Below the pieces are notes generated by a model. It saw nothing but the letters and a program-made list of their open reading frames with translations. It made no database searches and was not told the DNA's origin. Positions 1 to 64,000 of a DNA stretch of 64,000 nucleotides are shown in pieces. Each line of letters opens with the position of its first letter. Within the stretch, counting starts at the first letter, position 1. Both the position numbers and the translations under genes were made by a program. The DNA lies in contig OY968796.1 in NCBI GenBank assembly GCA_963695545.1, forward strand, positions 288,001 through 352,000, read 5' to 3'. The stretch comes from Terriglobia bacterium. GTDB taxonomy: Bacteria; Acidobacteriota; Terriglobia; Acidiferrales; UBA7541.

Positions 1-127
1 TGAAGCTTAGGTGATATCCGCAAGGCGAGTTCAAACCGAGAAGTATCCAATTGAGGATGCCGGATAAATCCGTGCCCTGCTAAAGACCATTTATGAGACG
101 GCTTCCAGGCGTTCTTTTTTAGCCGCG

Positions 128-2305
128 TCATGGGACGTTGACCACGGTGTTGACCATGGTCACGGAGGCCACGAGCGAGAGCGCGCGGCCATCGAGCGTG
201 GTTATGTTTGCGCTGCCGACGGTTGAGAACACGACTCCCGCGGACGCGATGATGGTGCCGACCATGGTGCCGCCACCGCCGGGATTGATGGTGGCCTGAC
301 TGCCGACCTGCCAATAGACGTTGGCGGCCTGCGCTCCGTTGATGAGGATAATGTTGCGCGGGAAACCGGGCGCGCCGACGGTGAGCGAGCTGGCCATCTG
401 GAAAACCCAGACGGCGTTGGCATTGCCCTGGGCATCGAGAGTCAGGTCGGAACCAGTGAGCAAGAACGAGCCGCTGGCGGCCTGGTAGGTGCCGGGAGGG
501 AGAGTGAGCCCGCCGAGCTGGCCCGCGCCGGGATCGCTGCCTCCGGGGCGCGAAGCGGGAGAAAGATTGATGTAGGCGGCGGTGGCGGCAGTGGCGGCAG
601 CTGTGGCGATATTGAATGTTGTGGTGGTGCCTTCGGAGGGACACGCGCCCGTGGGGGGCGGCGGCGCGGTGTAGATCAGTCCGTTGACCGTGCCGATATT
701 GCTGGGCGTTTCTATGTAAGTGCATCCGACACCAGCGTCGTGGAATCCAGTGACGGTGGTGGAAGCGGCGGTGGTTCCGAGATCTCCATTGATGACGGTG
801 TTGATGCCGGTATTGGTGATGCCGGCTCCGCCGCCGAAGGCTCCAAACGTGGAAGCGACTCCGAGCGCAGGCCCTACCGGCGCGCCGGAAACGCCGGTGA
901 AAAAGGACCAGGGATTCGGCGCGACTCCGGGAGCGAGTGGGTTGCCGCCCAGGTCGGTGGCGGCGGTTGAGATCGTGGCAGTGTATTCGGAATTGGGAGC
1001 GAGAGGGGCGGTGGGAGTGAAGGTCGCCATGTCGGCGGCGGCGTTGTAGGTGACGACACCGGGAACGGCGGCTCCGCCAACGCCGGCGACGGCGAGGGTG
1101 AATGTGCCGGTAGCGGTGATGGAGAGCGGATTCATGGCTTCACTGAAGGTGGCGCTGACCGTGGTGTTGACGGGAATGTTGGGCGCGACATTCGCGGGAT
1201 TGGTGAGCGTGATGGTTGGCGGCGTGGCGTCAGGGCCGGCGCCGGTTGAAAAACTCCACGGATTGGGGACGACGCCCGCGGCGAGTGGATTGCCGGCGAG
1301 ATCTTTGGCGGCGACGGTGATCGTGGCGGTGAAATGTGAGTTGGGCGCGAGGGGTGTGGTCGGGGTGAAGGTCGCCGTGGTGCCGGCGTAACCGACGGTG
1401 CCGGGGACGTTTGCGCCGCCACCGAAAACCGCGACGGTGAATGTTCCGGGGGCGGTGATGGTCGCGGGGTCCATGGCTTCGCTGAATGCGGCGGTGATGA
1501 TTTGATTTGTGGGAACCGCGGCTGCGCCAGAGACGGGAGCGGTGACGAGCACGGTCGGCGCCGTGGCGTCGACGGTCGTGCCGGTGGTGAAAGACCAGAT
1601 GCGATTGCTGGAGAGATTGTTGCCGTATGCGCTTTGGGCCCCGGTGTCAATCTCGGCGGTGTAGACGGTGTTGGGCAGCAAATTCGCGGTGGGAGCGAAG
1701 GTCGCGGAATTGGCTCCCGCGATGTAAGCGACGGTTCCGGGGACCATTGCTCCGCCGACGCCGGCGAGTTTGAGCGTGAATGTGCCCGGCGCGGTGATGG
1801 TCGCGGGATTCATGGACTCGCTGAAGGTGGCGAGGAGATGCAGGTTCAGGGGAACGTTGGTGGCGCCGGGGAGAGGAATCGTGGCGACGACGGTGGGGAT
1901 GGTGCTCGTGGTGAAGGTCCACGGATAGGCGGCGGCGAGCTTGCGGCCGTTAGGGTCCAGAGCGCCGAGAGTGATCATGGCGTTGTAGGGAGTGACCGGA
2001 GAGAGGGGGAGGGTCGGCGTGAAGGTCGCGGTGGTTTGGGAGAACGCGACGACGCCATTGACAGCGACTCCGCCCGGGCCGGTGAGCGTGAACGTGGAGG
2101 TATTGATGGTGGCGGGATCCATGGGCTCATTGAATGTTGCGCCAATGACCTGCGTGATCGGGACGTGCGTGGCGCCATTCAGGGGCGAGACGGCGACCAC
2201 CGCCGGCGGAGCGAAGCCGGGCGCTTGCTCGGCGCCGCATCCGGCCGCGAAAGCTGCCGTGAGAATCGCCAGAATCCAGATTCCTTGTGCGGATAGTTTG
2301 CGCAT
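128..2305 (-). CDS. Lipoprotein with four bacterial Ig-like repeats and a C-terminal ice-binding-like (DUF3494-type) domain
   Basis: Signal/lipobox (FAAGC); four repeats of 'P.V....P..GA..VP.N..I.A.FSE.M.P.TI...TFT...W.FTT'; C-terminal 'LTLPPGTY...LTLDAQGNANAVWVFQ...AANVYWQVGS.AT...MVGTIIA...GRAL'. Confidence 0.85.
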   Translation of the reverse strand: MRKLSAQGIWILAILTAAFAAGCGAEQAPGFAPPAVVAVSPLNGATHVPITQVIGATFNEPMDPATINTSTFTLTGPGGVAVNGVVAFSQTTATFTPTLPLSPVTPYNAMITLGALDPNGRKLAAAYPWTFTTSTIPTVVATIPLPGATNVPLNLHLLATFSESMNPATITAPGTFTLKLAGVGGAMVPGTVAYIAGANSATFAPTANLLPNTVYTAEIDTGAQSAYGNNLSSNRIWSFTTGTTVDATAPTVLVTAPVSGAAAVPTNQIITAAFSEAMDPATITAPGTFTVAVFGGGANVPGTVGYAGTTATFTPTTPLAPNSHFTATITVAAKDLAGNPLAAGVVPNPWSFSTGAGPDATPPTITLTNPANVAPNIPVNTTVSATFSEAMNPLSITATGTFTLAVAGVGGAAVPGVVTYNAAADMATFTPTAPLAPNSEYTATISTAATDLGGNPLAPGVAPNPWSFFTGVSGAPVGPALGVASTFGAFGGGAGITNTGINTVINGDLGTTAASTTVTGFHDAGVGCTYIETPSNIGTVNGLIYTAPPPPTGACPSEGTTTTFNIATAAATAATAAYINLSPASRPGGSDPGAGQLGGLTLPPGTYQAASGSFLLTGSDLTLDAQGNANAVWVFQMASSLTVGAPGFPRNIILINGAQAANVYWQVGSQATINPGGGGTMVGTIIASAGVVFSTVGSANITTLDGRALSLVASVTMVNTVVNVP

Positions 2306-2567
2306 TTGATTCTCCTATTCAAGCGGCGGAGCGGCGACATCCTGCGGCACGATCGACACCTCGCGAAGGCGGGCGGAACGAATCGGGCGGATTTTCGGCG
2401 GCGCGACAACGGTCGCCTCTACCACGCGGGCGCGAATGCCGGAAGGCTCACGAACAATCAGCGGCGAACGATTCGACTCGTGAGCGGAACTCGGCGCGCT
2501 GACGCGATTGCGCGCAACGCGAGGCGCGAATTTTCGTTTCACAGCTGCTCACGAGCGAGGGAATTCA

Positions 2568-2583
2568 TGCACGAGCGGTGCCA
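2568..2583 (-). promoter_or_regulatory. Putative sigma54 -24/-12 promoter for the ice-binding-type gene
   Basis: Minus strand TGGCACCGCTCGTGCA = GG-N10-GC, one mismatch to TGGCAC-N5-TTGCA. Confidence 0.55.
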
Positions 2584-2630
2584 GAGCCAGTTCGGGATAT
2601 TGCTGCGGCGGGCGATACCTAACTTGTGGC

Positions 2631-2643
2631 TAAGTTCTTGATT
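2631..2643 (-). promoter_or_regulatory. Putative IHF binding site
   Basis: Minus strand AATCAAGAACTTA matches WATCAANNNNTTR, about 48 bp upstream of the sigma54 motif. Confidence 0.5.
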
Positions 2644-2776
2644 TCATGGGCACGGAAAAACCGAGTGGGGCGCGAGACTGCACACGCGTTGCGCGTTGCG
2701 ACGCGGTTCGATTCCAAATGGGGAGGACGCAAGGGCCATTTGGGGATGACATCGGCGGACGGACGGTGTGCGGACG

Positions 2777-3511
2777 CTAGTTGCTGCCCATGGTGAATTT
2801 TACGGTGATGGTTGTATCGACTTCGACGGGGACATTGTTGAGAAGCGTGGGTTGATAGCGCCACTGGCGGACGGCGTCGAGAGCGGCCTGGATCAGCAAG
2901 GGGTGACCGGAAATTACGGACAATTGTTCGACGCGGCCGTCTTTCGAGATGATGGCGTGGAGCACGACGTCGCCCTGGATGCGCGCTTGACGCGCGAGCG
3001 GCGGATACTCGGGCATGGGCTGGTTGATGAGCATGGCTGCCTGGACGGCACCGCCTTTGCGGATGCGTTGCGGGCGCGCGACGGGAGCGGGAGGCGCGGC
3101 TGGGGCGGTTTCGCTCATGAGGCCATCGGGCACGCCGGTGGGCGAGCCGTTGGGCACGCCGCCGGGGACGCCGGTTGCTGGGCTCGCTTCGATTTCGGGC
3201 GCGGCTGGTTCGGCGGTCATGTCTACGTGAGACGGAATCGATTGCGGAGCTGTGAAGATAGCTTCACGGAATCGCGTGGGCTGGCGCGGAGTTCTGGTCT
3301 GCGGCGCGGTGGGCGGCGCGGAGGCAGGCGGAGGAGTGGGGGCCATCATGATCATTTTCAACATGGCCTTGGGAAGCGCTTGAGTGTGGACGAGAGGAAT
3401 CAGGATCAGGACGCCGACGAGAAAAATCTGCACGAACACGGATACAGTGACGGTCCAGGGCTTGCGGGTGATGTCTTTGGCTACGCTTGATTCGACTAGA
3501 TCGTTAAACAT
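2777..3511 (-). CDS. tonB: TonB-family energy transducer
   Basis: N-terminal TM helix, Pro-rich linker, C-terminal 'PEYPPLARQARIQGDVVL...AALDAVRQWRYQP'; start reassigned to ATG at 3511 (RBS AGGAG). Confidence 0.85.
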   Translation of the reverse strand: MFNDLVESSVAKDITRKPWTVTVSVFVQIFLVGVLILIPLVHTQALPKAMLKMIMMAPTPPPASAPPTAPQTRTPRQPTRFREAIFTAPQSIPSHVDMTAEPAAPEIEASPATGVPGGVPNGSPTGVPDGLMSETAPAAPPAPVARPQRIRKGGAVQAAMLINQPMPEYPPLARQARIQGDVVLHAIISKDGRVEQLSVISGHPLLIQAALDAVRQWRYQPTLLNNVPVEVDTTITVKFTMGSN

Positions 3512-3893
3512 GTCGTGGCTCCTTTTTTTTGCAATGCGCTCCGCGCAGTCCGGTTTGCAACGCGCCGTGCGGATCGGCGAATGAACGCGCTCCGCGCTCA
3601 CACGAATCTGGAGGGCTCTAATTAGAGCCCGCGCTGGCTGAAGCGACGGGTGTGTGCGGGCCGCTTGAAGCAATGCGCTCCGCGCAGCCCGGAGAAAAGA
3701 AACGATCGCACGCGCGCTTGAATTGTTAGACACCGCTTCGAGCTTGCGGTTCCCGCGGCTCAAGAACAATTGCCGGTTTTTTTCGGTCCGCGATTAACGC
3801 TTTTGCAATCTATTCCGCGGAGGACAATACCCACCCGGCGACGCTGCGGCGCTCGCGAATTGAGGGCTCGCTTGGGCAAGCCTAGACTGGTTC

Positions 3894-5285
3894 ATGAACA
3901 TGGAATCTCCGTCGGCCACGGTTACCCGCAGCGTTACGAACGATACTCCCGGACTGCGTCTCTCGGACCTGATCTCCGCACTGTCATTCGCGCTGGACTT
4001 GACCGAAGGGCAGCCAATGGGCCATGCGGTGAATTGCTGCGTGATCGGGATGCGCCTGGCGGAAATTCTGGGCGTCGCGCGGGAGGAGCGGTCCAATCTG
4101 TATTACGCGCTGCTGCTGAAGGACGCGGGGTGCAGCAACAACGCCGCGCGCATGTACCAGATATTCGGCGGCGACGACATCAAGGCCAAGCGCGAGGTGA
4201 AAACTACGGACTGGAGCCGGATGACGTTCGACGGCTTGCAATATTTGCTGCGCAACGTGATGCCGGGAAAATCGACGCTCGAGCGCGTGCTCTCGATGGC
4301 CAACGTGGTGGTGAATCGTAACTCGCAAACGAGCGAATTGATCGAATTGCGATGCGAGCGCGGCGCGTCGATCGCGCGACGCATTGGGTTTTCCGAAGAC
4401 ACGGCGCGGGCCATCCAGGCGCTGGACGAGCACTGGGACGGCAAAGGTTTTCCGAACCGGCTGAAGGGCGAAGCGATTCCGTTGTTCGCGAGAATCTTGA
4501 GCGTGGCGCAGACCCTCGAAGTGTTCGCCACGCTGAACGGGCCGGAGGAAGCGCTGCGGACGATCGAAGATCGGAGCGGAACGTGGTTCGATCCGGAAGT
4601 GGCGCGCGCGGCAAAGGAACTGCGCGCGGACGACAAGCTGTGGGCGGCGCTCATGGACGGAAGCGCGCGCGATATCGCGATGGGCCTCGAGCCGGAAGAG
4701 CGCGTGATGCACGCTTCGGAAGCGTCGATCGACAGCATCTGCAATGCGTTCGCCGAGATCATCGACGCGAAATCGCCGTACACGCACCGGCACTCGCTGG
4801 GCGTGGAGGCGGCGACCACAGCGATTGGGATGCAGCTGGGCCTGCCGGAGAAGGACATGCCCGTCCTGCGGCGCGCCGCGCTGCTGCACGACATCGGGAA
4901 GCTGAGCGTGCCGAACTCGATTCTGGACAAGCCCGGCAAACTGACGGCGCAGGAATGGGAAACGGTTCGGCTGCATCCATACTACACGCAGCGGATTCTG
5001 GAGCGGATCTCGGGATTCGCGCACCTGGCGTTTTTGGCCAGCTCGCATCACGAAAAGCTGAACGGCTCCGGCTACTACCGCAATCTGCGAGGGCCGCAAC
5101 TGCCGATGTCGTCACGCGCGATGGTTGTGGCGGATATCTACGACGCGCTGGCGGCGAAACGGCCGTATCGCGACGCACTTCCGACCGAGACGGTGTTGGA
5201 GATCATGGGCAAGGAAGTTCCGCACGCGCTGGACCCCGATTGTTTCAACGCTCTCCAAGTGTGGCTGCAGAAAAAACAGGCATAG
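3894..5285 (+). CDS. Tandem HD-GYP-type metal-dependent phosphohydrolase
   Basis: Degenerate first domain (LKDAG, EHWDGKGFP); second domain LHDIGK, HHEKLNGSGY, ADIYDAL..RPYR. Confidence 0.85.
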   Translation: MNMESPSATVTRSVTNDTPGLRLSDLISALSFALDLTEGQPMGHAVNCCVIGMRLAEILGVAREERSNLYYALLLKDAGCSNNAARMYQIFGGDDIKAKREVKTTDWSRMTFDGLQYLLRNVMPGKSTLERVLSMANVVVNRNSQTSELIELRCERGASIARRIGFSEDTARAIQALDEHWDGKGFPNRLKGEAIPLFARILSVAQTLEVFATLNGPEEALRTIEDRSGTWFDPEVARAAKELRADDKLWAALMDGSARDIAMGLEPEERVMHASEASIDSICNAFAEIIDAKSPYTHRHSLGVEAATTAIGMQLGLPEKDMPVLRRAALLHDIGKLSVPNSILDKPGKLTAQEWETVRLHPYYTQRILERISGFAHLAFLASSHHEKLNGSGYYRNLRGPQLPMSSRAMVVADIYDALAAKRPYRDALPTETVLEIMGKEVPHALDPDCFNALQVWLQKKQA

Positions 5286-5397
5286 GCCCGGGCGCAGGAA
5301 GCGCGCGTGGCGCGGGGAATACTCGGGCAGCGAACGCGCCGCTCGTGATGGTAGAATCCGACGACTCCAGGTACACCGGATCAGGAGCGCGTTCCGA

Positions 5398-6918
5398 ATG
5401 GCGCACGACGTATTCATCAGCCACTCCGCAAAAAACAAGACGATCGCCGACGCGGTGTGCGCCATGCTGGAGGCGAATGGCATTCGCTGCTGGATTGCGC
5501 CGCGGGACGTCACGCCCGGGATGGAATGGGGCGAGTGCATCATTGAGGCCATCGAGCAGACGCGCGTCATGGTGCTCATCTTTACGGCCGACGCGAATTC
5601 CTCGCCGCAGATTCGCCGAGAAGTGGAGCGGGCGGCCAATCGGGGCGTGGCGATCCTGCCGCTGCGGGTCGAAGACGTCGCGCCGGGCAAGGCGCTCGAA
5701 TACTTCATCGGCAATGTTCACTGGCTCGATGCGCTGACGCCGCCGCTTGAAGATCACCTTAAGGGCCTCGCGGAAACGATTGAAACATTGCTGGCGCGAA
5801 TGGCGCCGCGCGATGGGGCGCCGGCGCGGACAGTTCCGGCCGCGGCAGCGAAGCCGAAAGAGCGTCCCATCCCCGTCACTTCGCCGGAAGCGAAAAAAAG
5901 CGGAGCGCGGCCCGCGTGGTTAGTTCCCGTGCTGGGCGGCGTGGCTGGTGTGATTGTGTTGGGCGCGGCGTGGTTTTACTTCGGAAACAAGCATAGCGCG
6001 CAGACGCCGGCGCCGGCGTCCGGAGCGAATCCGGGTGCGAGCGCCGGCGGCGTCGCGGGCGGGATTCTGGAATCCGACGATGGCGAGCGTTGGAAGGCGC
6101 AAAACACGGGCACCCAGGATGTTCTGGAAGCGATCTTCGCGTCGGCCGACGGCACGCGGCTGTGGGCCGTGGCGAAAAACGGCGCGATCGTGGAATCGGA
6201 CGGCGGGAAAAGCTGGGTAGAGCGGCCCAGCGGCACGCCGAACAATTTGTACGCGATTTTCGGATCGAGCGATGGCCGGCGGTTGTGGGCGGTGGGAAAT
6301 CTGGGCACCATCGTGGAGTCGGACGACGGTGAACACTGGAATCGGCTCGACAGCGGAACGCCGTACACGCTGCTGGGCGTGTTCGGCACGAGCGACGGCA
6401 AGCGGCTGTGGGCGGTCGGCGACTACGGCACGATTCTGGAATCGAGCGACGGCGAGCATTGGGTGGCGCGCAACAGCGGCACGCCGAACAATCTGCACTC
6501 GATTTTCGGAACGCCGGACGGAAAGCAAATGTGGGTGGCCGGCGACAAAGGCACGATTCTCGAATCAACTGATGGCGAACACTGGAGCCATTTGAACGGC
6601 GGCACGACGAACACACTTTATTCGATTTTCGGAACCAGCGACGGAAAGCGGCTGTGGGCCGTCGGCGATAGCGGCACGGTGGTGGAATCGGACGACGGTG
6701 AAAACTGGTCGGCGTATAGCAGCGGCACTCCGAACATTCTTCAATCGATCTTCGCGACGGCGGACGGCAGACGAGTGTGGGTGGTCGGGCGGAATGCGAC
6801 GCTGCTCGAATCAGACGACGGCAAGCACTGGAACAGCCTCAATAGCGGCACTTCGATGAGTCTATTTTCGATCGTTGGGACGCCGGACGGCAAACACCTC
6901 TGGAGCGTCGGGCACTAG
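5398..6918 (+). CDS. TIR domain + transmembrane helix + seven-repeat beta-propeller protein
   Basis: N-terminal 'HDVFISHS...CWIAPRDV...IRREVERA'; hydrophobic segment; seven 41-aa repeats; start at ATG 5398 after AGGAG. Confidence 0.8.
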   Translation: MAHDVFISHSAKNKTIADAVCAMLEANGIRCWIAPRDVTPGMEWGECIIEAIEQTRVMVLIFTADANSSPQIRREVERAANRGVAILPLRVEDVAPGKALEYFIGNVHWLDALTPPLEDHLKGLAETIETLLARMAPRDGAPARTVPAAAAKPKERPIPVTSPEAKKSGARPAWLVPVLGGVAGVIVLGAAWFYFGNKHSAQTPAPASGANPGASAGGVAGGILESDDGERWKAQNTGTQDVLEAIFASADGTRLWAVAKNGAIVESDGGKSWVERPSGTPNNLYAIFGSSDGRRLWAVGNLGTIVESDDGEHWNRLDSGTPYTLLGVFGTSDGKRLWAVGDYGTILESSDGEHWVARNSGTPNNLHSIFGTPDGKQMWVAGDKGTILESTDGEHWSHLNGGTTNTLYSIFGTSDGKRLWAVGDSGTVVESDDGENWSAYSSGTPNILQSIFATADGRRVWVVGRNATLLESDDGKHWNSLNSGTSMSLFSIVGTPDGKHLWSVGH

Positions 6919-6982
6919 ATCACAAACCCTGCGCCGTGCGCCGGCGAACGCTGGCATGTGCGCGGCGAGGGAGTCGAGCACA

Positions 6983-7171
6983 CTAGGCGCTTTTTTTCTT
7001 GGGGACCTTCGCGCCTCGTTTGCGGGCTTCGGACAGGCCGATGGCGATGGCTTGCTTCCGACTTTTCACGACGCCGCCCTTGCCACCCTTACCAGAGCGA
7101 AGTTTACCGGCTTCCTCGAGACGCACCGCGCGCTCGACGCTCTTGCCCGCGGACTTTCCGTATTTCGCCAT
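6983..7171 (-). CDS. Small basic protein (DUF6496-like, 62 aa)
   Basis: 'GKLRSGKGG..VKSRKQAIAIGLSEARK.GAKVP' motif; GAAGGGG RBS. Confidence 0.75.
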   Translation of the reverse strand: MAKYGKSAGKSVERAVRLEEAGKLRSGKGGKGGVVKSRKQAIAIGLSEARKRGAKVPKKKSA

Positions 7172-7218
7172 GTCGTTCCCCCTTCGTGAGTTCGAAAGAT
7201 GATGATGAAGCGTCTCGG

Positions 7219-7464
7219 CTAAGCCTTCTTGATCAATCGAAGCAACCACAGCAGGATGATCGCGCCGAACACCGCGATTACCAGGCGGCCGATCAATCCG
7301 TAGGCGCCGATTCCGATCAATCCGAATGCGAAGCTGCCGAGCAGCGAGCCGATTACGCCCACTATCAAATCGCCAAGAAGACCGAAGCCGCTTCCCTTCC
7401 AAAGCTGGCCCGCAATCCATCCCGCCAAAATTCCGATGACGATGACCCACACCAGATAGAACAT
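7219..7464 (-). CDS. GlsB/YeaQ/YmgE-family (transglycosylase-associated) membrane protein
   Basis: 81 aa, Gly-rich TM helices 'IGILAGWIAG..GLLGDLIVGVIGSLLG...GAIILL'. Confidence 0.8.
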   Translation of the reverse strand: MFYLVWVIVIGILAGWIAGQLWKGSGFGLLGDLIVGVIGSLLGSFAFGLIGIGAYGLIGRLVIAVFGAIILLWLLRLIKKA

Positions 7465-7655
7465 CGCGACACCTCGCGTTCAGATCGCTTCGCGGACGGG
7501 GCCACTCGGCGAGCGGCCTGTCGTCCGGAAGCCGGCGACATACTACTATCGGATGCGATCGCGCTGGAAAAGAAACGGCCAGTCTTAATGCCGCGGAAAT
7601 TCGGCGGGGATATTTCTCGAGCCCGGTTGGCGGGCCCGTTCAGAGGCCGCGTTTC

Positions 7656-8573
7656 TCACGCGGCTGGAAAAATAATACGCATCGCGACGCCATTTTTGCC
7701 ACTTCCCAGAGCGTCGATTCTTACCACGGAGCCGCGTTCCTCGTGATTCGTGGAATCATGCGCGCCAGGATTGCGATTGAAGCGAGCCTCCATGCCGGAA
7801 TAGTAGTGGGTGGCACGAGTTTCAAAGTAGAGACCGTACCGGGAAACGTTGATGCTCGTGCACGTTTCTTCCGGCAGGGCGGGATCGAGGGGGCAAACGC
7901 GAATGGTCTCCGAAATATCGACGCGCGGAGAACTCCGTATAACGACCTCCATTCGCGGAATGGCGCGTGAGTAAGCCAGCGCGCTTACCAGAAACAGACA
8001 AAAAGTGAGCACATAAAGACCGGGCCCCGGACTCAAGAGAAACGAATGGGCCATCAGAATGCGCATGGCCACGAAGGGATTCTCGCGCGTGCCCATCGGC
8101 TCGCTTGCGATCAATTCAGCAGTCCAGTGGCGCAGGCCGGAATTCATGACCACCAGATGCACAATGGCGAACAAGCCTAAACAGCCCCCAATGAAAGCGA
8201 GCGCCCAGGTTGATTTGCGCAAAAAAAGCAGATCCAACAGCGTCAAGGCGGCGTAAGCGAAGGCGGCGAAGATGGCGAGAGGCACAATCCACGTGTTTCG
8301 TATACTGATCGGGACGTGGAGTGGCTTCGATATTGAGGGACTTTCGTCGGCGGAGACGGAGGGAACCTCGCGATTCTGAGATAACCCCGATGAGGCGGAT
8401 TCGAGACTGGATCTCAACAGAGCCAACCGGGCGCCGACACGGAGGCCGTTGGCAGACTCATCGCCTGCAAATGCCCCGTGCAGAATCACGAGCGGCGAAA
8501 AGAACATGAGCAGGGCTACACAGAGTGCCAGACCGATCACGATACGTTCTCGTTGGTCCTTTGAAGTGGTCAT
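7656..8573 (-). CDS. Membrane protein with possible C-terminal PilZ-like domain
   Basis: About four TM segments followed by RxxxR (RSSPR) and NxSxxG (NVSRYG) motifs. Confidence 0.55.
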   Translation of the reverse strand: MTTSKDQRERIVIGLALCVALLMFFSPLVILHGAFAGDESANGLRVGARLALLRSSLESASSGLSQNREVPSVSADESPSISKPLHVPISIRNTWIVPLAIFAAFAYAALTLLDLLFLRKSTWALAFIGGCLGLFAIVHLVVMNSGLRHWTAELIASEPMGTRENPFVAMRILMAHSFLLSPGPGLYVLTFCLFLVSALAYSRAIPRMEVVIRSSPRVDISETIRVCPLDPALPEETCTSINVSRYGLYFETRATHYYSGMEARFNRNPGAHDSTNHEERGSVVRIDALGSGKNGVAMRIIFPAA

Positions 8574-8768
8574 CGATCCTCTTTTTTAGCTCGGGACTGC
8601 TTTCGCGAACCGTCGAAAGAGGGGGAACGTTCGGGGCTGTATGGAATTATCGCCTAGAACCACTTCTGCCCGCCCGCTATAACCAAGACGCTGTGGCCAT
8701 CGAGTAACCGTCAAAGCAATCGGCGGCACACAAACCTGGAAAAGCGACACGAGGCGGAGCGGAAAAGT

Positions 8769-8845
8769 TGGAGGCGCGGGTGGGATTTGAACCCACGCGT
8801 GGAGGTTTTGCAGACCTCTCCCTTAGACCTCTTGGGTACCGCGCC
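8769..8845 (-). tRNA. tRNA-Cys (GCA)
   Basis: Cloverleaf GGCGCGG/CCGCGCC, anticodon arm GAGGT-CTGCAAA-ACCTC, T-loop TTCAAAT, U73 and encoded CCA. Confidence 0.95.
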
Positions 8846-8902
8846 CTGGGATTGTCAGTATATCGAAAATCGGCGGCGCTTGCCTCGGAGGGCGTGCCTG
8901 CG

Positions 8903-9928
8903 TTACGCCGGATCGGTCTTCGGAACGGGAACTTGAGCCTCGCGCAGGAAGCGAGCGGATTCTTCGGGCGGCGTGGGGCATATGTAGAAGCCCGAGCCCC
9001 ATTCAAAACCGGCGACTTTGGTGAGCAACGGAATAATCTCGATGTGCCAGTGATAATGGTCGTTGGTTTCTTCGCCGACGGGAGAAGTGTGAATCATGAA
9101 ATTGTAGGGCGGGCGATCGAGCACTGCATCCAGGCGCGCAAGACAATCCTTGAGCATCAGCGCGAGGCTGGCGAACACGGAGCTTTGATTATTTTCAAAC
9201 GAAGAAGCGTGCGCTTTCGGGAGCAGCCACATCTCGAAAGGAAATCGCGGCGCGTAGGGCGCGAGCGCGATGAACAGATCGCTTTCAGCGATCACGCGCG
9301 TTTTCGATTCGCGCTCCTGGCGGATCATGTCGCAGAAAATGCAGCGCTCTTTGTCCTGGAAGTAGTGGCGCGCGGAATCCACTTCTTCGCGGACGCGCTT
9401 GGGGACGATGGGCAGCGCGATCAATTGCGAATGCGGGTGTTCGAGCGACGCGCCGGCGGCCTCGCCGTGATTCTTGAAGATCAGGACGTAGCGGAAGCGC
9501 TTGTCGTTCTTGAGATCGAGCATGCGGTCGCGGAACGCGAAGAGCACGTCTTCGACGGCGCGCGCGGGAAGCGTGGCGAGCGTGCTGGCGTGCTCGGGCG
9601 TTTCGATGATCACTTCGTGGGCGCCGACGCCGTTCATGCGGTCGTACAAGCCTTCGCCCTGGCGGTCGAGTTCGCCTTCGATGCCGAGCGCCGGAAATTT
9701 ATTCGATACGACGCGCACGCGCCAACCGGGCGAGTTTGGCTGGCCGCCCTCGCGGCCGTATTGCAGAAGTTCCGGCGGCGTCTTTTGCTCGTTGCCACTG
9801 CAGAAAGCACAAAACCCGATCCCTTTGACTTGCACACTCTGGCGCGCGAAATCGCTCGGCCGCTTGGCGCGGTCGGTCGAGATGATGACCCAACGTCCGG
9901 TGATGAGATCCCTGCGAAGCTCCGGCAA
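8903..9928 (-). CDS. galT: Galactose-1-phosphate uridylyltransferase
   Basis: 'MPELRRD...RAKRP', CAFC, 'NKFPAL', 'GASLEHPHSQ'. Confidence 0.92.
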   Translation of the reverse strand: MPELRRDLITGRWVIISTDRAKRPSDFARQSVQVKGIGFCAFCSGNEQKTPPELLQYGREGGQPNSPGWRVRVVSNKFPALGIEGELDRQGEGLYDRMNGVGAHEVIIETPEHASTLATLPARAVEDVLFAFRDRMLDLKNDKRFRYVLIFKNHGEAAGASLEHPHSQLIALPIVPKRVREEVDSARHYFQDKERCIFCDMIRQERESKTRVIAESDLFIALAPYAPRFPFEMWLLPKAHASSFENNQSSVFASLALMLKDCLARLDAVLDRPPYNFMIHTSPVGEETNDHYHWHIEIIPLLTKVAGFEWGSGFYICPTPPEESARFLREAQVPVPKTDPA

Positions 9929-10044
9929 CGAATCCTCCTACACGGGGATGTGCGTGCAGCAACGAATGAAACATATTAGTACGGACTCGTGGCAGGGCAA
10001 ACGGATAGATGACGATCAAGTTTCCTATTGCTGACTACACGTTG

Positions 10045-10509
10045 CTACGGGCCGGCGAAAGCGTTCTTGTGGAGGCGCACGACGGGACGCCGGCCGGGCG
10101 GCGCTTCGATGGCCAGCACGTCAAATCGGCAGGGGGCTTCGGGAATGCGGCGCGCGGCCAGAAATTGGCGCGCGATGCGGCTGAGAACGCGGCGCTTGTC
10201 GTGCGTGACGGCATCTTCGGGAAGGCCAGGGCCTTCGCCGCTGCGCATTTTCACTTCGATGAACGCCAAAACGGGGCCGTCGTATCCGATCAAGTCGATT
10301 TCGCCGTGCAGGCCGGGGACCTGGAAGTTGCGCGCAATGATGGTGTAGTCGTGACGACGTAGGAACCAATAAGCATAGGTCTCGCCGCGAATGCCTCTGC
10401 GCGTGGCTTGCTGTTTGGCTGCGGCGCCGTGCGACGGGAGATCTTCAGCGAGACCGCGTCGCGCGGCCCAATCGACGAGAACGAAGACGACGCGCGAGAC
10501 TACGGGCAG
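10045..10509 (-). CDS. yraN: YraN family endonuclease (start uncertain)
   Basis: 'G..GE..A..FL...ARN...GEIDLI...FIEVK.R...RFDV'; possible CTG start after GAGGAG. Confidence 0.8.
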   Translation of the reverse strand: MPVVSRVVFVLVDWAARRGLAEDLPSHGAAAKQQATRRGIRGETYAYWFLRRHDYTIIARNFQVPGLHGEIDLIGYDGPVLAFIEVKMRSGEGPGLPEDAVTHDKRRVLSRIARQFLAARRIPEAPCRFDVLAIEAPPGRRPVVRLHKNAFAGP

Positions 10510-10576
10510 GGCTTCTCCTCGGGCGCGGAAGAACCGATGCCGCGCAACGCCGCGCCGCGGCGCGGGCGTCGAGAAA

Positions 10577-11935
10577 TTACTTGCCGGTTGCGGCGGCCAC
10601 TTCGGCGATGCACGCGTCCAGCGTATCGACGGCGAAATCGGCCTGTTCGCGATCGATCGTGAGCGGCGGCGCAAGGCGGACGGTGTTCTCGCCCGCGCCG
10701 AGCAGCAGCAGACCTTTTTGGAAGGCGCGCTCCACAATCGCGTCGCGCAAATCATGCGCGCGCTCCTTGGTCTTGCGATCGAGCACGATCTCGACGCCGA
10801 TCATGAGCCCCACGCCGCGAACCGTGCCGACAATCGCGTGGCGCTCGGGCCAATCGACAATGCGCCCAAGAATGTAGTCGCCCATGCGGCGCGCGTTCTC
10901 CATATATTCAGATTCGATCAGGCGAATGGTCTCGAGCGCCGCGGCCACGGAAATCAAATTCCCGCCGAAGGTCGAGGCGTGCGCGCCAGGCGGCCAATTC
11001 ATAATGTCAGAGCTCGAGATGGTGGCTGAAAGCGGCATGCCAGAAGCGATTCCTTTCGCGACGCACAGAATATCCGGCTCGATGCCGGCGTGATCCCCCG
11101 CCCACCACTTTCCTGTGCGTCCCATGCCGCATTGCACCTCGTCGGAGATCAGCAGAATGCCGTGCTTGCGGCACAGGCGCTGCAAGTGGCGCAGAAATTC
11201 GGCGGGCGCGGGCACGTAGCCGCCTTCGCCCTGAATGGGCTCGATGACGATGCCGGCGACATCTTCCGGCGCGACGATCTTGTGAAACAGTTCGCGCTCG
11301 ATGAACGAGGCGCATTCCGCGCAGTATCCGCTCGCGTCCGGTCCGTGCGGGCAGCGATACGGATCGGGGAACGGCGCGTGGAACACGCCGGAGAGCAGCG
11401 AACCGAATCCTTTACGTTGCACGGCCTTCGACGCGGTGAGCGAAAGCGCGCCCATGGTGCGGCCGTGAAAGCCGCCGTAAAACGCGATGAATTTTTCGCG
11501 CCGCGTGTGATAGCGCGCGAGCTTGATGGCGGCTTCGATGGCTTCGGTGCCGGAATTGCCGTAATAGACGCGCTTCTGTTTTTTGCCCGGAGTGATTTCG
11601 CAAAGTTTCTCGGCTAGCTCGACCATGTTCGGATAGTAGAAATCGGTGCCGGACATGTGGATCAACTCGGCGGCCTGCTTCTGAATCGCGGCGACCACGT
11701 CGGGATGGCAGTGTCCGGTAGAGACAACGGCGATGCCGGCGGCGAAATCCAAGAAGCGATTGCCGTCCACGTCTTCAACCAAAGCGCCGCGACCGCTCGC
11801 GCCGACGAATGGATAGCTGCGCGTGTAGGACGATGAGATCGAGCGCGCGTCGCGCTCCAGAATTGCCGCAGCCTTGGGGCCCGGCAGCTTCGTCACCAGG
11901 TGTGCGACGTTGTTCTGAAGTTTTGCGTTCGTCAT
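10577..11935 (-). CDS. Class III PLP-dependent aminotransferase (4-aminobutyrate/acetylornithine type)
   Basis: 'NSGTEAIE', 'FHGRT', 'EPIQGEGG', 'DEVQCGMGRTG', 'AKGIASG'. Confidence 0.9.
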   Translation of the reverse strand: MTNAKLQNNVAHLVTKLPGPKAAAILERDARSISSSYTRSYPFVGASGRGALVEDVDGNRFLDFAAGIAVVSTGHCHPDVVAAIQKQAAELIHMSGTDFYYPNMVELAEKLCEITPGKKQKRVYYGNSGTEAIEAAIKLARYHTRREKFIAFYGGFHGRTMGALSLTASKAVQRKGFGSLLSGVFHAPFPDPYRCPHGPDASGYCAECASFIERELFHKIVAPEDVAGIVIEPIQGEGGYVPAPAEFLRHLQRLCRKHGILLISDEVQCGMGRTGKWWAGDHAGIEPDILCVAKGIASGMPLSATISSSDIMNWPPGAHASTFGGNLISVAAALETIRLIESEYMENARRMGDYILGRIVDWPERHAIVGTVRGVGLMIGVEIVLDRKTKERAHDLRDAIVERAFQKGLLLLGAGENTVRLAPPLTIDREQADFAVDTLDACIAEVAAATGK

Positions 11936-12129
11936 GAGAATCCCCCGAGAATTGCTTTTTGCGCGAAATGCAGTCGACATGGAATCAGCGCGCGGACTGC
12001 ACGCGGCCAGAACACAGGACGCCGCGCGCATGCTGCGGAGGCAAAAATTAATTTAGTCGACGCTGAACAGGCTGGGGCGTTCGAGAGACGGAAGACAGTG
12101 CTTTGCGGTCGAGTTGTGATGCAAGAAGC

Positions 12130-13575
12130 TCATTTTCGTTTCCAACGGATGCCGCCGTCTTTGATATCTTCGAGCAGAATACCACGGTCGGCCAATTCCT
12201 GCCGAATCTTATCCGCCGCTTTGAAATCTTTGCGCTGCCGCGCGGCTTGGCGCTGGGCGACGAGCGCGTCAATTTCCGCGTCGGAGGCCGCGGCGCCGCT
12301 GCCGGCGGGGGCAATTCCGAGCGCGGCCAGGCGCTGGGCGTCATCATCTTTAAGTACGGCGAAGATAGCGTCGAATTTATCGAGCACGGCGCGCGCGGCG
12401 GCGCGCTCATCCGCGCGGAACGCGCCGCGATCCATCGCGATGTTGGCTTCGCGAACCATGTCGAAGATCGCGGCAAGCGCCTGCGCGGTGTTGAGATCGT
12501 CGGCCAGCGCGGCTTCAAATCGTTCGGCGGATTCGGCAACGGCGCGGGCCATCGCCGGATCGGAGCCCGGCGGCAGCGATTCGGCCGCAAGACGCGCGGC
12601 GAAGTTCCGCAGCCGCTCGACTGAACTCGCAGCCTGCTGCAATCCCTCGGCCGTGAAATTGAGTTGCGTACGATACGGCACCGATGCCAGCAGAAAGCGC
12701 ACGGCTGAAGGTCGGTTTCCTTCGGTCAACAATTCGCGCAGCGTTGCGAAATTCCCAACCGACTTCGACATCTTTTCATGGTCCACGAGGAGATGCTCGG
12801 CGTGCAGCCAGTAACGCACGAACTGTCTGCCGGTGGCGGCCTCGGATTGCGCGATTTCGTTTTCGTGGTGCGGGAAGCACAGGTCGATGCCGCCCGAATG
12901 AATGTCAATCGTTTCGCCGAGCAGCGCCATGGCCATGGCCGAGCATTCGATGTGCCAGCCGGGACGTCCGGGGCCGATCGGTTCTTCCCAAAATTGCTCG
13001 CCGGGCTTCGGCGCTTTCCACAACGCGAAATCGCGCGCGTCGGTTTTGTCGTAGCGGTCGACGTCCACGCGCGCGCCGGCCTGGATTCCACTCAAATCGA
13101 TCTTCGAGAGTTTGCCGTAATTCGGAAACTTCGAGATGCGGTAATAGATCGAGCCGTCGCTCGCGTAGGTGTAGCCCTTGGCGATCAGGCGCTCGATCAG
13201 GCGCACCATATCGTCGATGTGATCGGTGGCGCGCACGAAATGCTCGGGCGGCTCGAGATTGAGCGCCGCGCGGTCTTCAAGGAACGCACGGATGTAGTCG
13301 TCGGTGTATTGGCGAATCGTAACGCCGGCTTCGGCGGCGCGCTTGATGATGCGGTCGTCCACGTCGGTCAGATTCATCACCTGAATCACGCGATAGCCCT
13401 GCGAGCGGAGGAATCTGCGCAGGATGTCCTGAAATACGAACGTGCGAAAATTGCCGATGTGCGCGAAATCGTAGACCGTCGGTCCGCAGGTGTAGATGCG
13501 GACTTCACCGGGATGTAGCGGCACGAACGGTTCGGTGCGTCCGCCCAGCGTGTTGTGCAGCAAAATCTCGCGCAC
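12130..13575 (-). CDS. cysS: Cysteine--tRNA ligase
   Basis: CGPTVY, HIGN, GRPGWHIEC, KMSKS. Confidence 0.95.
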   Translation of the reverse strand: MREILLHNTLGGRTEPFVPLHPGEVRIYTCGPTVYDFAHIGNFRTFVFQDILRRFLRSQGYRVIQVMNLTDVDDRIIKRAAEAGVTIRQYTDDYIRAFLEDRAALNLEPPEHFVRATDHIDDMVRLIERLIAKGYTYASDGSIYYRISKFPNYGKLSKIDLSGIQAGARVDVDRYDKTDARDFALWKAPKPGEQFWEEPIGPGRPGWHIECSAMAMALLGETIDIHSGGIDLCFPHHENEIAQSEAATGRQFVRYWLHAEHLLVDHEKMSKSVGNFATLRELLTEGNRPSAVRFLLASVPYRTQLNFTAEGLQQAASSVERLRNFAARLAAESLPPGSDPAMARAVAESAERFEAALADDLNTAQALAAIFDMVREANIAMDRGAFRADERAAARAVLDKFDAIFAVLKDDDAQRLAALGIAPAGSGAAASDAEIDALVAQRQAARQRKDFKAADKIRQELADRGILLEDIKDGGIRWKRK

Positions 13576-13762
13576 GGTTTTCGATCCTCGCAACAGCGCG
13601 TCAGCAGCGCAACGCGCAAACGTGCAATTCTAGCCGACCGCGCGAGAGCGCGAAAGAGCGTGCCTTGCACGTGTGCCTGTTCTTGATTCGACTGAGGCGG
13701 CGTGCTAGTCTCGACCCGCCTGCGCGAAACTTTACGCGCAACCCTGCAAAACGAGGACATCG

Positions 13763-14062
13763 ATGGCCGACGACGCACTCGGAATGATTGAGACCAAGGG
13801 GCTGGTCGGCTCGATTGAAGCCGCCGACGCCATGGTCAAGGCGGCCAACGTCGTGATTATCGGCAAGGAATATATCGGCTCGGGTTTTGTGACCGTGATG
13901 GTGCGCGGCGACGTCGGCGCGGTGAAGGCCGCAACCGACGCGGGCGCGGCGGCGGCGCGGCGCGTCGGCGAACTCGTGGCGGTGCACGTGATTCCGCGGC
14001 CGCATGAGTTGGTGGAAAAAATCTTGCCGGGCGGCGGAAATCCGCCTAGCGCGAAGAGATAG
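13763..14062 (+). CDS. Bacterial microcompartment hexameric shell protein (BMC-H, EutM/PduA-like)
   Basis: '[26 protein letters not shown]...[14 protein letters not shown]...HVIPRPH'. Confidence 0.93.
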
Positions 14063-14093
14063 AGCGCGCGCCCGAATTAAAAGGTAAGGCGCA

Positions 14094-16046
14094 TTGGACC
14101 TTCGCGACCGCGACCTCATCTCCATCCAGCAAGCCCGCGAACTGGCGGTCCGCGCCGCCGCCGCCCAAAAACGATTCGCCACATTTTCGCAACAGCAGGT
14201 GGACGCCATCGTGGAGGCCTGCGCCACAGCCGCCACCGAAGCGGCGGAATCGCTGGCGCGCGTGGCCGTCGAAGAGACCGGCTACGGCAATGTTCCCGAT
14301 AAAATCCTGAAGAACCGCGTGGCGTCGGTCGAAGTGCCGCGCGCGATTCGCGAGATGCGCACCGTCGGCGTGGTGCGCGAGGACGCGAAGGCCGGCATCA
14401 TCGAAATCGCCACTCCCATCGGCGTGGTCGCCGCGATCATCCCGTCCACAAATCCGACATCGACGGCGATCTATAAGACACTGATCGCAATTAAGGCGCG
14501 CAACGCGATCGTGCTCAGCCCGCACCCCTCGGCGATTCGCTGCATCTGCCAGGCCGCCGCAATTCTGGATCGCGCGGCGCTGACGGCCGGCGCGCCGGAG
14601 GGATTAATCTCCTGCATGACGCAGACCACGCTGCCGGGCACGCAAGAATTGATGCGCCAGCGCGAAGTCGGCGTGGTTCTGGCGACCGGCGGAACGGGGT
14701 TGGTGCGCGCCGCCTACAGTTCCGGCAAGCCGGCCTACGGCGTGGGACCGGGCAACGTGCCCGCCGCGATCGAGCGCACCGCGAATGTACACGAGGCCGT
14801 CGCCGATATCATCGCCGGCAAGACATTCGACTACGGAACAATTTGCTCGTCCGAGCAAGCCATCGTGGCCGAAGAATCCGTGCGCGATCAGGCGCTCGAA
14901 GAATTGCGCCAGCAAGGCGCGCATTTCCTGTCGCGCGAAGAGGCTGAAAAAGTCGGACGTCTCGTGTTTCAACCGGGTTCGCACGTGGCAAATTCCAAAA
15001 TTGTCGGCCGCCCCGCCACGGTGATCGCCGAAATGGCGGGAATTTCCGTGCCGAGTGCGACGCGCGTGTTGATCGCGCGCCTGGAACCGCAGCAAGTGGG
15101 CCGCGAATTTCCGTTATCGGCGGAAAAACTTTCGCCAATCCTCGCGTTCTACGCGGTTGCGGATTTCGCCGCGCTCGTCGAGCAAGCCACGCGCCTGCTA
15201 CTGTTCGGCGGCGCGGGCCATACGGCTTCGATCCACACCTCCGACGCGGATAAAGCGCGGCGCTACGGCCAAGCGGTGCCGGCGTTTCGCGTGTGCGTGA
15301 ACACATCGTCGGTGCACGGCTCGATCGGATATTCGACCAACCTGTTCCCGGCGATGACGCTCGGCTGCGGCGCGCCCGGCGGAAACATCACGTCCGACAA
15401 TATCGGCCCGCAGCACTTGATGAATATCAAGCGCATCGCGTGGGAATCGCGGCCGGTTGAACATCGCACCGTCGCCGCGGATCGGCGCATGTTTGCCGAC
15501 GCCGGAATTGCCCAGCCTATCGGCGTCGGGCCATCGCATGCCCACAACGATTTCGCGCAATCGAAGGCATCGTCGGCGCCACCAACGGCATCTTCATCGC
15601 CGTCAGGTCCGACAAGCGCGCCCGCGTTATCAGCCACAGCCAAACTCGATTCGCCATCGCCCGCGTTGCCCGACCGCGCTGTACTTGCTCGGTTGGTCGA
15701 GCACGTGCTTTCGGCGCACGGCATCGCGCGCGGCTCCGGTTTGTCCGGCGCGGCAGCAGCCGACACGCGTGCTGAAACACCGCCGGCGAAATCCACCGCG
15801 AGTGCCCCGCCGCAAATCGAGCGCGACGCGCCGAAACCTGTGGCCGCTTCACCCTCGCCGAAGCCAGCCAAGCGCAGTGTCGAAATTTCCGCCTTCGTCA
15901 GCGAAAACGACGTGCGCCAAGCGATGACGCGCAGCCAGAAAATTTTCATCGGCCCGAAGACGATTCTCACGCCCTCGGCGCGCGATCTCGGACGCGAGCA
16001 CGAAGTGTTCGTCGAAACCGGCGCCGAAGCCGGCGTCGCTCCTTAA
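14094..16046 (+). CDS. CoA-acylating aldehyde dehydrogenase (EutE/PduP-like) with C-terminal extension
   Basis: 'PSTNPTST', 'ATGG', 'GVGPGN', 'ICSSEQ', 'EKLSP', '[13 protein letters not shown]'; TTG start after AAGGTAAGG. Confidence 0.88.
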
Positions 16047-16196
16047 ATATTTCGTCGCGCATCGCCCGCCCGCGCCGTGCATAGAGCGCGCACAGAGCCG
16101 CGCGGCGGCGATTGTGCCCCGCAAACCCCTTGCCTATACTGAGCCTCTAATGAACTGATCAGCAGCGGATGCCGTGCTTCCGCCGATGATGCGCCT

Positions 16197-18665
16197 ATGA
16201 GAAACCAAAAAGCCCAACGCCTCGCCCGGTGGTCCGCCGCGATTGCCATACTCATGGCCGCCGCCGTCGCGGGCGTCTATTTGCACCGCGCGCTCCTCGC
16301 GCGCCGTGCGCGGGCCCTGGCTCCTCCGTCGGTGCCGGCGACAATCGAGGAACACTCCGCGGGATTTTCCCTTTCACCGTCGAATGGCAATCGCACGACC
16401 TACACAATTCGCGCCGCGAACGCCACGCAATTCAAGGAAGGCAACCGCACTGAGCTTGAAGACGTTTGGATCACCGCCTACGGCGACCAGGGCGACCGCA
16501 ACGACACGTTGCGCACAAAATCCTGCGACTACATTCCGGCATCCTCTTCCTCCGCCGCGGGATCCTCCTCACCTTCGTCTTCCTCCGGCGACTCGGGCGG
16601 GCGCATGACCTGCGCGGGCGACGTTGAAATCGACCTCGAAAGCGCTTCCGACGCCAAAGCTCATCCGAGCGCGGCGAATGGCGATCCTTCGCCAGCGGCC
16701 AACGTCATGCACGTTTCTACGTCCAATCTTTCCTTCGAGCAGGACTCCGGCATCGCGAGCACCGATCGCGCCGTCAATTTTCATTTCCCCGGCGGCGCGG
16801 GCAAAGCGGTCGGACTGCGATTCGATTCGCAGCAAGGCAATCTGAATCTCGCGCATGACGTCGAGATCGTTCTGCAGCCGCAAGGCCCGGGAGCGGAGCA
16901 AGGCCCGCCTCCGACAAACGCCACGCCGCCGGCGAATTCTGCAAATCCCCCGATGACCATTCGCGGACAAGGCATGGTTTATCGCCGGAGCGACGGCGTG
17001 GCGCATCTCGGCGGCCCGGCCGACATTCAAGACGGCGCGAGCGAGCTGATCGCGCAAGCCATTGCGCTTGAACTGGATGAAAATTTTCACGCGCGGCGCG
17101 CCGTCGCCTCGGGCCAGCCTGAGCTCCATCAGACCGATCCTCGCCGACAAATCGTCACTTCCGCCGATGAGTTCACGGCGCTCTTCTTACCGAATGGATC
17201 GGTTGGCCGCGTCGTAGCCGACGGCGACATTCGCACGATCTCGAGCGGCCGCGGTCAGCAGGACGAATTCGACGCCGCGCACGCCGAGCTCGAAATCGCG
17301 CCAGGTACCGGCCAGCCGCGCCTGTTCACGGCTTCGGGCGGCACGAAAGGAACAGCGCACGTCGGAAACACCACGCGAACGTTCGCAACTGCCGCGCTCG
17401 AAATTACTTTTGCGCAGCCCGTGGCGCGCCACGGATCCGCGCAGCCGGAACTCGTGCACACTTTGGCTCCGGCCACGGCAGAATGGATCGCGCCTGCTGC
17501 AGCCAGCAAAGCTGTCGCGCCCGCGAGCGCGGCGCCTGCAACGCAGACGACAATGCAGACGACCCGCATGAGCGGGCAGACCGTCGACCTTCATTTCGGC
17601 TCGAACTCACAAATCGACCACATGAGCGGGATCGGCGGCGTGGAAGTCGATCAAGATTTAGGCGCAGCCGCGGGATCGCGTTCCTCAACGTCGCAAAATC
17701 TAGACGCGCGCTTCGACAACGCCGGCAATTGGACCACGATCGAGCAATCGGGACGCGTGCACTATCGCGATCCGCAAGGCACGGCCGAGGCCGACCACGC
17801 GCACATGGGCAACGCCGCAAACACCGCGGCGCTCACGGGCGCCGTCGTACTGACCGACGCGAATTCACGCACGACCGCCGCGACAGCCACGTTCGCGCAC
17901 GACACAGGAATCCTGCGCGCCGATGGCCGCGTGATCACCGCCGAACTTGCAAACGCCGCGAGTCCCGTGGCCAATTTTTCGGATGAACCCGCGCGCGTCT
18001 CAGCCGACCATCTTGTTGCCGAACGCGCCGCAGGCCACGCCACGTACACCGGCCATGCGCGTCTGTGGCAGGGAGAAGCCGTGATGCAAGCGGACACCAT
18101 CGAGCTCGATCATCCCGCGCAAATTCTCACGGCGCTCGGCCACGTGCGCGCCGTCTTCCCCGCCGCAGCCTGGAATCCCGCGCCCGACGCGTCGACGAAC
18201 GCCAAGCGCGCGACTCCCGCCACCAAAACTACCGCGCCCCAGCCGCCCGAACTTTGGCACGCGCAAGGAGATCGCCTGACTTATTGGAGCCAGAAATCCC
18301 TCGGCCGCCTCGAAGGAAACGCCAGCGCCGATTCGCAGGAAGCCTCACTCCGCGCGCCCACCATCGACTTCCTGTTCGCGCCGGTCGTTGCAACCAATCC
18401 CTCCGGCCAGAAGCAATTGGTCCGCGCCATAGCCACTGGCGGCGTCAGCGTGCGCCAAATGGACCGCCGCGGCACATCCCAGCGCGCCGACTACACCGTC
18501 GCCGACCGCAAATTCGTCCTTAGCGGCGGTCTTCCCGTGCTGCGTGACGATTCCGGAAACAGCACCACAGGCCGTCAATTGACCTTCATTTTTGCGGATG
18601 ATACGATTGTCGTGGATTCGGAGGAAGGCACCCGCACACTGACACTCCACCGGGTCGAGAAATGA
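16197..18665 (+). CDS. LPS export LptC/LptA(OstA)-like multidomain protein
   Basis: N-terminal TM then repeated beta-jellyroll-like segments ('A.G.V', 'YTGHARLWQG', 'LSGG.P'); directly upstream of lptB. Confidence 0.7.
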   Translation: MRNQKAQRLARWSAAIAILMAAAVAGVYLHRALLARRARALAPPSVPATIEEHSAGFSLSPSNGNRTTYTIRAANATQFKEGNRTELEDVWITAYGDQGDRNDTLRTKSCDYIPASSSSAAGSSSPSSSSGDSGGRMTCAGDVEIDLESASDAKAHPSAANGDPSPAANVMHVSTSNLSFEQDSGIASTDRAVNFHFPGGAGKAVGLRFDSQQGNLNLAHDVEIVLQPQGPGAEQGPPPTNATPPANSANPPMTIRGQGMVYRRSDGVAHLGGPADIQDGASELIAQAIALELDENFHARRAVASGQPELHQTDPRRQIVTSADEFTALFLPNGSVGRVVADGDIRTISSGRGQQDEFDAAHAELEIAPGTGQPRLFTASGGTKGTAHVGNTTRTFATAALEITFAQPVARHGSAQPELVHTLAPATAEWIAPAAASKAVAPASAAPATQTTMQTTRMSGQTVDLHFGSNSQIDHMSGIGGVEVDQDLGAAAGSRSSTSQNLDARFDNAGNWTTIEQSGRVHYRDPQGTAEADHAHMGNAANTAALTGAVVLTDANSRTTAATATFAHDTGILRADGRVITAELANAASPVANFSDEPARVSADHLVAERAAGHATYTGHARLWQGEAVMQADTIELDHPAQILTALGHVRAVFPAAAWNPAPDASTNAKRATPATKTTAPQPPELWHAQGDRLTYWSQKSLGRLEGNASADSQEASLRAPTIDFLFAPVVATNPSGQKQLVRAIATGGVSVRQMDRRGTSQRADYTVADRKFVLSGGLPVLRDDSGNSTTGRQLTFIFADDTIVVDSEEGTRTLTLHRVEK

Positions 18666-18671
18666 TGTCTC

Positions 18672-19397
18672 ATGCCCAAGCTCCAGGCCGTCGAACTCAG
18701 CAAATCATACCGGGGCCGCAAAGTCGTGGACAATGTGGATCTCGAAATCGCAGAAGGCGAAGTCGTCGGCCTTTTGGGACCAAACGGCGCGGGTAAGACG
18801 ACCACTTTCTATATTTTGGTGGGTTTGGCGCGGCCGGATTCAGGACGCGTGCTCCTCGACGGCGAGGACATCACCGACCTTCCCATGTACATGCGGGCAC
18901 GTAATGGCATCAGTTATCTTCCCCAGGAACCTTCGGTGTTTCGCCAATTGACCGTGGAAGAAAATTTGCTTGCCGTTCTCGAGACCGTGCCGCTCACCGC
19001 GACGCAGCAACGCGATCGCCTCGAAGAACTGCTCGCGCAGATGGGTCTTGAGACCGTGCGCCTGAATCGCGCCTACACGCTTTCCGGCGGCGAGCGGCGG
19101 CGTCTTGAAATCGCGCGTTCCCTGGTTCTCGATCCCACCTTCATACTTCTCGACGAGCCTTTTTCCGGAATCGATCCTCTTACCGTCGTCGACATTCAGA
19201 AGATCATCTCCGAGCTCAGCGATGGCGGCATCGGCGTTCTCGTGACCGACCACAACGTTCGCGAGACGCTGCGCGTCACCGACCGGGCCTACATCATCAG
19301 CAGCGGGCGGACATTCCGGCACGGCAGTCCGGCCGAATTGAGCCAGGACGCCGAGGTCCGGCGCGTCTACCTGGGCGATTATTTCGAGCTGAACTAG
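18672..19397 (+). CDS. lptB: LPS export ABC transporter ATP-binding protein
   Basis: [36 protein letters not shown]. Confidence 0.95.
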
Positions 19398-19409
19398 AGC
19401 GGAACGCCG

Positions 19410-20915
19410 ATGAGCTGGCTACAGCCCAAACTCAACCTCAGGGTCGCGCAGAAGCAAATTCTGACGCCCGGCCTCGTGCAGATGGTGAGTGTGCTCGCCC
19501 TCAACCGGCTCGAGCTTCGCGAGATGATCAATCAGGAAATGGTCGCGAATCCGGTGCTCGAAGAAGTCACCGAAGAAGGCCCAGCAACCGCCGAAGATTA
19601 CAGCGACGAAGCCTTCATCAAAGCCGAAACCGAAAAAGTTCCCGAAACCGAGCCCGCCAATCCTTTCGACGAATTCGACCTCTCCTCGTTCTTCAATCAA
19701 TATCTCGATTCCGGCGGCGGCGCCGCCGATCGCGGCGAGCACGAAACCATTGAGCGCCCTTCGTTCGATAAATTTCTCTCTTCTCCGCAAGGCCTCACCG
19801 AATATCTCACCTGGCAATTAAGCGCCACCGTTTGCACGGAATCCGTGCGCGCCATTGCGGACATCATCATCGGCAACCTCGATGAAAACGGTTATCTGAC
19901 CGCCTCGCTCGAGGAAATCACGCACGAGGGCAAATTTTCCGCCGACGATATGGAAGACGCGCTGGCCGTCGTGCAGGAATTCGATCCGCTCGGCGTCGGC
20001 GCGCGAAATTTGCGCGAATGTCTGCAAATCCAGTTGCGCGGCCTCGATCCGCAAAACGCGCTTGCGCAGCAGATCGTCTCCGAATGCCTGCCGAAGCGCC
20101 CGCTTGCCGCATCCGAACCCGATTTGCTCGATCCGGAAAGCCCGCTCTCGAAATTGCTGCAATCCAATCAGCTCAAGGAAATCGCGCGCGCTCTCAATCG
20201 GCCCGTCGAACTCGTCAAGCGCGCCGTCGAACTCATCAAGAAACTCGATCCGCGCCCCGGCCTGCGTTACAACAAAACCGAGCCGCGTCTCGTCGAACCC
20301 GACGTCTATTTCCGCAAGGTGGACGACGCGTGGCAGGTCTTCATGAACGAAGACGACGTGCCGCAGCTTCGCCTGAGTCCGGTCTATCGCCGCTTGCTCG
20401 CGCGCGACGCTGCCGACCGCGAAGTCCGCAACTACGTGAAGGAACGCTTCACCGCCGCGCTCCAATTAATGAAGAGCATTGAGCAGCGCAAGCACACCAT
20501 TCTCCGCGTTTGCCAGGTGATCATTCGCCGCCAGGGCGATTACCTCGACCACGGCGCCGATCAGCTGAAACCCATGATGATCAAGGAAGTCGCCGAGGAA
20601 GTCGGCGTGCATCCTTCCACCGTCAGCCGCGCCGTGGCCAGCAAATACGCGCACACGCCGCAGGGCGTGATCGAGTTGCGCCAATTTTTCTCGGAGTCCG
20701 TCAACGGACCCGAGGGCGGCAGCATGTCGCTTCTGACTCTGAAGCGCCTGGTGAAAAAAATGATTGGCGAAGAAGACACCGCTCATCCGCTCACGGATGA
20801 CGCCATCGCTCGAAAACTACAGATCGCCGGCATCCTGGTAACCCGCCGCACGGTAGCCAAGTATCGCGAGGACCTTCGCATCCCGAGCACGCATCAGCGC
20901 CGGGTGAAATCTTAA
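19410..20915 (+). CDS. rpoN: RNA polymerase sigma-54 factor
   Basis: HPSTVSRA helix-turn-helix and RpoN box RRTVAKYRE. Confidence 0.95.
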   Translation: MSWLQPKLNLRVAQKQILTPGLVQMVSVLALNRLELREMINQEMVANPVLEEVTEEGPATAEDYSDEAFIKAETEKVPETEPANPFDEFDLSSFFNQYLDSGGGAADRGEHETIERPSFDKFLSSPQGLTEYLTWQLSATVCTESVRAIADIIIGNLDENGYLTASLEEITHEGKFSADDMEDALAVVQEFDPLGVGARNLRECLQIQLRGLDPQNALAQQIVSECLPKRPLAASEPDLLDPESPLSKLLQSNQLKEIARALNRPVELVKRAVELIKKLDPRPGLRYNKTEPRLVEPDVYFRKVDDAWQVFMNEDDVPQLRLSPVYRRLLARDAADREVRNYVKERFTAALQLMKSIEQRKHTILRVCQVIIRRQGDYLDHGADQLKPMMIKEVAEEVGVHPSTVSRAVASKYAHTPQGVIELRQFFSESVNGPEGGSMSLLTLKRLVKKMIGEEDTAHPLTDDAIARKLQIAGILVTRRTVAKYREDLRIPSTHQRRVKS

Positions 20916-20926
20916 ACGCGCCAATC

Positions 20927-21805
20927 GTGAAGCGACGGCAACCCAGAACCGAAGCGCGCCAATTAGTCATCCTGACGGGCCTCAGCGGCTCGGGCAAAAG
21001 CACGATCCTCAAAGCGTTTGAAGACCTCGGCTTTTACTGCGTCGATAATTTGCCGGTGGATTTGATCCCCACGTTTAGCGAACTCCATCGCCACGGCAAC
21101 ACCGAAATCGAGCGCGCCGCGCTTTTAGTTGACGTTCGCGAGGGCGTGCAAATCGAGCAGTTGCCGCGGATTCTGCGCGAACTTCGCCGCGACACGCCCG
21201 CCACGCTCGTGTTCGTCGAAGCTTCCGAGCTCGCGCTCTTGCGCCGCTTCAGCGAAACTCGCCGTCCGCATCCGCTTGAGCACGATGTGCCCATCCGCGA
21301 AGCGCTCAAACGCGAGCGCGAACTCATGGCGCCGATCCGCAAGGTCGCCGACATCGTCATCGACACCACGAAATTCAACGTGCACGAGCTGCGCCAATTC
21401 ATCACCAAGAGTTTTTTCAGTCCCGGCCAATCGCCGCTGATGGTCGGCGTGGTCAGCTTCGGATATCGTTACGGCGTGCCGGCCGACGCCGACCTGGTTT
21501 TTGACGTGCGCTTTCTCCCGAATCCGCATTTCATCCCGCGCCTCCGCAAATATTCAGGCCTAAACCCGCGCGTCGCGCGCTACATCAATTCATTTCCAGA
21601 GACCGGACAATTTCTAAAGCGCATCGAGAGTTTGCTGAAGTATCTGATCCCGCTTTATGTGCGCGAAGGCAAAAGCTATCTGACGATCGCATTCGGTTGC
21701 ACCGGCGGACGGCACCGCTCGGTCACTCTTGCGGCAGCGGTGCGCGCCGCGCTCGAAAAGCGCGGATATACAGCCAAAACCGTGCATCGCGACATCGATA
21801 AGTAG
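20927..21805 (+). CDS. rapZ: RNase adapter RapZ
   Basis: GLSGSGKS, VDNLP, RRFSETRRPHPL, DVRFLPNP, GCTGGRHRSV. Confidence 0.93.
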   Translation: MKRRQPRTEARQLVILTGLSGSGKSTILKAFEDLGFYCVDNLPVDLIPTFSELHRHGNTEIERAALLVDVREGVQIEQLPRILRELRRDTPATLVFVEASELALLRRFSETRRPHPLEHDVPIREALKRERELMAPIRKVADIVIDTTKFNVHELRQFITKSFFSPGQSPLMVGVVSFGYRYGVPADADLVFDVRFLPNPHFIPRLRKYSGLNPRVARYINSFPETGQFLKRIESLLKYLIPLYVREGKSYLTIAFGCTGGRHRSVTLAAAVRAALEKRGYTAKTVHRDIDK

Positions 21806-21901
21806 TCAGAGACGTAAGGAAGTCTCACGCGGCTTGACATCTGTGCGGGCGATTCGTAGCGTAGCGGTTCTCCCCGCGGATTTTCGGAGCGCACACGGAG
21901 C

Positions 21902-23776
21902 ATGGCGGTAAAGCGATTCCTCGATGGCGAGTCTCGGCGCCTGCTGCGCTACGTCTGGCCGTATCGCTTTCGCGTGATCGCCGGCATAGCGGCGCTGGCG
22001 TTTGTCGGCCTGGCCGAAGGCCTGATCGCCCTGATGTTCCAGCCGTTGATGGACAACGTGCTGAGCCCCGCGGCGCCCGGCGCGAAGATGGTGCTCCTCA
22101 AGAATCTTCCGATCGTTCACCACGCGCTGCTGTTGAACTCGTTTTTTCCGCACGGCACGCATCACGTCTGGACCATGTTCACGATCGCGCTGCTGGTGTT
22201 GTTTTTCGGCCGCGCCATCGCCGATTACTTCGGCGTGGTCACGCTCGGATACGTTGGCCTCGCCGGCGTCACCGATCTGCGCAACGACATCTACGCGAAG
22301 TTAATCCGGCAACCGGTCGGATTTTTTCAGCAGCACCCCGCCGGGCGCCTCCTTTCCGCCATCATCAACGACACCGAGCGCGTGCGCACCACGCTCTCCG
22401 ACACCGTCGCGGGTTTCTTCCAATATCTCTTCACATTGTTCTTTCTGGTCCTCGTGCTGCTGCTCCTCAGTTGGAAGATGACCATCGGCGTGATGATCTT
22501 CGTGCCCTTGGTCGTCTGGCCGGTCTCCACCTTCGGCCGGCGCATCCGCCGCGCTGTCGGACGTGTTCAAACCGGCTTCGGCGAAATGACGCAAATCGTG
22601 CAAGAGACCATTGCCGGCAATCGCGTCGTAAAGGCGTTCGGCATGGAAGGCTTCGAGATCGCAAAATTCCGCGACGCTGCCCGCCGCCTCTTGCGCGAAA
22701 ACATGGATTGGATCCGCAACACTGCCCGCACCTCGCCGGCCATGGATATTCTCGCCGCCGTCGCCGTCTGCTTGGCGGTGGCCTTTGCGCGCACGCAGAT
22801 CAAGATCGGCGCGCTCACCACCGGCGCATTCGTCGCGTTCGCTTACGCCATGTTCAAGGCCTACGAGCCCGTCAAAGGCCTCGGCGCGGTGTACCAACAT
22901 CTGCAGGAAGCGCACGGCGCCACCGCGCAAGTATTCGCGTTCCTCGACCTGCAGGAAGAATTGTCCGACGAGGTAGGAGCCAGAGTGTTGCCGCCGTTTT
23001 CCCGCGACGTCGAATTTGAGAACGTAAGTTTCAGCTACGACGGTAATCGCACGCCGATTCTTTGCGGCATCAATTTGAAGGCCAATCGCGGCGAAGTCCT
23101 GGCCATCGTCGGATCCAGCGGCGCCGGCAAAACCACGCTCGTCAATTTGCTGCCGCGCTTTTACGCCGCAAGCTCGGGCGCGGTTCGCTTGGACGGCCTC
23201 GACGTGCGCGAAGCCACGCTGCGTTCCCTTCGCGAACAAATGGCCATCGTCACGCAAGAAACCGTACTCTTCAACGACACGGTCTGGAACAACATCTGCT
23301 ACGGCCAGCCCGGACTTCCTGAAGAGCGCGTCTTAAATGCCGCAAAAGTTGCGTTGGCGCACGATTTCATCGTCGCGCTGCCCAAGGGCTATCAGACCAT
23401 CATCGGCGATCAGGGCATGCGCCTTTCCGGCGGCCAACGCCAACGCCTCGCGATCGCCCGCGCTGTGCTGAAAGATTGCCCGATTCTCATTCTCGATGAA
23501 GCGACCTCCGAACTCGATTCCGAATCCGAGCAGCTCGTGCAGCGCGCGCTCGCCAATCTGATGACCGGGCGCACTTCGTTCGTCATCGCGCACCGCCTCT
23601 CCACCATTCGCCGCGCCGACAAAATTGTGGTCCTCGAAGACGGCGTGATTCGCGAAACCGGCACGCATCAGCAACTCCTCGCCGGCGGCGGCACGTACGC
23701 GCGCCTCTACGAAATGCAATTCGCGGACGACGACCTGCCGCCCGCCTCCGCGCCGAGAGGACCGCTGCCCTCATGA
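21902..23776 (+). CDS. msbA: MsbA-like ABC exporter (TMD+NBD)
   Basis: TM domain plus GSSGAGKTT, LSGGQRQR, DEATS, AHRLST; LPS export context. Confidence 0.75.
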   Translation: MAVKRFLDGESRRLLRYVWPYRFRVIAGIAALAFVGLAEGLIALMFQPLMDNVLSPAAPGAKMVLLKNLPIVHHALLLNSFFPHGTHHVWTMFTIALLVLFFGRAIADYFGVVTLGYVGLAGVTDLRNDIYAKLIRQPVGFFQQHPAGRLLSAIINDTERVRTTLSDTVAGFFQYLFTLFFLVLVLLLLSWKMTIGVMIFVPLVVWPVSTFGRRIRRAVGRVQTGFGEMTQIVQETIAGNRVVKAFGMEGFEIAKFRDAARRLLRENMDWIRNTARTSPAMDILAAVAVCLAVAFARTQIKIGALTTGAFVAFAYAMFKAYEPVKGLGAVYQHLQEAHGATAQVFAFLDLQEELSDEVGARVLPPFSRDVEFENVSFSYDGNRTPILCGINLKANRGEVLAIVGSSGAGKTTLVNLLPRFYAASSGAVRLDGLDVREATLRSLREQMAIVTQETVLFNDTVWNNICYGQPGLPEERVLNAAKVALAHDFIVALPKGYQTIIGDQGMRLSGGQRQRLAIARAVLKDCPILILDEATSELDSESEQLVQRALANLMTGRTSFVIAHRLSTIRRADKIVVLEDGVIRETGTHQQLLAGGGTYARLYEMQFADDDLPPASAPRGPLPS

Positions 23777-24702
23777 GCGCTCCGCCGAATGATGTGCGCT
23801 CAATGACCGGCTTCGCCCAATCGCGATCCGAGGAAAACGGCTGGCGCCTGCGCGTCAGCGTCCGCAGCGTCAATCACCGTTTTCTCGACGTGCGCGTCCA
23901 TCTGCCGAGCGGCCTCGAAACCATCGAACCGCGTATCCGCCAGATGCTGCGCGATCGCATGCGCCGCGGTCACGTTGATGTCACCGTGCATTTCGAGTCG
24001 CTCGCGCCAAACGCTGCGCGCGTGAACCCCGACGTCGCCGAAGCCTATCTGAAAGCCGCCGAAGAGTTGCGCCGCAAATTCGGCTTGACCACCGAGCCCG
24101 ATCTCGTCGGCCTCTTCCGCCTCCCCGGTGTGGTCGCCTCTTCCGGAGAAACCGGTGACCTCGGCGATGCGCCCGAAGAAAAAGAAGAAAAACTCGGCCG
24201 CGCCGTCGAAGGCTGCCTCTCGCAAGGCCTGAAACAACTCGATGAAATGCGCGCCGCTGAAGGCCGTGCCCTGGTGCGCGAGATGCGTTCCCTGCTCGCG
24301 CGAATCGCCGCGCGCACTGCGCGCGTCGAAGAAATCGCTGTAAGCGCCCGCCCCGCCATGGCCAAGCACCTCGCCGCGCGCCTTGCCGAAATGCTCGGCG
24401 AAGCGCAAATCGATCCCACGCGCCTCGCGCAGGAAGCCGCTCTGATCGTCGAGCGCGGCGACACCAGCGAAGAGCTCGCGCGCCTGCACAGCCATCTCCA
24501 ACAATTCGGCGCGCTGCTCGATGCAGGCGGCGAAGTCGGCAAAAAACTCGATTTTCTGCTTCAAGAAATGCAGCGCGAGGCCAATACTCTGCTCTCGAAA
24601 ACGCCGGGCGTCGAGCGCGACGGCCTTGAAATCACCGGCCTTGGCCTCGAAATCAAATCCGACATCGAAAAATTGCGCGAACAAGTGCAGAACGTCGAGT
24701 GA
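23773..24702 (+). CDS. yicC: YicC/YloC family endoribonuclease
   Basis: SMTGF, RSVNHR, GKKLDFLLQEMQREANT, REQVQNVE. Confidence 0.93.
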   Translation: MSAPPNDVRSMTGFAQSRSEENGWRLRVSVRSVNHRFLDVRVHLPSGLETIEPRIRQMLRDRMRRGHVDVTVHFESLAPNAARVNPDVAEAYLKAAEELRRKFGLTTEPDLVGLFRLPGVVASSGETGDLGDAPEEKEEKLGRAVEGCLSQGLKQLDEMRAAEGRALVREMRSLLARIAARTARVEEIAVSARPAMAKHLAARLAEMLGEAQIDPTRLAQEAALIVERGDTSEELARLHSHLQQFGALLDAGGEVGKKLDFLLQEMQREANTLLSKTPGVERDGLEITGLGLEIKSDIEKLREQVQNVE

Positions 24703-25325
24703 CGCCCGAGAATCCCAATCCGCTTGTGATCATCGTCTCCGGCCCCTCCGGCTCCGGCAAATCCACGCTGGTCTCCAAGCTCCGCGAGCTGCCCGGCACG
24801 CTGTTTTCCGTCTCGTACACCACGCGCCCTCCGCGCACGCAGGAGAGCCCCGGAAAATGGTATGATTTCATCTCCGAGCAAGAATTCGAGCGCATGGTCC
24901 GCGGGGGCGAGTTCCTCGAATTCGCTCAGGTGTTCGGCTGTCACTGGTACGGCACGCCGCGCAAGTGGCTCGAAAAGGCCCGGAAAGAAGGGCTCGATCT
25001 GGTTCTCGAAATCGACGTGCAGGGCGCGGCCCAGGTGAAAGCGAAAATTCCCGAGGCCGTGGCGATTTTCATCCTGCCGCCCTCGCGGAAAGAACTCGAA
25101 CGCCGCCTGCGCGCCCGCGGCCAGGATTCCGACGATTCAATTGCGAAGCGTCTCGAACGCGCCCGCAAGGAAGTTGAGCGTTATCGCGAGTACGACTACT
25201 TGATCGTTAACGACGATCTCGAGCGCGCCGACAACACCATTCTGGCGATCGCGCTCGCCGAACGCGCCGCGCGCCGCGTCATGCAACAGCGCGCGCAAGA
25301 AATTCTAGATTCCTTCGGAGGATGA
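24699..25325 (+). CDS. gmk: Guanylate kinase
   Basis: GPSGSGKST, SYTTRPPR, LEIDVQGA. Confidence 0.95.
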   Translation: MTPENPNPLVIIVSGPSGSGKSTLVSKLRELPGTLFSVSYTTRPPRTQESPGKWYDFISEQEFERMVRGGEFLEFAQVFGCHWYGTPRKWLEKARKEGLDLVLEIDVQGAAQVKAKIPEAVAIFILPPSRKELERRLRARGQDSDDSIAKRLERARKEVERYREYDYLIVNDDLERADNTILAIALAERAARRVMQQRAQEILDSFGG

Positions 25326-25552
25326 TTCTGATGCCGATTCAAAGTGAAGCCCCGGAATGCAGATTTTCTTTTGTGGTCATCGCCGCCCGCCGCGCGCGGC
25401 AATTGATGGCCGGCGCCCCGCCGATGGTGGCTCCGCGCTCGCATAAGCCCACGCGCGTGGCCGTCGAAGAACTCGAAAGCGGCGTCCTCGAATTCAATTT
25501 GCCCGAAGAGCCCGAAGACATCACCAAAGACGCTAAACGCAAGAAGGATTAA
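25322..25552 (+). CDS. rpoZ: RNA polymerase omega subunit
   Basis: 'RF..VVIAARRARQL..GA.P...KP..VAVEEL'; located between gmk and coaBC. Confidence 0.9.
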   Translation: MILMPIQSEAPECRFSFVVIAARRARQLMAGAPPMVAPRSHKPTRVAVEELESGVLEFNLPEEPEDITKDAKRKKD

Positions 25553-25565
25553 CCAAGGCATCTCC

Positions 25566-26867
25566 ATGCGCATTGCTCTCGGAGTTTCGGGCGGCGTGGC
25601 CGCGTACAAGGCGGCCGAACTGGTGCGGCGTCTCCAGCAGGATGGCCTCGACGTTCAGGTCATCATGACCTCGAGCGCCCAGGAATTCGTCACGCCCCTT
25701 ACCTTCGCCGCGCTCACCGGCCAAAAAGTCATCACCGATATGTTCGGCCGCGACGCAGCCCCGGCCAATGTTGAAAGCGCGATCGAGCACGTCGCCGTCG
25801 CGCAGCGCATTGACGCGCTGGTCGTCGCGCCCGCCACAGCCAACACGCTCGCCAAAATGGCGCGCGGCGCGGCCGACGATTTCCTCACCACGCTCTATCT
25901 CGCAACCACCGCGCCCGTGATCGTCGCCCCTGCGATGAACGTGAATATGTGGGAGCACGCCGCGACGCAGGAAAATATCGCGCTGCTTCGCGCGCGCGGC
26001 GTTCACGTCGTCGCGCCCGAAGAAGGCTATCTCGCCTGCGGCATGACGGGCGCTGGCCGCCTCGCCGCCACCGAAGCGATCGTCGAAACCGTGCGCTCCG
26101 TGCTCGGTCTGCGCCGCGATCTCGCCGCCGAATCCATTCTGATCACCGCCGGCCCCACGCGCGAAGATATCGATCCCGTGCGCTATCTCACGAATCGCTC
26201 CTCCGGAAAAATGGGTTACGCGCTCGCGCTTGCCGCCGTGCGCCGCGGTGCGCGCGTCACGCTCGTCAGCGGACCGGTCGAACTCGCCGCGCCGCAGGGC
26301 ACCGATCTCGTCCCCGTGCGCAGCGCCGAACAGATGCATCGCGCCGTGCTTGAGCATTTGCCCGGCGCGACCGTCGTGATCATGGCCGCGGCCGTCGCCG
26401 ATTACCGCCCCGTCGCGCCCGCCACGAAAAAAATCAAGCGCCGCCCGGGCCCCATGACGCTCGAACTCGAATCCACGCCCGACATCCTGGCCGATGTGGC
26501 TCGTGAGAAAAATTCAGCGCGAGAAAAAAATAGCGCCCGCGAAAAAACCGATCGCATCCTCGTCGGTTTCGCCGCGGAAACCGAAGACGTCGCCGCGCAC
26601 GCCCGCGCCAAGCTCTCCGCCAAGCACGCCGATCTGATCGTCGCCAACGACGTCACCGCGCCCGGCTCCGGTTTCGATCACGATACCAACATCGTCACGC
26701 TCTATCCCGCCGACGGTTCCGAAATCGCCCTGCCGCGCATGAGCAAGCTCGACGTCGCCGGCCGCATCCTCGATCAAGTGCTCGAACTGCGCCGCGCGCG
26801 CGACGCGCAATCGCACGCGCCGGCCGCGCCCGCCGCGCCAGCGCCCGTCACACACGGTCGTCACTGA
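25566..26867 (+). CDS. coaBC: Phosphopantothenoylcysteine decarboxylase/ligase
   Basis: GGVAAYK, PAMN, LACG..G.GR, GPTRE.IDPVRY..N.SSGKMG, VGFAAET. Confidence 0.95.
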   Translation: MRIALGVSGGVAAYKAAELVRRLQQDGLDVQVIMTSSAQEFVTPLTFAALTGQKVITDMFGRDAAPANVESAIEHVAVAQRIDALVVAPATANTLAKMARGAADDFLTTLYLATTAPVIVAPAMNVNMWEHAATQENIALLRARGVHVVAPEEGYLACGMTGAGRLAATEAIVETVRSVLGLRRDLAAESILITAGPTREDIDPVRYLTNRSSGKMGYALALAAVRRGARVTLVSGPVELAAPQGTDLVPVRSAEQMHRAVLEHLPGATVVIMAAAVADYRPVAPATKKIKRRPGPMTLELESTPDILADVAREKNSAREKNSAREKTDRILVGFAAETEDVAAHARAKLSAKHADLIVANDVTAPGSGFDHDTNIVTLYPADGSEIALPRMSKLDVAGRILDQVLELRRARDAQSHAPAAPAAPAPVTHGRH

Positions 26868-26873
26868 TCGCAG

Positions 26874-27785
26874 ATGGATTCCCTCCCCCCCGACGATCCG
26901 CGACAAAAACTCACCGCCTGGCTCCGCTATTACGAAGACCTACGCATCGGCCCGTTCTATCGCGATCGCCACGCATCGCCCGCCAAGCCGCTCGTCATCG
27001 GCCGCGCAATGCGCTCGTCCTCTGGCGCCGCGGCACCAACCGAATCGCCCGCGTTGTCTCCCGCAGCGCAAGCCGCGCCGCGCCAAAAACAATCCGCGCC
27101 TGCGCCGAAGCCCCCCGCGCCATCGTCTCGCCCCGCATCGTACGCGCCGACCGCCGCACTCCCTGTCCTCCAATCTCCTTCGCTCTTCGACGCCTCCGAG
27201 CGCATCGTCGGCGACACGCTCGAACGCATTCGCGCCGATCTCGGCGATTGCACGCGCTGCCGCCTCCACAAAACGCGCACCAACATCGTCTTCGGCGTCG
27301 GCAACGCGAAAGCCTCTCTTGTTTTCGTCGGCGAAGGCCCCGGCCACGACGAAGATCTCCAGGGCATTCCCTTCGTCGGTCGCGCCGGCAAGCTGCTCAC
27401 GCAAATGATCGAAGCCATGGGCCTGCGCCGCGACGACGTTTACATCGCCAACGTCGTAAAATGCCGCCCGCCCGAAAATCGCACGCCCGAAAAAGACGAA
27501 GTCGCCACCTGCTCGCCCTATCTCTTGCGCCAAATCGACGCCATCGCCCCCAAAGTGATCGTCTGCCTCGGCAACGTCGCCTCCCAATCGCTCCTGGGCA
27601 CCACGAACTCCATCTCAAAATATCGCGGCCAGTGGTTCGACTATCGCGGCACAAAATTAATCGCCACGTATCACCCCGCGTATCTGCTCCGCAATCCCGC
27701 CGCCAAAAGCGACGTCTGGCTCGACCTGAAAAAAGTGATGGTCGAGCTCGGCCTCCCCCTAAACCGCTCCCGCCGCGCCGACTGA
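26874..27785 (+). CDS. Uracil-DNA glycosylase family 4
   Basis: CTRC, GEGPG, PFVGRAG, KCRPP.NR, YHPAYLLR. Confidence 0.92.
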   Translation: MDSLPPDDPRQKLTAWLRYYEDLRIGPFYRDRHASPAKPLVIGRAMRSSSGAAAPTESPALSPAAQAAPRQKQSAPAPKPPAPSSRPASYAPTAALPVLQSPSLFDASERIVGDTLERIRADLGDCTRCRLHKTRTNIVFGVGNAKASLVFVGEGPGHDEDLQGIPFVGRAGKLLTQMIEAMGLRRDDVYIANVVKCRPPENRTPEKDEVATCSPYLLRQIDAIAPKVIVCLGNVASQSLLGTTNSISKYRGQWFDYRGTKLIATYHPAYLLRNPAAKSDVWLDLKKVMVELGLPLNRSRRAD

Positions 27786-27948
27786 GCGCCGCACTCCGCT
27801 CGAGTCGACGTATTGGTCTACGCGCGCGCCGCTCTTCGCGCCACGAACATCAGCGCGGCCCCGCCGTCATTTGTCATTTTGAACGGAGTCTGCGGGCGTC
27901 ACAAAATCAGCCGAGAAACTCTGCGCCACGCTCGCAAGAGCGCCTACG

Positions 27949-28932
27949 TTACTTCGACGCGGCCTGGTGCGTCGCGGGCGTCACCGTCGACGAATCCGCC
28001 GGAGTCGGCACGCCAAACGTGTTCAGCAATTTCCCGCTCGCCACATCCCACAGCTTGATCGTGTTGTCGGCATTTCCGGAAGCCAGACTGTGCCCGTCCG
28101 GACTGAAGGCCAACGCACCGGGGTTGCCGGAAGGATCGGAGAGTGAACGCAGCGCTTTGCCGCTCGCAACATCCCACAGTGCAATCGTACCGTCCCCACT
28201 GGACGAAGCCAGCGTGTGACCGTCCGGGCTGAACTCCAGATAGGAAGTCCAGAATTTTGTGCTCGACAACGTAAACGTGACCTCGCCCGTCGTGGCGTCC
28301 CACAATTGAATCGAATTCATCGGATCCCCCGCGTCGCTCTCGGCTCCCGGAGAATCGTCATTTCCCGCAGCCAGCGTGTGCCCGTCCGGGCTGATCGCCA
28401 CGACTTTTGGCTTGTCGCTGCCGGTGGGTATCAGTTTGGTTTGCTTCCCCGTCGCGACGTGATAGAGCCTGATCGAAAAATCGTCGCTTCCTGACACCAG
28501 CGTCTTCCCGTCGTTGCTGAACACCATGTCCTCGATCTTCAGCCCGTTCCCGGAAAGTGTGTGGAGTTTCGCCCCGGTCGAGACGCTCCACAGAAATATC
28601 GTGAAGTTGTCCGAGAAATAGACCGCGTTATTTGTCGCCGCCAGCGTCCGCCCGTCCGGGCTCAGCGTGTCGTTGTTCTCGACCGATCGAGTGGGAACGG
28701 CAAGCGCGCGTCGCGATTTCCCCTTCGCGATGTCCCACACCGTAACCGTAAACGTCCCCGGCTTCGTAAAGCTCATCACGAAGATCGAGCGTCCATCGCT
28801 GCTGAACGCAACTGAATTGATCCAACTGTTCGGACCGTAGTCGGCCCCCTGCGCCGGCTTCCGCCCGTTGCCCCACGCGCAAGCCGCCAGCGCAATCACC
28901 ATCGCGCACGCGCCCCAAATTTTCTTCCTCAT
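27949..28932 (-). CDS. Secreted WD40-repeat protein
   Basis: Signal peptide; repeats 'FSPDGHTLAS.S.D.TI.LWDVA.GK'. Confidence 0.85.
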   Translation of the reverse strand: MRKKIWGACAMVIALAACAWGNGRKPAQGADYGPNSWINSVAFSSDGRSIFVMSFTKPGTFTVTVWDIAKGKSRRALAVPTRSVENNDTLSPDGRTLAATNNAVYFSDNFTIFLWSVSTGAKLHTLSGNGLKIEDMVFSNDGKTLVSGSDDFSIRLYHVATGKQTKLIPTGSDKPKVVAISPDGHTLAAGNDDSPGAESDAGDPMNSIQLWDATTGEVTFTLSSTKFWTSYLEFSPDGHTLASSSGDGTIALWDVASGKALRSLSDPSGNPGALAFSPDGHSLASGNADNTIKLWDVASGKLLNTFGVPTPADSSTVTPATHQAASK

Positions 28933-29033
28933 ATCCACCCCGCCGACGAATCGGAATTGGCACAGCCCTGCGCGCTGCCGGCGTCCGGCGCCGCTCGCCG
29001 ATGTGCGCGCGCAAACCCGCGCAAGCCCCTGCG

Positions 29034-30119
29034 CTACTGAGTTCCGCCCGCGGATCCCGTGTTCGCATCCGGCGGATTCGCCACGCCGAATGTCCGCAGC
29101 AGTTTCCCGCTCGCCACATCCCACATCTTGATCGTGTTGTCATCGCTTCCCGAGGCCAGCGTGTGCCCGTCCCGGCTGAAGGCAATCGAAGTCACGAAAT
29201 CGGTATGGCCGGTCAGCGTCTGCAGCACTTTCCCGGTCGCGACGTCGATCAGATGGATCGCGTAATTATCGCTTTGCGACGCGAGCGTGCGGCCATCGGG
29301 GCTAAACACCACGGGATAGCCCTCGCCAGCGAATTGGCGAATCACCTGCCAGGTAGAGACGTCCCATAGCGCGACCGTATTATCGGAACTCGTCGAGGTC
29401 AGCGTGTGCCCATCCGGGCTGAAGACCACATCGGAGACATCTTTCGGCAGCGTGCGGATGATCTCGCCGGTCGAGACGTCCCACAGATCGATCGTATTGA
29501 TCGCATCCGCCGGGTTGCGAGAATTGATTAGCTGATAGTTGCTGCTCGCGCTCGCGAGCGTGTGCCCGTCTGGGCTGAACGACACGGCGAAGACCATACC
29601 GACATTGTCATACATCGTGCGAACTAGACGGCCCGTCGCGACATCCCACAGCATGATCGATTGGTCCTGACTTCCCGAGGCCAGTGTCCGTCCGTCGGGG
29701 CTGAACTCGTTGTCGTCGGTTTGCTTCGTGTGCCCGGTCATGGCGTGGAGCGTCTTCCCGGTCGCGACGTCCCACAGCGTGACCGTGAAGTGCTCAAAAT
29801 CCGTATTCAGACTACCTCCCGCGACCAGCGTGCGCGCGTCGGGACTGAAGGCGTACCCGTCGTACAGAACTGGCGCGTTGCTTGAGAATGTGCGACGCGA
29901 TTTTCCCGTCGCGATGTCCCACAAAGTAATCGTAAGAACTGCCGGCTCGTCAAAGCCCGCCACAACGATCGTGCGCCCATCCGCGCTGAACGCCACGCAA
30001 TTCATGCCTTTGCCCGGGCCGTACCCGAACTGCGGCGCAGCCGGTTTCCGCGCATGCCCCCAAACGCAAGCCGCCAGCGCAATCACGATCACCGGAACAT
30101 GCCACAATTTTTTCATCAT
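29034..30119 (-). CDS. Secreted WD40-repeat protein (paralog of neighbour)
   Basis: Signal peptide similar to neighbour; multiple WD repeats; both end with 'GKLL.TFGV..P'. Confidence 0.85.
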   Translation of the reverse strand: MMKKLWHVPVIVIALAACVWGHARKPAAPQFGYGPGKGMNCVAFSADGRTIVVAGFDEPAVLTITLWDIATGKSRRTFSSNAPVLYDGYAFSPDARTLVAGGSLNTDFEHFTVTLWDVATGKTLHAMTGHTKQTDDNEFSPDGRTLASGSQDQSIMLWDVATGRLVRTMYDNVGMVFAVSFSPDGHTLASASSNYQLINSRNPADAINTIDLWDVSTGEIIRTLPKDVSDVVFSPDGHTLTSTSSDNTVALWDVSTWQVIRQFAGEGYPVVFSPDGRTLASQSDNYAIHLIDVATGKVLQTLTGHTDFVTSIAFSRDGHTLASGSDDNTIKMWDVASGKLLRTFGVANPPDANTGSAGGTQ

Positions 30120-30208
30120 CTCTCCCTCGCAGGCGTATTCGAATCCCAAGAGGCTAGGCGGTAGCGGCGCGAGTGTCAAACCGCCGGCTTTTTGCCAACC
30201 TGTGGATA

Positions 30209-30570
30209 TCTATTCGAATACTAATTTAGTTATTGACAATAGAATGCCTCTGCGCTATCATCCTCCGTGTTCCCCGATCCCAATTCGAATACTTCCCATC
30301 ACCGCCTTCCGGAAAAGGCGTCCGCCCGGGTTGGCATTACGCTCCCGTCGAATTCCGCCGTCTTCCGCGCCTCCCAACTCGCACAATTCCGCACATCCTG
30401 CGCACTTACCCCTCCCGCAACCACCTTGTTTTCAATCAAATACAAAAGAGTGCGCAACTCGCTCATAATAAACGATATTAACTCCCTGCCTTTTCACACT
30501 CATCCGCACTCTTCTCCTGCAAGCCCAATTGTTTCAGCAATTTACGTTTTTGGTGGGGGGTGTATATACC
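30209..30570 (+). repeat. Promoter-led non-coding element (copy A), related to 55328-58895
   Basis: TCTATTCGAATAC; TTGACA(30233)-17-TATCAT(30256); C/AT-rich degenerate repeats; ends in G-tract TGGTGGGGGGTG. Confidence 0.5.
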
Positions 30571-30671
30571 GGCTCCATCCCCGATGGACGCTTCTCGGAC
30601 CATGGGCGAGCCCACTCCATCAAAATCAGCGATTTCTCACCCTGGCTGGGACGGGATCGCCGAACGTGCCG

Positions 30672-31601
30672 CTACGGTCTGGGCAGCGAATCGAGCCAAG
30701 TGAGCACGGCGGTTTCAAGCGCGATGCGATGATCGGAATAAACATGGTCCGTCGCCATGTGAATCGCCGTGACCTTCGCGGATCCGGCTTTTTTGAGCGC
30801 AGCCACAAATGCGTCGTTCGGCGCGGCGAGACCGTCGTCGGACGTCACAACCAGGACGGGCCGCGAAACAAGTTTCGGTGCGAAGCCGATGGAATCCCAA
30901 CTCGCTTGGTTGGCGATCACTTCGCGCGCCAGACTTTCCGGCGTGCAGCCTGCGAGCGGCGCCATGTCCTCCTTCGCCAGCGCGGCGGCCACGCTTGCCA
31001 CCGTCGCGCCGCTCGGTTTATCGGCCGATCCGAGCGGCCACGTATCCATGCCGCCAAGATTCGCCGCGGAGATCATGCCCACCGCCTCGACACTCGGATC
31101 TTCCGCGCCGGCAAAATTCGCCATAAAGCCGCCCATGCTGTGGCCAATCAGCACGATGCGCGCGGGATCCGCTCGCAATTTTTTCGCGTTCGCGGCATCG
31201 CGCAAATATGCGATAGCCGCCTCCGTATCCTCAATGCAGTGCGTAAACGAAAAATCGCCCGGCGAGCCCCACGAGCCGCGATAGTTGAAGTACAACACGT
31301 CCCAGCCGTCCCGCCGAATCGCTTGCGCCAGATCGAGATTCTTCTCGTTGCCCGGAAAGCCATGCAGCAGCACAACAACAGGATGCGGCCCCGTTCCCGC
31401 GGCGATATACACAATCGCGTTGAGCAGCGCGCCGTGACTCGGCAACTGAAACGCCTCCACCGCGGCGGGATCGGTTTTATCCGGAGCCGGATCGCTCGCG
31501 ATCGCCGCCGGAACTTGCTGCGCGCAAACGCGCGGAGATATCGCAATCGTGAAAACGCCGAGCAGTACGCTTGCCCAAACAGCACAAATGAGTCGTCGCA
31601 T
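30672..31601 (-). CDS. Secreted alpha/beta hydrolase
   Basis: Signal peptide, HGFPG, YRGSWGSPG, GHSMGG nucleophile elbow. Confidence 0.88.
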   Translation of the reverse strand: MRRLICAVWASVLLGVFTIAISPRVCAQQVPAAIASDPAPDKTDPAAVEAFQLPSHGALLNAIVYIAAGTGPHPVVVLLHGFPGNEKNLDLAQAIRRDGWDVLYFNYRGSWGSPGDFSFTHCIEDTEAAIAYLRDAANAKKLRADPARIVLIGHSMGGFMANFAGAEDPSVEAVGMISAANLGGMDTWPLGSADKPSGATVASVAAALAKEDMAPLAGCTPESLAREVIANQASWDSIGFAPKLVSRPVLVVTSDDGLAAPNDAFVAALKKAGSAKVTAIHMATDHVYSDHRIALETAVLTWLDSLPRP

Positions 31602-31670
31602 GCCGCGATTGTTCTGGCCGCGCGAAAGGATGTCAATCAATATCCCCGCGCGGCTGTCGGTCTTGGTTTT

Positions 31671-31693
31671 GTAGCGGAGGCCTTCAGCCCTCC
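31671..31693 (+). repeat. Single degenerate GTAG-type REP-like palindrome
   Basis: GTAG followed by imperfect palindrome GGAGGCCTTCAGCCCTCC, intergenic. Confidence 0.35.
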
Positions 31694-31750
31694 ATGCCAT
31701 GGTTTCGCGCGCGCGACGCTTCGCAACGCGAACGGTTACACTATATCGCG

Positions 31751-34198
31751 ATGCCTCCGATGTCCTGCGAAGTCGCTCTCCCCGTCCCGCTGCGCTCGAC
31801 GTTCACGTACCTCGTGCCCGAGTCGCTCGCCGAACGCGCCGTCGTCGGCGCGCGCGTCCTTGTTCCCTTCCGCAATCGCGCGCTCGTCGGCGTCATCGTC
31901 GAACCGCCGCGCCGCGCCCCCGAAGACAAGCCACTCAAGGAGCTGCAAGACGTTCTCGATCCGGCGCCGGCCTTGCCGCCCAGCGTCGTCGAACTTGGCC
32001 GCTGGGTCGCCAACTATTACCTCGCGCCCGAGGGCGAAGTTTTTCGCGGCATGTTGCCGCCGCAAATCGACTTGCGCGCCGACCGCGAATTGCGCGTCAC
32101 GCCCGCTGGCGCCGAGCGTCGCCGCTCACTCGCCGCGCGCGGCAATCGCAGTGAAGCCGAAGTCGACGAACTCGCGCTTCTGCGCCTCGCTGAAATCGAA
32201 GGCAAGCCCGTGCGCGCCGACCGCATCGCAAAACTCCCCGGCGGCACGCGCGCCGCGGAAAGTTTGCTTCGCCGCGGAATGCTCGAAGCCCGCGAGGTCG
32301 CGCGCCGCCGCAAACCGCGCACGCAAAAAATCGTCGCCTGGGGGCGCACCGCGGACGGCGCCGACGCAATTCCGGGAACCGACACCGAACGGCGTCTTCA
32401 CCAGATCCTGAGCGCCCAAACGGGCCCGCTGCCATTCGCGGAATTGCTGCGCCGCACCGGCGCCTCGCGCTCGGCCGTCGAACGCTTGATTCGTAGCACC
32501 ATTTTGGCGAGCTGGGAAGAACCGCTGGCTCCGACCGCAACGTCGGCGCTCGAAATCGACGAAGCGCCGCCGCGAAATGTTCTGAATGCCGATCAGCTTG
32601 CGGCTCTCGGCGAAATTCGCGGTTGGATTGAATCGCGCGCGTTCACCGTCGGCCTGTTGCACGGCGTAACGGGCAGCGGCAAAACGGAAGTTTATCTCGG
32701 CGCAGTGGAGGCAGCGCTCGCGCAAGGACGTACCGCGCTCGTCCTCGTGCCCGAAATCGCGCTCACGCTTTGGATGGGCCGCATCTGCCGCGCGCGGTTC
32801 GGCGCAATCGTGGCCGTCCTGCATAGCGGCTTGCCTGACGTTGAACGCGTGCGCGAATGGTGGCGCGTGCGCTCAGGCGAAGCGCGCGTGGTGGTGGGAA
32901 CGCGCTCCGCCGTCTTTGCGCCGCTTGAAAATCTCGGCGTGGTGATCGTCGATGAAGAACAAGAACCGAGCTACAAGCAGGAAGAAACGCCGCGCTATCA
33001 CGGCCGCGACGTCGCCGTCGTGCGCGCAAAAATGGAATCCGCCGTCGCGCTGCTCGGTTCAGCCACGCCTTCGATGGAAACATATCATCACGCGCAGAAA
33101 GGCCGCTATCGCCTGCTGCAACTCGGATCGCGCGTCGAAAATCGACCCATGGCCGCGGTGGAAATTATCGATCTGCGCGACGACTTCCGCCAAACGCACA
33201 GCAGCGAGCCGGTCTCGGGCGCGCTGCAAACCGCGCTCGCGCGGCGTCTTGAAGAAGGCACGCAGTCGCTGCTGCTCGTCAATCGGCGCGGCTATTCCTG
33301 GTACGCGCTCTGCCGCAGTTGCGGCGCGTCTCTTGAATGCGCGCACTGCTCGATCGCGCTCACCTACCACAAATCGCGCGGCCGCCTCGAGTGCCATTAT
33401 TGCGGCTATTCTCGCGCCGTGCCGAAAACGTGCCCGAAGTGCGATTCAAAACATTTGTATTTCGTCGGCGCGGGCGCCGAGCAACTCGAAGAGCGTTTGA
33501 AAACACTTTTCCCCGACGCGCGCATCGGCCGCCTCGATCGCGACACCGCGCGCCAGCCTCGCATGTGGCAGCAATTGCTCGGCGCGTTTGCCGATGGCCG
33601 CATCGACATTCTGGTCGGCACGCAAATGGTGGCCAAGGGGCACGATTTTCATCGCGTCACGCTGGTCGGCGTGATTTCCGCCGATACGCAGCTCGGCTTG
33701 CCCGATTTCCGCGCCGCCGAGCGGACTTTTGAATTGCTCACGCAGGTCGCCGGGCGCGCCGGCCGCGGCGAATTGCCCGGCCAGGTGCTCGTCGAAACCT
33801 ATCATCCGGAGCATTACGCCATTTCACTCGCCGCGCAGCAGGATTATTCGGCGTTCTTTGAGAAGGAGCTGCACTACCGCCGCATGATGCACTATCCACC
33901 GTTCGCGGCGCTCGCGAGCATCCTGGTGCGCGACGCGCATCTTGAAAACGCCGTGAAGTGGTCGCGCGAAATCGAGCGCTTCTTCGCCGGCGCTGCATCG
34001 AGCGGCGTGCGCGTGCTCGGACCGGCGCCCGCGCCGCTCGCGCGCTTGCGCAAGGAATTTCGTTTCCAATTCTTGCTGAAATCGCCGAAGCGAACCGAGC
34101 TAGGCCGATTGCTGCGCGCCGCGCTCGATCACTGTACGCGCAAGGAAATTCCGCAGAAGGCCGTGCTCGTGGATGTCGATCCACTCAGCCTGATGTGA
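31751..34198 (+). CDS. priA: Primosomal protein N'
   Basis: GVTGSGKTEVY, DEEQ, four CxxC motifs, GTQMVAKG, QVAGRAGR. Confidence 0.95.
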   Translation: MPPMSCEVALPVPLRSTFTYLVPESLAERAVVGARVLVPFRNRALVGVIVEPPRRAPEDKPLKELQDVLDPAPALPPSVVELGRWVANYYLAPEGEVFRGMLPPQIDLRADRELRVTPAGAERRRSLAARGNRSEAEVDELALLRLAEIEGKPVRADRIAKLPGGTRAAESLLRRGMLEAREVARRRKPRTQKIVAWGRTADGADAIPGTDTERRLHQILSAQTGPLPFAELLRRTGASRSAVERLIRSTILASWEEPLAPTATSALEIDEAPPRNVLNADQLAALGEIRGWIESRAFTVGLLHGVTGSGKTEVYLGAVEAALAQGRTALVLVPEIALTLWMGRICRARFGAIVAVLHSGLPDVERVREWWRVRSGEARVVVGTRSAVFAPLENLGVVIVDEEQEPSYKQEETPRYHGRDVAVVRAKMESAVALLGSATPSMETYHHAQKGRYRLLQLGSRVENRPMAAVEIIDLRDDFRQTHSSEPVSGALQTALARRLEEGTQSLLLVNRRGYSWYALCRSCGASLECAHCSIALTYHKSRGRLECHYCGYSRAVPKTCPKCDSKHLYFVGAGAEQLEERLKTLFPDARIGRLDRDTARQPRMWQQLLGAFADGRIDILVGTQMVAKGHDFHRVTLVGVISADTQLGLPDFRAAERTFELLTQVAGRAGRGELPGQVLVETYHPEHYAISLAAQQDYSAFFEKELHYRRMMHYPPFAALASILVRDAHLENAVKWSREIERFFAGAASSGVRVLGPAPAPLARLRKEFRFQFLLKSPKRTELGRLLRAALDHCTRKEIPQKAVLVDVDPLSLM

Positions 34199-34205
34199 AG
34201 GGAGA

Positions 34206-35210
34206 TCATCCGGTGATCACGATCGGCGCGGGGAGAAAACAGAGCACAAACATCGCCAGCGCGACGACCGACCACACCATCCGCCGCGCCCCGAGCGGTT
34301 GCCACGGATTGATCAGCGGAGGATGCCGGAATCGCAGCGCCAAAAGCAGGATGGCCCATGCCAGCCATCCCCACCAGAAAAAAATCGCCAGCGGCACAAG
34401 CGCCAGCGTCACGGTCAGCGAAATGCGCGCGTGCCTCCGGCTATCGAGCGCGTACAAAATATGTCCGCCATCGAGCTGTCCCGCGGGAATCAGATTGAGC
34501 GACGTCGCAAACAGTCCGACCCACGCCGCGCGACCAATCGGATGCAGCACCAGATTGCTCGCCGCCACGCCAGGCCTCAGCCATGCCAGCAGCAAGCGCA
34601 GCGCGAGCGGCGTGCCGAAGTGCACCACGGTTCCCACCTCGGCGCCGGCGATCACTTTCGCGTGCGCCACGCCGAACGCCAGCGCCGGAATCGCAAGACA
34701 AAATCCGACGAACGGTCCCGAGATGCCCACGTCAAACAGCGCGCCGCGCGTCGGGATCGGCGAACGAATCCGGATGAATGCGCCGAGCGTGCCAATCAGT
34801 GTCGGTGCAGGGATGAAATACGGATAACTCGCGTCAATCCTGTAAGCGCGGCACGCGAAGTAGTGGCCCAGTTCGTGCGCCAGCAAGATGCCGAGCAGCG
34901 TGAATGCGAATGGAATCCCCGGCGCGAGGAGGCTTGGATGAGCGAGCAGTTTTACGTAGAGCGAAAAAAATACATCGAAGTCGGGATTTCGCCCTTCGGC
35001 ATACGCATTGGCGAATTGCGCGCCGACGGCGAGCGTTGAAATGAGCGTCAGCAGAAACAGCACGAGAGCGATTGCAAACTGCTTGGGATGGAATTTCCGC
35101 CGACCGATTTCCAGATATGGCACGCGGCCATACTCGGCCGGCGTGGCGGGTGGCCACGTCCGAGTCCAGACCTCGGCGGGAAGTTTTATGTCGGAGTTTT
35201 CCGGGTCCAT
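34206..35210 (-). CDS. Site-2 protease (M50) family
   Basis: HELGH and NLIPAGQLDGGH motifs, TM helices. Confidence 0.9.
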   Translation of the reverse strand: MDPENSDIKLPAEVWTRTWPPATPAEYGRVPYLEIGRRKFHPKQFAIALVLFLLTLISTLAVGAQFANAYAEGRNPDFDVFFSLYVKLLAHPSLLAPGIPFAFTLLGILLAHELGHYFACRAYRIDASYPYFIPAPTLIGTLGAFIRIRSPIPTRGALFDVGISGPFVGFCLAIPALAFGVAHAKVIAGAEVGTVVHFGTPLALRLLLAWLRPGVAASNLVLHPIGRAAWVGLFATSLNLIPAGQLDGGHILYALDSRRHARISLTVTLALVPLAIFFWWGWLAWAILLLALRFRHPPLINPWQPLGARRMVWSVVALAMFVLCFLPAPIVITG

Positions 35211-35292
35211 GAGATCGCGCGCAACTGTCTGCGGGCGGATGCGCCGCGGCACAATTCAGAATACGCTGAGCGTTTGGAAAGCGGCAAGCGCG

Positions 35293-35559
35293 TTACAGCG
35301 TTTGCAGTTCCTTGCCGGGCTTGAAGCGCACGGCCTTGCCGGGGGGGATGCTCACTTCCTGTCCGGTGCGCGGGTTGCGGCCGATGCCGGTCTTGCGGGG
35401 CTTAACGCCGAAGACGCCGAAGCGGCGCAGCTCGATTCGTTCGCCGCGGCCCAGAGCTTTCTTCATGGCGTCGAACACGGCCTCGACGGCCTGTTCAGCG
35501 CGGGTGCGGCTGACGCCGGTCTTGTTCACGACGGCGTTCACGATGTCGAGCTTGATCAT
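35293..35559 (-). CDS. HU/IHF family DNA-binding protein
   Basis: 'IELRRFGVF...GRNPRTG.EV.IP....VRFKPGK'. Confidence 0.93.
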   Translation of the reverse strand: MIKLDIVNAVVNKTGVSRTRAEQAVEAVFDAMKKALGRGERIELRRFGVFGVKPRKTGIGRNPRTGQEVSIPPGKAVRFKPGKELQTL

Positions 35560-35773
35560 GGCTTCCTCCGGCTCAAGAAATGGAAGCCTATGCTAGACAG
35601 GAGGTTGCGGGTTGTCAAGGCAATGCGGCGTGCGCCGAACTGCGCGGAGCGCATTGCTTCAATCGACTGCTGCGAGCGCACCGCTATGATAAGATGCGAT
35701 TCCCTTTGAGCAATGCGTTCCGCGCAGGCCGGTTATCTAACGCCGGAATCAGGAAACCCAACAGGAGGCACTC

Positions 35774-36328
35774 ATGTCGGTCAGGCCCGACCGCTGGATT
35801 CGCCGCATGGCGCTTGAGCATAAGATGATTGAGCCGTTCGAGGATCGCCAGGTGCGCGACGGCGTGATCAGCTACGGCGTTTCAAGCTATGGCTACGACA
35901 TTCGCGTGGCCGACGAATTCCGCATATTTACGAACGTCAATTCGACGATCGTGGACCCGAAGAATTTCGACCCCAAATCTTTTGTCGAGCTGCGCGCCGC
36001 CATCTGCGTGATTCCGCCGAACTCGTTCGCGCTGGGCCGCTCGGTGGAATATTTTCGCATCCCGCGCAACGTGCTCACGATCTGCGTCGGCAAATCCACG
36101 TATGCACGTTGTGGAATCATCGTCAACGTCACGCCGTTCGAGCCGGAATGGGAAGGCTTCGTAACGCTCGAGATCAGCAACACCACTCCGCTGCCCGCGA
36201 AAATTTACGCGAACGAAGGTCTTTGCCAGGTGATTTTTTTTGAGTCCGACGATGACTGCGAAATCTCCTACAAGGACAAGAAGGGCAAATATCAATCGCA
36301 GCAAGGAATCGTGCTTCCGCGATTGTAA
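35774..36328 (+). CDS. dcd: dCTP deaminase
   Basis: [25 protein letters not shown]. Confidence 0.95.
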
Positions 36329-36391
36329 TTCGCGATCGCATCGGTCGCCTCGCGCAATGCCGCAAGACGCCGCGAACCGCGGTTCGCCAAC

Positions 36392-37081
36392 TTAATTCTG
36401 GCTCGCGGCGATCCCCACGCTGCGAAAACCGTCGAGCGGACCGATTTCATTCGCGCGCCGCGAAGAATTAAGATCCGCCGGCTGACCCCAGCGACCCGCG
36501 AAGACAAATTGCTCAAGCGGATTTCGCTGACGCGGTTTTCGCGCGACGGCCTTAGCTGCGTTTGCCGCAGTCTCCTGCGCAGCCGGATAGCCCAGCGCAA
36601 TCACCGCGACCGGCTCCCAACCTTCGGGTATCGCCAATTTCTCCCGCGCCGCTTTCGGATCGAAGCCGCCCATCGGCCCGGCGACCAGCCCTAGCGCGGT
36701 CGCCTGCGTCAACAGATTCGCCGTGGCCATTCCCACATCGTGCCAGCCGTGGCGATTCGGCGCGCCGTTATGCGGATACGTGGTACGCGCGATGGTGACG
36801 ATCAGCACCGGCGCATCGGCTGCCCACCTGCGGTTGATGTCCATGAGCGTGCTCGCGATCGCTTCGTGTGCGTCGGGCTGTTGCTGCTTATCGCCCACGA
36901 CGAACGCCCACGGCTGCGCGTTAAAGGATGAAGGAGCCCACCGCGCCGCCTCGAGCACGCTGCGAAGAATCACGGGCGCGACCGCGCGCGGCGAAAATTC
37001 GTGAGCGCTCGCTCTGCGGGCGAGTATTTCATGGACTGGCTCTTCAACTGCAGATTGCGGAGTGTTGTTAATACTGTTCAT
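36392..37081 (-). CDS. Nitroreductase family protein
   Basis: RRAS, WAPSSFNAQPW, MGGFD, ALGY. Confidence 0.88.
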   Translation of the reverse strand: MNSINNTPQSAVEEPVHEILARRASAHEFSPRAVAPVILRSVLEAARWAPSSFNAQPWAFVVGDKQQQPDAHEAIASTLMDINRRWAADAPVLIVTIARTTYPHNGAPNRHGWHDVGMATANLLTQATALGLVAGPMGGFDPKAAREKLAIPEGWEPVAVIALGYPAAQETAANAAKAVARKPRQRNPLEQFVFAGRWGQPADLNSSRRANEIGPLDGFRSVGIAASQN

Positions 37082-37120
37082 CGGCTTTCTCCTATGAAGC
37101 AATGGGCCTCGTGCCGTTGT

Positions 37121-37132
37121 TCGTTGTAACGA
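37121..37132. promoter_or_regulatory. Putative MarR operator upstream of nitroreductase
   Basis: TCGTTGTAACGA, exact reverse complement of 37692-37703. Confidence 0.65.
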
Positions 37133-37150
37133 CTGTGTGGTCCAAAAAAA

Positions 37151-37675
37151 TCACGCGTCCTCCTTTGAAGTCCAGGAGGCTCTCAGTCCCGCCAGAAGCT
37201 TTCCCAGTTCAGCGAGTTGTTGCTGCGGAATGGCTGCGAACTGTCGCTTGTGCAGCGCACAGAGGGGAGCGTCCAATTCGCTCAAAATCCGCAGACCCTC
37301 CCTGGTGATGCGCGTTTTTATGACGCGCCGATCTTCTTGTTGCCGCTCGCGCGCGATCAGGCCGCGGCTCTCAAGGCGATCGAGCAAGCGGGTGATGTCG
37401 GGATCGTGCGTGATCATGCGATCACCGACTTCTCCGCAGGCCAGACCAGCCGCGCCGGCGCCCCTGAGAATGCGCAGAACATTGAACTGCGAGTTCGACA
37501 GATCAAAGGGCCCAAAAATCTCTTCGGCGTCCCGTTGCAGTGCGCTGTTCAGACGAAGCAGGTCAAAAATAATCTGCTGCTCGAGCGACGGCGACGCCGG
37601 CACAAGGGCCGAGGACGTGCGGACGCCGCGTTCTCTCCGTGACTGCCTTGTGCGCATCTTGGTCGTGGTTGCCAT
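37151..37675 (-). CDS. MarR family regulator
   Basis: 'QFNVLRILRG...DITRLLDRLE.RGLI.R.R...DRR'. Confidence 0.9.
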   Translation of the reverse strand: MATTTKMRTRQSRRERGVRTSSALVPASPSLEQQIIFDLLRLNSALQRDAEEIFGPFDLSNSQFNVLRILRGAGAAGLACGEVGDRMITHDPDITRLLDRLESRGLIARERQQEDRRVIKTRITREGLRILSELDAPLCALHKRQFAAIPQQQLAELGKLLAGLRASWTSKEDA

Positions 37676-37684
37676 CACACGAAG

Positions 37685-37713
37685 ATATTACTCGTTACAA
37701 CGACTATTGTCAA
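37685..37713 (-). promoter_or_regulatory. sigma70 promoter of marR with operator between -35 and -10
   Basis: TTGACA-17-TAATAT with the palindrome TCGTT-N2-AACGA in the spacer. Confidence 0.7.
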
Positions 37714-37721
37714 GAGGAAAG

Positions 37722-38444
37722 TCATGGCTTCTGCGTTGGCCTTATAAGTAACTCACTTACAAAGCTTTGCGGTGCCTGAGTGACCAGCATGGCAACCGCG
37801 TGGGCCACATCATCGGGCTGGAGCATTTTCGAGGGGTCTTTTCCGGAGTGCGGGCCGAATTCTGTGAGCACCGAGCCAGGACAGACCACACTGACGCGAA
37901 TGCCGTGCGCACGGAGATCTTCGGCGAGGCAGTAGCTAAAGCCCTGAAGGCCCCATTTGGACGCGCAATAGACGGCGCCGTTGGCAAAGGCGTTCTTTCC
38001 GGCGAGCGAACTGATGTTGACGATGTGGCCGGTACGGCGAGCAATCATTCCGGGCGCGGCCGCCCGGCACACTAGAAAAACGCCTTTGAGGTTGATATCG
38101 AGCACGCGATCCCAATCCTGCTCCGTCGCGTCCTGGCCAGGACCGAAGACGCCGATGCCGGCGTTGTTTACGACGATGTCCAATGGTCCGAGCGATTGCA
38201 CGACTTGTGCAACGAGGCGCGAGACATCATCCGATCTAGAAACGTCGGCGGTCACGGCCAGCACGGAGGACAGGCCTTCGCCCCGCAATAGTGCGGCCGA
38301 TTCCTCCAAGCTCTTTCGATCGCGCGCGCAGATGGCGACTTTCGAACCCATTGCGCCAAGACGCCGCGCGATGGCCAAGCCGATGCCGCGACTGCCTCCG
38401 GTGACGAGCGCAGTTTGTCCGACGAGCGACGATTGGAGTTGCAT
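37722..38444 (-). CDS. Short-chain dehydrogenase/reductase
   Basis: TGGSRGIG, NNAG, YCASK. Confidence 0.92.
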   Translation of the reverse strand: MQLQSSLVGQTALVTGGSRGIGLAIARRLGAMGSKVAICARDRKSLEESAALLRGEGLSSVLAVTADVSRSDDVSRLVAQVVQSLGPLDIVVNNAGIGVFGPGQDATEQDWDRVLDINLKGVFLVCRAAAPGMIARRTGHIVNISSLAGKNAFANGAVYCASKWGLQGFSYCLAEDLRAHGIRVSVVCPGSVLTEFGPHSGKDPSKMLQPDDVAHAVAMLVTQAPQSFVSELLIRPTQKP

Positions 38445-38696
38445 AAGAGTTTCCTCGCCATTTTGAAGATTGAAATTCGGCGGACGCGCCACCAAATGCG
38501 TGCGGAAATCATCTTACCATTGAAGGCGCGGACGGCCGGAGCGCGGAAGGAGCTACCGGCGCGGGAAACCGGCTTGCGCCGGGGATGCGGATTTCCTATA
38601 ATCGCGCATCCTCCATGCGTACCTGACGGTTAGATCAATCTGAGTAAAAGCGCGAGTGAGGAAACGAGTCTGTTGCTTAGAGAACGGGGAGAACCG

Positions 38697-40058
38697 ATGA
38701 ACCGAATTTGGAAACAAGGCAGAGCCGGACTCGTAGGTGCGGTGTTGTTGGTCTGTGGCGCGGGCCTGGTTGCGAGCGCGGCGCAGGGCCAGAGCGCGGC
38801 GCCGGCGCAACAGGCCGCGCCAGCGTACACGCTGGCCGAATATAACGCGTATCAGGCCGCGGCGGCGGACAAGGATCCGGCGCAACGCGTGAAGGACCTG
38901 GATGACTTCGTCTCGAAATTTCCGAACTCCGCTTTGATGCCGTACGTCTACAACACCTACTATCACGCATACAACGATCTGAAGAATTATCCGAAGGTGA
39001 TCGAATACGCCGATCGCGAAATTGCTCTCGGAGATAAGGTGACTCCGGCGACGCGCTTTCAGGCGCTGTATTTGAGGACGCTGGCCTTCAATTATTCTTT
39101 CAGCGAGAAGGATCCGACCGCACAGGACGAAGCTACGCAGGAGTTGGCGGCGGCCAAGTTGGGATTGCAGGTTCTGGACCAAGTCCCTAAACCAGCCAAT
39201 CAGACGGACGATCAGTGGGCGGACAGCAAGAAGGCGCCCACAGCGCTGTTCAATTACACGGCGGGCATCGCGTCGGCGGCCACGAAGGATTTTGCTTCGG
39301 CAGTGACTTATTACAAGGCGGCGTTGGCGGCGACGCCGAACGATGCGGTGACGTACTTCCATCTGGGTGTCGCTTATTTGGAAATGACTCCTCCGCAAAG
39401 CCTCGACGGCTTCTGGGCCTTGGCGCGTTCGGTGGCGCTAAAGGGTCAGGGAGCAGATCAGGTGAAGGCCTATCTGCGCGGACAGATTCAGAATTATCAG
39501 CAGACTGGGTGCGACAACCTGATCGACGATCAGATGAACGAACTGATCACGCTAGCGGGGACGACGCCCGATCGGCCCGCGACGTACACAATTCCCAGCG
39601 CCGCGGATTTGGCCACAGCGCGGAACGATACCACCGACTTCATACCCTGGCTGAAAGAAGGCGGCGATCACGGCAAGCTGATGTGGCTGGCGACTTGCGG
39701 GCTGGTGTTCCCCGATGTGGCCGTTGAGGTGATGACCGTGACGCCGGCGACCGATCCGAGTAACGCCACACTTCTGGTCTATCGGCCCGCGGCAAGCGAT
39801 CCGGACGCGGCGCAAAAGGAAATGGATGCGGCGACCGATCCGAACATGACCGTGAACATCGTGGGGCAGCCGGAAGTGAGTCGCTTGCAAAAAGGCGACG
39901 GCGTGCGGTTCACGGGAACACTGACGGGTTACGCACCGACGCCGTTTATGCTGACGTGGGACCAAGCTAAGGTGAACGCCGAGGACATTCCCCCGGAAAA
40001 GGCGGCGCCCGGAGCAAGGCGGCCAGGGCATAAAGCCGCCACGCCGCCAGGTCGTTAG
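38697..40058 (+). CDS. Secreted TPR-like helical repeat protein
   Basis: Signal peptide; TPR-like 'AVTYYKAALAATPNDAVTYFHLGVAY'; host-like codon usage. Confidence 0.7.
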   Translation: MNRIWKQGRAGLVGAVLLVCGAGLVASAAQGQSAAPAQQAAPAYTLAEYNAYQAAAADKDPAQRVKDLDDFVSKFPNSALMPYVYNTYYHAYNDLKNYPKVIEYADREIALGDKVTPATRFQALYLRTLAFNYSFSEKDPTAQDEATQELAAAKLGLQVLDQVPKPANQTDDQWADSKKAPTALFNYTAGIASAATKDFASAVTYYKAALAATPNDAVTYFHLGVAYLEMTPPQSLDGFWALARSVALKGQGADQVKAYLRGQIQNYQQTGCDNLIDDQMNELITLAGTTPDRPATYTIPSAADLATARNDTTDFIPWLKEGGDHGKLMWLATCGLVFPDVAVEVMTVTPATDPSNATLLVYRPAASDPDAAQKEMDAATDPNMTVNIVGQPEVSRLQKGDGVRFTGTLTGYAPTPFMLTWDQAKVNAEDIPPEKAAPGARRPGHKAATPPGR

Positions 40059-40091
40059 CTTCTGCGCAAATCGACAGTCCGAAGTTCTCTC

Positions 40092-40124
40092 AAGCGGCCC
40101 GGAAATTTCCGGGCCGCTTTTTTT
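40092..40124 (+). terminator. Rho-independent terminator
   Basis: AAGCGGCCCGGAAA/TTTCCGGGCCGCTT palindrome followed by T-run. Confidence 0.85.
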
Positions 40125-40201
40125 GTGTGGCTCAGTGCTGAAAATTATCTGGGAACCGCGATCGGGTCGCGACCGCTTAGCGCGCGAACGCGCTTCGACA
40201 T

Positions 40202-40423
40202 TCAGGCGTGGTGGCGCGGGTGCTGATCGAGTTTATAGAGACCAATCTTGCGGCTCAGTGTGTTGCGGTGAATGCCGAGCAGGCGGGCGGCGCGCGATTG
40301 ATTGCCATTCGAGCGATCGAGAGCGCGTTTGATAAAGCGCTTCTCAAACTCATTCACGGCTTCGTCGAACAGGATTCCGCGCTCGACCATCTGTCCAACG
40401 AGCGATTCGAGTTGATCTCTCAC
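40202..40423 (-). CDS. Fis-like helix-turn-helix protein
   Basis: 'FEKRFIKRAL....GNQSRAARLLGIHRNTL.RK'. Confidence 0.85.
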   Translation of the reverse strand: MRDQLESLVGQMVERGILFDEAVNEFEKRFIKRALDRSNGNQSRAARLLGIHRNTLSRKIGLYKLDQHPRHHA

Positions 40424-40446
40424 GTGTGCACGCTCCGCGGGAAAAT

Positions 40447-41343
40447 TCAGACGACCGCTTGGTCAAGATCGTGGCCCGCGATGAGCCGGTAGGCTTCGCG
40501 ATACTTTTCCCGCGTGCCGCGCACCACATCGGCGGGAAGTTCGGGCCCCGGCGGCAATTTGTTCCAACCGATGCGCTCGAGATAGTCACGCACGAACTGC
40601 TTGTCGAACGAGGGCTGCGGCCGGCCGGGTGCGTAGCCTTCGGCGGGCCAGAAGCGCGAAGAATCCGGCGTGAGCGCTTCGTCGATCCAGATCAATTCGC
40701 CATCGAGCAGGCCAAACTCAAATTTAGTATCGGCCAGCAGGATTCCGCGCGGGGCAGCGTACTCGGTGGCGCGCCGATAGAGCTCGATGCTGATCGAGCG
40801 CACGCTTTCGGCGAGTTCGGCACCGATTTGGCGCACGACTTCGTCGAAAGAAATATTTTCGTCGTGACCTTGGGTCGCTTTGGTGGAAGGCGTGAAGAGC
40901 GGCTCGGGCAATTTATCGGACTCTCGCAAGCCAGCGGGCAGAGGAATGCCGCAAACTTTGCCGGTGGCGCGGTAATCCTTCCATCCGCTGCCGACAAGAT
41001 AGCCGCGCACGACACATTCGACGGGGAGAGGCTTTGTTTTGCGGCAGAGCATGGAGCGGCCCGCGAGCTGGTCGCGCTCGGAAGCCAGCTCCGGCGGAAG
41101 TTCTTCGCCGCTGATGACATGATTCGGGACGACGTCGGCGAGGCGATCGAACCAGAAACGCGAAAGCTGCGTGAGCACGCGGCCTTTGTCGGGGATCGGC
41201 GTGGGCAAGACTACGTCGAAGGCCGAGATGCGATCGGTGGCGACGAGAAGCAGGCGGCCGCCCACTTCGTAAATGTCGCGCACTTTGCCGCGCGAGAGAA
41301 GCTTCGCGCCGGCAAGATTCGTTTCCCAAACGACCGAGCTCAT
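40447..41343 (-). CDS. purC: SAICAR synthase
   Basis: GKVRDIY, TDRISAFD, ADTKFEFG, DEALTPDSSRFW. Confidence 0.95.
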   Translation of the reverse strand: MSSVVWETNLAGAKLLSRGKVRDIYEVGGRLLLVATDRISAFDVVLPTPIPDKGRVLTQLSRFWFDRLADVVPNHVISGEELPPELASERDQLAGRSMLCRKTKPLPVECVVRGYLVGSGWKDYRATGKVCGIPLPAGLRESDKLPEPLFTPSTKATQGHDENISFDEVVRQIGAELAESVRSISIELYRRATEYAAPRGILLADTKFEFGLLDGELIWIDEALTPDSSRFWPAEGYAPGRPQPSFDKQFVRDYLERIGWNKLPPGPELPADVVRGTREKYREAYRLIAGHDLDQAVV

Positions 41344-41519
41344 AGATGGAGAAGCCAAGGGTGATTCATTCCCGTGAAAGGCGCCCATTCTAGCGCGCGG
41401 GCGGCGGATGTCAAACGTGCGGCTGTGGAAAGCTGTGCGTGCCTGTGAAAGAAATTTTACGAAGACGCTTGCAATTTCCGCGGAGCACGGAGTGAAGAAG
41501 CGGCGCTGGCTGAACGGCG

Positions 41520-44500
41520 CTAGGCGGCGTTGGCCGCGGCGGCGACGCTCTGCTCGGCAGGCTCGTCCCAGCGAACGGAAACCAATTTCGAGACGCCGGG
41601 CTCTTGCATGGTGACACCGTAGAGAACCGAGGCCATTTCCATGGTGCGCCGATTGTGCGTGACCACGATGAACTGCGTGCCGTCGCCCATTTCGCGGATC
41701 ATTTGCGTGAAGCGGCCGACGTTGGCTTCGTCAAGCGGCGCGTCCACTTCATCCAGGATGCAGAAGGGGCTGGGCTGATAGCGGAAGACGGCGATCAGCA
41801 GCGCGAGAGCGGTGAGCGCTTTTTCGCCGCCGGAAAGCAGCAGAACATTTTGCAAGCGCTTGCCCGGCGGTTGCGCGGCGATGTCGATACCGGGTTCGCC
41901 GGAGCTATCGGGTTCGGAAAGACGCATCTCGCCGTGGCCGCCGCCGAACATGGTGCGAAACGCGGTGGCGAAATGGGCGTTGATCGCGTGGAAGGCTTGC
42001 TCGAATTTTTCGCGGCAGACCTGGTCGAGTTCGGTGATGGCCTGCTGCGTATCGGTGATGGATTGCAAAAGGTCGTCGCGCTCGCGGGACAGGAACGTGA
42101 AGCGGCCCTCGCATTCGTTGAATTCTTCAAGCGCCATCATATTGATGGGGCCCATGGATTCGATGCGCGTCTTGAGATCGTGATACTGCGCGTCGGCGGC
42201 GCGAAGTTCTTCGCCGGTTAGAAGTGCCGTTTCCGCGGCGATCAAGTCTTCCGGTTGCGCGTTCAATTCTTCAAGGCAGGCCTGGCGCAGATGCTCGCGC
42301 TCGGAATCGTTGCGCGCGCGGTCGATTTCGTGGCGGCTGCGCTCTTCGCGCAGATCACCGAGAGTTTGGCGAGCCATGCGCAGCGCATCGTCGACTTCGA
42401 CGCCGCGCGTGCGCGCGGATTCCCATTCGCGCTCGAGCTCGATTTTGCGCTCGTCGAGGCGCGCCTTCTCACGACGCAGGGATTCGGCTTTCTCCTGCTG
42501 CTCGCGCGTCTGCGCATCGATTTGCTCGCGCTCGGCCGCGACTTCTTCGGCCTGGTGATCGAGCGCGGCGAACCGCGCGGACAATTCCTCTTGCTCCTCG
42601 GCCAAGCGAGCGGCCTCGGCTGCGGCGTGCGCGCGGCGCTCCTGCAATTGCGCGAGCGCGGCGCGGCGGCCGGACAATTCCTGCTGTGCGGTGACCGAAC
42701 GTTGACGCAGATCGGAAATGCGCGCGGCGGTTTCGGCGATTTCCCGTTCGGCAGCATCGCGCGCGGCGCTGGCTTCGGTGCGTCCGGCCGCGGCGGTTTC
42801 GACGCGCCGCCGCGCGGCGCCGGCGTGGGCGCGCAGGCGGCCCAGCTCATTCTGGCAATCCGTCAATTCCATTCCCAAGCGCGCGAGTTCGCCGTGCTGT
42901 TGTTCGCGCAAGTGCGTGGCGCCGACGACGGCTTTTTCGGCGTCCATTTGATCTGCGGAAATGCGATCGAGAGTTTCGGCCGCGGTGTGAAGTTCGCCTT
43001 CGAGGTGAGCGAGCGCGGCTTGCGCTTCGCTCGCCTCGCGTTCAAGGCGCAGCACTTCGGCGTCCAGCTCGCGGAGTTCGCGCTTCATGACGAGTGGGCC
43101 GGCTTCGGTGGGACGCCCGCCGCTGACCATGCGGCCTTGGTAGCAGGTGCCGTCGATGGTGACGAAATGATGCGCGGGATTTTGCCGAGCCAATGTCTCG
43201 GCGGCGGCAGCGGTTTCGACCAAGTACGCGGAACCGAGGCGCGGCAAAAACTGCTTGGCCAATGGGCCAAGCGGATCGCGGAACTCGACGAGCTGATCCA
43301 GGCGCGCGACGACTTCGGAGCCGGCTTCAAAGGGCATCGGCGGCACGGCGCCGGGAGAAAGATTCAGAGTGCGCAGCGAATCGACGAAGAACGTGGCGCG
43401 GCCGCCGACCTCGGCCTGCAGCATGGCGATGCCGGCGCGAGCGACGTCGAAAGTGTCAACGACGACGTATTCGAGCTCGTCGCGCAGGAACTGTTCGACG
43501 GCGGTTTCGTAGCGCTCCTGAACTTCGACGTAATCGGCGAGAACGCCGACGGCGCGGAATCCGCGCTCGGACGCCGAACCGTTCGCGGCGAAAAGTTTCT
43601 GCACGGCTTCAGCGGTGTACGAGCGATCGTTCAAAATCTGGGAAAGCGTGGCGCGGCGCGCGCGTCCGCCGGCCAACTCGCTGCGGGCGCTATCGGAATG
43701 CGCCACGCTCGATTGCTGCTGGCGGCGCAAATCGCCGATGCGCGCCTGGGCGTCGCGGACGGCTTGATCGAGATGACGAGCGCGGTCGGATGCGGACTTC
43801 CAATTCAGATCGGCGGCTTCGGCGCGCTCGCGGTTAATTAAAGATTCTTCGAGCAAGCGTTGTTCGACCATTTCGGAATGAGCGACGGCTTCGGTTTGGT
43901 GCGCCAAATCCTGTTCGGCCTGCGCGTGTTCGCCGTGCAAACGCGCGAGATCCTGAGCGAGGCGCTCGGAAAGTTCGCGCAATTCGGCGATGCGCGTTTC
44001 GCTGGAAGCGGCGGCGCCATCGAGGCCGGTTCCCTCTTCGGCCAACTGAGCGATGGCGGCTTCAAGGCGTGCGGTTTCGTCGGAAACCGCGGCAAACGAT
44101 TCCTGCTGCTCACGCACGCGGACTTCGAGCTGCGCGGTTTGCGCGGCGAGCTGATCGGTTTCCTGGCGCAATTGGCGAATTCGCGCGTCGAGCTCTTCAG
44201 AGCGCTGGTGATTGAATGTGATGCGATTTTCGCTGCGGTCAAGCTCGAGGCCGGCTTGCCCGGCGAGATTCTGATTCTGGCGCAATTCGTCGTCGAGCTC
44301 GAAAACGCGGCGAGACAATCGTTCCTGTTCGGCTTCGAGCTGCGCGGTGGAGGTTGAAAAGTGCGATTCGCGGCCGGCGATTTCGGCGAGAGCGCGCTCG
44401 AGACGCGCGGCCTCAGAATCAAGCTCACGCGCTTTGCTGCCCAACACTTGCCGCAACATGCCGCGCATCTGCTCGCGCATTTCGGAATAGCGCCGCGCGC

Positions 44501-45419
44501 GCGAGGCCTGGCGCTTGAGCGAGCCGAGCTGTTTTTCGACTTCGACCAGAATGTCGTTCACGCGCGAGAGATTCAGTTTCGAGGCTTCGAGTTTCGCTTC
44601 GGAGAGCCGGCGCTTGGTTTTGAATTTCGTGATTCCGGCGGCTTCTTCGATGATGGCGCGACGGTCGGAAGGCTTGGTGCTGAGAATTTGACCGATGCGG
44701 CCCTGCTCGATGATGGCGTAAGAATCTGGGCCAAGGCCGATGCCCATGAACAATTCTTGAACATCGCGCAGGCGCACGATGCGGCCATTTAGAAGATATT
44801 CGCTTTGGCCGGAGCGATAGAGGCGGCGGCCGATCACTACTTCGCCGATTTTCATTTGCGAGGCGGCTTGTGCGGCGGCTTCTTCGCTGGCGCGTTTCTT
44901 GCGGCGGAACTTCGAGAGGCGCGCGTCGGGCTCGTCCGCAACCGGAGCGTCAGCGGCCTCGGGACCGATTACGGTGAGGTCGTCGCTCGCAAGCGACGCG
45001 TCGTCGGGTGCAATCATCGCGTCGGCTGCGTCCGGGGCGACAACTTCGATTTCGGCGGGCCCCTCGTTCAGCGCTCCGACGGCAGGCGCTCCGCCGGATT
45101 GCGGGCTATCGGGCGTGCCGTCGAGAACTTTACGCGCGGCTTCGGCGAGTTCCGGGTCCACCAGCGTCAGAGTGACCTCGGCGAGGCCCATCGGCGGGCG
45201 CTTGGCGGTGCCATTGAAAATGCAATCGGACATGCGCTCGGCGCGGAGCGATTTGTGGCTTTGCTCGCCGAGCACCCAGGAGACGGCGTCGACGATGTTC
45301 GATTTCCCGCAGCCGTTGGGGCCGATGATGCAGGTGAGGCCGGTGCCGCTGAACGCGATGTGCGTCCGGTCGGAAAAAGATTTAAAGCCCGCCACTTCGA
45401 CTTTGCGAAGCTTCAGCAA
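41520..45419 (-). CDS. smc: Chromosome segregation protein SMC
   Basis: GFKSF, GPNGCGKSN, coiled coils with hinge, LSGGE, LDEVDAPLD. Confidence 0.95.
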   Translation of the reverse strand: MLKLRKVEVAGFKSFSDRTHIAFSGTGLTCIIGPNGCGKSNIVDAVSWVLGEQSHKSLRAERMSDCIFNGTAKRPPMGLAEVTLTLVDPELAEAARKVLDGTPDSPQSGGAPAVGALNEGPAEIEVVAPDAADAMIAPDDASLASDDLTVIGPEAADAPVADEPDARLSKFRRKKRASEEAAAQAASQMKIGEVVIGRRLYRSGQSEYLLNGRIVRLRDVQELFMGIGLGPDSYAIIEQGRIGQILSTKPSDRRAIIEEAAGITKFKTKRRLSEAKLEASKLNLSRVNDILVEVEKQLGSLKRQASRARRYSEMREQMRGMLRQVLGSKARELDSEAARLERALAEIAGRESHFSTSTAQLEAEQERLSRRVFELDDELRQNQNLAGQAGLELDRSENRITFNHQRSEELDARIRQLRQETDQLAAQTAQLEVRVREQQESFAAVSDETARLEAAIAQLAEEGTGLDGAAASSETRIAELRELSERLAQDLARLHGEHAQAEQDLAHQTEAVAHSEMVEQRLLEESLINRERAEAADLNWKSASDRARHLDQAVRDAQARIGDLRRQQQSSVAHSDSARSELAGGRARRATLSQILNDRSYTAEAVQKLFAANGSASERGFRAVGVLADYVEVQERYETAVEQFLRDELEYVVVDTFDVARAGIAMLQAEVGGRATFFVDSLRTLNLSPGAVPPMPFEAGSEVVARLDQLVEFRDPLGPLAKQFLPRLGSAYLVETAAAAETLARQNPAHHFVTIDGTCYQGRMVSGGRPTEAGPLVMKRELRELDAEVLRLEREASEAQAALAHLEGELHTAAETLDRISADQMDAEKAVVGATHLREQQHGELARLGMELTDCQNELGRLRAHAGAARRRVETAAAGRTEASAARDAAEREIAETAARISDLRQRSVTAQQELSGRRAALAQLQERRAHAAAEAARLAEEQEELSARFAALDHQAEEVAAEREQIDAQTREQQEKAESLRREKARLDERKIELEREWESARTRGVEVDDALRMARQTLGDLREERSRHEIDRARNDSEREHLRQACLEELNAQPEDLIAAETALLTGEELRAADAQYHDLKTRIESMGPINMMALEEFNECEGRFTFLSRERDDLLQSITDTQQAITELDQVCREKFEQAFHAINAHFATAFRTMFGGGHGEMRLSEPDSSGEPGIDIAAQPPGKRLQNVLLLSGGEKALTALALLIAVFRYQPSPFCILDEVDAPLDEANVGRFTQMIREMGDGTQFIVVTHNRRTMEMASVLYGVTMQEPGVSKLVSVRWDEPAEQSVAAAANAA

Positions 45420-45689
45420 GTCCTTACCTCGTTTGCGGCCTCATCATGGTCATTCATGCCGCCCGCGCGTGCCGGGGCGAACAAATGGCGTGACGAGTGC
45501 CGTTTCCTCGGGAGAGTCGTACCTGCGACAAAACGAGTAGGGTGGGTCGCTGACAGTGGCCCAGCCGCCTGGCGCGTGGATTGGCGGTTACAAGCGAAAC
45601 ATAACACATCGGGCGCGCTGAGTAAAGATGCGGGGTGTGGATGATGTGCGCAATCAGAGCAAATCTGTTCGTGCGGCGAAGGTAAAAAC

Positions 45690-46787
45690 TCAAACCGAGG
45701 GGCGGACGCCCTGGCTGGCGGAGGCTACGGCGTCGCGCGTGGAGTTCTTAACGGAATACATGGCCTCGTCGGCGAGATGCAAGAGCTCGACTTTGGATTT
45801 GGCGTCGGCGGGATATGACGCGACGCCGATGCTGGCGGTTATGCGGATGCTCAAACCCTCGCCGGCAAGCCAAACGTGCTCGCGGAGCAGCGTGTGCAAG
45901 CGGTGAGCCGTGGCGACGGCGCTTTCCTTTGAGGCTTGCGGCAAAACGATCACGAATTCATCTCCGCCGTAGCGGAATGCGAAATCGATCAGGCGGCAAT
46001 TCGAGCGCAGGAACTGGCCGATCTCGGCCAGCAGCGTCGAGCCGATCAGGTGGCCGTGCGTATCGTTGACGCTCTTGAAGTGATCGAGGTCGATGAAGAT
46101 AAGCGAGAATTCGTAGCCATAGCGCTGCGAGCGGTAGACTTCCGTTTCCAGGATGAAGTTCATGTGGCGCGCGTTGTAGAGCGCCGTGCAATCGTCGGTG
46201 ATGGTCAGCTCGTGAATGCGCTTGACGGTGCGCGCGTTTTCGAGAGCGATCGCGGCGAAATCCGCCAGCGCCTCGAGCAGAGCCAAATCGCGATCGTGAA
46301 AGCCATCGGCGCCAACGCAATTGATCAGCTCAATCACGCCGAGGCAGTGATCGCGATAGCGCACGGGCACGGCCACGATCGAGTGCGTTTCCATCTTGGT
46401 CTTCTCGTCGACTTGCGCGAAAAAGCGCGTGTCGCGGCTGACGTCAGGCACGATCACGGCCTTTTCGTTCTCGGCGACCCAGCCTGCGATACCCTGGCCC
46501 ATCTTGATGCGTACGTCTTTCAAAATTTGCGCGTTCTTGCCGACCGCGAGCTCAAAATAAAGTTCGCGCTTTTCGTCGTCCACCAGCAGCAACGACCAGG
46601 TGTCCGGACGCAAAAATTCGTCGATCTTTTCCATGATCGTGCGCAGCACCTGATCGAGCTGCAGCGACGAAGTGAGCGCCTTGCCCAGCTCATGGAAAAC
46701 GGCGACCTCTCCAGCTTCGCGCTGGTCAGGCGTGCCGGAAGGATTGCGGCGGCGGTCGGCGCCGCTGAATTGTTTCGTCTCGGTCAC
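45690..46787 (-). CDS. GAF-GGDEF diguanylate cyclase (start uncertain)
   Basis: GAF domain; DLDHFKSVND.HGH, RYGGDEF. Confidence 0.9.
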   Translation of the reverse strand: MTETKQFSGADRRRNPSGTPDQREAGEVAVFHELGKALTSSLQLDQVLRTIMEKIDEFLRPDTWSLLLVDDEKRELYFELAVGKNAQILKDVRIKMGQGIAGWVAENEKAVIVPDVSRDTRFFAQVDEKTKMETHSIVAVPVRYRDHCLGVIELINCVGADGFHDRDLALLEALADFAAIALENARTVKRIHELTITDDCTALYNARHMNFILETEVYRSQRYGYEFSLIFIDLDHFKSVNDTHGHLIGSTLLAEIGQFLRSNCRLIDFAFRYGGDEFVIVLPQASKESAVATAHRLHTLLREHVWLAGEGLSIRITASIGVASYPADAKSKVELLHLADEAMYSVKNSTRDAVASASQGVRPSV

Positions 46788-47018
46788 AAAAAGGCCTAAG
46801 TTCCTGCGCGGACCTGGACTGCCCGCGCGACAGGTTGCAAGCAATTTCAATTATAGACGCCGAGTTTTTCCCGGCGCAACGCAGACTTCTGGCCGCGTTT
46901 CACAATCGGCAGCATGCCTCCGGGCCAACTGGCGCGATGTGCCGGATCGACACAGCGCCTGCGATTGACACTCTTTCGCCGCGCGCCTATAGTGACTTCG
47001 AGAAATTTTTCTTCTTCG

Positions 47019-48065
47019 ATGGACCAACCGCGAACGCAAGAAGGCAACCAATCGACCGCAAAGGACGGCTTCGGCGTCCACCTGCGCAGGGAGCGGGAGA
47101 TGCGCGGCGTGACGCTCGAGGAAATTTCCTCGGCCACGCGCATTGGCACGCGCTTCCTGGATGCGCTCGAGACCGAACACTGGGATCGGCTGCCCGGCGG
47201 CGTCTTCAATCGCGGATTTGTGCGCACCACGGCGCAATTTCTGGGCTTGGATCCGGAAGCGATGCTGGCCGAGTACACCTTGGCAACCACAGATTCCGCG
47301 CGTCCGACCCCGCCCGTATTCATCCATTCGCAAAGTTCGTGGACGCCGAGGATGGCACCTGCTCAAAGCGATCGCCGATGGATGCCGCTTGCGGCGCTGC
47401 TTGCGATTGTTGCAATCGCGGCTGGCGGCTGGTTTACGTGGAGACATATGCGCCGCGCTCGCGCCGACGCCGCTGTGCTCGCGGCCGCATCTGGCGCTGC
47501 GGCCACGAACGACGTGCCACCCGCGGTCGAAACGAGTGCGCCGGCCGCCGCGCCGACGACGACCGACGCTCCGGACGCGACATCTCCAACGGCGTTAGCT
47601 CCGACGCCGCAACCCGCGACGGATTCTTCGGCGGCGGCCAATAGCGCGCCTTCGACCACGGCTTCGGCTCCGACGTCGGACAGCGCGAGCGATTCAGCGG
47701 CTACTTCCTCGACGGACGCAGCGACTCCGGCCGCGGCCGCCGCACCCGTTGCGACGCCAGCAACGGCACCGGCATCCGCGCCCGCATCTACCTCCGGGCC
47801 GCTCACGTTGAAAATCGAAGTCGGACGCGCGACCACCGTGAGCGTCAGCGTGGATGGCCACAAATCTTTTCGCGGCAAGATTCCCTCGGGCGGCAGCCGC
47901 ACGTTCCAGGCGAACCAAGTGTTTTTCGTGATGGCGCGCGACGCGGGCGGAGTGCTGCTCGAGCTCAACGGGCAAACGCTGCCGCCTCTCGGACCGCCGG
48001 GCCACTCAGCAAGCATTCGGCTCACTCGCGAATCGCTCAAAACACAGGACGGTACGAACCATTAG
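47019..48065 (+). CDS. rodZ: RodZ-like HTH-TM protein
   Basis: 'LRREREMRG..LEEIS..TRI..RFL.ALE...LPGGVFNRGFVR', TM, Ala/Thr/Pro linker, C-terminal beta domain. Confidence 0.75.
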   Translation: MDQPRTQEGNQSTAKDGFGVHLRREREMRGVTLEEISSATRIGTRFLDALETEHWDRLPGGVFNRGFVRTTAQFLGLDPEAMLAEYTLATTDSARPTPPVFIHSQSSWTPRMAPAQSDRRWMPLAALLAIVAIAAGGWFTWRHMRRARADAAVLAAASGAAATNDVPPAVETSAPAAAPTTTDAPDATSPTALAPTPQPATDSSAAANSAPSTTASAPTSDSASDSAATSSTDAATPAAAAAPVATPATAPASAPASTSGPLTLKIEVGRATTVSVSVDGHKSFRGKIPSGGSRTFQANQVFFVMARDAGGVLLELNGQTLPPLGPPGHSASIRLTRESLKTQDGTNH

Positions 48066-48141
48066 CACCAGCGCCGTAAGCCAAGAAATCCGCTCAGGCA
48101 CGGCGACGCAGGCGACCAAGCTCGGCGTTTGCGCGGGAACC

Positions 48142-49035
48142 GTGTTGCTGGCGACGGCGGAGCGAGGCGAGGCGCTCGCCATCCTTGCAAGCGACGCCGA
48201 CGCGGCGGTCCGGGAATCGGCGGCCAAGGCGCTCACAACTTTCCCGGTCGATTCCATGCTCGCGGCGCTGGCGCTTCCGGATGCGTCACCGAAATTGTTT
48301 GCGTTCTGCGCAGCCCACTGGGGCGAGCGGCCGCGCGTGGCCGACGCGATGGCCAAGAATCCAGCGTGTCCGTTTGAAGTGTTGCGTCCAGTGGCGCGCC
48401 ATCTTTCTACCGCCGCCGTACAACTGCTTCTCGACAATCTCGATCCGCTGAGCACGGCGCCGGGGCTGATGACCGCACTTGTGCAGTCGTCTTCGTTGAC
48501 AGCGGAGCAGCGCTCGGAGCTGCAAGATTTGCTCAAGGAGTCGCCGGAAGCGGAATCAACGTTTGTCGAAGCCGCGGCGGAGGCCGTGCCGGACCCCGTG
48601 AAACGCATCACGCTTTTGCAGCGCCTGGCGAGGATGCGCGTGGTCGAGCGCGTGCAACTGGCGCTGAAGGGCGGCCGCGAGGAGCGCATTCTGCTGATCA
48701 AAGATCCATGCAAGGTTGTGCAGCGCGCCGTGCTGCAATCGCCGCGCATCACGGACCAAGAAGTGGAATCCTTCGCCGCGATGACCATCTTGAGCGAAGA
48801 GGTGCTGCGCATGATCGCCACGAATCGCGTGCACCGCAAAAACTACAACGTCATTCACAGCATCCTGTTCAATCCCAAGGCGCCGCTCGACGTCACGCTG
48901 CACATGTTGGCCAGCGCCAATCCCATCGACCTCAAGCAACTCGCAAAAAGCCGCAACGTCCCGGAAACGCTGCGCACGTCAGCCGCGCGTCTGCAGATCC
49001 AGCGCAACCAGGCAAAGATGGCGAAGGACGATTAG
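48142..49035 (+). CDS. Helical-repeat hypothetical protein (true start probably upstream)
   Basis: Host-like codon usage; 'LALKG.REER.LLI.D..K.V..AVL.SPR' pattern; frame stays open back to about 48061. Confidence 0.65.
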   Translation: MLLATAERGEALAILASDADAAVRESAAKALTTFPVDSMLAALALPDASPKLFAFCAAHWGERPRVADAMAKNPACPFEVLRPVARHLSTAAVQLLLDNLDPLSTAPGLMTALVQSSSLTAEQRSELQDLLKESPEAESTFVEAAAEAVPDPVKRITLLQRLARMRVVERVQLALKGGREERILLIKDPCKVVQRAVLQSPRITDQEVESFAAMTILSEEVLRMIATNRVHRKNYNVIHSILFNPKAPLDVTLHMLASANPIDLKQLAKSRNVPETLRTSAARLQIQRNQAKMAKDD

Positions 49036-49102
49036 GCGCTCCGACGATTCCCGCGTGATTGATTGAGTGACTTGAAGATGGAGCGCAGCGGAGGTCGGAA
49101 GA

Positions 49103-50620
49103 TTAATTCTGGGCGCCATTCGGAGGCGCGGCGAGCGATTTCTGTACGCGCTCTCCCCAGACTTTCGCGGCGGCGATGATCGCGGCCTGATCGAGCGTGA
49201 GCACGCGGCGATCTTGCATCACGATGCGCCCGCCGATAACCACGGTGCGGACGTCGCTGGCGGTAAGCGAATATACGATTTGACCGTACAACTCGTAGAG
49301 CGGCACGGCATGCGGGGCGTCGAGATCAAGCACGATCAGATCGGCCTTTTTGCCGGGCTCGAGCGAGCCGATTTCGGCGTCCATGTGAATCGCGCGTGCA
49401 CCGTCGATGGTGGCCATCTCCACCGCTTGCTCGGCCGAGAGCGCACGCGGATCCATGTGCGAAACCTTCTGAAGTTTCGCGGCCAGATCCATCTCGCGCA
49501 TCAAATCCATGTCGTTGTTGCTTCCGGCCGGTCCGTCAGTGCCCAGCCCCACCGCCACGCCGCCCGCCATCAGCGCGCCCACGGGCATCACGCCGCTCGC
49601 TAGCAACATATTTGAGGAGGGGTTGTTAACGCAGCCGGTGTGGTGCTCGGCGAGCAAAGCGATGTCGGCGGCGTTCACCCAAATGCAATGCGCGGCGATC
49701 ACGTCGGGGCCGAGAAAGCCGATGCGGTCCAGATACGCGACGGGAGTGGCGTGATTCTTCGCCAGACTGTCGTCGAGCTCTTTCTTGGTTTCGGCCACGT
49801 GAATCTCAAGCGGCGCATGGTAACGGCGCGCGAGTTCCGCAGCCGAGCGCAGCGTCTGCTCCGACGTGGTGTAAATCGAATGCGGCGCGACGGCCGCGGT
49901 GATCAGCGGATCGCCCTGCCAATCCTGCAAAAACTTTTCGGTGTAGGCCAGCGCCTGCGGCGTGGTCTTGTTGTCGGGCGCCGGAAAATCGATCAGCGTT
50001 TCGCCCAGGATGGCGCGCATCCCCGCGGCCTTGGTGACGCGCGCGACGGCGTCCTCAAAGTAGTACATGTCCACGTAGGTGGTGATGCCGGCGCGCATCA
50101 TTTCGAGCACGCCGAGGCGCGTGCCATCGGTTACGAAAGGTTCGGTGACGTTGCGGGCTTCGGCGGGGAAAATATAGTTGTTCAACCAATCTTGCAGCGT
50201 GACGTCGTCGGCAAGGCCGCGCAGCAAGGTCATGGCGGCGTGCGCGTGGCCATTGACCAAGCCGGGCATCACCAAGCGACCTTGCGCCGCGATGCGCTCC
50301 GCCGGATCGTAGCGCGCTTCAAGCTCCGCGCGCGGGCCGACGGCCACGATCGTATCGCCGCGCACGGCGACGGCACCGTCATCAAGCACGCGGCGCGACG
50401 CGTCCATGGTGACGACGGTGCCGCCCTCGATCAGCAAACTGATTTTTTCTTTGGGTTTATCCGCCGGCATCGTTTCGGGCTTGTTCGACTGTCCCTGCAC
50501 GGCCCGAGCTCCTGAAATCAGAATCGCGCAAAGGCAAAGCGCGCGCAAGGCTCCGCGGCTCGAGCCGCGCCCCTTCCGCAATGGCCGCAACATGGCGGTT
50601 TTCCAAGCGAACTCAGTCAT
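49103..50620 (-). CDS. Amidohydrolase (MTA/SAH or nucleoside deaminase-like) with predicted signal peptide
   Basis: H-x-H (GHAH), APHS.Y, HVAET, LGTDG.A.SNN, GK.AD. Confidence 0.85.
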   Translation of the reverse strand: MTEFAWKTAMLRPLRKGRGSSRGALRALCLCAILISGARAVQGQSNKPETMPADKPKEKISLLIEGGTVVTMDASRRVLDDGAVAVRGDTIVAVGPRAELEARYDPAERIAAQGRLVMPGLVNGHAHAAMTLLRGLADDVTLQDWLNNYIFPAEARNVTEPFVTDGTRLGVLEMMRAGITTYVDMYYFEDAVARVTKAAGMRAILGETLIDFPAPDNKTTPQALAYTEKFLQDWQGDPLITAAVAPHSIYTTSEQTLRSAAELARRYHAPLEIHVAETKKELDDSLAKNHATPVAYLDRIGFLGPDVIAAHCIWVNAADIALLAEHHTGCVNNPSSNMLLASGVMPVGALMAGGVAVGLGTDGPAGSNNDMDLMREMDLAAKLQKVSHMDPRALSAEQAVEMATIDGARAIHMDAEIGSLEPGKKADLIVLDLDAPHAVPLYELYGQIVYSLTASDVRTVVIGGRIVMQDRRVLTLDQAAIIAAAKVWGERVQKSLAAPPNGAQN

Positions 50621-50653
50621 AGGTAGCGACCCTGCGGACGTGGAGGGTCGACG

Positions 50654-51070
50654 TTACAAAAACGACGAATCGAACGGTTCGGGAAAAAGCTCCCTCATGC
50701 GGCGAATTTCAACTTTGCCCTTCAAATTCGCAAGCACGATCTCCGCGTCGCCGCAGAACTCCCACAAAATCTGGCGGCAGGCGCCGCACGGAGGCGTAAG
50801 CCGGTCGGTATCCGCGACGACGGCCACGGATTCAAATTTGCGTTCGCCGTCGGACACGGCCTTGAAAATCGCGACGCGCTCCGCGCACAACGTGAGGCCG
50901 TAGGTGGCATTTTCGATGTTGCAGCCGGTGAAGACGCGTCCGGAAGCCGCGCGCACGGCCGCGCCGACGCGAAATTTCGAGAACGGCGCGTGTGCGTTCT
51001 CGCGCGCAGCGCGAGCGGCCGCGATCAGATCGTCGCGCTGAACATCGTGCAGAACCTTCTGTTTGCTCAT
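50654..51070 (-). CDS. cdd: Cytidine deaminase
   Basis: CNIENA, CAER, PCGACRQ. Confidence 0.93.
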   Translation of the reverse strand: MSKQKVLHDVQRDDLIAAARAARENAHAPFSKFRVGAAVRAASGRVFTGCNIENATYGLTLCAERVAIFKAVSDGERKFESVAVVADTDRLTPPCGACRQILWEFCGDAEIVLANLKGKVEIRRMRELFPEPFDSSFL

Positions 51071-51936
51071 GCCAGCTCCGCCGCGATGCGCGGAATCACG
51101 GCCAAGAGCAGCGCGATGAATTGGTGTTTCACGCGCTCGCCGGTTTCGATCACTTCTTCCGTGGTGATCGGCTGATCCAATATTCCGGCGGCCATGTTCG
51201 TCACGCACGAAATTCCCAGCACACGAATCCCCAAGTGTGACGCGGCGATCGCTTCCGGCACGGTGGACATCCCGACCAGGTCCGCGCCGAGCGTGCGCAG
51301 CGCGCGAATTTCCGCGGGTGTTTCATAACTTGGGCCGGTCATCGCGGCGTAGACGCCCTCGAAAGTTCCCAGGCCCAGACGCGAGGCCTCTTCAAGCGCG
51401 ATCTTTCGATACGACGGCTCATAGGCCCGCGACATATCCGGAAAGCGCACGCCGAATCGCGGATCGTTCGGCCCGATCAGCGGATTCGTGCCTTGCACGT
51501 TGATGTGATCACGCAGGACCACCAGGCATCCTTGTGAATACTCGCGGCTGATTCCACCGGCGGCATTCGTCAGAATCACCGCGCGCACGCCGAGGCGCGC
51601 CAGCACGCGCATCGGAAAAATCACTTCTTGCTGCGAATAGCCTTCGTAAAAATGCACGCGGCCTTGCATCACAGCCACGGGAATTTTGCCCACTTCGCCA
51701 ATCACCAATCGCCCCGCGTGGCCCACGGCCGTCGAGCGCGGGAAATGCGGAATCTTCGCGTAGTCGATGCGCGTGGCGCGCGCCATGCCATCGGCGAATG
51801 CGCCCAAGCCGCTGCCCAGCACCAGCGCGATGCGCGGCCGCAAGCGCGTTCGCGCGCGGATAAATTTCGCCGCGCGTTCGGCGCGCGCGAAATCGTCGCC
51901 GGACCGCGCCGCGCCGCGTCGCGCCGCCGCGCTCAT
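51067..51936 (-). CDS. punA: Purine-nucleoside phosphorylase
   Basis: LGSGLG, GRVHFYEG, TNAAGG, GPSYETPAE, VGMSTVPE. Confidence 0.93.
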   Translation of the reverse strand: MSAAARRGAARSGDDFARAERAAKFIRARTRLRPRIALVLGSGLGAFADGMARATRIDYAKIPHFPRSTAVGHAGRLVIGEVGKIPVAVMQGRVHFYEGYSQQEVIFPMRVLARLGVRAVILTNAAGGISREYSQGCLVVLRDHINVQGTNPLIGPNDPRFGVRFPDMSRAYEPSYRKIALEEASRLGLGTFEGVYAAMTGPSYETPAEIRALRTLGADLVGMSTVPEAIAASHLGIRVLGISCVTNMAAGILDQPITTEEVIETGERVKHQFIALLLAVIPRIAAELA

Positions 51937-53168
51937 CGCAGGAACAGGCCGACGATCGAGGCCGACATCAAATTGGCCATGGTGCCCGCGAGCATCGCGC
52001 GAATCCCGAGCCGCGCCAAATCGTTGCGGCGGTTCGGAGCCAGCGCTCCGATGCCCCCGATCTGCATGCCGATCGAGCTGAAATTCGCAAATCCGCACAG
52101 CGCAAACGTGGCAATGGTAAACGAGCGCGGATCGAGCACCGCCTTCATCGGTCCAAGAAATGAGAACGCCACCAGTTCGTTGAGCACCATGCGAATGCCC
52201 AGCAGGTTGCCGATTTTCGTGCAGTCGTGCCAGGGAACGCCGATCACCCAGGCCACCGGCGCAAAGGCCCATCCAAAAATCTGTTGCAGGCTCGAAGGGA
52301 ACCAGCCCACGTGGTGGTACGCGAGCCAGTTGTGCGTGCCGCCCATGATGCCGTTGATCAGCGCGATCAGCGCGAGAAACGCGATGAGCATCGCGCCGAC
52401 GTTGACCGCCAAACTCAATCCATCGGTTGTGCCGCGTGCGATAGCCGCAAGAAAATTGGTGTCTTTTTCCGTCTCGGGCATTTTCACGGTGCCCGCCGTC
52501 CGCGGGACCTCGGTTTCGGGTACGAGCATCTTGGCCATCAGCAGCGTGCCCGGCGCGGTCATGATCACGGCCGTCAGCAAATGCTTGGCGTCCACACCGA
52601 AGGCGATGTACGCCGCCATGATTCCACCGGAGACGTGCGCCATGCCGCTGGTCATTATGGTCATGAGCTCCGACTGTGTGGCATCCGGCAGAAACGGGCG
52701 AATCGTCAGCGGCGCTTCCGTCTGGCCCATGAAAATGCTGGCCGCGACGTTCAGCGATTCCGCGCCGCTCGCTCCCATCACGCGCTGCATCACCCAGGCG
52801 GCGCCCTTGATAACGATTTGCATCACGCCCAGGTAGTAGAGCAGCGCGAAAAACGCCGCGATGAAAATGATCGTAGGAAGCACCTGGAACGCGAAGATCA
52901 GACCGTACGATGAATTTTTCGCGCCCAAAGGTCCGAAAAGGAATTCCGATCCCACGTACGAATACCCCAACAGCTTGATCACTGCGTTGCCCGCTCTCTG
53001 AAACAGAGCTTCCCCGGCGCTAAATCGCAGCACAAAGTAGGCGAAGCTCAATTGCAGGCCCAATCCCCAGAGGATTGTCTTCAACTTAATCGCGCGGCGA
53101 TTTGTGGAGAACAGATAGGCCAGGCCCAGCATCGTCGCCAAGCCGAGTATCCCGGTGTAACGCCCCAT
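51933..53168 (-). CDS. nupC: Concentrative nucleoside transporter
   Basis: GQTEAPL, NELVA, LCGFANFSSIG. Confidence 0.92.
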   Translation of the reverse strand: MGRYTGILGLATMLGLAYLFSTNRRAIKLKTILWGLGLQLSFAYFVLRFSAGEALFQRAGNAVIKLLGYSYVGSEFLFGPLGAKNSSYGLIFAFQVLPTIIFIAAFFALLYYLGVMQIVIKGAAWVMQRVMGASGAESLNVAASIFMGQTEAPLTIRPFLPDATQSELMTIMTSGMAHVSGGIMAAYIAFGVDAKHLLTAVIMTAPGTLLMAKMLVPETEVPRTAGTVKMPETEKDTNFLAAIARGTTDGLSLAVNVGAMLIAFLALIALINGIMGGTHNWLAYHHVGWFPSSLQQIFGWAFAPVAWVIGVPWHDCTKIGNLLGIRMVLNELVAFSFLGPMKAVLDPRSFTIATFALCGFANFSSIGMQIGGIGALAPNRRNDLARLGIRAMLAGTMANLMSASIVGLFLR

Positions 53169-53311
53169 CCTGTTCCTCCTTGTGCTCGTGCCTTATGCCC
53201 GTTGCGCCGCGCGACTCGCTTGCGCGGCGTCCGCCACGCCAATTGACAGAGCATTCTAAGCCAAGCATGGCCACTAAACCGTGCAAATGTGCCGAAATTT
53301 CGGCCAGCGAA

Positions 53312-54622
53312 CTAGCCGCCGATCACGCGCCCCACGAGCGGACGGCCCGCGGCCGGCGGCCGCTGCGAAATGATGTATGCGGTTTCGACCAGGCGCCGCG
53401 CCTCGTCGAGTCGCGCGTCGGAGTTGTAATGCAGCGTGCAGAGCGGTTCGCCGCGCGCGACGCGATCGCCATTCCTCTTGTGAAACACCAGGCCCACCGC
53501 CGGATCCACCGAATCTTCTTTCTTCTCGCGCCCGCCACCGAGCACCACGACCGCGACGCCCAACTGCTCGCACTGCGTCGCTGCGACGTAGCCGTCGGCC
53601 GCGGCCACAACATCGAGCGTGTGTGCCGCCGGCCGCAGCAGCTTCGGATCGTCCACCACGCGCGCGTCGCCTCCCTGCTGCCGCACGATCTCGCGAAATT
53701 TTTCGCGCGCGCGGCCCGACGCGATCAACTCGGCCGCCACGCCCTTGCCTTCCTCCACGTTCTTCACCCGCTCGCCGAAAAGCAGCATCCACGCCGCGAG
53801 CGCCAAACACAATTCGCGCAAATCCGCCGGGCCGCCGCCCGCGAGCACTTCGATCGATTCCTGCACTTCCATCGCATTCCCGGCAGTGCGTCCCAGCGGC
53901 TGATCCATGTCCGTGAGCAGCGCGACCACCTGCTTGCCCATGCGGCGCCCGGTCTCGACCATCAATTCGGCAAGCAGCGTGGCATCCGCCTCAGTTTTCA
54001 AAAACGCGCCCGAGCCGACTTTGACATCGAGAACCAGCGCGTCGATTCCTTCCGCCAATTTCTTGCTCATGATCGAAGCGCAGATCAGCGAGCGGCTCTC
54101 AACCGTCCCCGTGACGTCGCGCAGCGCGTACATCTTCTTATCCGCCGGCGCGATCTCCGCCGTCTGACCGATCAGCGCGCAGCCCACGGTCTCCAGCGCG
54201 TGCCGAAATTCCGCGAGCGACAAATTCACGCTGAAGCCCGGAATCGATTCGAGCTTGTCGAGCGTGCCGCCCGTATGCCCCAATCCTCGCCCGCTGATCA
54301 TCGGCACGCGCACTCCGGCCGCGGCCACAATCGGCGCAATGATCAGCGAAGTCTTGTCGCCTACGCCGCCGGTTGAATGCTTGTCCACTTTTCGTCCGGG
54401 CATATCGGAAAAATCGAGCACCTTGCCCGAATGCAGCATCGCGTCGGTCAGCGCGGCGGTTTCCGCGCCATTCAATCCGCGCAGAAACGCAGCCATCAGC
54501 CACGCCGACATTTGATAATCGGGAATGTCCCCGCGCGTATAACCAGTGATCAGGAATCGGATTTCTTCAGGCGTGAGTTCGGCGGCGTCGCGTTTCCGGC
54601 GAATCAAATCAACGACGCGCAT
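53312..54622 (-). CDS. pdp: Pyrimidine-nucleoside/thymidine phosphorylase
   Basis: DKHSTGGVGDK, SGRGLGHTGGT.DKLE, SIMSKK. Confidence 0.93.
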   Translation of the reverse strand: MRVVDLIRRKRDAAELTPEEIRFLITGYTRGDIPDYQMSAWLMAAFLRGLNGAETAALTDAMLHSGKVLDFSDMPGRKVDKHSTGGVGDKTSLIIAPIVAAAGVRVPMISGRGLGHTGGTLDKLESIPGFSVNLSLAEFRHALETVGCALIGQTAEIAPADKKMYALRDVTGTVESRSLICASIMSKKLAEGIDALVLDVKVGSGAFLKTEADATLLAELMVETGRRMGKQVVALLTDMDQPLGRTAGNAMEVQESIEVLAGGGPADLRELCLALAAWMLLFGERVKNVEEGKGVAAELIASGRAREKFREIVRQQGGDARVVDDPKLLRPAAHTLDVVAAADGYVAATQCEQLGVAVVVLGGGREKKEDSVDPAVGLVFHKRNGDRVARGEPLCTLHYNSDARLDEARRLVETAYIISQRPPAAGRPLVGRVIGG

Positions 54623-54988
54623 GATTGGCAGCCTAGCATCCGCCGATAAACCGCGTCAACGAAACCATGCGGGCCGGTTGACCCAAAACCAATCGCGCCG
54701 AACGCGATTCGGGAACCAGACGGCCGCCACTCGCCGCCGAAATTGGGTAGGGAAAAAAAGGATTTTCTTCGCGGCCCAAATAAATTACTATCTCTCTTAT
54801 GCCAAGAATGAATAAACCCGCGATAGCCGACGTGATGCCCAAGACCGAAAAGAGGGGCGCCGCGGAAGCCGCGCTTGCCGCGGGCATGGCGCCCGCTGAG
54901 GTTTTCACCGCCGTCGTGCAGGATTATTACGGGGTCGCTGAGCGCAGAGGTCTTGTGGTGCACTGGGGCAGAATCATGCACGTTCCGC

Positions 54989-55210
54989 CTAGCGCCGCTT
55001 TGCGGATCGCGCAGGACGCGGACTTGATTCCGCCGACCCGCCTGACGCCTGCGCGGCCTCAGGAAAAGCCTCCGCATAAAAGCGTGCCAGAAACTTCCGA
55101 ATAAACCTCCCGCCACGCGGCGTAAGGCTGCGGATCGTCTCCACTCTCTTTTTAGCGGTCATCGCTGCGTATTTTGCGCGAATGGCGTTTACCAGATGCT
55201 TTTCAGCCAA
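54989..55210 (-). CDS. Small hypothetical protein
   Basis: 73-aa ORF with GGAGG upstream of TTG; divergent from the promoter at 55369. Confidence 0.35.
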   Translation of the reverse strand: MAEKHLVNAIRAKYAAMTAKKRVETIRSLTPRGGRFIRKFLARFYAEAFPEAAQASGGSAESSPRPARSAKRR

Positions 55211-55327
55211 TTGAGTTCACCCCTCCCGAGCGCTCTCTTCAGCGCATGATAGACACCCTCCGCCGCCAGCGTCAATGGGAGAAGAGGCGGCCACAGTCCT
55301 GTTTTCGAACGACCCTATTTGACCGCT

Positions 55328-55585
55328 TCTATTCGAATACCCAATCAGTTTATATTTACAAATCGTAATTGACAATCGTAATTGCCATGCTATAATGTGT
55401 TCCTATCGTCGGAGCGCTTCGTGCCTCCAGGCGGAACGCAATACCTCGCCGCAGTCGCTTCAAATCCCTCGCCAAATCCTCTCGCGTCGCCGAAAAAACG
55501 CCCTAACCCTTCTAGAATGACCAGTTCTGAGAAATCGCATTTTAACCTCTCTAGAATCAACACTTCTGGCGCAAAGGACTTAAAG
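55328..55585 (+). repeat. Promoter-led non-coding repeat element (copy B, left part), interrupted by the IS
   Basis: TCTATTCGAATAC; TTGACA(55369)-16-TATAAT(55391); AGAA-N7-TTCTG units at 55514 and 55553. Confidence 0.6.
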
Positions 55586-55646
55586 GGCGATTATGTACTT
55601 GACAAAGTAACGCGATTCAGGTAGTCTCTGTGTCAGTGAGGCTGCC

Positions 55647-56630
55647 ATGAACCTGATAGACGTAACCCGAAAGTTCGCCACGAAAGAAGCCTGCAACGAA
55701 TACCTAGCCGCGATGCGCTGGCCGAATGGCGTCACATGCACTCATTGCGGCGTTGTCGGCGACGATCAATTCCGCTCGTTCACCACGCGCGAGACTGAGC
55801 GCAAGCGGTACAGCAAGCGCAAGAAGGCTGTTGTTACGGTCAAGGTTCCGTCGCGCAGCCTGTACGAGTGCAAGGGCTGCGGCTATCAATTCAGCGCGAC
55901 CACGGGCACGGTGTTCCATGATTCGCACTTGCCGCTGGAAAAGTGGTTCATGGCGATTGCGTTGATTCTGGAAGCGAAGAAAGGAATCAGCGCATTGCAG
56001 GTCTGCCGCAATCTTGGAATCCCTGAGAGTAGCTACCGGACGGTCTGGTATCTCTGCCATCGCATCCGTGAAGCCACGCAAGAGACCGGCCTGCTATCCG
56101 GCATCGTTGAGACCGACGAGACCTACCTGACACCGAAGAAGCCGCGCAAGGGAGCGCCGAAAGTGAAGAAAGAAAAACGCGACGTGGTACTTGGCATGAT
56201 CGAGCGCGGCGGCAGGCTGCGAATGGTTCCGATGCGCGACGCGAAGATGGAGATAATCGAACCCATCCTTGCGAAGCACATCGCGCCCGACGCCACGCTA
56301 CAAACTGACGAACACCCGACCTACGCGATAATCGGGAAGCGCCGTTTTCCCGGCAGGCATCGCGCGATCAACCACAGCCAGTCCTACGGGATTGGCGACA
56401 ACACAACCAACTCGATTGAGAATGCGTTCTCGCTGTTAAAGCGCGGCGTCTATGGGACGTTCCACAAGGTCTCGATAAAGCACCTTGGCCGCTATTGCAA
56501 CGAGTTTTCCTACAGGTTCAATCGGCGCGGGAATCAGTCGGAGATGTTCGGCGAGACCGTGAAGGGATTGCTAAACAACGGGCCGCTGCCGCTCAAGAAG
56601 CTGACTGCTTCCGAAACATCGGAGACTTAG
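55647..56630 (+). CDS. IS1595-family DDE transposase
   Basis: RWPNG..CxxC...CxxC zinc ribbon, HTH, 'ETDETY', 'TDE', 'NH', 'TNSIEN', 'HL.RY.NEF.YRFN.R'; promoter TTGACA(55599)-17-TAGTCT starts inside the left TIR. Confidence 0.93.
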   Translation: MNLIDVTRKFATKEACNEYLAAMRWPNGVTCTHCGVVGDDQFRSFTTRETERKRYSKRKKAVVTVKVPSRSLYECKGCGYQFSATTGTVFHDSHLPLEKWFMAIALILEAKKGISALQVCRNLGIPESSYRTVWYLCHRIREATQETGLLSGIVETDETYLTPKKPRKGAPKVKKEKRDVVLGMIERGGRLRMVPMRDAKMEIIEPILAKHIAPDATLQTDEHPTYAIIGKRRFPGRHRAINHSQSYGIGDNTTNSIENAFSLLKRGVYGTFHKVSIKHLGRYCNEFSYRFNRRGNQSEMFGETVKGLLNNGPLPLKKLTASETSET

Positions 56631-56742
56631 AACCGCGCTTTCCAGAAGTTTTTATCTCGCTCTGTGGCTTTGGCTTTGAGCCGAGCAATGCGGAGAGTAC
56701 CGCGTCGAACTTCTTCTTCTCGACAAGTACCCTTTTCTTCAT
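56593..56742 (-). CDS. 49-aa basic protein convergently overlapping the transposase 3' end
   Basis: Hand-translated MKKRVLVEKKKFDAVLSALLGSKPKPQSEIKTSGKRGSKSPMFRKQSAS; no clear RBS. Confidence 0.45.
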   Translation of the reverse strand: MKKRVLVEKKKFDAVLSALLGSKPKPQSEIKTSGKRGSKSPMFRKQSAS

Positions 56743-56768
56743 GGGTGAATCGTAGCATAATTGCTTAG

Positions 56769-56860
56769 CGGGGCCGGAAGGATTCGGACCTTCGGAACGT
56801 GCCTTAACACGTTTCGCCCGATTATAAGTCGGGTGCTTTAAACCACTCAGCCACGGCCCC
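56769..56860 (-). tRNA. Atypical tRNA-like gene: long variable arm, anticodon UAU, G73, no encoded CCA
   Basis: GGGGCCG-TG-GCT GAGTGGTTTAA AGC-A-CCCGA CTTATAA TCGGG-variable arm (AACGTG/CACGTT)-GAAGG TCCGAAT CCTTC-CGGCCCC-G. Confidence 0.85.
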
Positions 56861-56869
56861 GCTAAGCAA

Positions 56870-56974
56870 TCAAGTGCGCCCGCCCCGGTAAGGAAACGGG
56901 CGCACCTTTGAAAAGTCTAAGTTGAAAACTGGTGGCGGTCGTGCTATAAAGGAGACCAACCGTAGGCGCATCAT
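56870..56974 (-). CDS. Putative 33-34 aa leader peptide upstream of the tRNA-like gene
   Basis: AAAGGAGG RBS then ATGATG; MMRLRLVSFIARPPPVFNLDFSKVRPFPYRGGRT*. Confidence 0.55.
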   Translation of the reverse strand: MMRLRLVSFIARPPPVFNLDFSKVRPFPYRGGRT

Positions 56975-57021
56975 CGCGCCTCCTTTCGTGAACATCGACA
57001 GTCGCTAAGGGATAGGTTCTA

Positions 57022-57053
57022 GGGGTAAGAGAGGTTACAGCCTCTCTTACCCC
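57022..57053. terminator. Perfect 13-bp hairpin (terminator or processing site)
   Basis: GGGGTAAGAGAGG-TTACAG-CCTCTCTTACCCC just after the 138-aa ORF stop; no U-tract. Confidence 0.55.
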
Positions 57054-57068
57054 GCTTCTACTTATGGT

Positions 57069-57485
57069 TCATTTAGTCCGTTTCCCCACAAACCCTACAG
57101 CAAGAAGGGGCTGTTTGTTTGCTTGAAGGTGCTCTTCGGGTATTTCGGCAACAAACATGGATTCCGATTCGTCCCACTTAGCAGGATACGATCGAGACTC
57201 AGACCGGTCATAGCCGATGTAGTCCATGAAAGTCTTGGCTGAAAATCCAGCACCGTTTCCCTTCTTCCCGTATGCCAAGGCATAAGCGCGGGAGTCTTTC
57301 TTACTGATCGGGCGAACTCCCAACTGATGCTTGGCTGCATCCCACATCAGCAGAACATACTCAACGGCGTCCTTTTCGAGGATTGCCGTGGCAGATTTGT
57401 TGAATGCTAGACGGCCTAGCTTGTTAAAGGTAACATTAGGGCTGCCACTCCGACGTACTCTGCGCGTGAAAATCTCCCAACTCAT
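57069..57485 (-). CDS. Hypothetical protein (138 aa), transposon cargo
   Basis: Globular composition, AGGAGG RBS, dedicated promoter. Confidence 0.8.
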   Translation of the reverse strand: MSWEIFTRRVRRSGSPNVTFNKLGRLAFNKSATAILEKDAVEYVLLMWDAAKHQLGVRPISKKDSRAYALAYGKKGNGAGFSAKTFMDYIGYDRSESRSYPAKWDESESMFVAEIPEEHLQANKQPLLAVGFVGKRTK

Positions 57486-57523
57486 CGCATTTCCCTCCTA
57501 TTCGAGAAGCATCGACAGAACAG

Positions 57524-57554
57524 ATTATACCATACGTTACATGAGAATTGTCAA
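57524..57554 (-). promoter_or_regulatory. sigma70 promoter for the 138-aa ORF / leader / tRNA-like unit
   Basis: TTGACA-19-TATAAT with extended -10 (TGG TATAAT). Confidence 0.7.
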
Positions 57555-57743
57555 TAGCAAACTTCAGAAACTCCCATTGTTTCCGGTAGCCTCAGAATAC
57601 TGCAAGCCTATCTCGCGTGTCCCTTGGTACGCGGTGAGTTTGACTTGGGAATAGTATGCCGGATACTTTCGTCTTGAAATACATTGCCGCAATCTTTTAT
57701 ATTGCGTTAGTGTAGCTATCGTAATCTGCTGATGAGAAACAAG

Positions 57744-57772
57744 TTGACTGGTTTATCTCGAATGCCTAGTAT
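57744..57772 (+). promoter_or_regulatory. sigma70 promoter for small RNA / DUF3800 gene
   Basis: TTGACT-17-TAGTAT. Confidence 0.65.
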
Positions 57773-57778
57773 ATCTGT

Positions 57779-57846
57779 GCGACTGGGCCGAGACGCTACG
57801 CGACTCTTGCAGGGCCGAACGGCCCCGCCCCAGACGCTTTTTTTTT
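57779..57846 (+). ncRNA. Candidate structured small RNA upstream of the DUF3800 gene
   Basis: Closing stem GCG.CTGGG/CCCAG.CGC enclosing hairpins GAG.CGC-TAC-GCG.CTC and GGGCCG-AA-CGGCCC, followed by T9. Confidence 0.6.
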
Positions 57847-57888
57847 CTCGGTCAATTGCTTCCCTCGAAGAAAGCCTGAAATCCGTAA

Positions 57889-58773
57889 ATGCACCTTTGC
57901 TACATAGATGAAAGTGGCGTGCCTGAACTAAATCAAGGGACGAGTCATTTTGTGCTGCTCGGTCTATCTATCGAGGCGTGGGATTGGAGGGGTCAAGATC
58001 GCGCGGTTTCGGTCGTTAAGCGAAAGTTTGGGCTGTACGGCGCAGAGATTCATACCGGATGGATGACTAGGCGTTATCTTGAGCAGGAGAGAATCCCAAA
58101 TTTTCAATCGCTGGATCGAACTGCTCGCCAAACACAGGTAAGAAAAGAACGGGACGCGCAACTCATCAAAGAGGATGCTCTTAAGGGAAGCAAGGCCGCC
58201 AGAGAACTGCGGAAGAGCTACCGCAAGTCAGATACCTATATTCATTTGACCCTAGGGGAACGAAGGAATTGCCTACGGGAGCTTGCTGATTTGATTGGTG
58301 GGTGGGGAAACGCGCGACTTTTCTGTCATGCAATTGATAAACGCGCCTTTGGGTCAACGCCGCCTGCTAACCCACCACGAGAAGAAGCGTTCACCCACGT
58401 AGTCAGTCGCTTTGAGCGATACCTTTCGGATATAGGAGACCCGCGAACGATCGGACTCCTTGCTCATGACCATGACGATACGTCCGCAGACAGAATGACC
58501 CAATTGATGCGCCAGTTTCATTCGAGCGGAACAATGTGGACTGCCATCACAAGAATTATCGAAACCCCGTTTTTCGTGGACAGTAAATTGACGGTTGGCG
58601 TTCAGTTGGCGGACTTGTGTGCGTATGCTACTCGCCGCTACTGCGAGAAGGGCGAGACCGATTTATTTGATAGAATTTGGCCCCGATTTAACAGGGTTGG
58701 AACGAGGGTAGTCGGGTTGCGCCATTACGTCGGGGCTCGAAACTGCACCTGCCGGATTTGTACTTCACATTAG
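57889..58773 (+). CDS. DUF3800-like (RNase H-like fold) protein
   Basis: N-terminal YIDESG, 'EIH', C-terminal 'FVDS...QLADLCAY'. Confidence 0.85.
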   Translation: MHLCYIDESGVPELNQGTSHFVLLGLSIEAWDWRGQDRAVSVVKRKFGLYGAEIHTGWMTRRYLEQERIPNFQSLDRTARQTQVRKERDAQLIKEDALKGSKAARELRKSYRKSDTYIHLTLGERRNCLRELADLIGGWGNARLFCHAIDKRAFGSTPPANPPREEAFTHVVSRFERYLSDIGDPRTIGLLAHDHDDTSADRMTQLMRQFHSSGTMWTAITRIIETPFFVDSKLTVGVQLADLCAYATRRYCEKGETDLFDRIWPRFNRVGTRVVGLRHYVGARNCTCRICTSH

Positions 58774-58848
58774 AAATACCGCCTGCCTGTCACGCCTCAA
58801 TCCTGCCGTTTGGCCGCTACTTTGTCAAATCCATATTCGCCCTTAAAG

Positions 58849-58895
58849 TCATTCAGAATCAGCACTTCTGAAAAACACCCGGGGGGGAGGGGGGC
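58849..58895 (+). repeat. Right part of the interrupted repeat element (third unit plus G-tract)
   Basis: CAGAATCAGCACTTCTG then AAAAACACCCGGGGGGGAGGGGG. Confidence 0.6.
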
Positions 58896-58898
58896 GCC

Positions 58899-59699
58899 TT
58901 ACTTCGTCGGATCGCTTTTGGAGGCCCCAACTTCGGCCAGGCGCTTCTGCATCTCCGCGTGGATACGCGCGTTCGATGCGACCATGTCAGGGTCGCCCGG
59001 GCGATGCGGCGCCCCGCCGGCAAATGGCGTCACGCTGCCGCCCGCCTCGCGCACCAGAAGCGCGCCTGCGGCAGTGTCCCACGAGCGCAGACCAAATTCC
59101 CAGAAGCCGTCAAATCGGCCGCACGCCACCGACGCCAAATCCAACGCGGCCGATCCATCGCGGCGGACACCATGAGAGTGCAACGTAAAATCCCAGTAGT
59201 AGCGAATGTTGAGACTCTGTTCGCGCTTGTTGGTCGGAAAACCCGTGGCCACCAGGCTCGTCGCGAGCGTGTCGATCGTCGAAACGTGAATTCGTTTCTG
59301 ATTCAAAAACGCGCCTTCGCCGCGCACCGCGGTGAACATTTCCTGCGCCATTGGGTTGTAAACGGCGGCGACCAAAAGCTCGCCCGCTTCTTCAAGGCCG
59401 ATCGAGACGGCAAAGCACGGATAGCTGTGCGCGTAGTTCGTCGTGCCGTCGAGCGGATCCACATACCACCGAAACGCCGACGCGTTTTCCTGGCCGCCGC
59501 CTTCTTCGGCGACGATGGCGTGCTTCGGGAAATGGTCGCGCAGCCGCGTCACGATCGCTTGCTCGGATCGCTTGTCGGCTTGCGTCACGATGTCCACGTC
59601 GCCCTTGTAAGTGATCTGGCGCGGGCGGTCGAATTCCGCCAGCAGGATGGCTCCGCCTTCGCGCGCCGCTTCGACGGCGACATCGAGATAAGCATTCAT
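58899..59699 (-). CDS. suhB: Inositol monophosphatase family protein
   Basis: AEE, DPLDGTTN, GSAALD, WDTAAG. Confidence 0.92.
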   Translation of the reverse strand: MNAYLDVAVEAAREGGAILLAEFDRPRQITYKGDVDIVTQADKRSEQAIVTRLRDHFPKHAIVAEEGGGQENASAFRWYVDPLDGTTNYAHSYPCFAVSIGLEEAGELLVAAVYNPMAQEMFTAVRGEGAFLNQKRIHVSTIDTLATSLVATGFPTNKREQSLNIRYYWDFTLHSHGVRRDGSAALDLASVACGRFDGFWEFGLRSWDTAAGALLVREAGGSVTPFAGGAPHRPGDPDMVASNARIHAEMQKRLAEVGASKSDPTK

Positions 59700-59789
59700 G
59701 ATTTTGTTCTGGCTCTCCTGATCGCAGCAACCATGATGCCAGAACAACACGCCGGCGCGCGAGCAAATGAACGCGCGGCTGCGCGGCCG

Positions 59790-60758
59790 CTATTCGGGAG
59801 AGATGCCGGTGTAATAGATTTTGCGGGAGTGGACGATGTAATCGCCCGCGACGCGGACTTCGATCGAGCGATACGTGTCTTGCGGCGGCTTCGGATCGGG
59901 ATAGTAGCCCAGGCGATATTGCGTGCGCAGCTCGCGATTGATCAAATCGAACGTCGGACCGAGTTCTTTCAAACTGTCGAGGTAATAAATCGCGCCGCCG
60001 GTTGTATCGGCGATGGTCTCGAGCGCGTGTTCGCCTGCCGTGTTGCGGCCGCCTTCGTTGGTGACGGCGCGCACGCAAATGGTGTAGAGCAGCGCATCGG
60101 CGCGCACCGCGGCGTCGCGGGCCTTGGCGAAGTCTGCGTGGCTGGTGGTTTCTCCCGCGTCGGTGACCAGCACGATCACGCGCCGCCGGCCCGATGGATT
60201 GCGCGCGAGCGCCTGCGAGCCGAGAAACACGGCGTCGTAAAGCGCGGTGCCGGCGCCCGGCTCAAGACGCCGCAACGATCCCTGCAAGTACGCGGTGTCG
60301 CCGGAAAATCCGCCGACCAAATCGACCACATCGGCGAACCCGAATACCGCCATGCGGTCGGTGGGCCGCACGACCTGGTCAATGAACGCCGCCGCGGCCT
60401 GGCGCTCGAATTCGAGCTCCTGCGTTTCGCTCAGGCTGCAATCGATCATCAGCGCCAGATCGAGCGGCGTCTGCGTGTCCGGCTCGAACACTTCGATCTT
60501 CTGCCGCACGCCTTCTTCGTAAATTTCAAATTGATCGGCAGTGAGGCTCGCAGCCGGATGATGATCCTTATCGAGGACGCTCGTGATCACCGTAACGAGG
60601 TCCGCTTCCGCGCGGATCGTGCCGCGCGTGTCAGTGCGTGGCGGCGGGGGCGCCTGCGCCGAATCGAGCGCCGCGCCGCCGCACGAAAGCACCAGCAGCA
60701 GCGCGCAAGCAAGCGACGGCCGCGGACGGATATGCGCCACGATTCGGGCGGGGCTCAA
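59790..60758 (-). CDS. Secreted VWA-domain protein
   Basis: Signal peptide, MIDAS DCSLS, GTALYDA, VTD, TGG, 'ELRTQYRLGY.P'. Confidence 0.88.
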   Translation of the reverse strand: MSPARIVAHIRPRPSLACALLLVLSCGGAALDSAQAPPPPRTDTRGTIRAEADLVTVITSVLDKDHHPAASLTADQFEIYEEGVRQKIEVFEPDTQTPLDLALMIDCSLSETQELEFERQAAAAFIDQVVRPTDRMAVFGFADVVDLVGGFSGDTAYLQGSLRRLEPGAGTALYDAVFLGSQALARNPSGRRRVIVLVTDAGETTSHADFAKARDAAVRADALLYTICVRAVTNEGGRNTAGEHALETIADTTGGAIYYLDSLKELGPTFDLINRELRTQYRLGYYPDPKPPQDTYRSIEVRVAGDYIVHSRKIYYTGISPE

Positions 60759-60872
60759 TCTGGATGCGCTCCTTCTTACTCGATGGTGCGAATGGTTTTG
60801 GTGGCGCCAACAGCGCTTAGGGATAGATTCACACGGAGCGAAAAAGGATTGTTCGGCCCCAAGCCGATATGC

Positions 60873-61574
60873 CTACGGCCGCTCGCCGTCGGCCCAGGCG
60901 GCGCCGTCGGCGAAATATTCTTTCTTCCAGATCGGCACGCGGCGCTTCAGCTCGTCAATTCCGAAGCGGCAAGCATCGAACGCCGCGGCACGGTGCGCCG
61001 AACTCACTACCACCAGTACAGCGGTTTCGCCGATCTCGATTCGCCCCAAGCGATGAACCATCGCGGCGCGATCCACGGGGAAACGCCGGCGCATTTCGGC
61101 GATGATCGCGCGCATTCCCGCGAGTGCCATCTCTTCGTAGGCCTCGTACTCAAGATACAGCGTGGCGCGCCCGCCCGAATGGTTGCGCACGATGCCCTCA
61201 AACACGACTTGCGCACCATCCGCCGGCGCCTTGAGCGACGCCGCGATTTCGGCCGTCGCGATCGGCGTGCGTACCAATTGCAAGCGATCTCGTTCTTCGG
61301 CAAGAAGCTCCGCGCCCATGGCGCTATCTTCCCCGCCGCTGACCGGCGGCAGAAACGCCACTTCGTCACCGGCGGCGAGCGCCGCGCCCCACTCGGCGAA
61401 CTGTTGATTCACGGCAGCCGCGGCGGATTCGCGAAACCCGGCAAGCTCGGGATGCTGGTCGCCGTATTGCTTGAAAAGATCTTCGACGCGCGCGCCATCG
61501 GAAATCTGGGCCTCATCTTCGGCCACGCCGACGATCTCCTTGAAGCGGCCGAAGAACAGAACGCGCACAAGCAT
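60873..61574 (-). CDS. moaE: MoaD-MoaE fusion (molybdopterin synthase)
   Basis: MoaD-like N-terminus ending 'FLPPVSGG' followed by 'FEGIVRN...LEYEAY...HRLG...PIWKKE'. Confidence 0.9.
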   Translation of the reverse strand: MLVRVLFFGRFKEIVGVAEDEAQISDGARVEDLFKQYGDQHPELAGFRESAAAAVNQQFAEWGAALAAGDEVAFLPPVSGGEDSAMGAELLAEERDRLQLVRTPIATAEIAASLKAPADGAQVVFEGIVRNHSGGRATLYLEYEAYEEMALAGMRAIIAEMRRRFPVDRAAMVHRLGRIEIGETAVLVVVSSAHRAAAFDACRFGIDELKRRVPIWKKEYFADGAAWADGERP

Positions 61575-61728
61575 GCCGCTATTCTAGCGCCCGGCACCAG
61601 CCCCCGAGCCAATTTCTTGACGCCGCATCGCGCGCGTCCTTCACTTCATCTCATAAGTAGTGCCAGAACGGGCGACCGCGCCATCTTGGGGATGCGTTCT
61701 TGTCCTGAAAGAAAGGTGCATTAGCGCC

Positions 61729-62643
61729 GTGCGAATTCTCATCTCAGGCTCAAGCGGACTGATCGGCAGCGCGATCTCGGTCGCATTGACGCGCGAGGGG
61801 CACACCGTCGGCCGACTTGTGCGGCCCACAAGTTCGGCGCACTCGACAAGCGCGCAAGTTGGCGATGTGCGTTGGGATCCCGTCGCCGGTGCGTTCGACG
61901 CCGCAGCGGCTGAGGGCACTGACGCCGTCGTGCATTTGGCCGGAGCGTCCATAGCGGGCGGTCGCTGGACGGCAGCTCGCAAGCGATTGCTGCGCACAAG
62001 CCGGATCGAAGCCACGCGACATCTGGTCGAATCGCTCGGCGCGCTCACGCGACCGCCGCGAATTTTTCTCTGCGCCTCGGCCATCGGCTATTTCGGCGAT
62101 CGCGGCGATGAATCGCTCGACGAACAGAGTGCGCCCGGAACGAATTTTCTGGCCAAGCTCACGCAAGATTGGGAACGCGAGCAGGCCGCGGCAGCGCGAT
62201 TCGGCGCGCGCGTCGTGTCCATGCGATTCGGAATCGTGCTCGCGGGAAGCGGCGGAGCTTTGCCGCGCATGGCCATGCCGTTCAAGTTCGGCGCCGGCGG
62301 GCGCTTAGGCTCGGGCCGCCAATGGATGTCCTGGATCGCGTTGAGGGACGTAGTGGGCATCGCGAAATTCGCGCTGGCGAATGCCGCGCTCGCAGGACCG
62401 GTCGACGCCGTGGCGCCCGAGCCCATGCGCAACGCGGATTTCACGCGCGCCCTGGCCGAAGTGCTGCATCGCCCCGCGATCTTCCCCGCCCCGGCGTTCG
62501 CGTTGCGCCTCGCGCTCGGTGAAATGGCCGACGCGCTCTTGCTCTCAAGCCAGCGCGTCTTCCCCCGCCGCCTTCAAGAATCGCGCTACGGGTTCGAGCA
62601 GACCGACCTCCGCGCCGCCCTGCGCGAAGCCCTGGGCCGTTAA
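61729..62643 (+). CDS. TIGR01777-type NAD-dependent epimerase family oxidoreductase
   Basis: GSSGLIG, HLAG..I..RW, SAIGY, GSGRQWMSWI. Confidence 0.88.
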   Translation: MRILISGSSGLIGSAISVALTREGHTVGRLVRPTSSAHSTSAQVGDVRWDPVAGAFDAAAAEGTDAVVHLAGASIAGGRWTAARKRLLRTSRIEATRHLVESLGALTRPPRIFLCASAIGYFGDRGDESLDEQSAPGTNFLAKLTQDWEREQAAAARFGARVVSMRFGIVLAGSGGALPRMAMPFKFGAGGRLGSGRQWMSWIALRDVVGIAKFALANAALAGPVDAVAPEPMRNADFTRALAEVLHRPAIFPAPAFALRLALGEMADALLLSSQRVFPRRLQESRYGFEQTDLRAALREALGR

Positions 62644-62658
62644 AATGCGCCGCGCTCG

Positions 62659-63525
62659 CTAGAGCGCCTTATAGAGGATGTTTTTGAATTCGACTTTCAT
62701 CGGCGGGCCGACGTGCACTTGCACGCCGAGTTCGCCTTCGAGCTTGCGGCCGACGGGATCATCGTCCACGACGATGCTCATCACTTGGCCGTTGAGAATG
62801 TGAATCAGCACGTTGCCGCGCACGATCAGGAAATAGTGATTCCAATCGTCGCTGCCGTGAATATAGGACGTGAGTTGCTGCGTATCGCCGACCGAGCCGA
62901 TGACCTCCGGAATCTTGCCGGTCTCAATACGCGTCACTTGGCCGCGCAAGGCTAGGAACAGGCGGCCGCGCTCTTCATAGTTCTGGCCGGTGTAGCGCAC
63001 GCCATTGGTGTTGCGTGATTCGCCGTCGATATCGGCTTGGTAGCCGCGCATGACCCACGGCATCCCGGGTACCTCCACGCTGCGGTAATTGATGCCGCTA
63101 TTGCCCTGCGCGGAGATGCGGTAGTCGGCCTTGAGCTCGAAATCGCGCGTGACGCCGCCGCGCCAAATGATGAAGGTGTTGACCTTGAGCAGCGTGTCCG
63201 GCGTTACTTCGCCGACGATGCTGCCATCTTCGACGCGCCAGTATCTCGGATCGCCGTCCCATCCGTTCAGCGTCTTGCCATCGAAGATGGGCACGAAGCC
63301 CGTGTTGTCGTCCATGCCGGAGACCGGCATCTGGTGCTGCGAGGGCACATAGGGCGCTTGCGCCGCGTCGGGTGCGGCGGCCGGCTGCGGCGCGGAAGTT
63401 GGCTGTTCCGCCGGAGCAGTTTGCGGCGTGGGGGCCTGCTGCGCAGTCGAAGTCCAGCCACAGAGAAAAAGTCCGGCGACCGCGGCGGCGAGAAACGGCA
63501 ATGGGCGAAACATTTTGGTTCGCAT
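62659..63525 (-). CDS. Secreted DUF1080 (3-keto-disaccharide hydrolase-like) protein
   Basis: 'IFDGKTLNGW', 'DFELK', 'NSGI.YR', 'GYQADI', 'WN', 'V.FKNI'. Confidence 0.85.
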   Translation of the reverse strand: MRTKMFRPLPFLAAAVAGLFLCGWTSTAQQAPTPQTAPAEQPTSAPQPAAAPDAAQAPYVPSQHQMPVSGMDDNTGFVPIFDGKTLNGWDGDPRYWRVEDGSIVGEVTPDTLLKVNTFIIWRGGVTRDFELKADYRISAQGNSGINYRSVEVPGMPWVMRGYQADIDGESRNTNGVRYTGQNYEERGRLFLALRGQVTRIETGKIPEVIGSVGDTQQLTSYIHGSDDWNHYFLIVRGNVLIHILNGQVMSIVVDDDPVGRKLEGELGVQVHVGPPMKVEFKNILYKAL

Positions 63526-63582
63526 GGGCGGAGTATAGCGCAAGGTGGTTTCGCGCCGTGGCGAGATTGCGCCGAATCAGAA

Positions 63583-63957
63583 TTAGAGATCGAGAAGCGC
63601 GAGCAACTGATCGAGGTTCGATTGGTCGACGAAATAATCGTGGGCGCCGGGAACGAGCTGCTCACTATCGTCAAACACCTGGAACAGGCGCATTTTCGCC
63701 ACGGCGTACTCTTCGGTGCCGCTCAGGGCGCGGCCGGTGCGCGCGGCCCACGCTTCCACAGCGTCGAGGCGCACGAAAATGCGCACGGGAAAAACGGTCT
63801 TGCGATCGGTGGAGACCATGTAGACGTATTCGGTGCCGGAAATTCCCCCGCGGCGAGATTTCTGTACCTCAAAAAAATAGTACTGATAGACGTATCCCGA
63901 TTCGGAGGAATAACTCTTCACGCGGCGGACGGCTTCGGGGCGAGCCATGCCCGGCAT
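63583..63957 (-). CDS. Hypothetical protein
   Basis: 124-aa ORF with host codon usage, 'R.KSYSSESGYVYQY.F...EEYAVAKMRLF'. Confidence 0.7.
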   Translation of the reverse strand: MPGMARPEAVRRVKSYSSESGYVYQYYFFEVQKSRRGGISGTEYVYMVSTDRKTVFPVRIFVRLDAVEAWAARTGRALSGTEEYAVAKMRLFQVFDDSEQLVPGAHDYFVDQSNLDQLLALLDL

Positions 63958-64000
63958 CTTCCGCTGGCGCGGCGGCGGCTGTCAATCGGCGACGCGCGCG

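Follow-up and report, generated by a model that had tools for sequence, protein, structure and literature searches.

A tRNA-Ile that reads AUA has a class-I body, a short variable loop and A73. The closest described systems to the tRNA reported here are the allo-tRNAs of Mukai et al. (2017, Nucleic Acids Research; PMC5389517), among which allo-tRNA(UAU) is given as the most abundant group. In the parts of that paper available for comparison, recognition by SerRS is ascribed to the long variable arm together with G73 or U73, and the published molecules have 8/4 or 9/3 stems and a Sec-like D arm with a long stem and a tetraloop. Six 8/4 allo-tRNA(UAU) species converted to CUA variants gave no suppression in E. 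coli and two of them were lethal, on a scaffold and in a host other than those considered here. A pseudogene overlapping a transposon-related ORF was recorded in an Edaphobacter strain; the same parts of the paper contain no transposon ends, no transposase family and no conserved transposase AUA codons, and the terms 'IS1595' and 'transposase' gave no match in its supplement. In the available part of a later paper from Mukai (PMC7590224), neither UAU nor transposons are mentioned, and the available passages of a review (PMC7609411) contribute nothing more.

ARAGORN identified two tRNAs in the window, by which the whole stretch of 64,000 nucleotides analysed here is meant, and one of them has the anticodon tat (56768-56860, minus strand). 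The Rfam tRNA model RF00005 matched 56769-56860 on the same strand over its full length (1-71), with a score of 60.8 bits (gathering threshold 29; E = 1e-10). The features at this position are as follows.

56769..56860, minus strand: class-II 7/5 tRNA with anticodon UAU, G73 and C55 (ARAGORN, Rfam, covariance model and fold)
56760..56870, minus strand: the tRNA with its complementary 10-nt flanks (ATTGCTTAGC / GCTAAGCAAT), which lengthen the acceptor helix (from the fold; peculiar to the window's copy)
56871..56915, minus strand: GC-rich hairpin immediately upstream of the tRNA, found by reading and resembling hairpins seen by eye 5' of the tRNA in several relatives

The 7-bp acceptor stem is followed by U8 and G9 and by a D arm with a 3-bp stem and a 10-nt loop containing GG (10-11 nt across the family). 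The anticodon arm has a 5-bp stem and the loop CU-UAU-AA, the variable arm is long with a 6-bp stem, and the T arm has a 5-bp stem and the loop UCCGAAU, which places C at position 55; the discriminator is G73. The earlier note, made from the letters of the window, had described the same 7/5 cloverleaf, long variable arm, G73, anticodon loop and C55-bearing T loop at 56769..56860, and ARAGORN, Rfam and folding agree with it on each of these points. Folding of the gene together with 14 nt at either end gave the cloverleaf as the structure of lowest energy (-58.5 kcal/mol, z = -7.05), and none of 200 shuffled sequences folded as well. In this fold, pairing of the 10-nt flanks extends the acceptor helix of the window's copy to 19 bp. 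A 10-nt flanking inverted repeat was considered as a feature of the family and rejected, being absent from the relatives compared.

The window's tRNA gene does not encode CCA, as G73 is followed by CUA; all 11 ordinary host tRNAs that were inspected encode it. The missing CCA counts against function of this particular copy, as does the 19-bp extended helix, which may hinder processing. Two PolyA_pol-family genes were found in the host genome, so CCA addition to the UAU tRNA is possible.

When the host's own genome was scanned with a covariance model of the UAU family, the window's tRNA scored 110 bits. The next in rank were the four host tRNA-Ser genes (72, 64.7, 61.7 and 61.1 bits), followed by a CAU tRNA taken as tRNA-Ile2 (56.9 bits), tRNA-Tyr (55.6 bits) and tRNA-Leu (52.4 bits or less). 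The placing of the tRNA-Ser genes above Tyr and Leu bears out the serine-like body that had been proposed earlier, and by this comparison the body of the UAU tRNA is serine-like. It is class II with a long variable arm and G73, as a bacterial tRNA-Ser is, and carries UAU in place of a serine anticodon (NGA or GCU), as do all 18 of the aligned family members described below. Neither the class-I body nor the short variable loop and A73 of tRNA-Ile are present; a long variable arm and G73 stand there instead. C55 also occurs in nine ordinary tRNA-Ser genes from other phyla, and C55 alone is not disabling.

Compared with allo-tRNA(UAU) as described in the available parts of PMC5389517, the window's tRNA has in common the long variable arm, a discriminator from the G73/U73 pair, the UAU anticodon, the CUUAUAA loop, C55 and an origin in Acidobacteria-type soil bacteria. 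Of the allo-tRNA features, a long variable arm with G73 or U73 and a non-serine anticodon was therefore found. The published forms are 8/4 or 9/3 with a Sec-like D arm, whereas the window's tRNA is 7/5 with an ordinary serine-type D arm; the earlier note was right that published allo-tRNAs have 8/4 or 9/3 stems, and neither shape is seen here. The published UAU sequences in the accessible supplement have an 8-bp acceptor stem and U73, compared with 7 bp and G73 in the window's tRNA, and a search of the supplementary file of PMC5389517 for the D-arm motifs of the window's tRNA gave no match. Its 7/5 shape makes the tRNA a new variant among the mismatched UAU tRNAs published so far.

The UAU tRNA lies inside an IS1595-family transposon of 3,256 bp (55586-58841), which carries it as cargo. 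The features of this element, apart from those given above and a small ORF considered below, are as follows.

55579..55585, unstranded: target-site duplication CTTAAAG, left copy, 7 bp (identical 7 nt at both element ends)
55586..55612, plus strand: left terminal inverted repeat, 27 nt, of which 23 of 27 match the reverse complement of 58815-58841
55647..56630, plus strand: IS1595-family transposase, 327 aa (Pfam PF12762, E = 3.8e-32, and PF12760, E = 6.1e-10; NCBIfam NF033547, 176 bits against a cut-off of 75)
57069..57485, minus strand: cargo ORF, 138 aa, of no known family, with a 46%-identical homologue at the same place in locus L020
57889..58773, plus strand: cargo gene for a DUF3800 protein, 294 aa (Pfam PF12686, E = 9.6e-17), with a 26%-identical counterpart in L011, an element from the same genus
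58815..58841, minus strand: right terminal inverted repeat, partner of 55586..55612
58842..58848, unstranded: target-site duplication CTTAAAG, right copy, 7 bp, the same as the left copy

A DDE transposase with a zinc ribbon, terminal inverted repeats and a target-site duplication were thus all found, as in the IS1595 family. BLAST against the whole genome showed that the element's borders are the two halves of a repeat of ~135 bp with at least 20 copies in the genome; in unoccupied copies elsewhere, CTTAAAG occurs once and the junction is uninterrupted. The inverted ends, the 7-bp duplication and the insertion into a repeat that is intact elsewhere identify the UAU tRNA as transposon cargo. 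The GC content drops across 54-60 kb from about 0.62 to 0.52-0.57, and the element is flanked by a thymidine phosphorylase gene on one side and an inositol monophosphatase gene on the other. A second copy of the transposase at 2.003 Mb is 93% identical and has the small ORF; no UAU tRNA of the window's type adjoins it and no right end was found for it.

The host itself has TilS (180 bits), three CAU tRNAs and one SerRS gene. Since TilS is present, the UAU tRNA is not needed by the host, in which AUA is used 2.9 times per 1000 codons and makes up 6% of Ile codons (heuristic set of 1,751 long ORFs). The UAU tRNA is a transposon passenger that stands outside the host's translation set. A second UAU tRNA-like gene with another scaffold is present in the same genome, 1.5 kb from an IS1-like transposase.

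In public data, four DNA runs from one study contained 85-89% of the element's sampled words. One metatranscriptome had contigs over 56778-57011, that is, most of the tRNA plus 150 nt upstream with two differences, and over 58414-58567; no cover of the transposase was seen in it. The first of these contigs takes in the upstream hairpin and the tRNA, although contigs assembled from such a library are evidence neither of transcription nor of strand or transcript ends.

Relatives of the tRNA were collected in three ways. BLAST found a UAU tRNA in five of 60 related genomes in a patchy distribution, with copies 75 to 87% identical and UAU in every match. The family covariance model, built on nine copies, was applied to 150 genomes from the same family, and the best 30 loci taken from this search were 14 UAU tRNAs (the window's and those of 13 other genomes) and 16 ordinary tRNA-Ser(GCU) genes; unpublished genomes in the sample enter the denominators and one ordinary tRNA-Ser locus only. 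A pattern scan of public genomes for the D arm and the C55 T loop, a loose search with a tRNA at the match in 15 of the 80 loci listed, revealed at least four further family members (L020, L024, L067 and L059).

The alignment of 18 members, 17 of them distinct, was fitted to the covariance model, which favours structure somewhat; in it, 98.1% of pair cells were standard pairs, compared with at most 51% for slid structures. Compensatory change was extensive, with 18 of 26 pairs altered on both sides and all five helices represented, a result equalled by none of 500 shuffles. Single positions were kept as follows: UAU and A37 in 18/18, U33 in 16/18 (C33 in two), C55 in 16/18 and G73 in 17/18. 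The 7-bp acceptor and 5-bp T stem of the window's copy recur in all 18 aligned relatives, the tertiary-pair positions G18, G19, C56, U54 and A58 are kept across the family, and CCA is encoded in 13 of the 18, including four of the first five found. The earlier note had named random decay of the anticodon in homologues as the sign of a simple pseudogene; this was examined, and the anticodon is UAU throughout. Random decay is excluded by the covariation and the invariant UAU, notwithstanding the model-fitted alignment. The pattern is that of a functional class-II, serine-type gene held by selection, and the tRNA is presumably expressed, processed and charged. Retention of the anticodon-loop DNA as a TATAAT promoter was considered and rejected, as TATAAT (by eye) occurs in 13/18 and TAnnnT in 14/18, fewer than the 18/18 of the anticodon.

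The tRNA is tied to one clade of transposases. At the 18 genome loci, a transposase (44-100% identical to that of the window) or a remnant of one adjoins the tRNA in 17, and recognisable element ends lie on both sides of the tRNA in 10, defining elements of 1.7 to 3.7 kb. Metagenome contigs were then scanned with the transposase and 80 loci were listed, 39 of them at 45% identity or more, of which seven end too early to be assessed. The 32 assessable clade loci comprised 25 with a UAU tRNA-like gene, one with a decayed copy and six with none, compared with 0 of 41 outgroup loci (<40% transposase identity). The decayed copy (L238) has the anticodon UAA and a broken acceptor stem and lies beside a truncated transposase. 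At least four scaffolds were distinguished among the UAU genes of the clade, all of them class II with G73 or U73. The 7/5 serine-like form is convergent with the transposase and lies 130-160 nt past its stop codon; the others are two further class-II shapes, co-directional with the transposase, and one 8/4 allo-tRNA. Across the elements of the clade, the anticodon is constant and the tRNA body is variable.

Beside the tRNA lies the small ORF mentioned above, with its upstream box.

56593..56742, minus strand: small ORF for a basic product of 49 aa, with a probably leaderless message, overlapping at its 3' end with the 3' end of the transposase gene on the opposite strand; no family match
56749..56757, minus strand: extended -10-like box TGCTACGAT, 6 nt ahead of the ATG of the small ORF

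Among the 18 loci, 12 have an intact copy of this ORF directly downstream of the tRNA and one has a frameshifted copy there. The sequence TGnTAnnAT is followed by a start codon exactly 6 nt later in eight loci and 7-8 nt later in four more. The box is a putative promoter, judged by its motif and spacing, and because it stands 6-8 nt before the start codon the message of the small ORF is probably leaderless. A scan for consensus promoters around the tRNA returned no sites. When the 49-aa ORF, the 138-aa ORF and the DUF3800 protein were searched with Pfam, PADLOC and NCBIfam, DUF3800 alone was recognised, and the neighbouring genes had no match to a defence-system family.

The codons that a UAU anticodon would read were then compared between 32 distinct transposase genes of the clade and 35 outgroup genes. 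At the protein level, at least 7,258 relatives were seen. In the window's transposase, ATA stands at codons 4, 203, 228 and 277 (55656-58, 56253-55, 56328-30 and 56475-77). Across the clade, every isoleucine at these four residues is encoded by ATA (32, 16, 19 and 24 codons, respectively; 91/91 in all), whereas 12 other Ile-rich columns of the clade have 283 ATT/ATC codons and five ATA. Other synonymous sites are mixed: in the first 14 genes, which have pairwise identities of 50-93%, invariant Leu columns use two to six codons. Two outgroup transposases that lack the tRNA have ATT for residue 4. Isoleucine never occurs at residues 203, 228 and 277 in the 35 outgroup proteins, where the polar or small residues T, N, S, K, R, G, A and E predominate. 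Where clade members lack ATA, residue 203 is Ser in eight and Thr in three, residue 228 is F in 10, W in two and K in one, and residue 277 is K in six and V in two, with no Ser at either of the latter two.

In the small ORF, the ATA is codon 30 (56653-56655) and encodes the isoleucine of a K-I-K sequence. This codon is ATA in 13/13 copies, while the adjoining Lys codon alternates between AAA and AAG. In one element without the tRNA, the K-I-K site apparently has CTA (Leu), as read by eye in an inferred frame. A second Ile/Met site in the small ORF has ATA in four copies, ATT in two, ATC in one and ATG in five, as expected of a normal Ile codon.

Hydrophobic-core columns, 36 in number, were defined jointly on the clade and the outgroup. 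ATA made up 4/332 core Ile codons in the clade and 30/266 in the 35 outgroup genes, while at non-core positions, with the four fixed columns left out, it made up 24/165 and 33/175, respectively. Going from non-core to core positions, ATA becomes 12 times rarer in the clade and 1.6 times rarer in the outgroup. Any ATA at all was present in three of the 36 core columns of the clade and in 16 of the 36 in the outgroup. GC3 values for the clade and the outgroup are 0.68 and 0.63, respectively. Fisher values were 5e-9 within the clade and 9e-8 against the outgroup, which are overstated as the sequences are related, and the column counts are the safer measure. Based on these distributions, ATA in the transposase genes of the clade does not act as a synonym of ATT and ATC.

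The amino acid behind ATA was scored by a Codetta-like comparison of the ATA columns with outgroup profiles. Scored per column, the values were I -3.9, N -5.8, A -5.9 and S -8.7; scored per ATA occurrence, they were N +44.8, S -23.5 and I -95.1. The comparison names no amino acid for ATA, and it read all nine control codons correctly.

At a probability of about 0.5, our preferred reading is that the element carries its own AUA decoder for its own genes, one that would probably insert serine. The UAU tRNA would decode the AUA codons fixed in the element's genes: codon 4 and three others of the transposase, and a single one of the small ORF. Since the decoding tRNA has a serine-type body, AUA in the element would be at least partly something other than isoleucine, probably serine at least in part, and this would explain both the purge of ATA from the core and its fixation at tolerant, polar positions. 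Any recoding would be partial, since AUA would also be open to the competing tRNA-Ile2 of the host. The intended output of transposase would depend on the element's tRNA, which would make the arrangement a one-codon private code or a translational gate, and if the transposase and the small ORF both rely on the tRNA in this way, the retention of ATA rather than its replacement would be accounted for. The anatomy of the tRNA, the selection on its structure and anticodon, the ends of the transposon, the link with one transposase clade and the distribution of ATA are shown by the analysis, whereas expression, processing and charging of the tRNA, the identity of its amino acid and the effect of the dependence are points that we infer. 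The fuller form of the proposal, that of an insertion sequence with a one-codon private genetic code, whose proteins would be made as intended only where the tRNA is expressed and for which several unrelated scaffolds have converged on UAU, is put forward tentatively, at rather less than even odds.

Several observations count against a serine reading in particular, namely the Codetta-like result, F and W at residue 228 and K and V at residue 277, the mixed second site of the small ORF and the apparent Leu at the K-I-K site of one tRNA-less element. The four ATA codons at core positions, the C33 of two of the 18 relatives and the absence of a promoter by simple scan also count against the preferred reading, as does the lack of suppression by six allo-tRNA(UAU) species in E. 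coli, on a different scaffold and in a different host.

The strongest competing account, unlikely in our judgement though to be taken seriously, is a rare-codon gate without recoding. Here the tRNA would supply AUA decoding, with isoleucine or with an amino acid that is immaterial, and the fixed ATA codons would be slow points that tie the output of the transposase and the small ORF to the level of the element's tRNA, an arrangement like that of the rare TTA codon and its tRNA in Streptomyces. IleRS reads the anticodon-loop bases A35, U36, A37 and A38, all of which are conserved here. AUA is rare in the host, codon 4 is ATA in 32/32 clade genes compared with ATT in two outgroups, the fixed columns lie at variable, tolerant positions, the second site of the small ORF mixes ATA, ATT, ATC and ATG, and the Codetta-like test points to no other amino acid; each of these is as a gate would have it. 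Such a gate leaves three things without an account: the 12-fold scarcity of ATA at core relative to non-core positions in the clade (1.6-fold in the outgroup), the use in all of the scaffolds, at least four, of a class-II body with G73 or U73 in place of a captured tRNA-Ile, and the persistence of slow codons at four constant columns. A decoder with a serine-type body, as preferred above, would explain the first of these.

It is improbable that the tRNA acts by mistranslation on others, whether as the toxin of an addiction module or as a defence that places Ser at AUA in AT-rich invaders. A serine-type body with an Ile anticodon, in a GC-rich host where AUA is rare, would suit such a role, and the cargo includes a DUF3800 gene of unassigned role; moreover, two of six allo-tRNA(UAU) variants were lethal to E. 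coli and toxin-antitoxin genes are frequent neighbours of allo-tRNAs, according to the available parts of PMC5389517. Mistranslation gives no reason, however, for the conservation of ATA in the element's own transposase and small ORF. The neighbouring genes lack a defence-family match, no antitoxin-like partner was recognised, and the tRNA tracks a transposase clade and not a defence island. Harm to AT-rich invaders had been one of the earlier note's two ideas, and the place of the conserved AUA codons, in the transposase and small ORF of the carrier transposon, points instead to a role for the element.

Quite improbable is a tRNA-shaped RNA or DNA signal that works outside translation: it might govern processing or stability of the neighbouring transcript, serve as a decoy, or provide a promoter through the TATAAT of the anticodon-loop DNA. 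Mukai et al. suggest, in the available parts of PMC5389517, that most allo-tRNA(UAU) is unused in translation. The replacement of the near-universal U55 by C55 in 16/18, the TATAAT seen by eye in 13/18, and the window's copy, which lacks CCA and sits on a long helix, would also fit a signal. Yet the anticodon and A37 are kept in 18/18 when a -10 reading (TAnnnT) holds in 14/18, and the match between the anticodon and the fixed ATA codons would have to be coincidence. G18, G19, C56, U54 and A58 are all retained, C55 occurs in nine ordinary tRNA-Ser of other phyla, and 13 of 18 relatives encode CCA. Nothing found here speaks for or against the anticodon-nuclease decoy that had also been suggested from the sequence, and the neighbouring genes matched no defence-system family. 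A decaying tRNA-Ser pseudogene hitch-hiking in a mobile element, for which the lack of CCA in the window's copy and the visibly decayed metagenome relative L238 might speak, is scarcely credible given the strong compensatory covariation in all five helices, an anticodon invariant among copies 75 to 87% identical, and the intact state of every stem in the window's copy.

A search of the literature for IS1595 or other insertion sequences with a tRNA passenger, or for a coupling of UAU and AUA, found no paper. As far as we know, a tRNA gene has not been described as a regular IS1595 passenger, and neither the constant presence of this tRNA within an IS1595-family element nor the ATA pattern that goes with it has been reported before. 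If the preferred reading of a decoder for the element's own genes is true, a missense-type tRNA matched to the fixed rare codons of a transposon would be a new means of self-control or genetic isolation for a mobile element, and it would give a function to allo-tRNA(UAU), which has been without one since 2017. The rare-codon gate, if it were true, would also be a new form of transposition control.

Sense-codon reassignment is known from whole genomes and organelles, and stop-codon recoding from phages. Elements of the IS1595 family (ISfinder) encode a DDE transposase that begins with a zinc ribbon at its N-terminus; they end in inverted repeats, duplicate a short stretch of target and now and then carry passenger genes. 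The architecture of those with passengers is shared by the window's element, and the regular tRNA passenger is the difference. Phages carry suppressor tRNAs together with recoded stop codons in their own genes, and they likewise are mobile elements that bring a tRNA that their own genes need; in that case the codon is a stop and in-frame stops provide the evidence, whereas here a sense codon would be recoded by an insertion sequence, probably as serine. In bacteria without TilS, such as Mycoplasma mobile, a class-I tRNA-Ile(UAU) replaces the lysidine system. UAU reads AUA there too, but the tRNA of the window is class II with G73 and its host keeps TilS. In Streptomyces, the tRNA-Leu(UAA) encoded by bldA, a normal leucine tRNA of the host chromosome, reads rare TTA codons. 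The transposon resembles it in pairing a rare codon of a GC-rich genome, at specific sites, with a dedicated tRNA, and differs from it in that the body and anticodon of the tRNA disagree and that the tRNA and its targets lie together on a transposon.

The IS1595-family transposon that carries the UAU tRNA was found to interrupt one copy of a repeat of ~135 bp. This repeat, which has a G-rich run at its end, is present in at least 20 copies across the host genome (coordinates prefixed G000:C1).

window 55499-55585 and 58842-58894: the two halves of the interrupted repeat, flanking the transposon
G000:C1:1772974-1773104: example of an intact copy

Within the element, a perfect 14-bp palindromic hairpin (window 57022-57053) lies between the 138-aa ORF and the UAU tRNA, and the metatranscriptome contig starts immediately downstream of it.

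At several loci from other genomes and metagenome contigs, the UAU tRNAs were adjoined by partner tRNA-like genes.

L175/L176 4343-4416 and 2380-2453: partner genes
L183 2827-2903: partner gene
L188 2246-2322: partner gene
L194 1290-1363: partner gene
L174 4466-4554: partner gene
L135 1365-1450: partner gene
L133 1600-1693: partner gene
L024 3895-3986: partner gene

Some of these combined a class-I body with a serine anticodon (CGA, GGA or GCU), some were class-II with the ochre anticodon UUA, and others, of 92-94 nt, were called as Ala (UGC or GGC). The partner genes may be additional mismatched decoders on the same elements as the UAU tRNAs. Other odd tRNA genes were located directly downstream of more distant IS1595 transposases (33-37% identical).

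L204 4007-4092; L209/L210 4086-4159; L219 1056-1129: odd tRNA genes at distant transposases

One of these was class-II with anticodon AGG and C55, and the rest had class-I bodies with anticodon GCU.

The host genome also contains a second UAU tRNA-like gene, with an IS1-like transposase 1.5 kb away.

G000:C1:2007148-2007327: locus of the second UAU tRNA-like gene
G000:C1:2004872-2005720: IS1-like transposase

The gene has a different scaffold, with an 8-bp acceptor and U73, scores only 41 bits with the family covariance model and is preceded by a 69-nt piece resembling a tRNA end. The transposase contains one ATA codon and matched NF033558 at 48 bits, under the cut-off of 100.

Elsewhere in this genome, a tRNA-Ser-like gene (G000:C1:2260191-2260283) has an acceptor identical to that of the host tRNA-Ser, G73 and an encoded CCA. 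It is without an anticodon, since the 6-bp stem of its anticodon arm is capped by a UUCG tetraloop. ARAGORN additionally called G000:C1:419492-419590 (99 nt) and 3061455-3061540 (86 nt), each with the anticodon at position 38 and in GC-rich sequence; these look like false positives.

The tRNA at L067 3987-4073, whose contig bears the label of a Verrucomicrobiia MAG, was identical to that at L142 1501-1587, whose genome belongs to the same family as the window. The L067 copy lies within a full element, and the identity reflects either inter-phylum transfer or a binning error. Position 55 of the T-loop is also C in ordinary tRNA-Ser genes with serine anticodons from other phyla (L035, L038, L043, L060, L069, L071, L079, L083 and L091).

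Follow-up and report, generated by a model that had tools for sequence, protein, structure and literature searches.

Peptides ending in R-(A/G/S/P)-P-P form the closest described group to the leader studied here. Ribosome arrest by RxPP (x = G, A, S or P) has been shown in experiments, with the third residue of the motif in the P site and without rescue by EF-P, according to the available text of two reports (PMC12992588, PMC10987492). The group includes ApdA, ApdP, the RQH family, SecM-like peptides and uORF products of Streptomyces lividans. As far as the available parts of these sources describe them, the known peptides are about 50-300 aa long, mostly bear secretion signals or transmembrane segments, and act on protein-coding genes (sec, yidC, TonB-related, copper), mainly in secretion, metal uptake and related functions. 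Among the full-text papers listed as mentioning arrest peptides, none contained 'tRNA gene', and the term is not used in the available portion of the 2025 survey of RAPP/RGPP uORFs.

Short ORFs in a 5' leader, led by a Shine-Dalgarno (SD) sequence and followed by RNA structure, are also found in the attenuators trpL, hisL and pheL and in TnaC, and in the attenuators, as in the leader family described here, what becomes of the downstream RNA is expected to depend on where the ribosome stands. Codon-sensing attenuators use tandem control codons and an intrinsic terminator that alternates with an antiterminator. The present family differs from trpL, hisL and pheL in several respects: control codons are not repeated (a single ATA, in 7/50 leaders), no T-run terminator/antiterminator pair was found, an RNA gene lies downstream, and the spacer between the peptide motif and this gene is short (27-80 nt). 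On the minus strand, no terminator-like site was found between 56300 and 57700, and no T runs followed the family hairpins when the spacers were read by eye.

The locus lies on an IS1595-family transposon of 3,256 bp, at 55586..58841 of the window (the whole stretch of DNA analysed, 64,000 nucleotides). The 22-bp terminal inverted repeats (55586-55607 and 58820-58841) match at 19 of 22 positions, CTTAAAG stands at both flanks (55579-55585 and 58842-58848), and a genome of the same genus (G003) has the empty site with a single CTTAAAG. Target duplications typical of the family are 8 bp; the one read here is 7 bp. The transposase, a DDE enzyme of the family with an N-terminal zinc ribbon, is encoded on the plus strand at 55647..56630 (Pfam PF12762, 3.8e-32, and PF12760, 6.1e-10; NCBIfam NF033547, 8.8e-52), so that transposase, inverted repeats, target duplication and empty site all place the element in the IS1595 family. 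As in other IS1595-family elements with passenger genes, a DDE transposase with zinc ribbon is combined with 22-bp repeats and a short duplication, but the cargo differs, being here a tRNA-like gene, proposed to be regulated, together with small ORFs. In full, the element carries the transposase, ORF2, tRNA(UAU), the leader ORF, a 138-aa ORF and a DUF3800 gene.

ORF2 is a conserved small ORF of 49 aa (MKKRVLVEKKKFDAVL...) downstream of the tRNA (56593..56742, minus strand), convergent with the transposase gene and overlapping its 3' end. A KFD-type ORF was found in 58/90 loci by a strict pattern, and ORF2 had no family match in Pfam, NCBIfam or PHROGs. The 138-aa ORF (57069..57485, minus strand) lies upstream of the leader and is conserved at its 3' end in class-A loci; it gave no Pfam or NCBIfam match and a weak match to PHROG 18159 (E = 0.005). 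Between this ORF and the leader, a hairpin at 57022..57053 (minus strand), called as terminator-like on the plus strand, has arms that differ among class-A loci yet stay complementary. For the leader peptide nothing usable was found in Pfam. The ESM Atlas returned unnamed clusters only. A second IS copy in the genome, from C1:2003284 onward, has only transposase and ORF2 in common with the present one (87% over 1,174 nt); neither a tRNA(UAU) of the present type nor a matching right-end repeat was found in it.

The tRNA-like gene, at 56768..56860 on the minus strand, was identified as tRNA-Ile(tat) by ARAGORN and scored 60.8 bits with the Rfam tRNA model. It is of class II with a 7/5 arrangement, the anticodon UAU, a long variable arm, G73, a Ser-like D loop and the T loop UCCGAAU, which has C at the usual U55. 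The long variable arm, G73 and D loop are Ser-type features by the identity rules taken from PMC5389517, as given in its available text. Both the Rfam alignment and the family consensus show stems of 7 bp (acceptor), 5 bp (T) and 3 bp (D, with a large loop), and compensatory changes were observed at 7 pairs in the family alignment of 80 sequences. With the allo-tRNA(UAU) of Mukai et al. 2017 (PMC5389517), as far as the available text describes it, the family shares the phylum, the UAU anticodon, the long variable arm, mostly G73, the link to transposon genes and the occurrence of tandem irregular tRNAs. Allo-tRNAs, however, have 8/4 or 9/3 acceptor/T arrangements and a long D stem with a tetraloop, whereas the arrangement here is 7/5, and the D stem has 3 bp and carries a Ser-type loop. 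In addition, strings typical of the family do not occur in the supplementary sequence table of Mukai et al., and the filing of this tRNA as an allo-tRNA(UAU) was rejected on structure and on that table. By its predicted structure, this transposon-borne class-II tRNA with the anticodon UAU stands apart from the published allo-tRNAs.

The leader ORF lies at 56974/56971..56870 on the same (minus) strand, with its stop 12 nt from the tRNA. It encodes MMRLRLVSFIARPPP; the conserved part reaches to 56930, and beyond this peptide come 19 codons without conservation and the TGA. Of its two in-frame ATGs (56974 and 56971), the second is the start common to all six class-A leaders in the class-A alignment; the ORF listing also has a 41-aa version that starts at 56995 and lacks an SD. 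The initial annotation had described a hidden leader peptide coupling translation to the tRNA-like RNA, a reading that was partly supported, and the sequence features on which it was built are present. A strong ribosome-binding site, AAAGGAGG, was read at 56986-56979 (minus strand). The R-P-P-P run (codons CGA CCG CCA CCA, 56941-56930, minus strand) corresponds to a RAPP-like arrest core, the motif being kept in 50 curated leaders. The 3' hairpin GTGCGCCCG/CGGGCGCAC is the core of a GC-rich 14-bp hairpin between motif and tRNA in the MFE fold (56873..56906, minus strand), and a 17-bp helix opens with the A of the TGA (56872-56870). This helix consists of 10 Watson-Crick leader-trailer pairs, formed by the 5' leader arm ATTGCTTAGC (56861..56870) and the 3' trailer arm GCTAAGCAAT (56760..56769, minus strand, in place of the usual GCCA), and the 7-bp acceptor stem.

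Two other details stood in part. The four codons noted as rare are all in the ORF, and CTA, ATA and TTA are indeed rare in the long ORFs of the genome (2.4, 3.6 and 1.5 per 1000), but CGA is not (10.5 per 1000). CTCCTTT (56954-56948) does adjoin the ATA codon (56947-56945); sequestration of the SD by it was rejected, since this pairing is missing from the MFE fold and from the other five class-A leaders (alignment by eye). The MFE fold contains a small hairpin, AGGCGC/GCGCCU (56964..56981, minus strand), that encloses both ATGs and the 3' end of the SD, and arms GGCGCA..TGCGCC occur in 5/6 class-A leaders aligned by eye, as identity only and with no covariation. Within 6 kb there are 95 ORFs of at least 20 aa, so that the window leader ORF is, by itself, unremarkable.

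The leader ORF was judged to be above chance because it is conserved among homologous loci. These were gathered from Acidobacteriota genomes and from metagenomes of soil with a T-arm pattern, which gave 96 unique loci with this long-armed tRNA(UAU) gene. A short reading frame precedes the tRNA in 50 of the 96, a count that overstates independence because the sequences are related; the leader-bearing loci make up 8/41 leader clusters at 70% identity and 20/57 at 80%. Conservation upstream of homologous tRNA-like genes was the condition on which the initial annotation had staked its proposal. The pattern R[PGSA]P[PTS] was found in a forward frame at most 160 nt upstream of the tRNA in 51/93 loci, compared with 10/93 on the reverse strand, 4/67 and 3/61 in control stretches, and a mean of 6.4 and a maximum of 12 in 200 shuffles. 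Over the 50 leaders the residue x is G in 24, P in 13, S in 9 and A in 4, and the last residue is P in 43, S in 5 and T in 2; seven leaders have RSPS or RSPT in place of the Pro-Pro end. The Arg is encoded by CGC (32), CGT (7), CGA (5), CGG (5) or AGA (1). Start codons are ATG in 25, GTG in 22 and TTG in 3, and an SD core of at least 4 nt precedes the chosen start in 35/50, so the ribosome-binding site is also widely kept; the GAAAGGAGG/GAAAGGAAG SD is found in 6/6 class-A leaders, and class-B leaders have only a weak SD before a conserved ATG. Among the example leaders are MHRVSTKGGFVCILCRGPP followed by a stop in class B and MFLYHIRGPPA in class C.

The ratio pN/pS in the proposed frame is 0.57, 0.41 and 0.36 in three classes, against 0.83-2.81 in the other frames (for class A, 0.41 against 1.64 and 0.88), and substitutions fit coding in the proposed frame only. 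Only the last residues are common between the classes and the N-terminal parts vary, but aligned as protein the classes stay in step even where their nucleotide register shifts. In support of the initial annotation, conservation within the ORF centres on the proline run (R-x-P-P), which also suggests a function. The core R-(A/G/S/P/D)-P-(P/G) by which RAPP-like peptides are recognized is found at the end of the conserved region, and beyond it the protein sequence is unconserved. The stop codon follows the motif directly in 11/50 leaders, lies before the tRNA in 28/50 and falls inside or beyond the tRNA 5' end in 22/50, and in 10/50 it is within 15 nt of the tRNA; a fixed spacing between stop and helix was therefore not observed. 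That conservation ends at the motif, with immediate stops in 11 leaders, is what would be expected of an arrest peptide.

With the known RAPP/RGPP peptides, as the available sources describe them, the family has in common the R-(A/G/S/P)-P-P end, a co-directional upstream ORF, an unconstrained sequence after the motif, variable N-terminal parts, and a hairpin directly downstream that a stalled ribosome could reach. Several leaders end in Pro-stop, like TnaC. The differences from the RAPP/RGPP peptides are the length, here 9-19 codons to the motif or arrest point, and the target, here a tRNA-like RNA. An N-terminal signal or transmembrane segment, as in the subclass of monitoring substrates, where the force of secretion releases the arrest, was not found, the Arg being preceded by only 4-15 codons in the three main classes. 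With 9-19 residues before the arrest point, the peptide would be wholly inside the exit tunnel, with no pull from outside. Avoidance values in the proteome (RGPP 0.35 and RAPP 0.55 against 1.99 for AAPP) were not used as evidence, since AGPP also gave 0.54 and the ORF set is crude.

The spacer between motif and tRNA tends to fold. In the window it gave z = -2.8 against dinucleotide shuffles, and over the family the median z was -2.56, with 29/50 below -2 and 39 different stem sequences. The first paired base is located 6-16 nt from the P-site codon in 46/50, by a measure that takes in weak outer pairs, and the hairpin ends 0-12 nt before tRNA position +1 in most members. A joint fold of 26 aligned spacers with RNAalifold yielded no consensus pairs, the hairpin arms being out of register, so per-sequence folds and shuffles were used instead. 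What the analysis establishes is that the SD, the start, the frame and the motif are conserved, that substitutions are of coding type, where the hairpin lies, that an RNA-library contig spans leader and tRNA, and where the transposon ends.

The explanation held to be best, with somewhat better than even confidence, is that the ORF acts as a RAPP-like arrest leader and controls the tRNA-like RNA behind it, the tRNA(UAU) on the IS1595-family transposon. The leader ORF and the class-II tRNA(UAU) gene would be on the same RNA, and a ribosome translating the leader would stall once the first proline of the closing Pro-Pro pair occupies the P site. The stable hairpin, beginning 6-16 nt past the P-site codon in most members, would then be inside or at the edge of the ribosomal mRNA channel, so the arrested ribosome would keep it unpaired, and the 5' leader of the tRNA precursor would stay single-stranded. 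The outcome could be a change in the amount of precursor that is processed, stabilized or read on into ORF2. We infer both the arrest in the present host and its effect on tRNA maturation or stability. Translation may in this way gate tRNA(UAU), though not through AUA sensing. A more specific version, in which an arrest peptide gates a mobile tRNA with a serine-type body and an isoleucine AUA anticodon and the translation state decides when it matures, is doubtful; the candidate state could be set, for example, by a rescue factor, small molecule or antibiotic that relieves or strengthens R-x-P-P arrest inside the tunnel.

If this more specific version is right, the leader would encode the first arrest peptide aimed at a tRNA and not at a protein gene, the tRNA(UAU) would be potentially recoding or toxic, and soil Acidobacteriota would have a regulated route to codon-specific mistranslation. 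With the arrest leader as such, nascent-chain control would reach tRNA supply through a minimal 9-19 residue form of the motif. Tight control of the tRNA(UAU) bears on whether mobile tRNAs serve deliberate recoding or are selfish or toxic cargo. As very short natural RxPP contexts, the leaders would also be useful for mechanistic work.

Two contigs from RNA libraries extend over the ORF, the hairpin and most of the tRNA. One has 234 nt (56778-57011) and takes in the SD as well, the other 173 nt (56782-56954); both come from one study, are strandless and could contain DNA. They cross the 5' processing site of the tRNA, and such contigs cannot tell processed from unprocessed RNA. The stretches 56400-56777 and 57012-57091 lie outside these contigs, from which no inference was drawn. 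No sigma-70-like promoter for the leader transcript was found within 200 nt upstream of the Arg codon (0/47 loci), and within 80 nt upstream of the tRNA such a promoter was found in 0/50 leader-bearing loci, against 5/46 others. The leader is optional, since 46/96 loci lack it and some of these have promoter and palindrome arrangements right before the tRNA instead.

The window copy itself is atypical: 29 nt separate its strong stem from the P-site codon, CCA is not encoded, and 10 extra leader-trailer pairs are present. It is possible, although less likely than the arrest leader and compatible with it, that this one tRNA is a decaying or altered copy, poorly processed whatever the leader does, because the encoded CCA is lost and the ends are locked in the 17-bp helix. 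GCCA is encoded in 86/96 loci and absent in the window; leader-trailer pairing is at most 3 bp in 90/93 loci, and the long extension occurs in 1/93, the window copy, so the 17-bp helix of the initial annotation did not extend to the family. The palindrome after the tRNA is also degenerate here (ATGCTACGAT, compared with ATGnTAnCAT in 74/90 loci), and the RNA contigs run across the 5' processing site. On the other hand, the cloverleaf is intact, as are the leader ORF, its SD and its motif, and a CCA-adding enzyme could supply the CCA.

An arrest leader was also preferred to a functional small peptide, for example membrane-active or toxic, with R-x-P-P as its structural end and the tRNA merely as fellow cargo. 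Such a peptide would agree with the hydrophobic and basic sequences (e.g., FVCILCR, VSFIAR), with the module being transposon cargo and with the report, in the available text of PMC5389517 (Mukai et al.), that irregular tRNAs occur near toxin-antitoxin genes. It is nevertheless improbable: the stretch before the motif is of uneven length (4 to 15 codons or more), the classes agree in their last residues only, and what comes after the motif is free to vary and runs into the tRNA in 22/50, which fits an arrest site better than a folded product. Moreover, the tight, conserved spacing to hairpin and tRNA favours a role in cis.

Equally improbable is a reading in which the stretch is conserved as an element of DNA or RNA (as promoter, protein-binding site or segment pairing with the 5' acceptor strand of the tRNA) and the frame is a by-product. 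An AT-rich patch (TTTATAGC, GTATTTTG, TTTATAC) is found within the ORF in all classes, and Ile codons in the leaders are ATT in 34/48, compared with 31% in the genome, so some constraint at the nucleotide level is possible. The patch was rejected as the -10 box of an internal promoter, given the 0/50 and 0/47 sites above and the RNA contig over SD and start; with such a box, the start codon would fall outside the tRNA transcript. The motif codons CGCGGnCC are complementary to tRNA positions 2-9, and in the free MFE fold the acceptor stem fails to form in 34/50 loci, in 19 of which it is restored by blocking the ribosome site. An anti-acceptor switch was rejected all the same, since shuffled leaders disturb the tRNA fold as often (acceptor stem intact with 32% of real and 21% of shuffled leaders, and in 29/45 loci without leader), so the predicted mispairing is explained by base composition. 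The substitution pattern, the SD and start codons kept in frame, and the protein alignment that survives shifts of nucleotide register all favour a reading frame over such an element, and no sigma-70-like promoter was found.

The weakest alternative is that of the initial annotation, in which the leader senses AUA decoding, a ribosome at the TGA melts the 17-bp helix and maturation of the AUA-reading RNA depends, in a feedback loop, on how much of that RNA is available; its geometry holds in the window, with the ATA at 56947-56945 and the A of the TGA opening the helix, ATA is rare in the genome, and it stands two codons before Arg in all six class-A leaders, but these are nearly alike in nucleotides and may share it by descent, the 7/50 leaders with ATA between start and motif are these six closely related ones and L136, the stop position is unconserved and the long helix confined to 1/93 loci, a single codon contrasts with the tandem control codons of known attenuators, no T-run terminator was found on the minus strand, a ribosome arrested at RPPP would never reach the TGA, and another candidate AUA decoder is present, all of which makes the proposal very improbable. 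The leaders without ATA have ATT, ATC or Leu at that place, and AUA decoding is not the conserved signal. The other candidate for the usual AUA decoder is a tRNA(CAT) whose 5' half is like tRNA-Ile(GAT), so that tRNA(UAU) would not be needed for reading AUA. A true allo-type tRNA(UAU) is located elsewhere in the same genome, at C1:2007231-2007327.

The minus strand of the window carries a Shine–Dalgarno sequence AAAGGAGG (56986-56979) and two in-frame ATG codons (56974 and 56971), all read from the sequence, which open a frame for the product MMRLRLVSFIARPPPVFNLDFSKVRPFPYRGGRT ending in a TGA stop at 56872-56870. Within this frame, CTCCTTT (56954-56948) stands immediately 5' of an ATA codon (56947-56945), followed by the RPPP codons (56941-56930) and a 14-bp GC-rich hairpin (56906-56873). 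The 93-nt tRNA-Ile(tat) called by ARAGORN, here tRNA(UAU), occupies 56768-56860 on the same strand. The ten bases before it (56870-56861) pair perfectly with the ten from the discriminator on (56769-56760), and these pairs together with the acceptor stem make up a 17-bp helix. The initial annotation had listed these features correctly in every detail. The leader ORF is not unusual by itself: within 6 kb, 95 ORFs reach a length of at least 20 aa.

This type of tRNA(UAU) is single-copy in its own 4.16-Mb genome. Among 60 relatives, 5 gave BLAST matches to it, which span the tRNA and not the leader ORF. Public collections were scanned with a pattern built on the T arm and the 3' acceptor strand, so that constancy of these two elements is an effect of ascertainment. 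A long tRNA(tat) was present in 16 of the 33 stretches from the genome collection and in at least 86 of the at least 120 from the metagenome collection; in the viral collection, the module was found in two contigs, one with a class-B leader. Leaving out the genome loci L020, L025, L035 and L045, duplicates of L002, L006, L003 and L004, 104 loci remained, corresponding to 96 unique ones among the matches listed, and later counts draw on these. Compensatory changes were present at 7 of 18 predicted pairs (80 sequences); judged by sequence comparison, the tRNA(UAU) family is a real structured RNA.

Conservation of the ORF upstream of homologous tRNA genes had been set beforehand as a test that could refute the leader, and the leader passed it. 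A short upstream ORF, read in frame and with a conserved part ending in R-(G/P/S/A)-P-(P/S/T), was found at 50 of the 96 unique loci among the matches listed. The motif occurs in the forward frames of the 160 nt upstream of the tRNA at 51 of 93 loci, compared with 10/93 on the reverse strand of the same stretches, 4/67 in the stretch from -420 to -260, 3/61 from +250 to +410, and a mean of 6.4 loci (maximum 12) in 200 shuffles. When leaders were clustered by similarity, leader-bearing clusters numbered 8 of 41 (70% identity), 20 of 57 (80%) and 43 of 85 (90%); the loci are related, and the counts are not those of independent loci. Start codons are ATG (25), GTG (22) or TTG (3), and a Shine–Dalgarno core of at least 4 nt precedes the start in 35 of the 50 leaders. 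The pN/pS ratio was 0.57 in frame vs. 0.83 and 1.65 in the other two frames for classes B and A' together, 0.41 vs. 1.64 and 0.88 for class A, and 0.36 vs. 1.10 and 2.81 for class C, a substitution pattern that fits coding in the proposed leader frame only. The motif Arg is retained through CGC, CGT, CGA, CGG and AGA codons. Protein-level conservation stops at the motif, directly followed by a stop codon in 11/50 leaders.

Four leader types were distinguished: class A, that of the window, with M(M)R[LHR]RFxV[FY]IARPPP; class A', MYTxxAVxGFVxILxRPPP; class B, MH..STKGGFVCI[LF]CR[GSA]PP; and class C, (M)FLY[HY]IRGPP. The class-A start M(M)R-x-R-F (RLR, RHR or RRR; 56960-56971 in the window) resembles both the Arg/Lys-x-Arg/Lys motif that is the stall site of macrolide-bound ribosomes and the residues MRLRF in the ErmDL leader. 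Upstream of the leader, a 138-aa ORF (57069-57485) and then a hairpin (57022-57053) are both kept in class-A loci, where the hairpin arms vary and their complementarity is retained.

The regulatory model first drawn for the window, in which the leader senses AUA decoding and a ribosome at the stop melts the helix, did not extend to the family. In 7 of the 50 leaders, namely the six of class A and L136, an ATA codon lies between start and motif. The frame stops upstream of the tRNA in 28/50 leaders, and within or past the tRNA 5' end in 22/50; a stop no more than 15 nt from the tRNA, the arrangement seen in the window, is present in 10/50. CTCCTTT, proposed to sequester the Shine–Dalgarno sequence, is absent from the other class-A leaders. 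Because they are not conserved, AUA sensing, stop-to-helix spacing and sequestration are regarded as traits of the window copy or its closest kin and not of the family. The 17-bp helix is present in the window and is likewise no family feature, since extra leader–trailer pairing does not exceed 3 bp at 90 of the 93 loci; it reaches 4 bp in one locus, 6 bp in another and 12 bp with G-U (10 Watson–Crick) in the window alone. Encoded GCCA was found in 86/96 unique loci among the matches listed, and the window copy is without it. The window's own genome also encodes a tRNA-Ile(GAT) and three tRNA(CAT), one of which has a 5' half resembling tRNA-Ile(GAT) and is, in our reading, a candidate AUA decoder of the usual type.

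The conserved motif points instead to ribosome arrest. According to PMC12992588 (EMBO J 2025), RAPP and RGPP support arrest in many N-terminal contexts, RGPP being the most robust; the Ala of RAPP can be replaced fully by Gly and partly by Ser, Asp or Pro, the Arg is irreplaceable, and the arrest is not relieved by EF-P. RxPP with Gly, Ala, Ser or Pro at x was recovered, as told there, in a random-library screen from other authors. In the stalled ribosome, the codon of the third motif residue occupies the P site, as described in PMC10987492 (Nat Commun 2024). The leaders use exactly the arrest-competent x variants (G 24, P 13, S 9 and A 4 among 50), but differ from known arrest peptides in that they are very short and the gene downstream is a tRNA. 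We rate the leader as a RAPP-like putative arrest leader with a mobile tRNA as its downstream gene. In a limited full-text search of the arrest and leader-peptide literature, the term "tRNA gene" is absent from all 12 papers listed of 23.

Folding of the motif–tRNA spacer is more stable than that of dinucleotide shuffles, with a median z of -2.56 (below -2 in 29 and below -1 in 41 of 50). Among the 50 leaders, 39 different innermost stems were observed, indicating that structure and not sequence is retained. Counting weak outer pairs, pairing begins 6–16 nt past the P-site codon's first base at 46/50 loci and, with one exception among the 50, the structure ends 0–12 nt upstream of the tRNA; the strong stem of the window begins 29 nt from the P-site codon. 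By our reading, no T run follows the hairpin among the spacers, and no terminator-like site was called on the minus strand near the leader. Parts of the region are contained in four metatranscriptome runs of one study, whose RNA contigs were placed on 56400-57500: 56782-56954 (0 differences vs. the window), 56778-57011 (234 nt, 2 differences), 57092-57268 and 57101-57261. The 234-nt contig joins Shine–Dalgarno sequence, ORF, hairpin and tRNA 5' end with 83 nt of tRNA, which agrees with leader and tRNA lying on one RNA, although the contigs carry no information on strand or transcript ends and may derive from DNA in the library. A sigma-70-like promoter within 80 nt of the tRNA was found at 0/50 leader loci vs. 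5/46 others, and none was detected upstream of the leaders at 47 loci.

From this anatomy, which is read directly, we infer that the leader is translated and that the ribosome would arrest at R-x-P-P. Its footprint would then reach into the adjacent hairpin and leave the tRNA 5' leader single-stranded, which may alter how the tRNA precursor is processed or how stable it is, or what becomes of the ORF2 message that follows. Since the peptide would still be inside the tunnel at arrest, pulling on it is excluded as a release route; the likeliest signal would be a factor or small molecule that acts on the ribosome. Masking of the acceptor strand by the motif codons until a ribosome covers them was rejected, being not better than in shuffled controls.

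The window tRNA scores 60.8 bits with the Rfam tRNA model and has a canonical 7-bp acceptor, a 5-bp T stem and a long variable arm, while its G73 and D loop resemble the tRNA-Ser genes of its genome. By the identity rules in section 13 of PMC5389517, these features make SerRS, whatever the anticodon, the likeliest candidate for charging tRNA(UAU). The T loop (56791-56797) is UCCGAAU, with C at the nearly universal U55 position, a feature fixed by the search pattern; the usual UUCAAAU is present in L005, a locus that BLAST identified. Identity with published allo-tRNAs was rejected, as these have an 8/4 or 9/3 arrangement and a long D stem (PMC5389517) vs. 7/5 with a 3-bp D stem here. Family-typical strings are absent from the supplementary table of PMC5389517, where the UAU entries matched begin with GGAGGG. 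That paper (Mukai et al. 2017) does not use the word "leader" and has "upstream" once, of selC*. Nothing on this family was listed by a limited full-text search covering long-armed tRNAs with a UAU anticodon and serine mistranslation. The window's genome also has a true allo-type tRNA(tat) of 97 nt with a 6-bp D stem (contig C1:2007231-2007327), preceded by an apparent further irregular tRNA and about 3 kb from a second IS1595 transposase and ORF2 copy; the left repeat of this copy is at C1:2003284, with no matching right repeat found. Two other ARAGORN calls in apparent long ORFs, a 99-nt "tRNA-Ser(gct)" (C1:419492-419590) and an 86-nt "tRNA-Ala(ggc)" (C1:3061455-3061540), are probably false positives.

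The module is cargo of a complete IS1595-family transposon of 3,256 bp (55586-58841), an insertion relative to a same-genus genome. Its ends are 22-bp inverted repeats (19/22 matching), and CTTAAAG stands on both flanks and once at the empty site of the relative. The element carries the transposase and, as cargo, ORF2, tRNA, leader, 138-aa ORF and a DUF3800 gene. ORF2 (56593-56742, minus strand), a conserved Lys-rich 49-aa frame (MK.EK.KFD..L...) with no match to known families, begins about 20 nt after the tRNA and adjoins the convergent transposase gene, overlapping its 3' end. A palindrome ATGnTAnCAT lies between tRNA and ORF2 at 74 of 90 loci; the window has a degenerate version (56749-56758). 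In 11 of the 17 loci taken from genomes, the distance between the transposase-side repeat and the start of the tRNA is 1173–1256 nt, and the other repeat was found upstream of the tRNA in the fetched flank of L024, L017 and L046.

The remaining 46 of the 96 unique loci among the matches listed have no leader. Since they carry other arrangements, the tRNA appears to be under some control in differing ways. Promoter-like hexamers and palindromes just before the tRNA (e.g., L028, L072, L115, L125) suggest repressor control of the same tRNA. Palindromes lie over the hexamers in L018, L028, L072, L115 and L148, in L046, L118, L134 and L163, and in L104, L125, L137 and L177, examples being TATCAC..GTGATA, TACATCAATTTTGATGTA and a repeated ACTTGC..GCAAGT. 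Other leaderless loci have a protein gene ending before the tRNA, or a tandem arrangement with a second irregular tRNA (tgc), as in L002 and L054; in L002 a short motif-bearing ORF precedes the pair. This tRNA(tgc), of 94 nt, lies 7 nt upstream of tRNA(UAU) in L002 (1626-1719, minus strand) and in L054, and in L005 a tRNA with the stop anticodon tta (1365-1450, minus strand) is just downstream. The tandem long tRNAs of these three loci resemble the irregular-tRNA polycistrons of Mukai et al. 2017.
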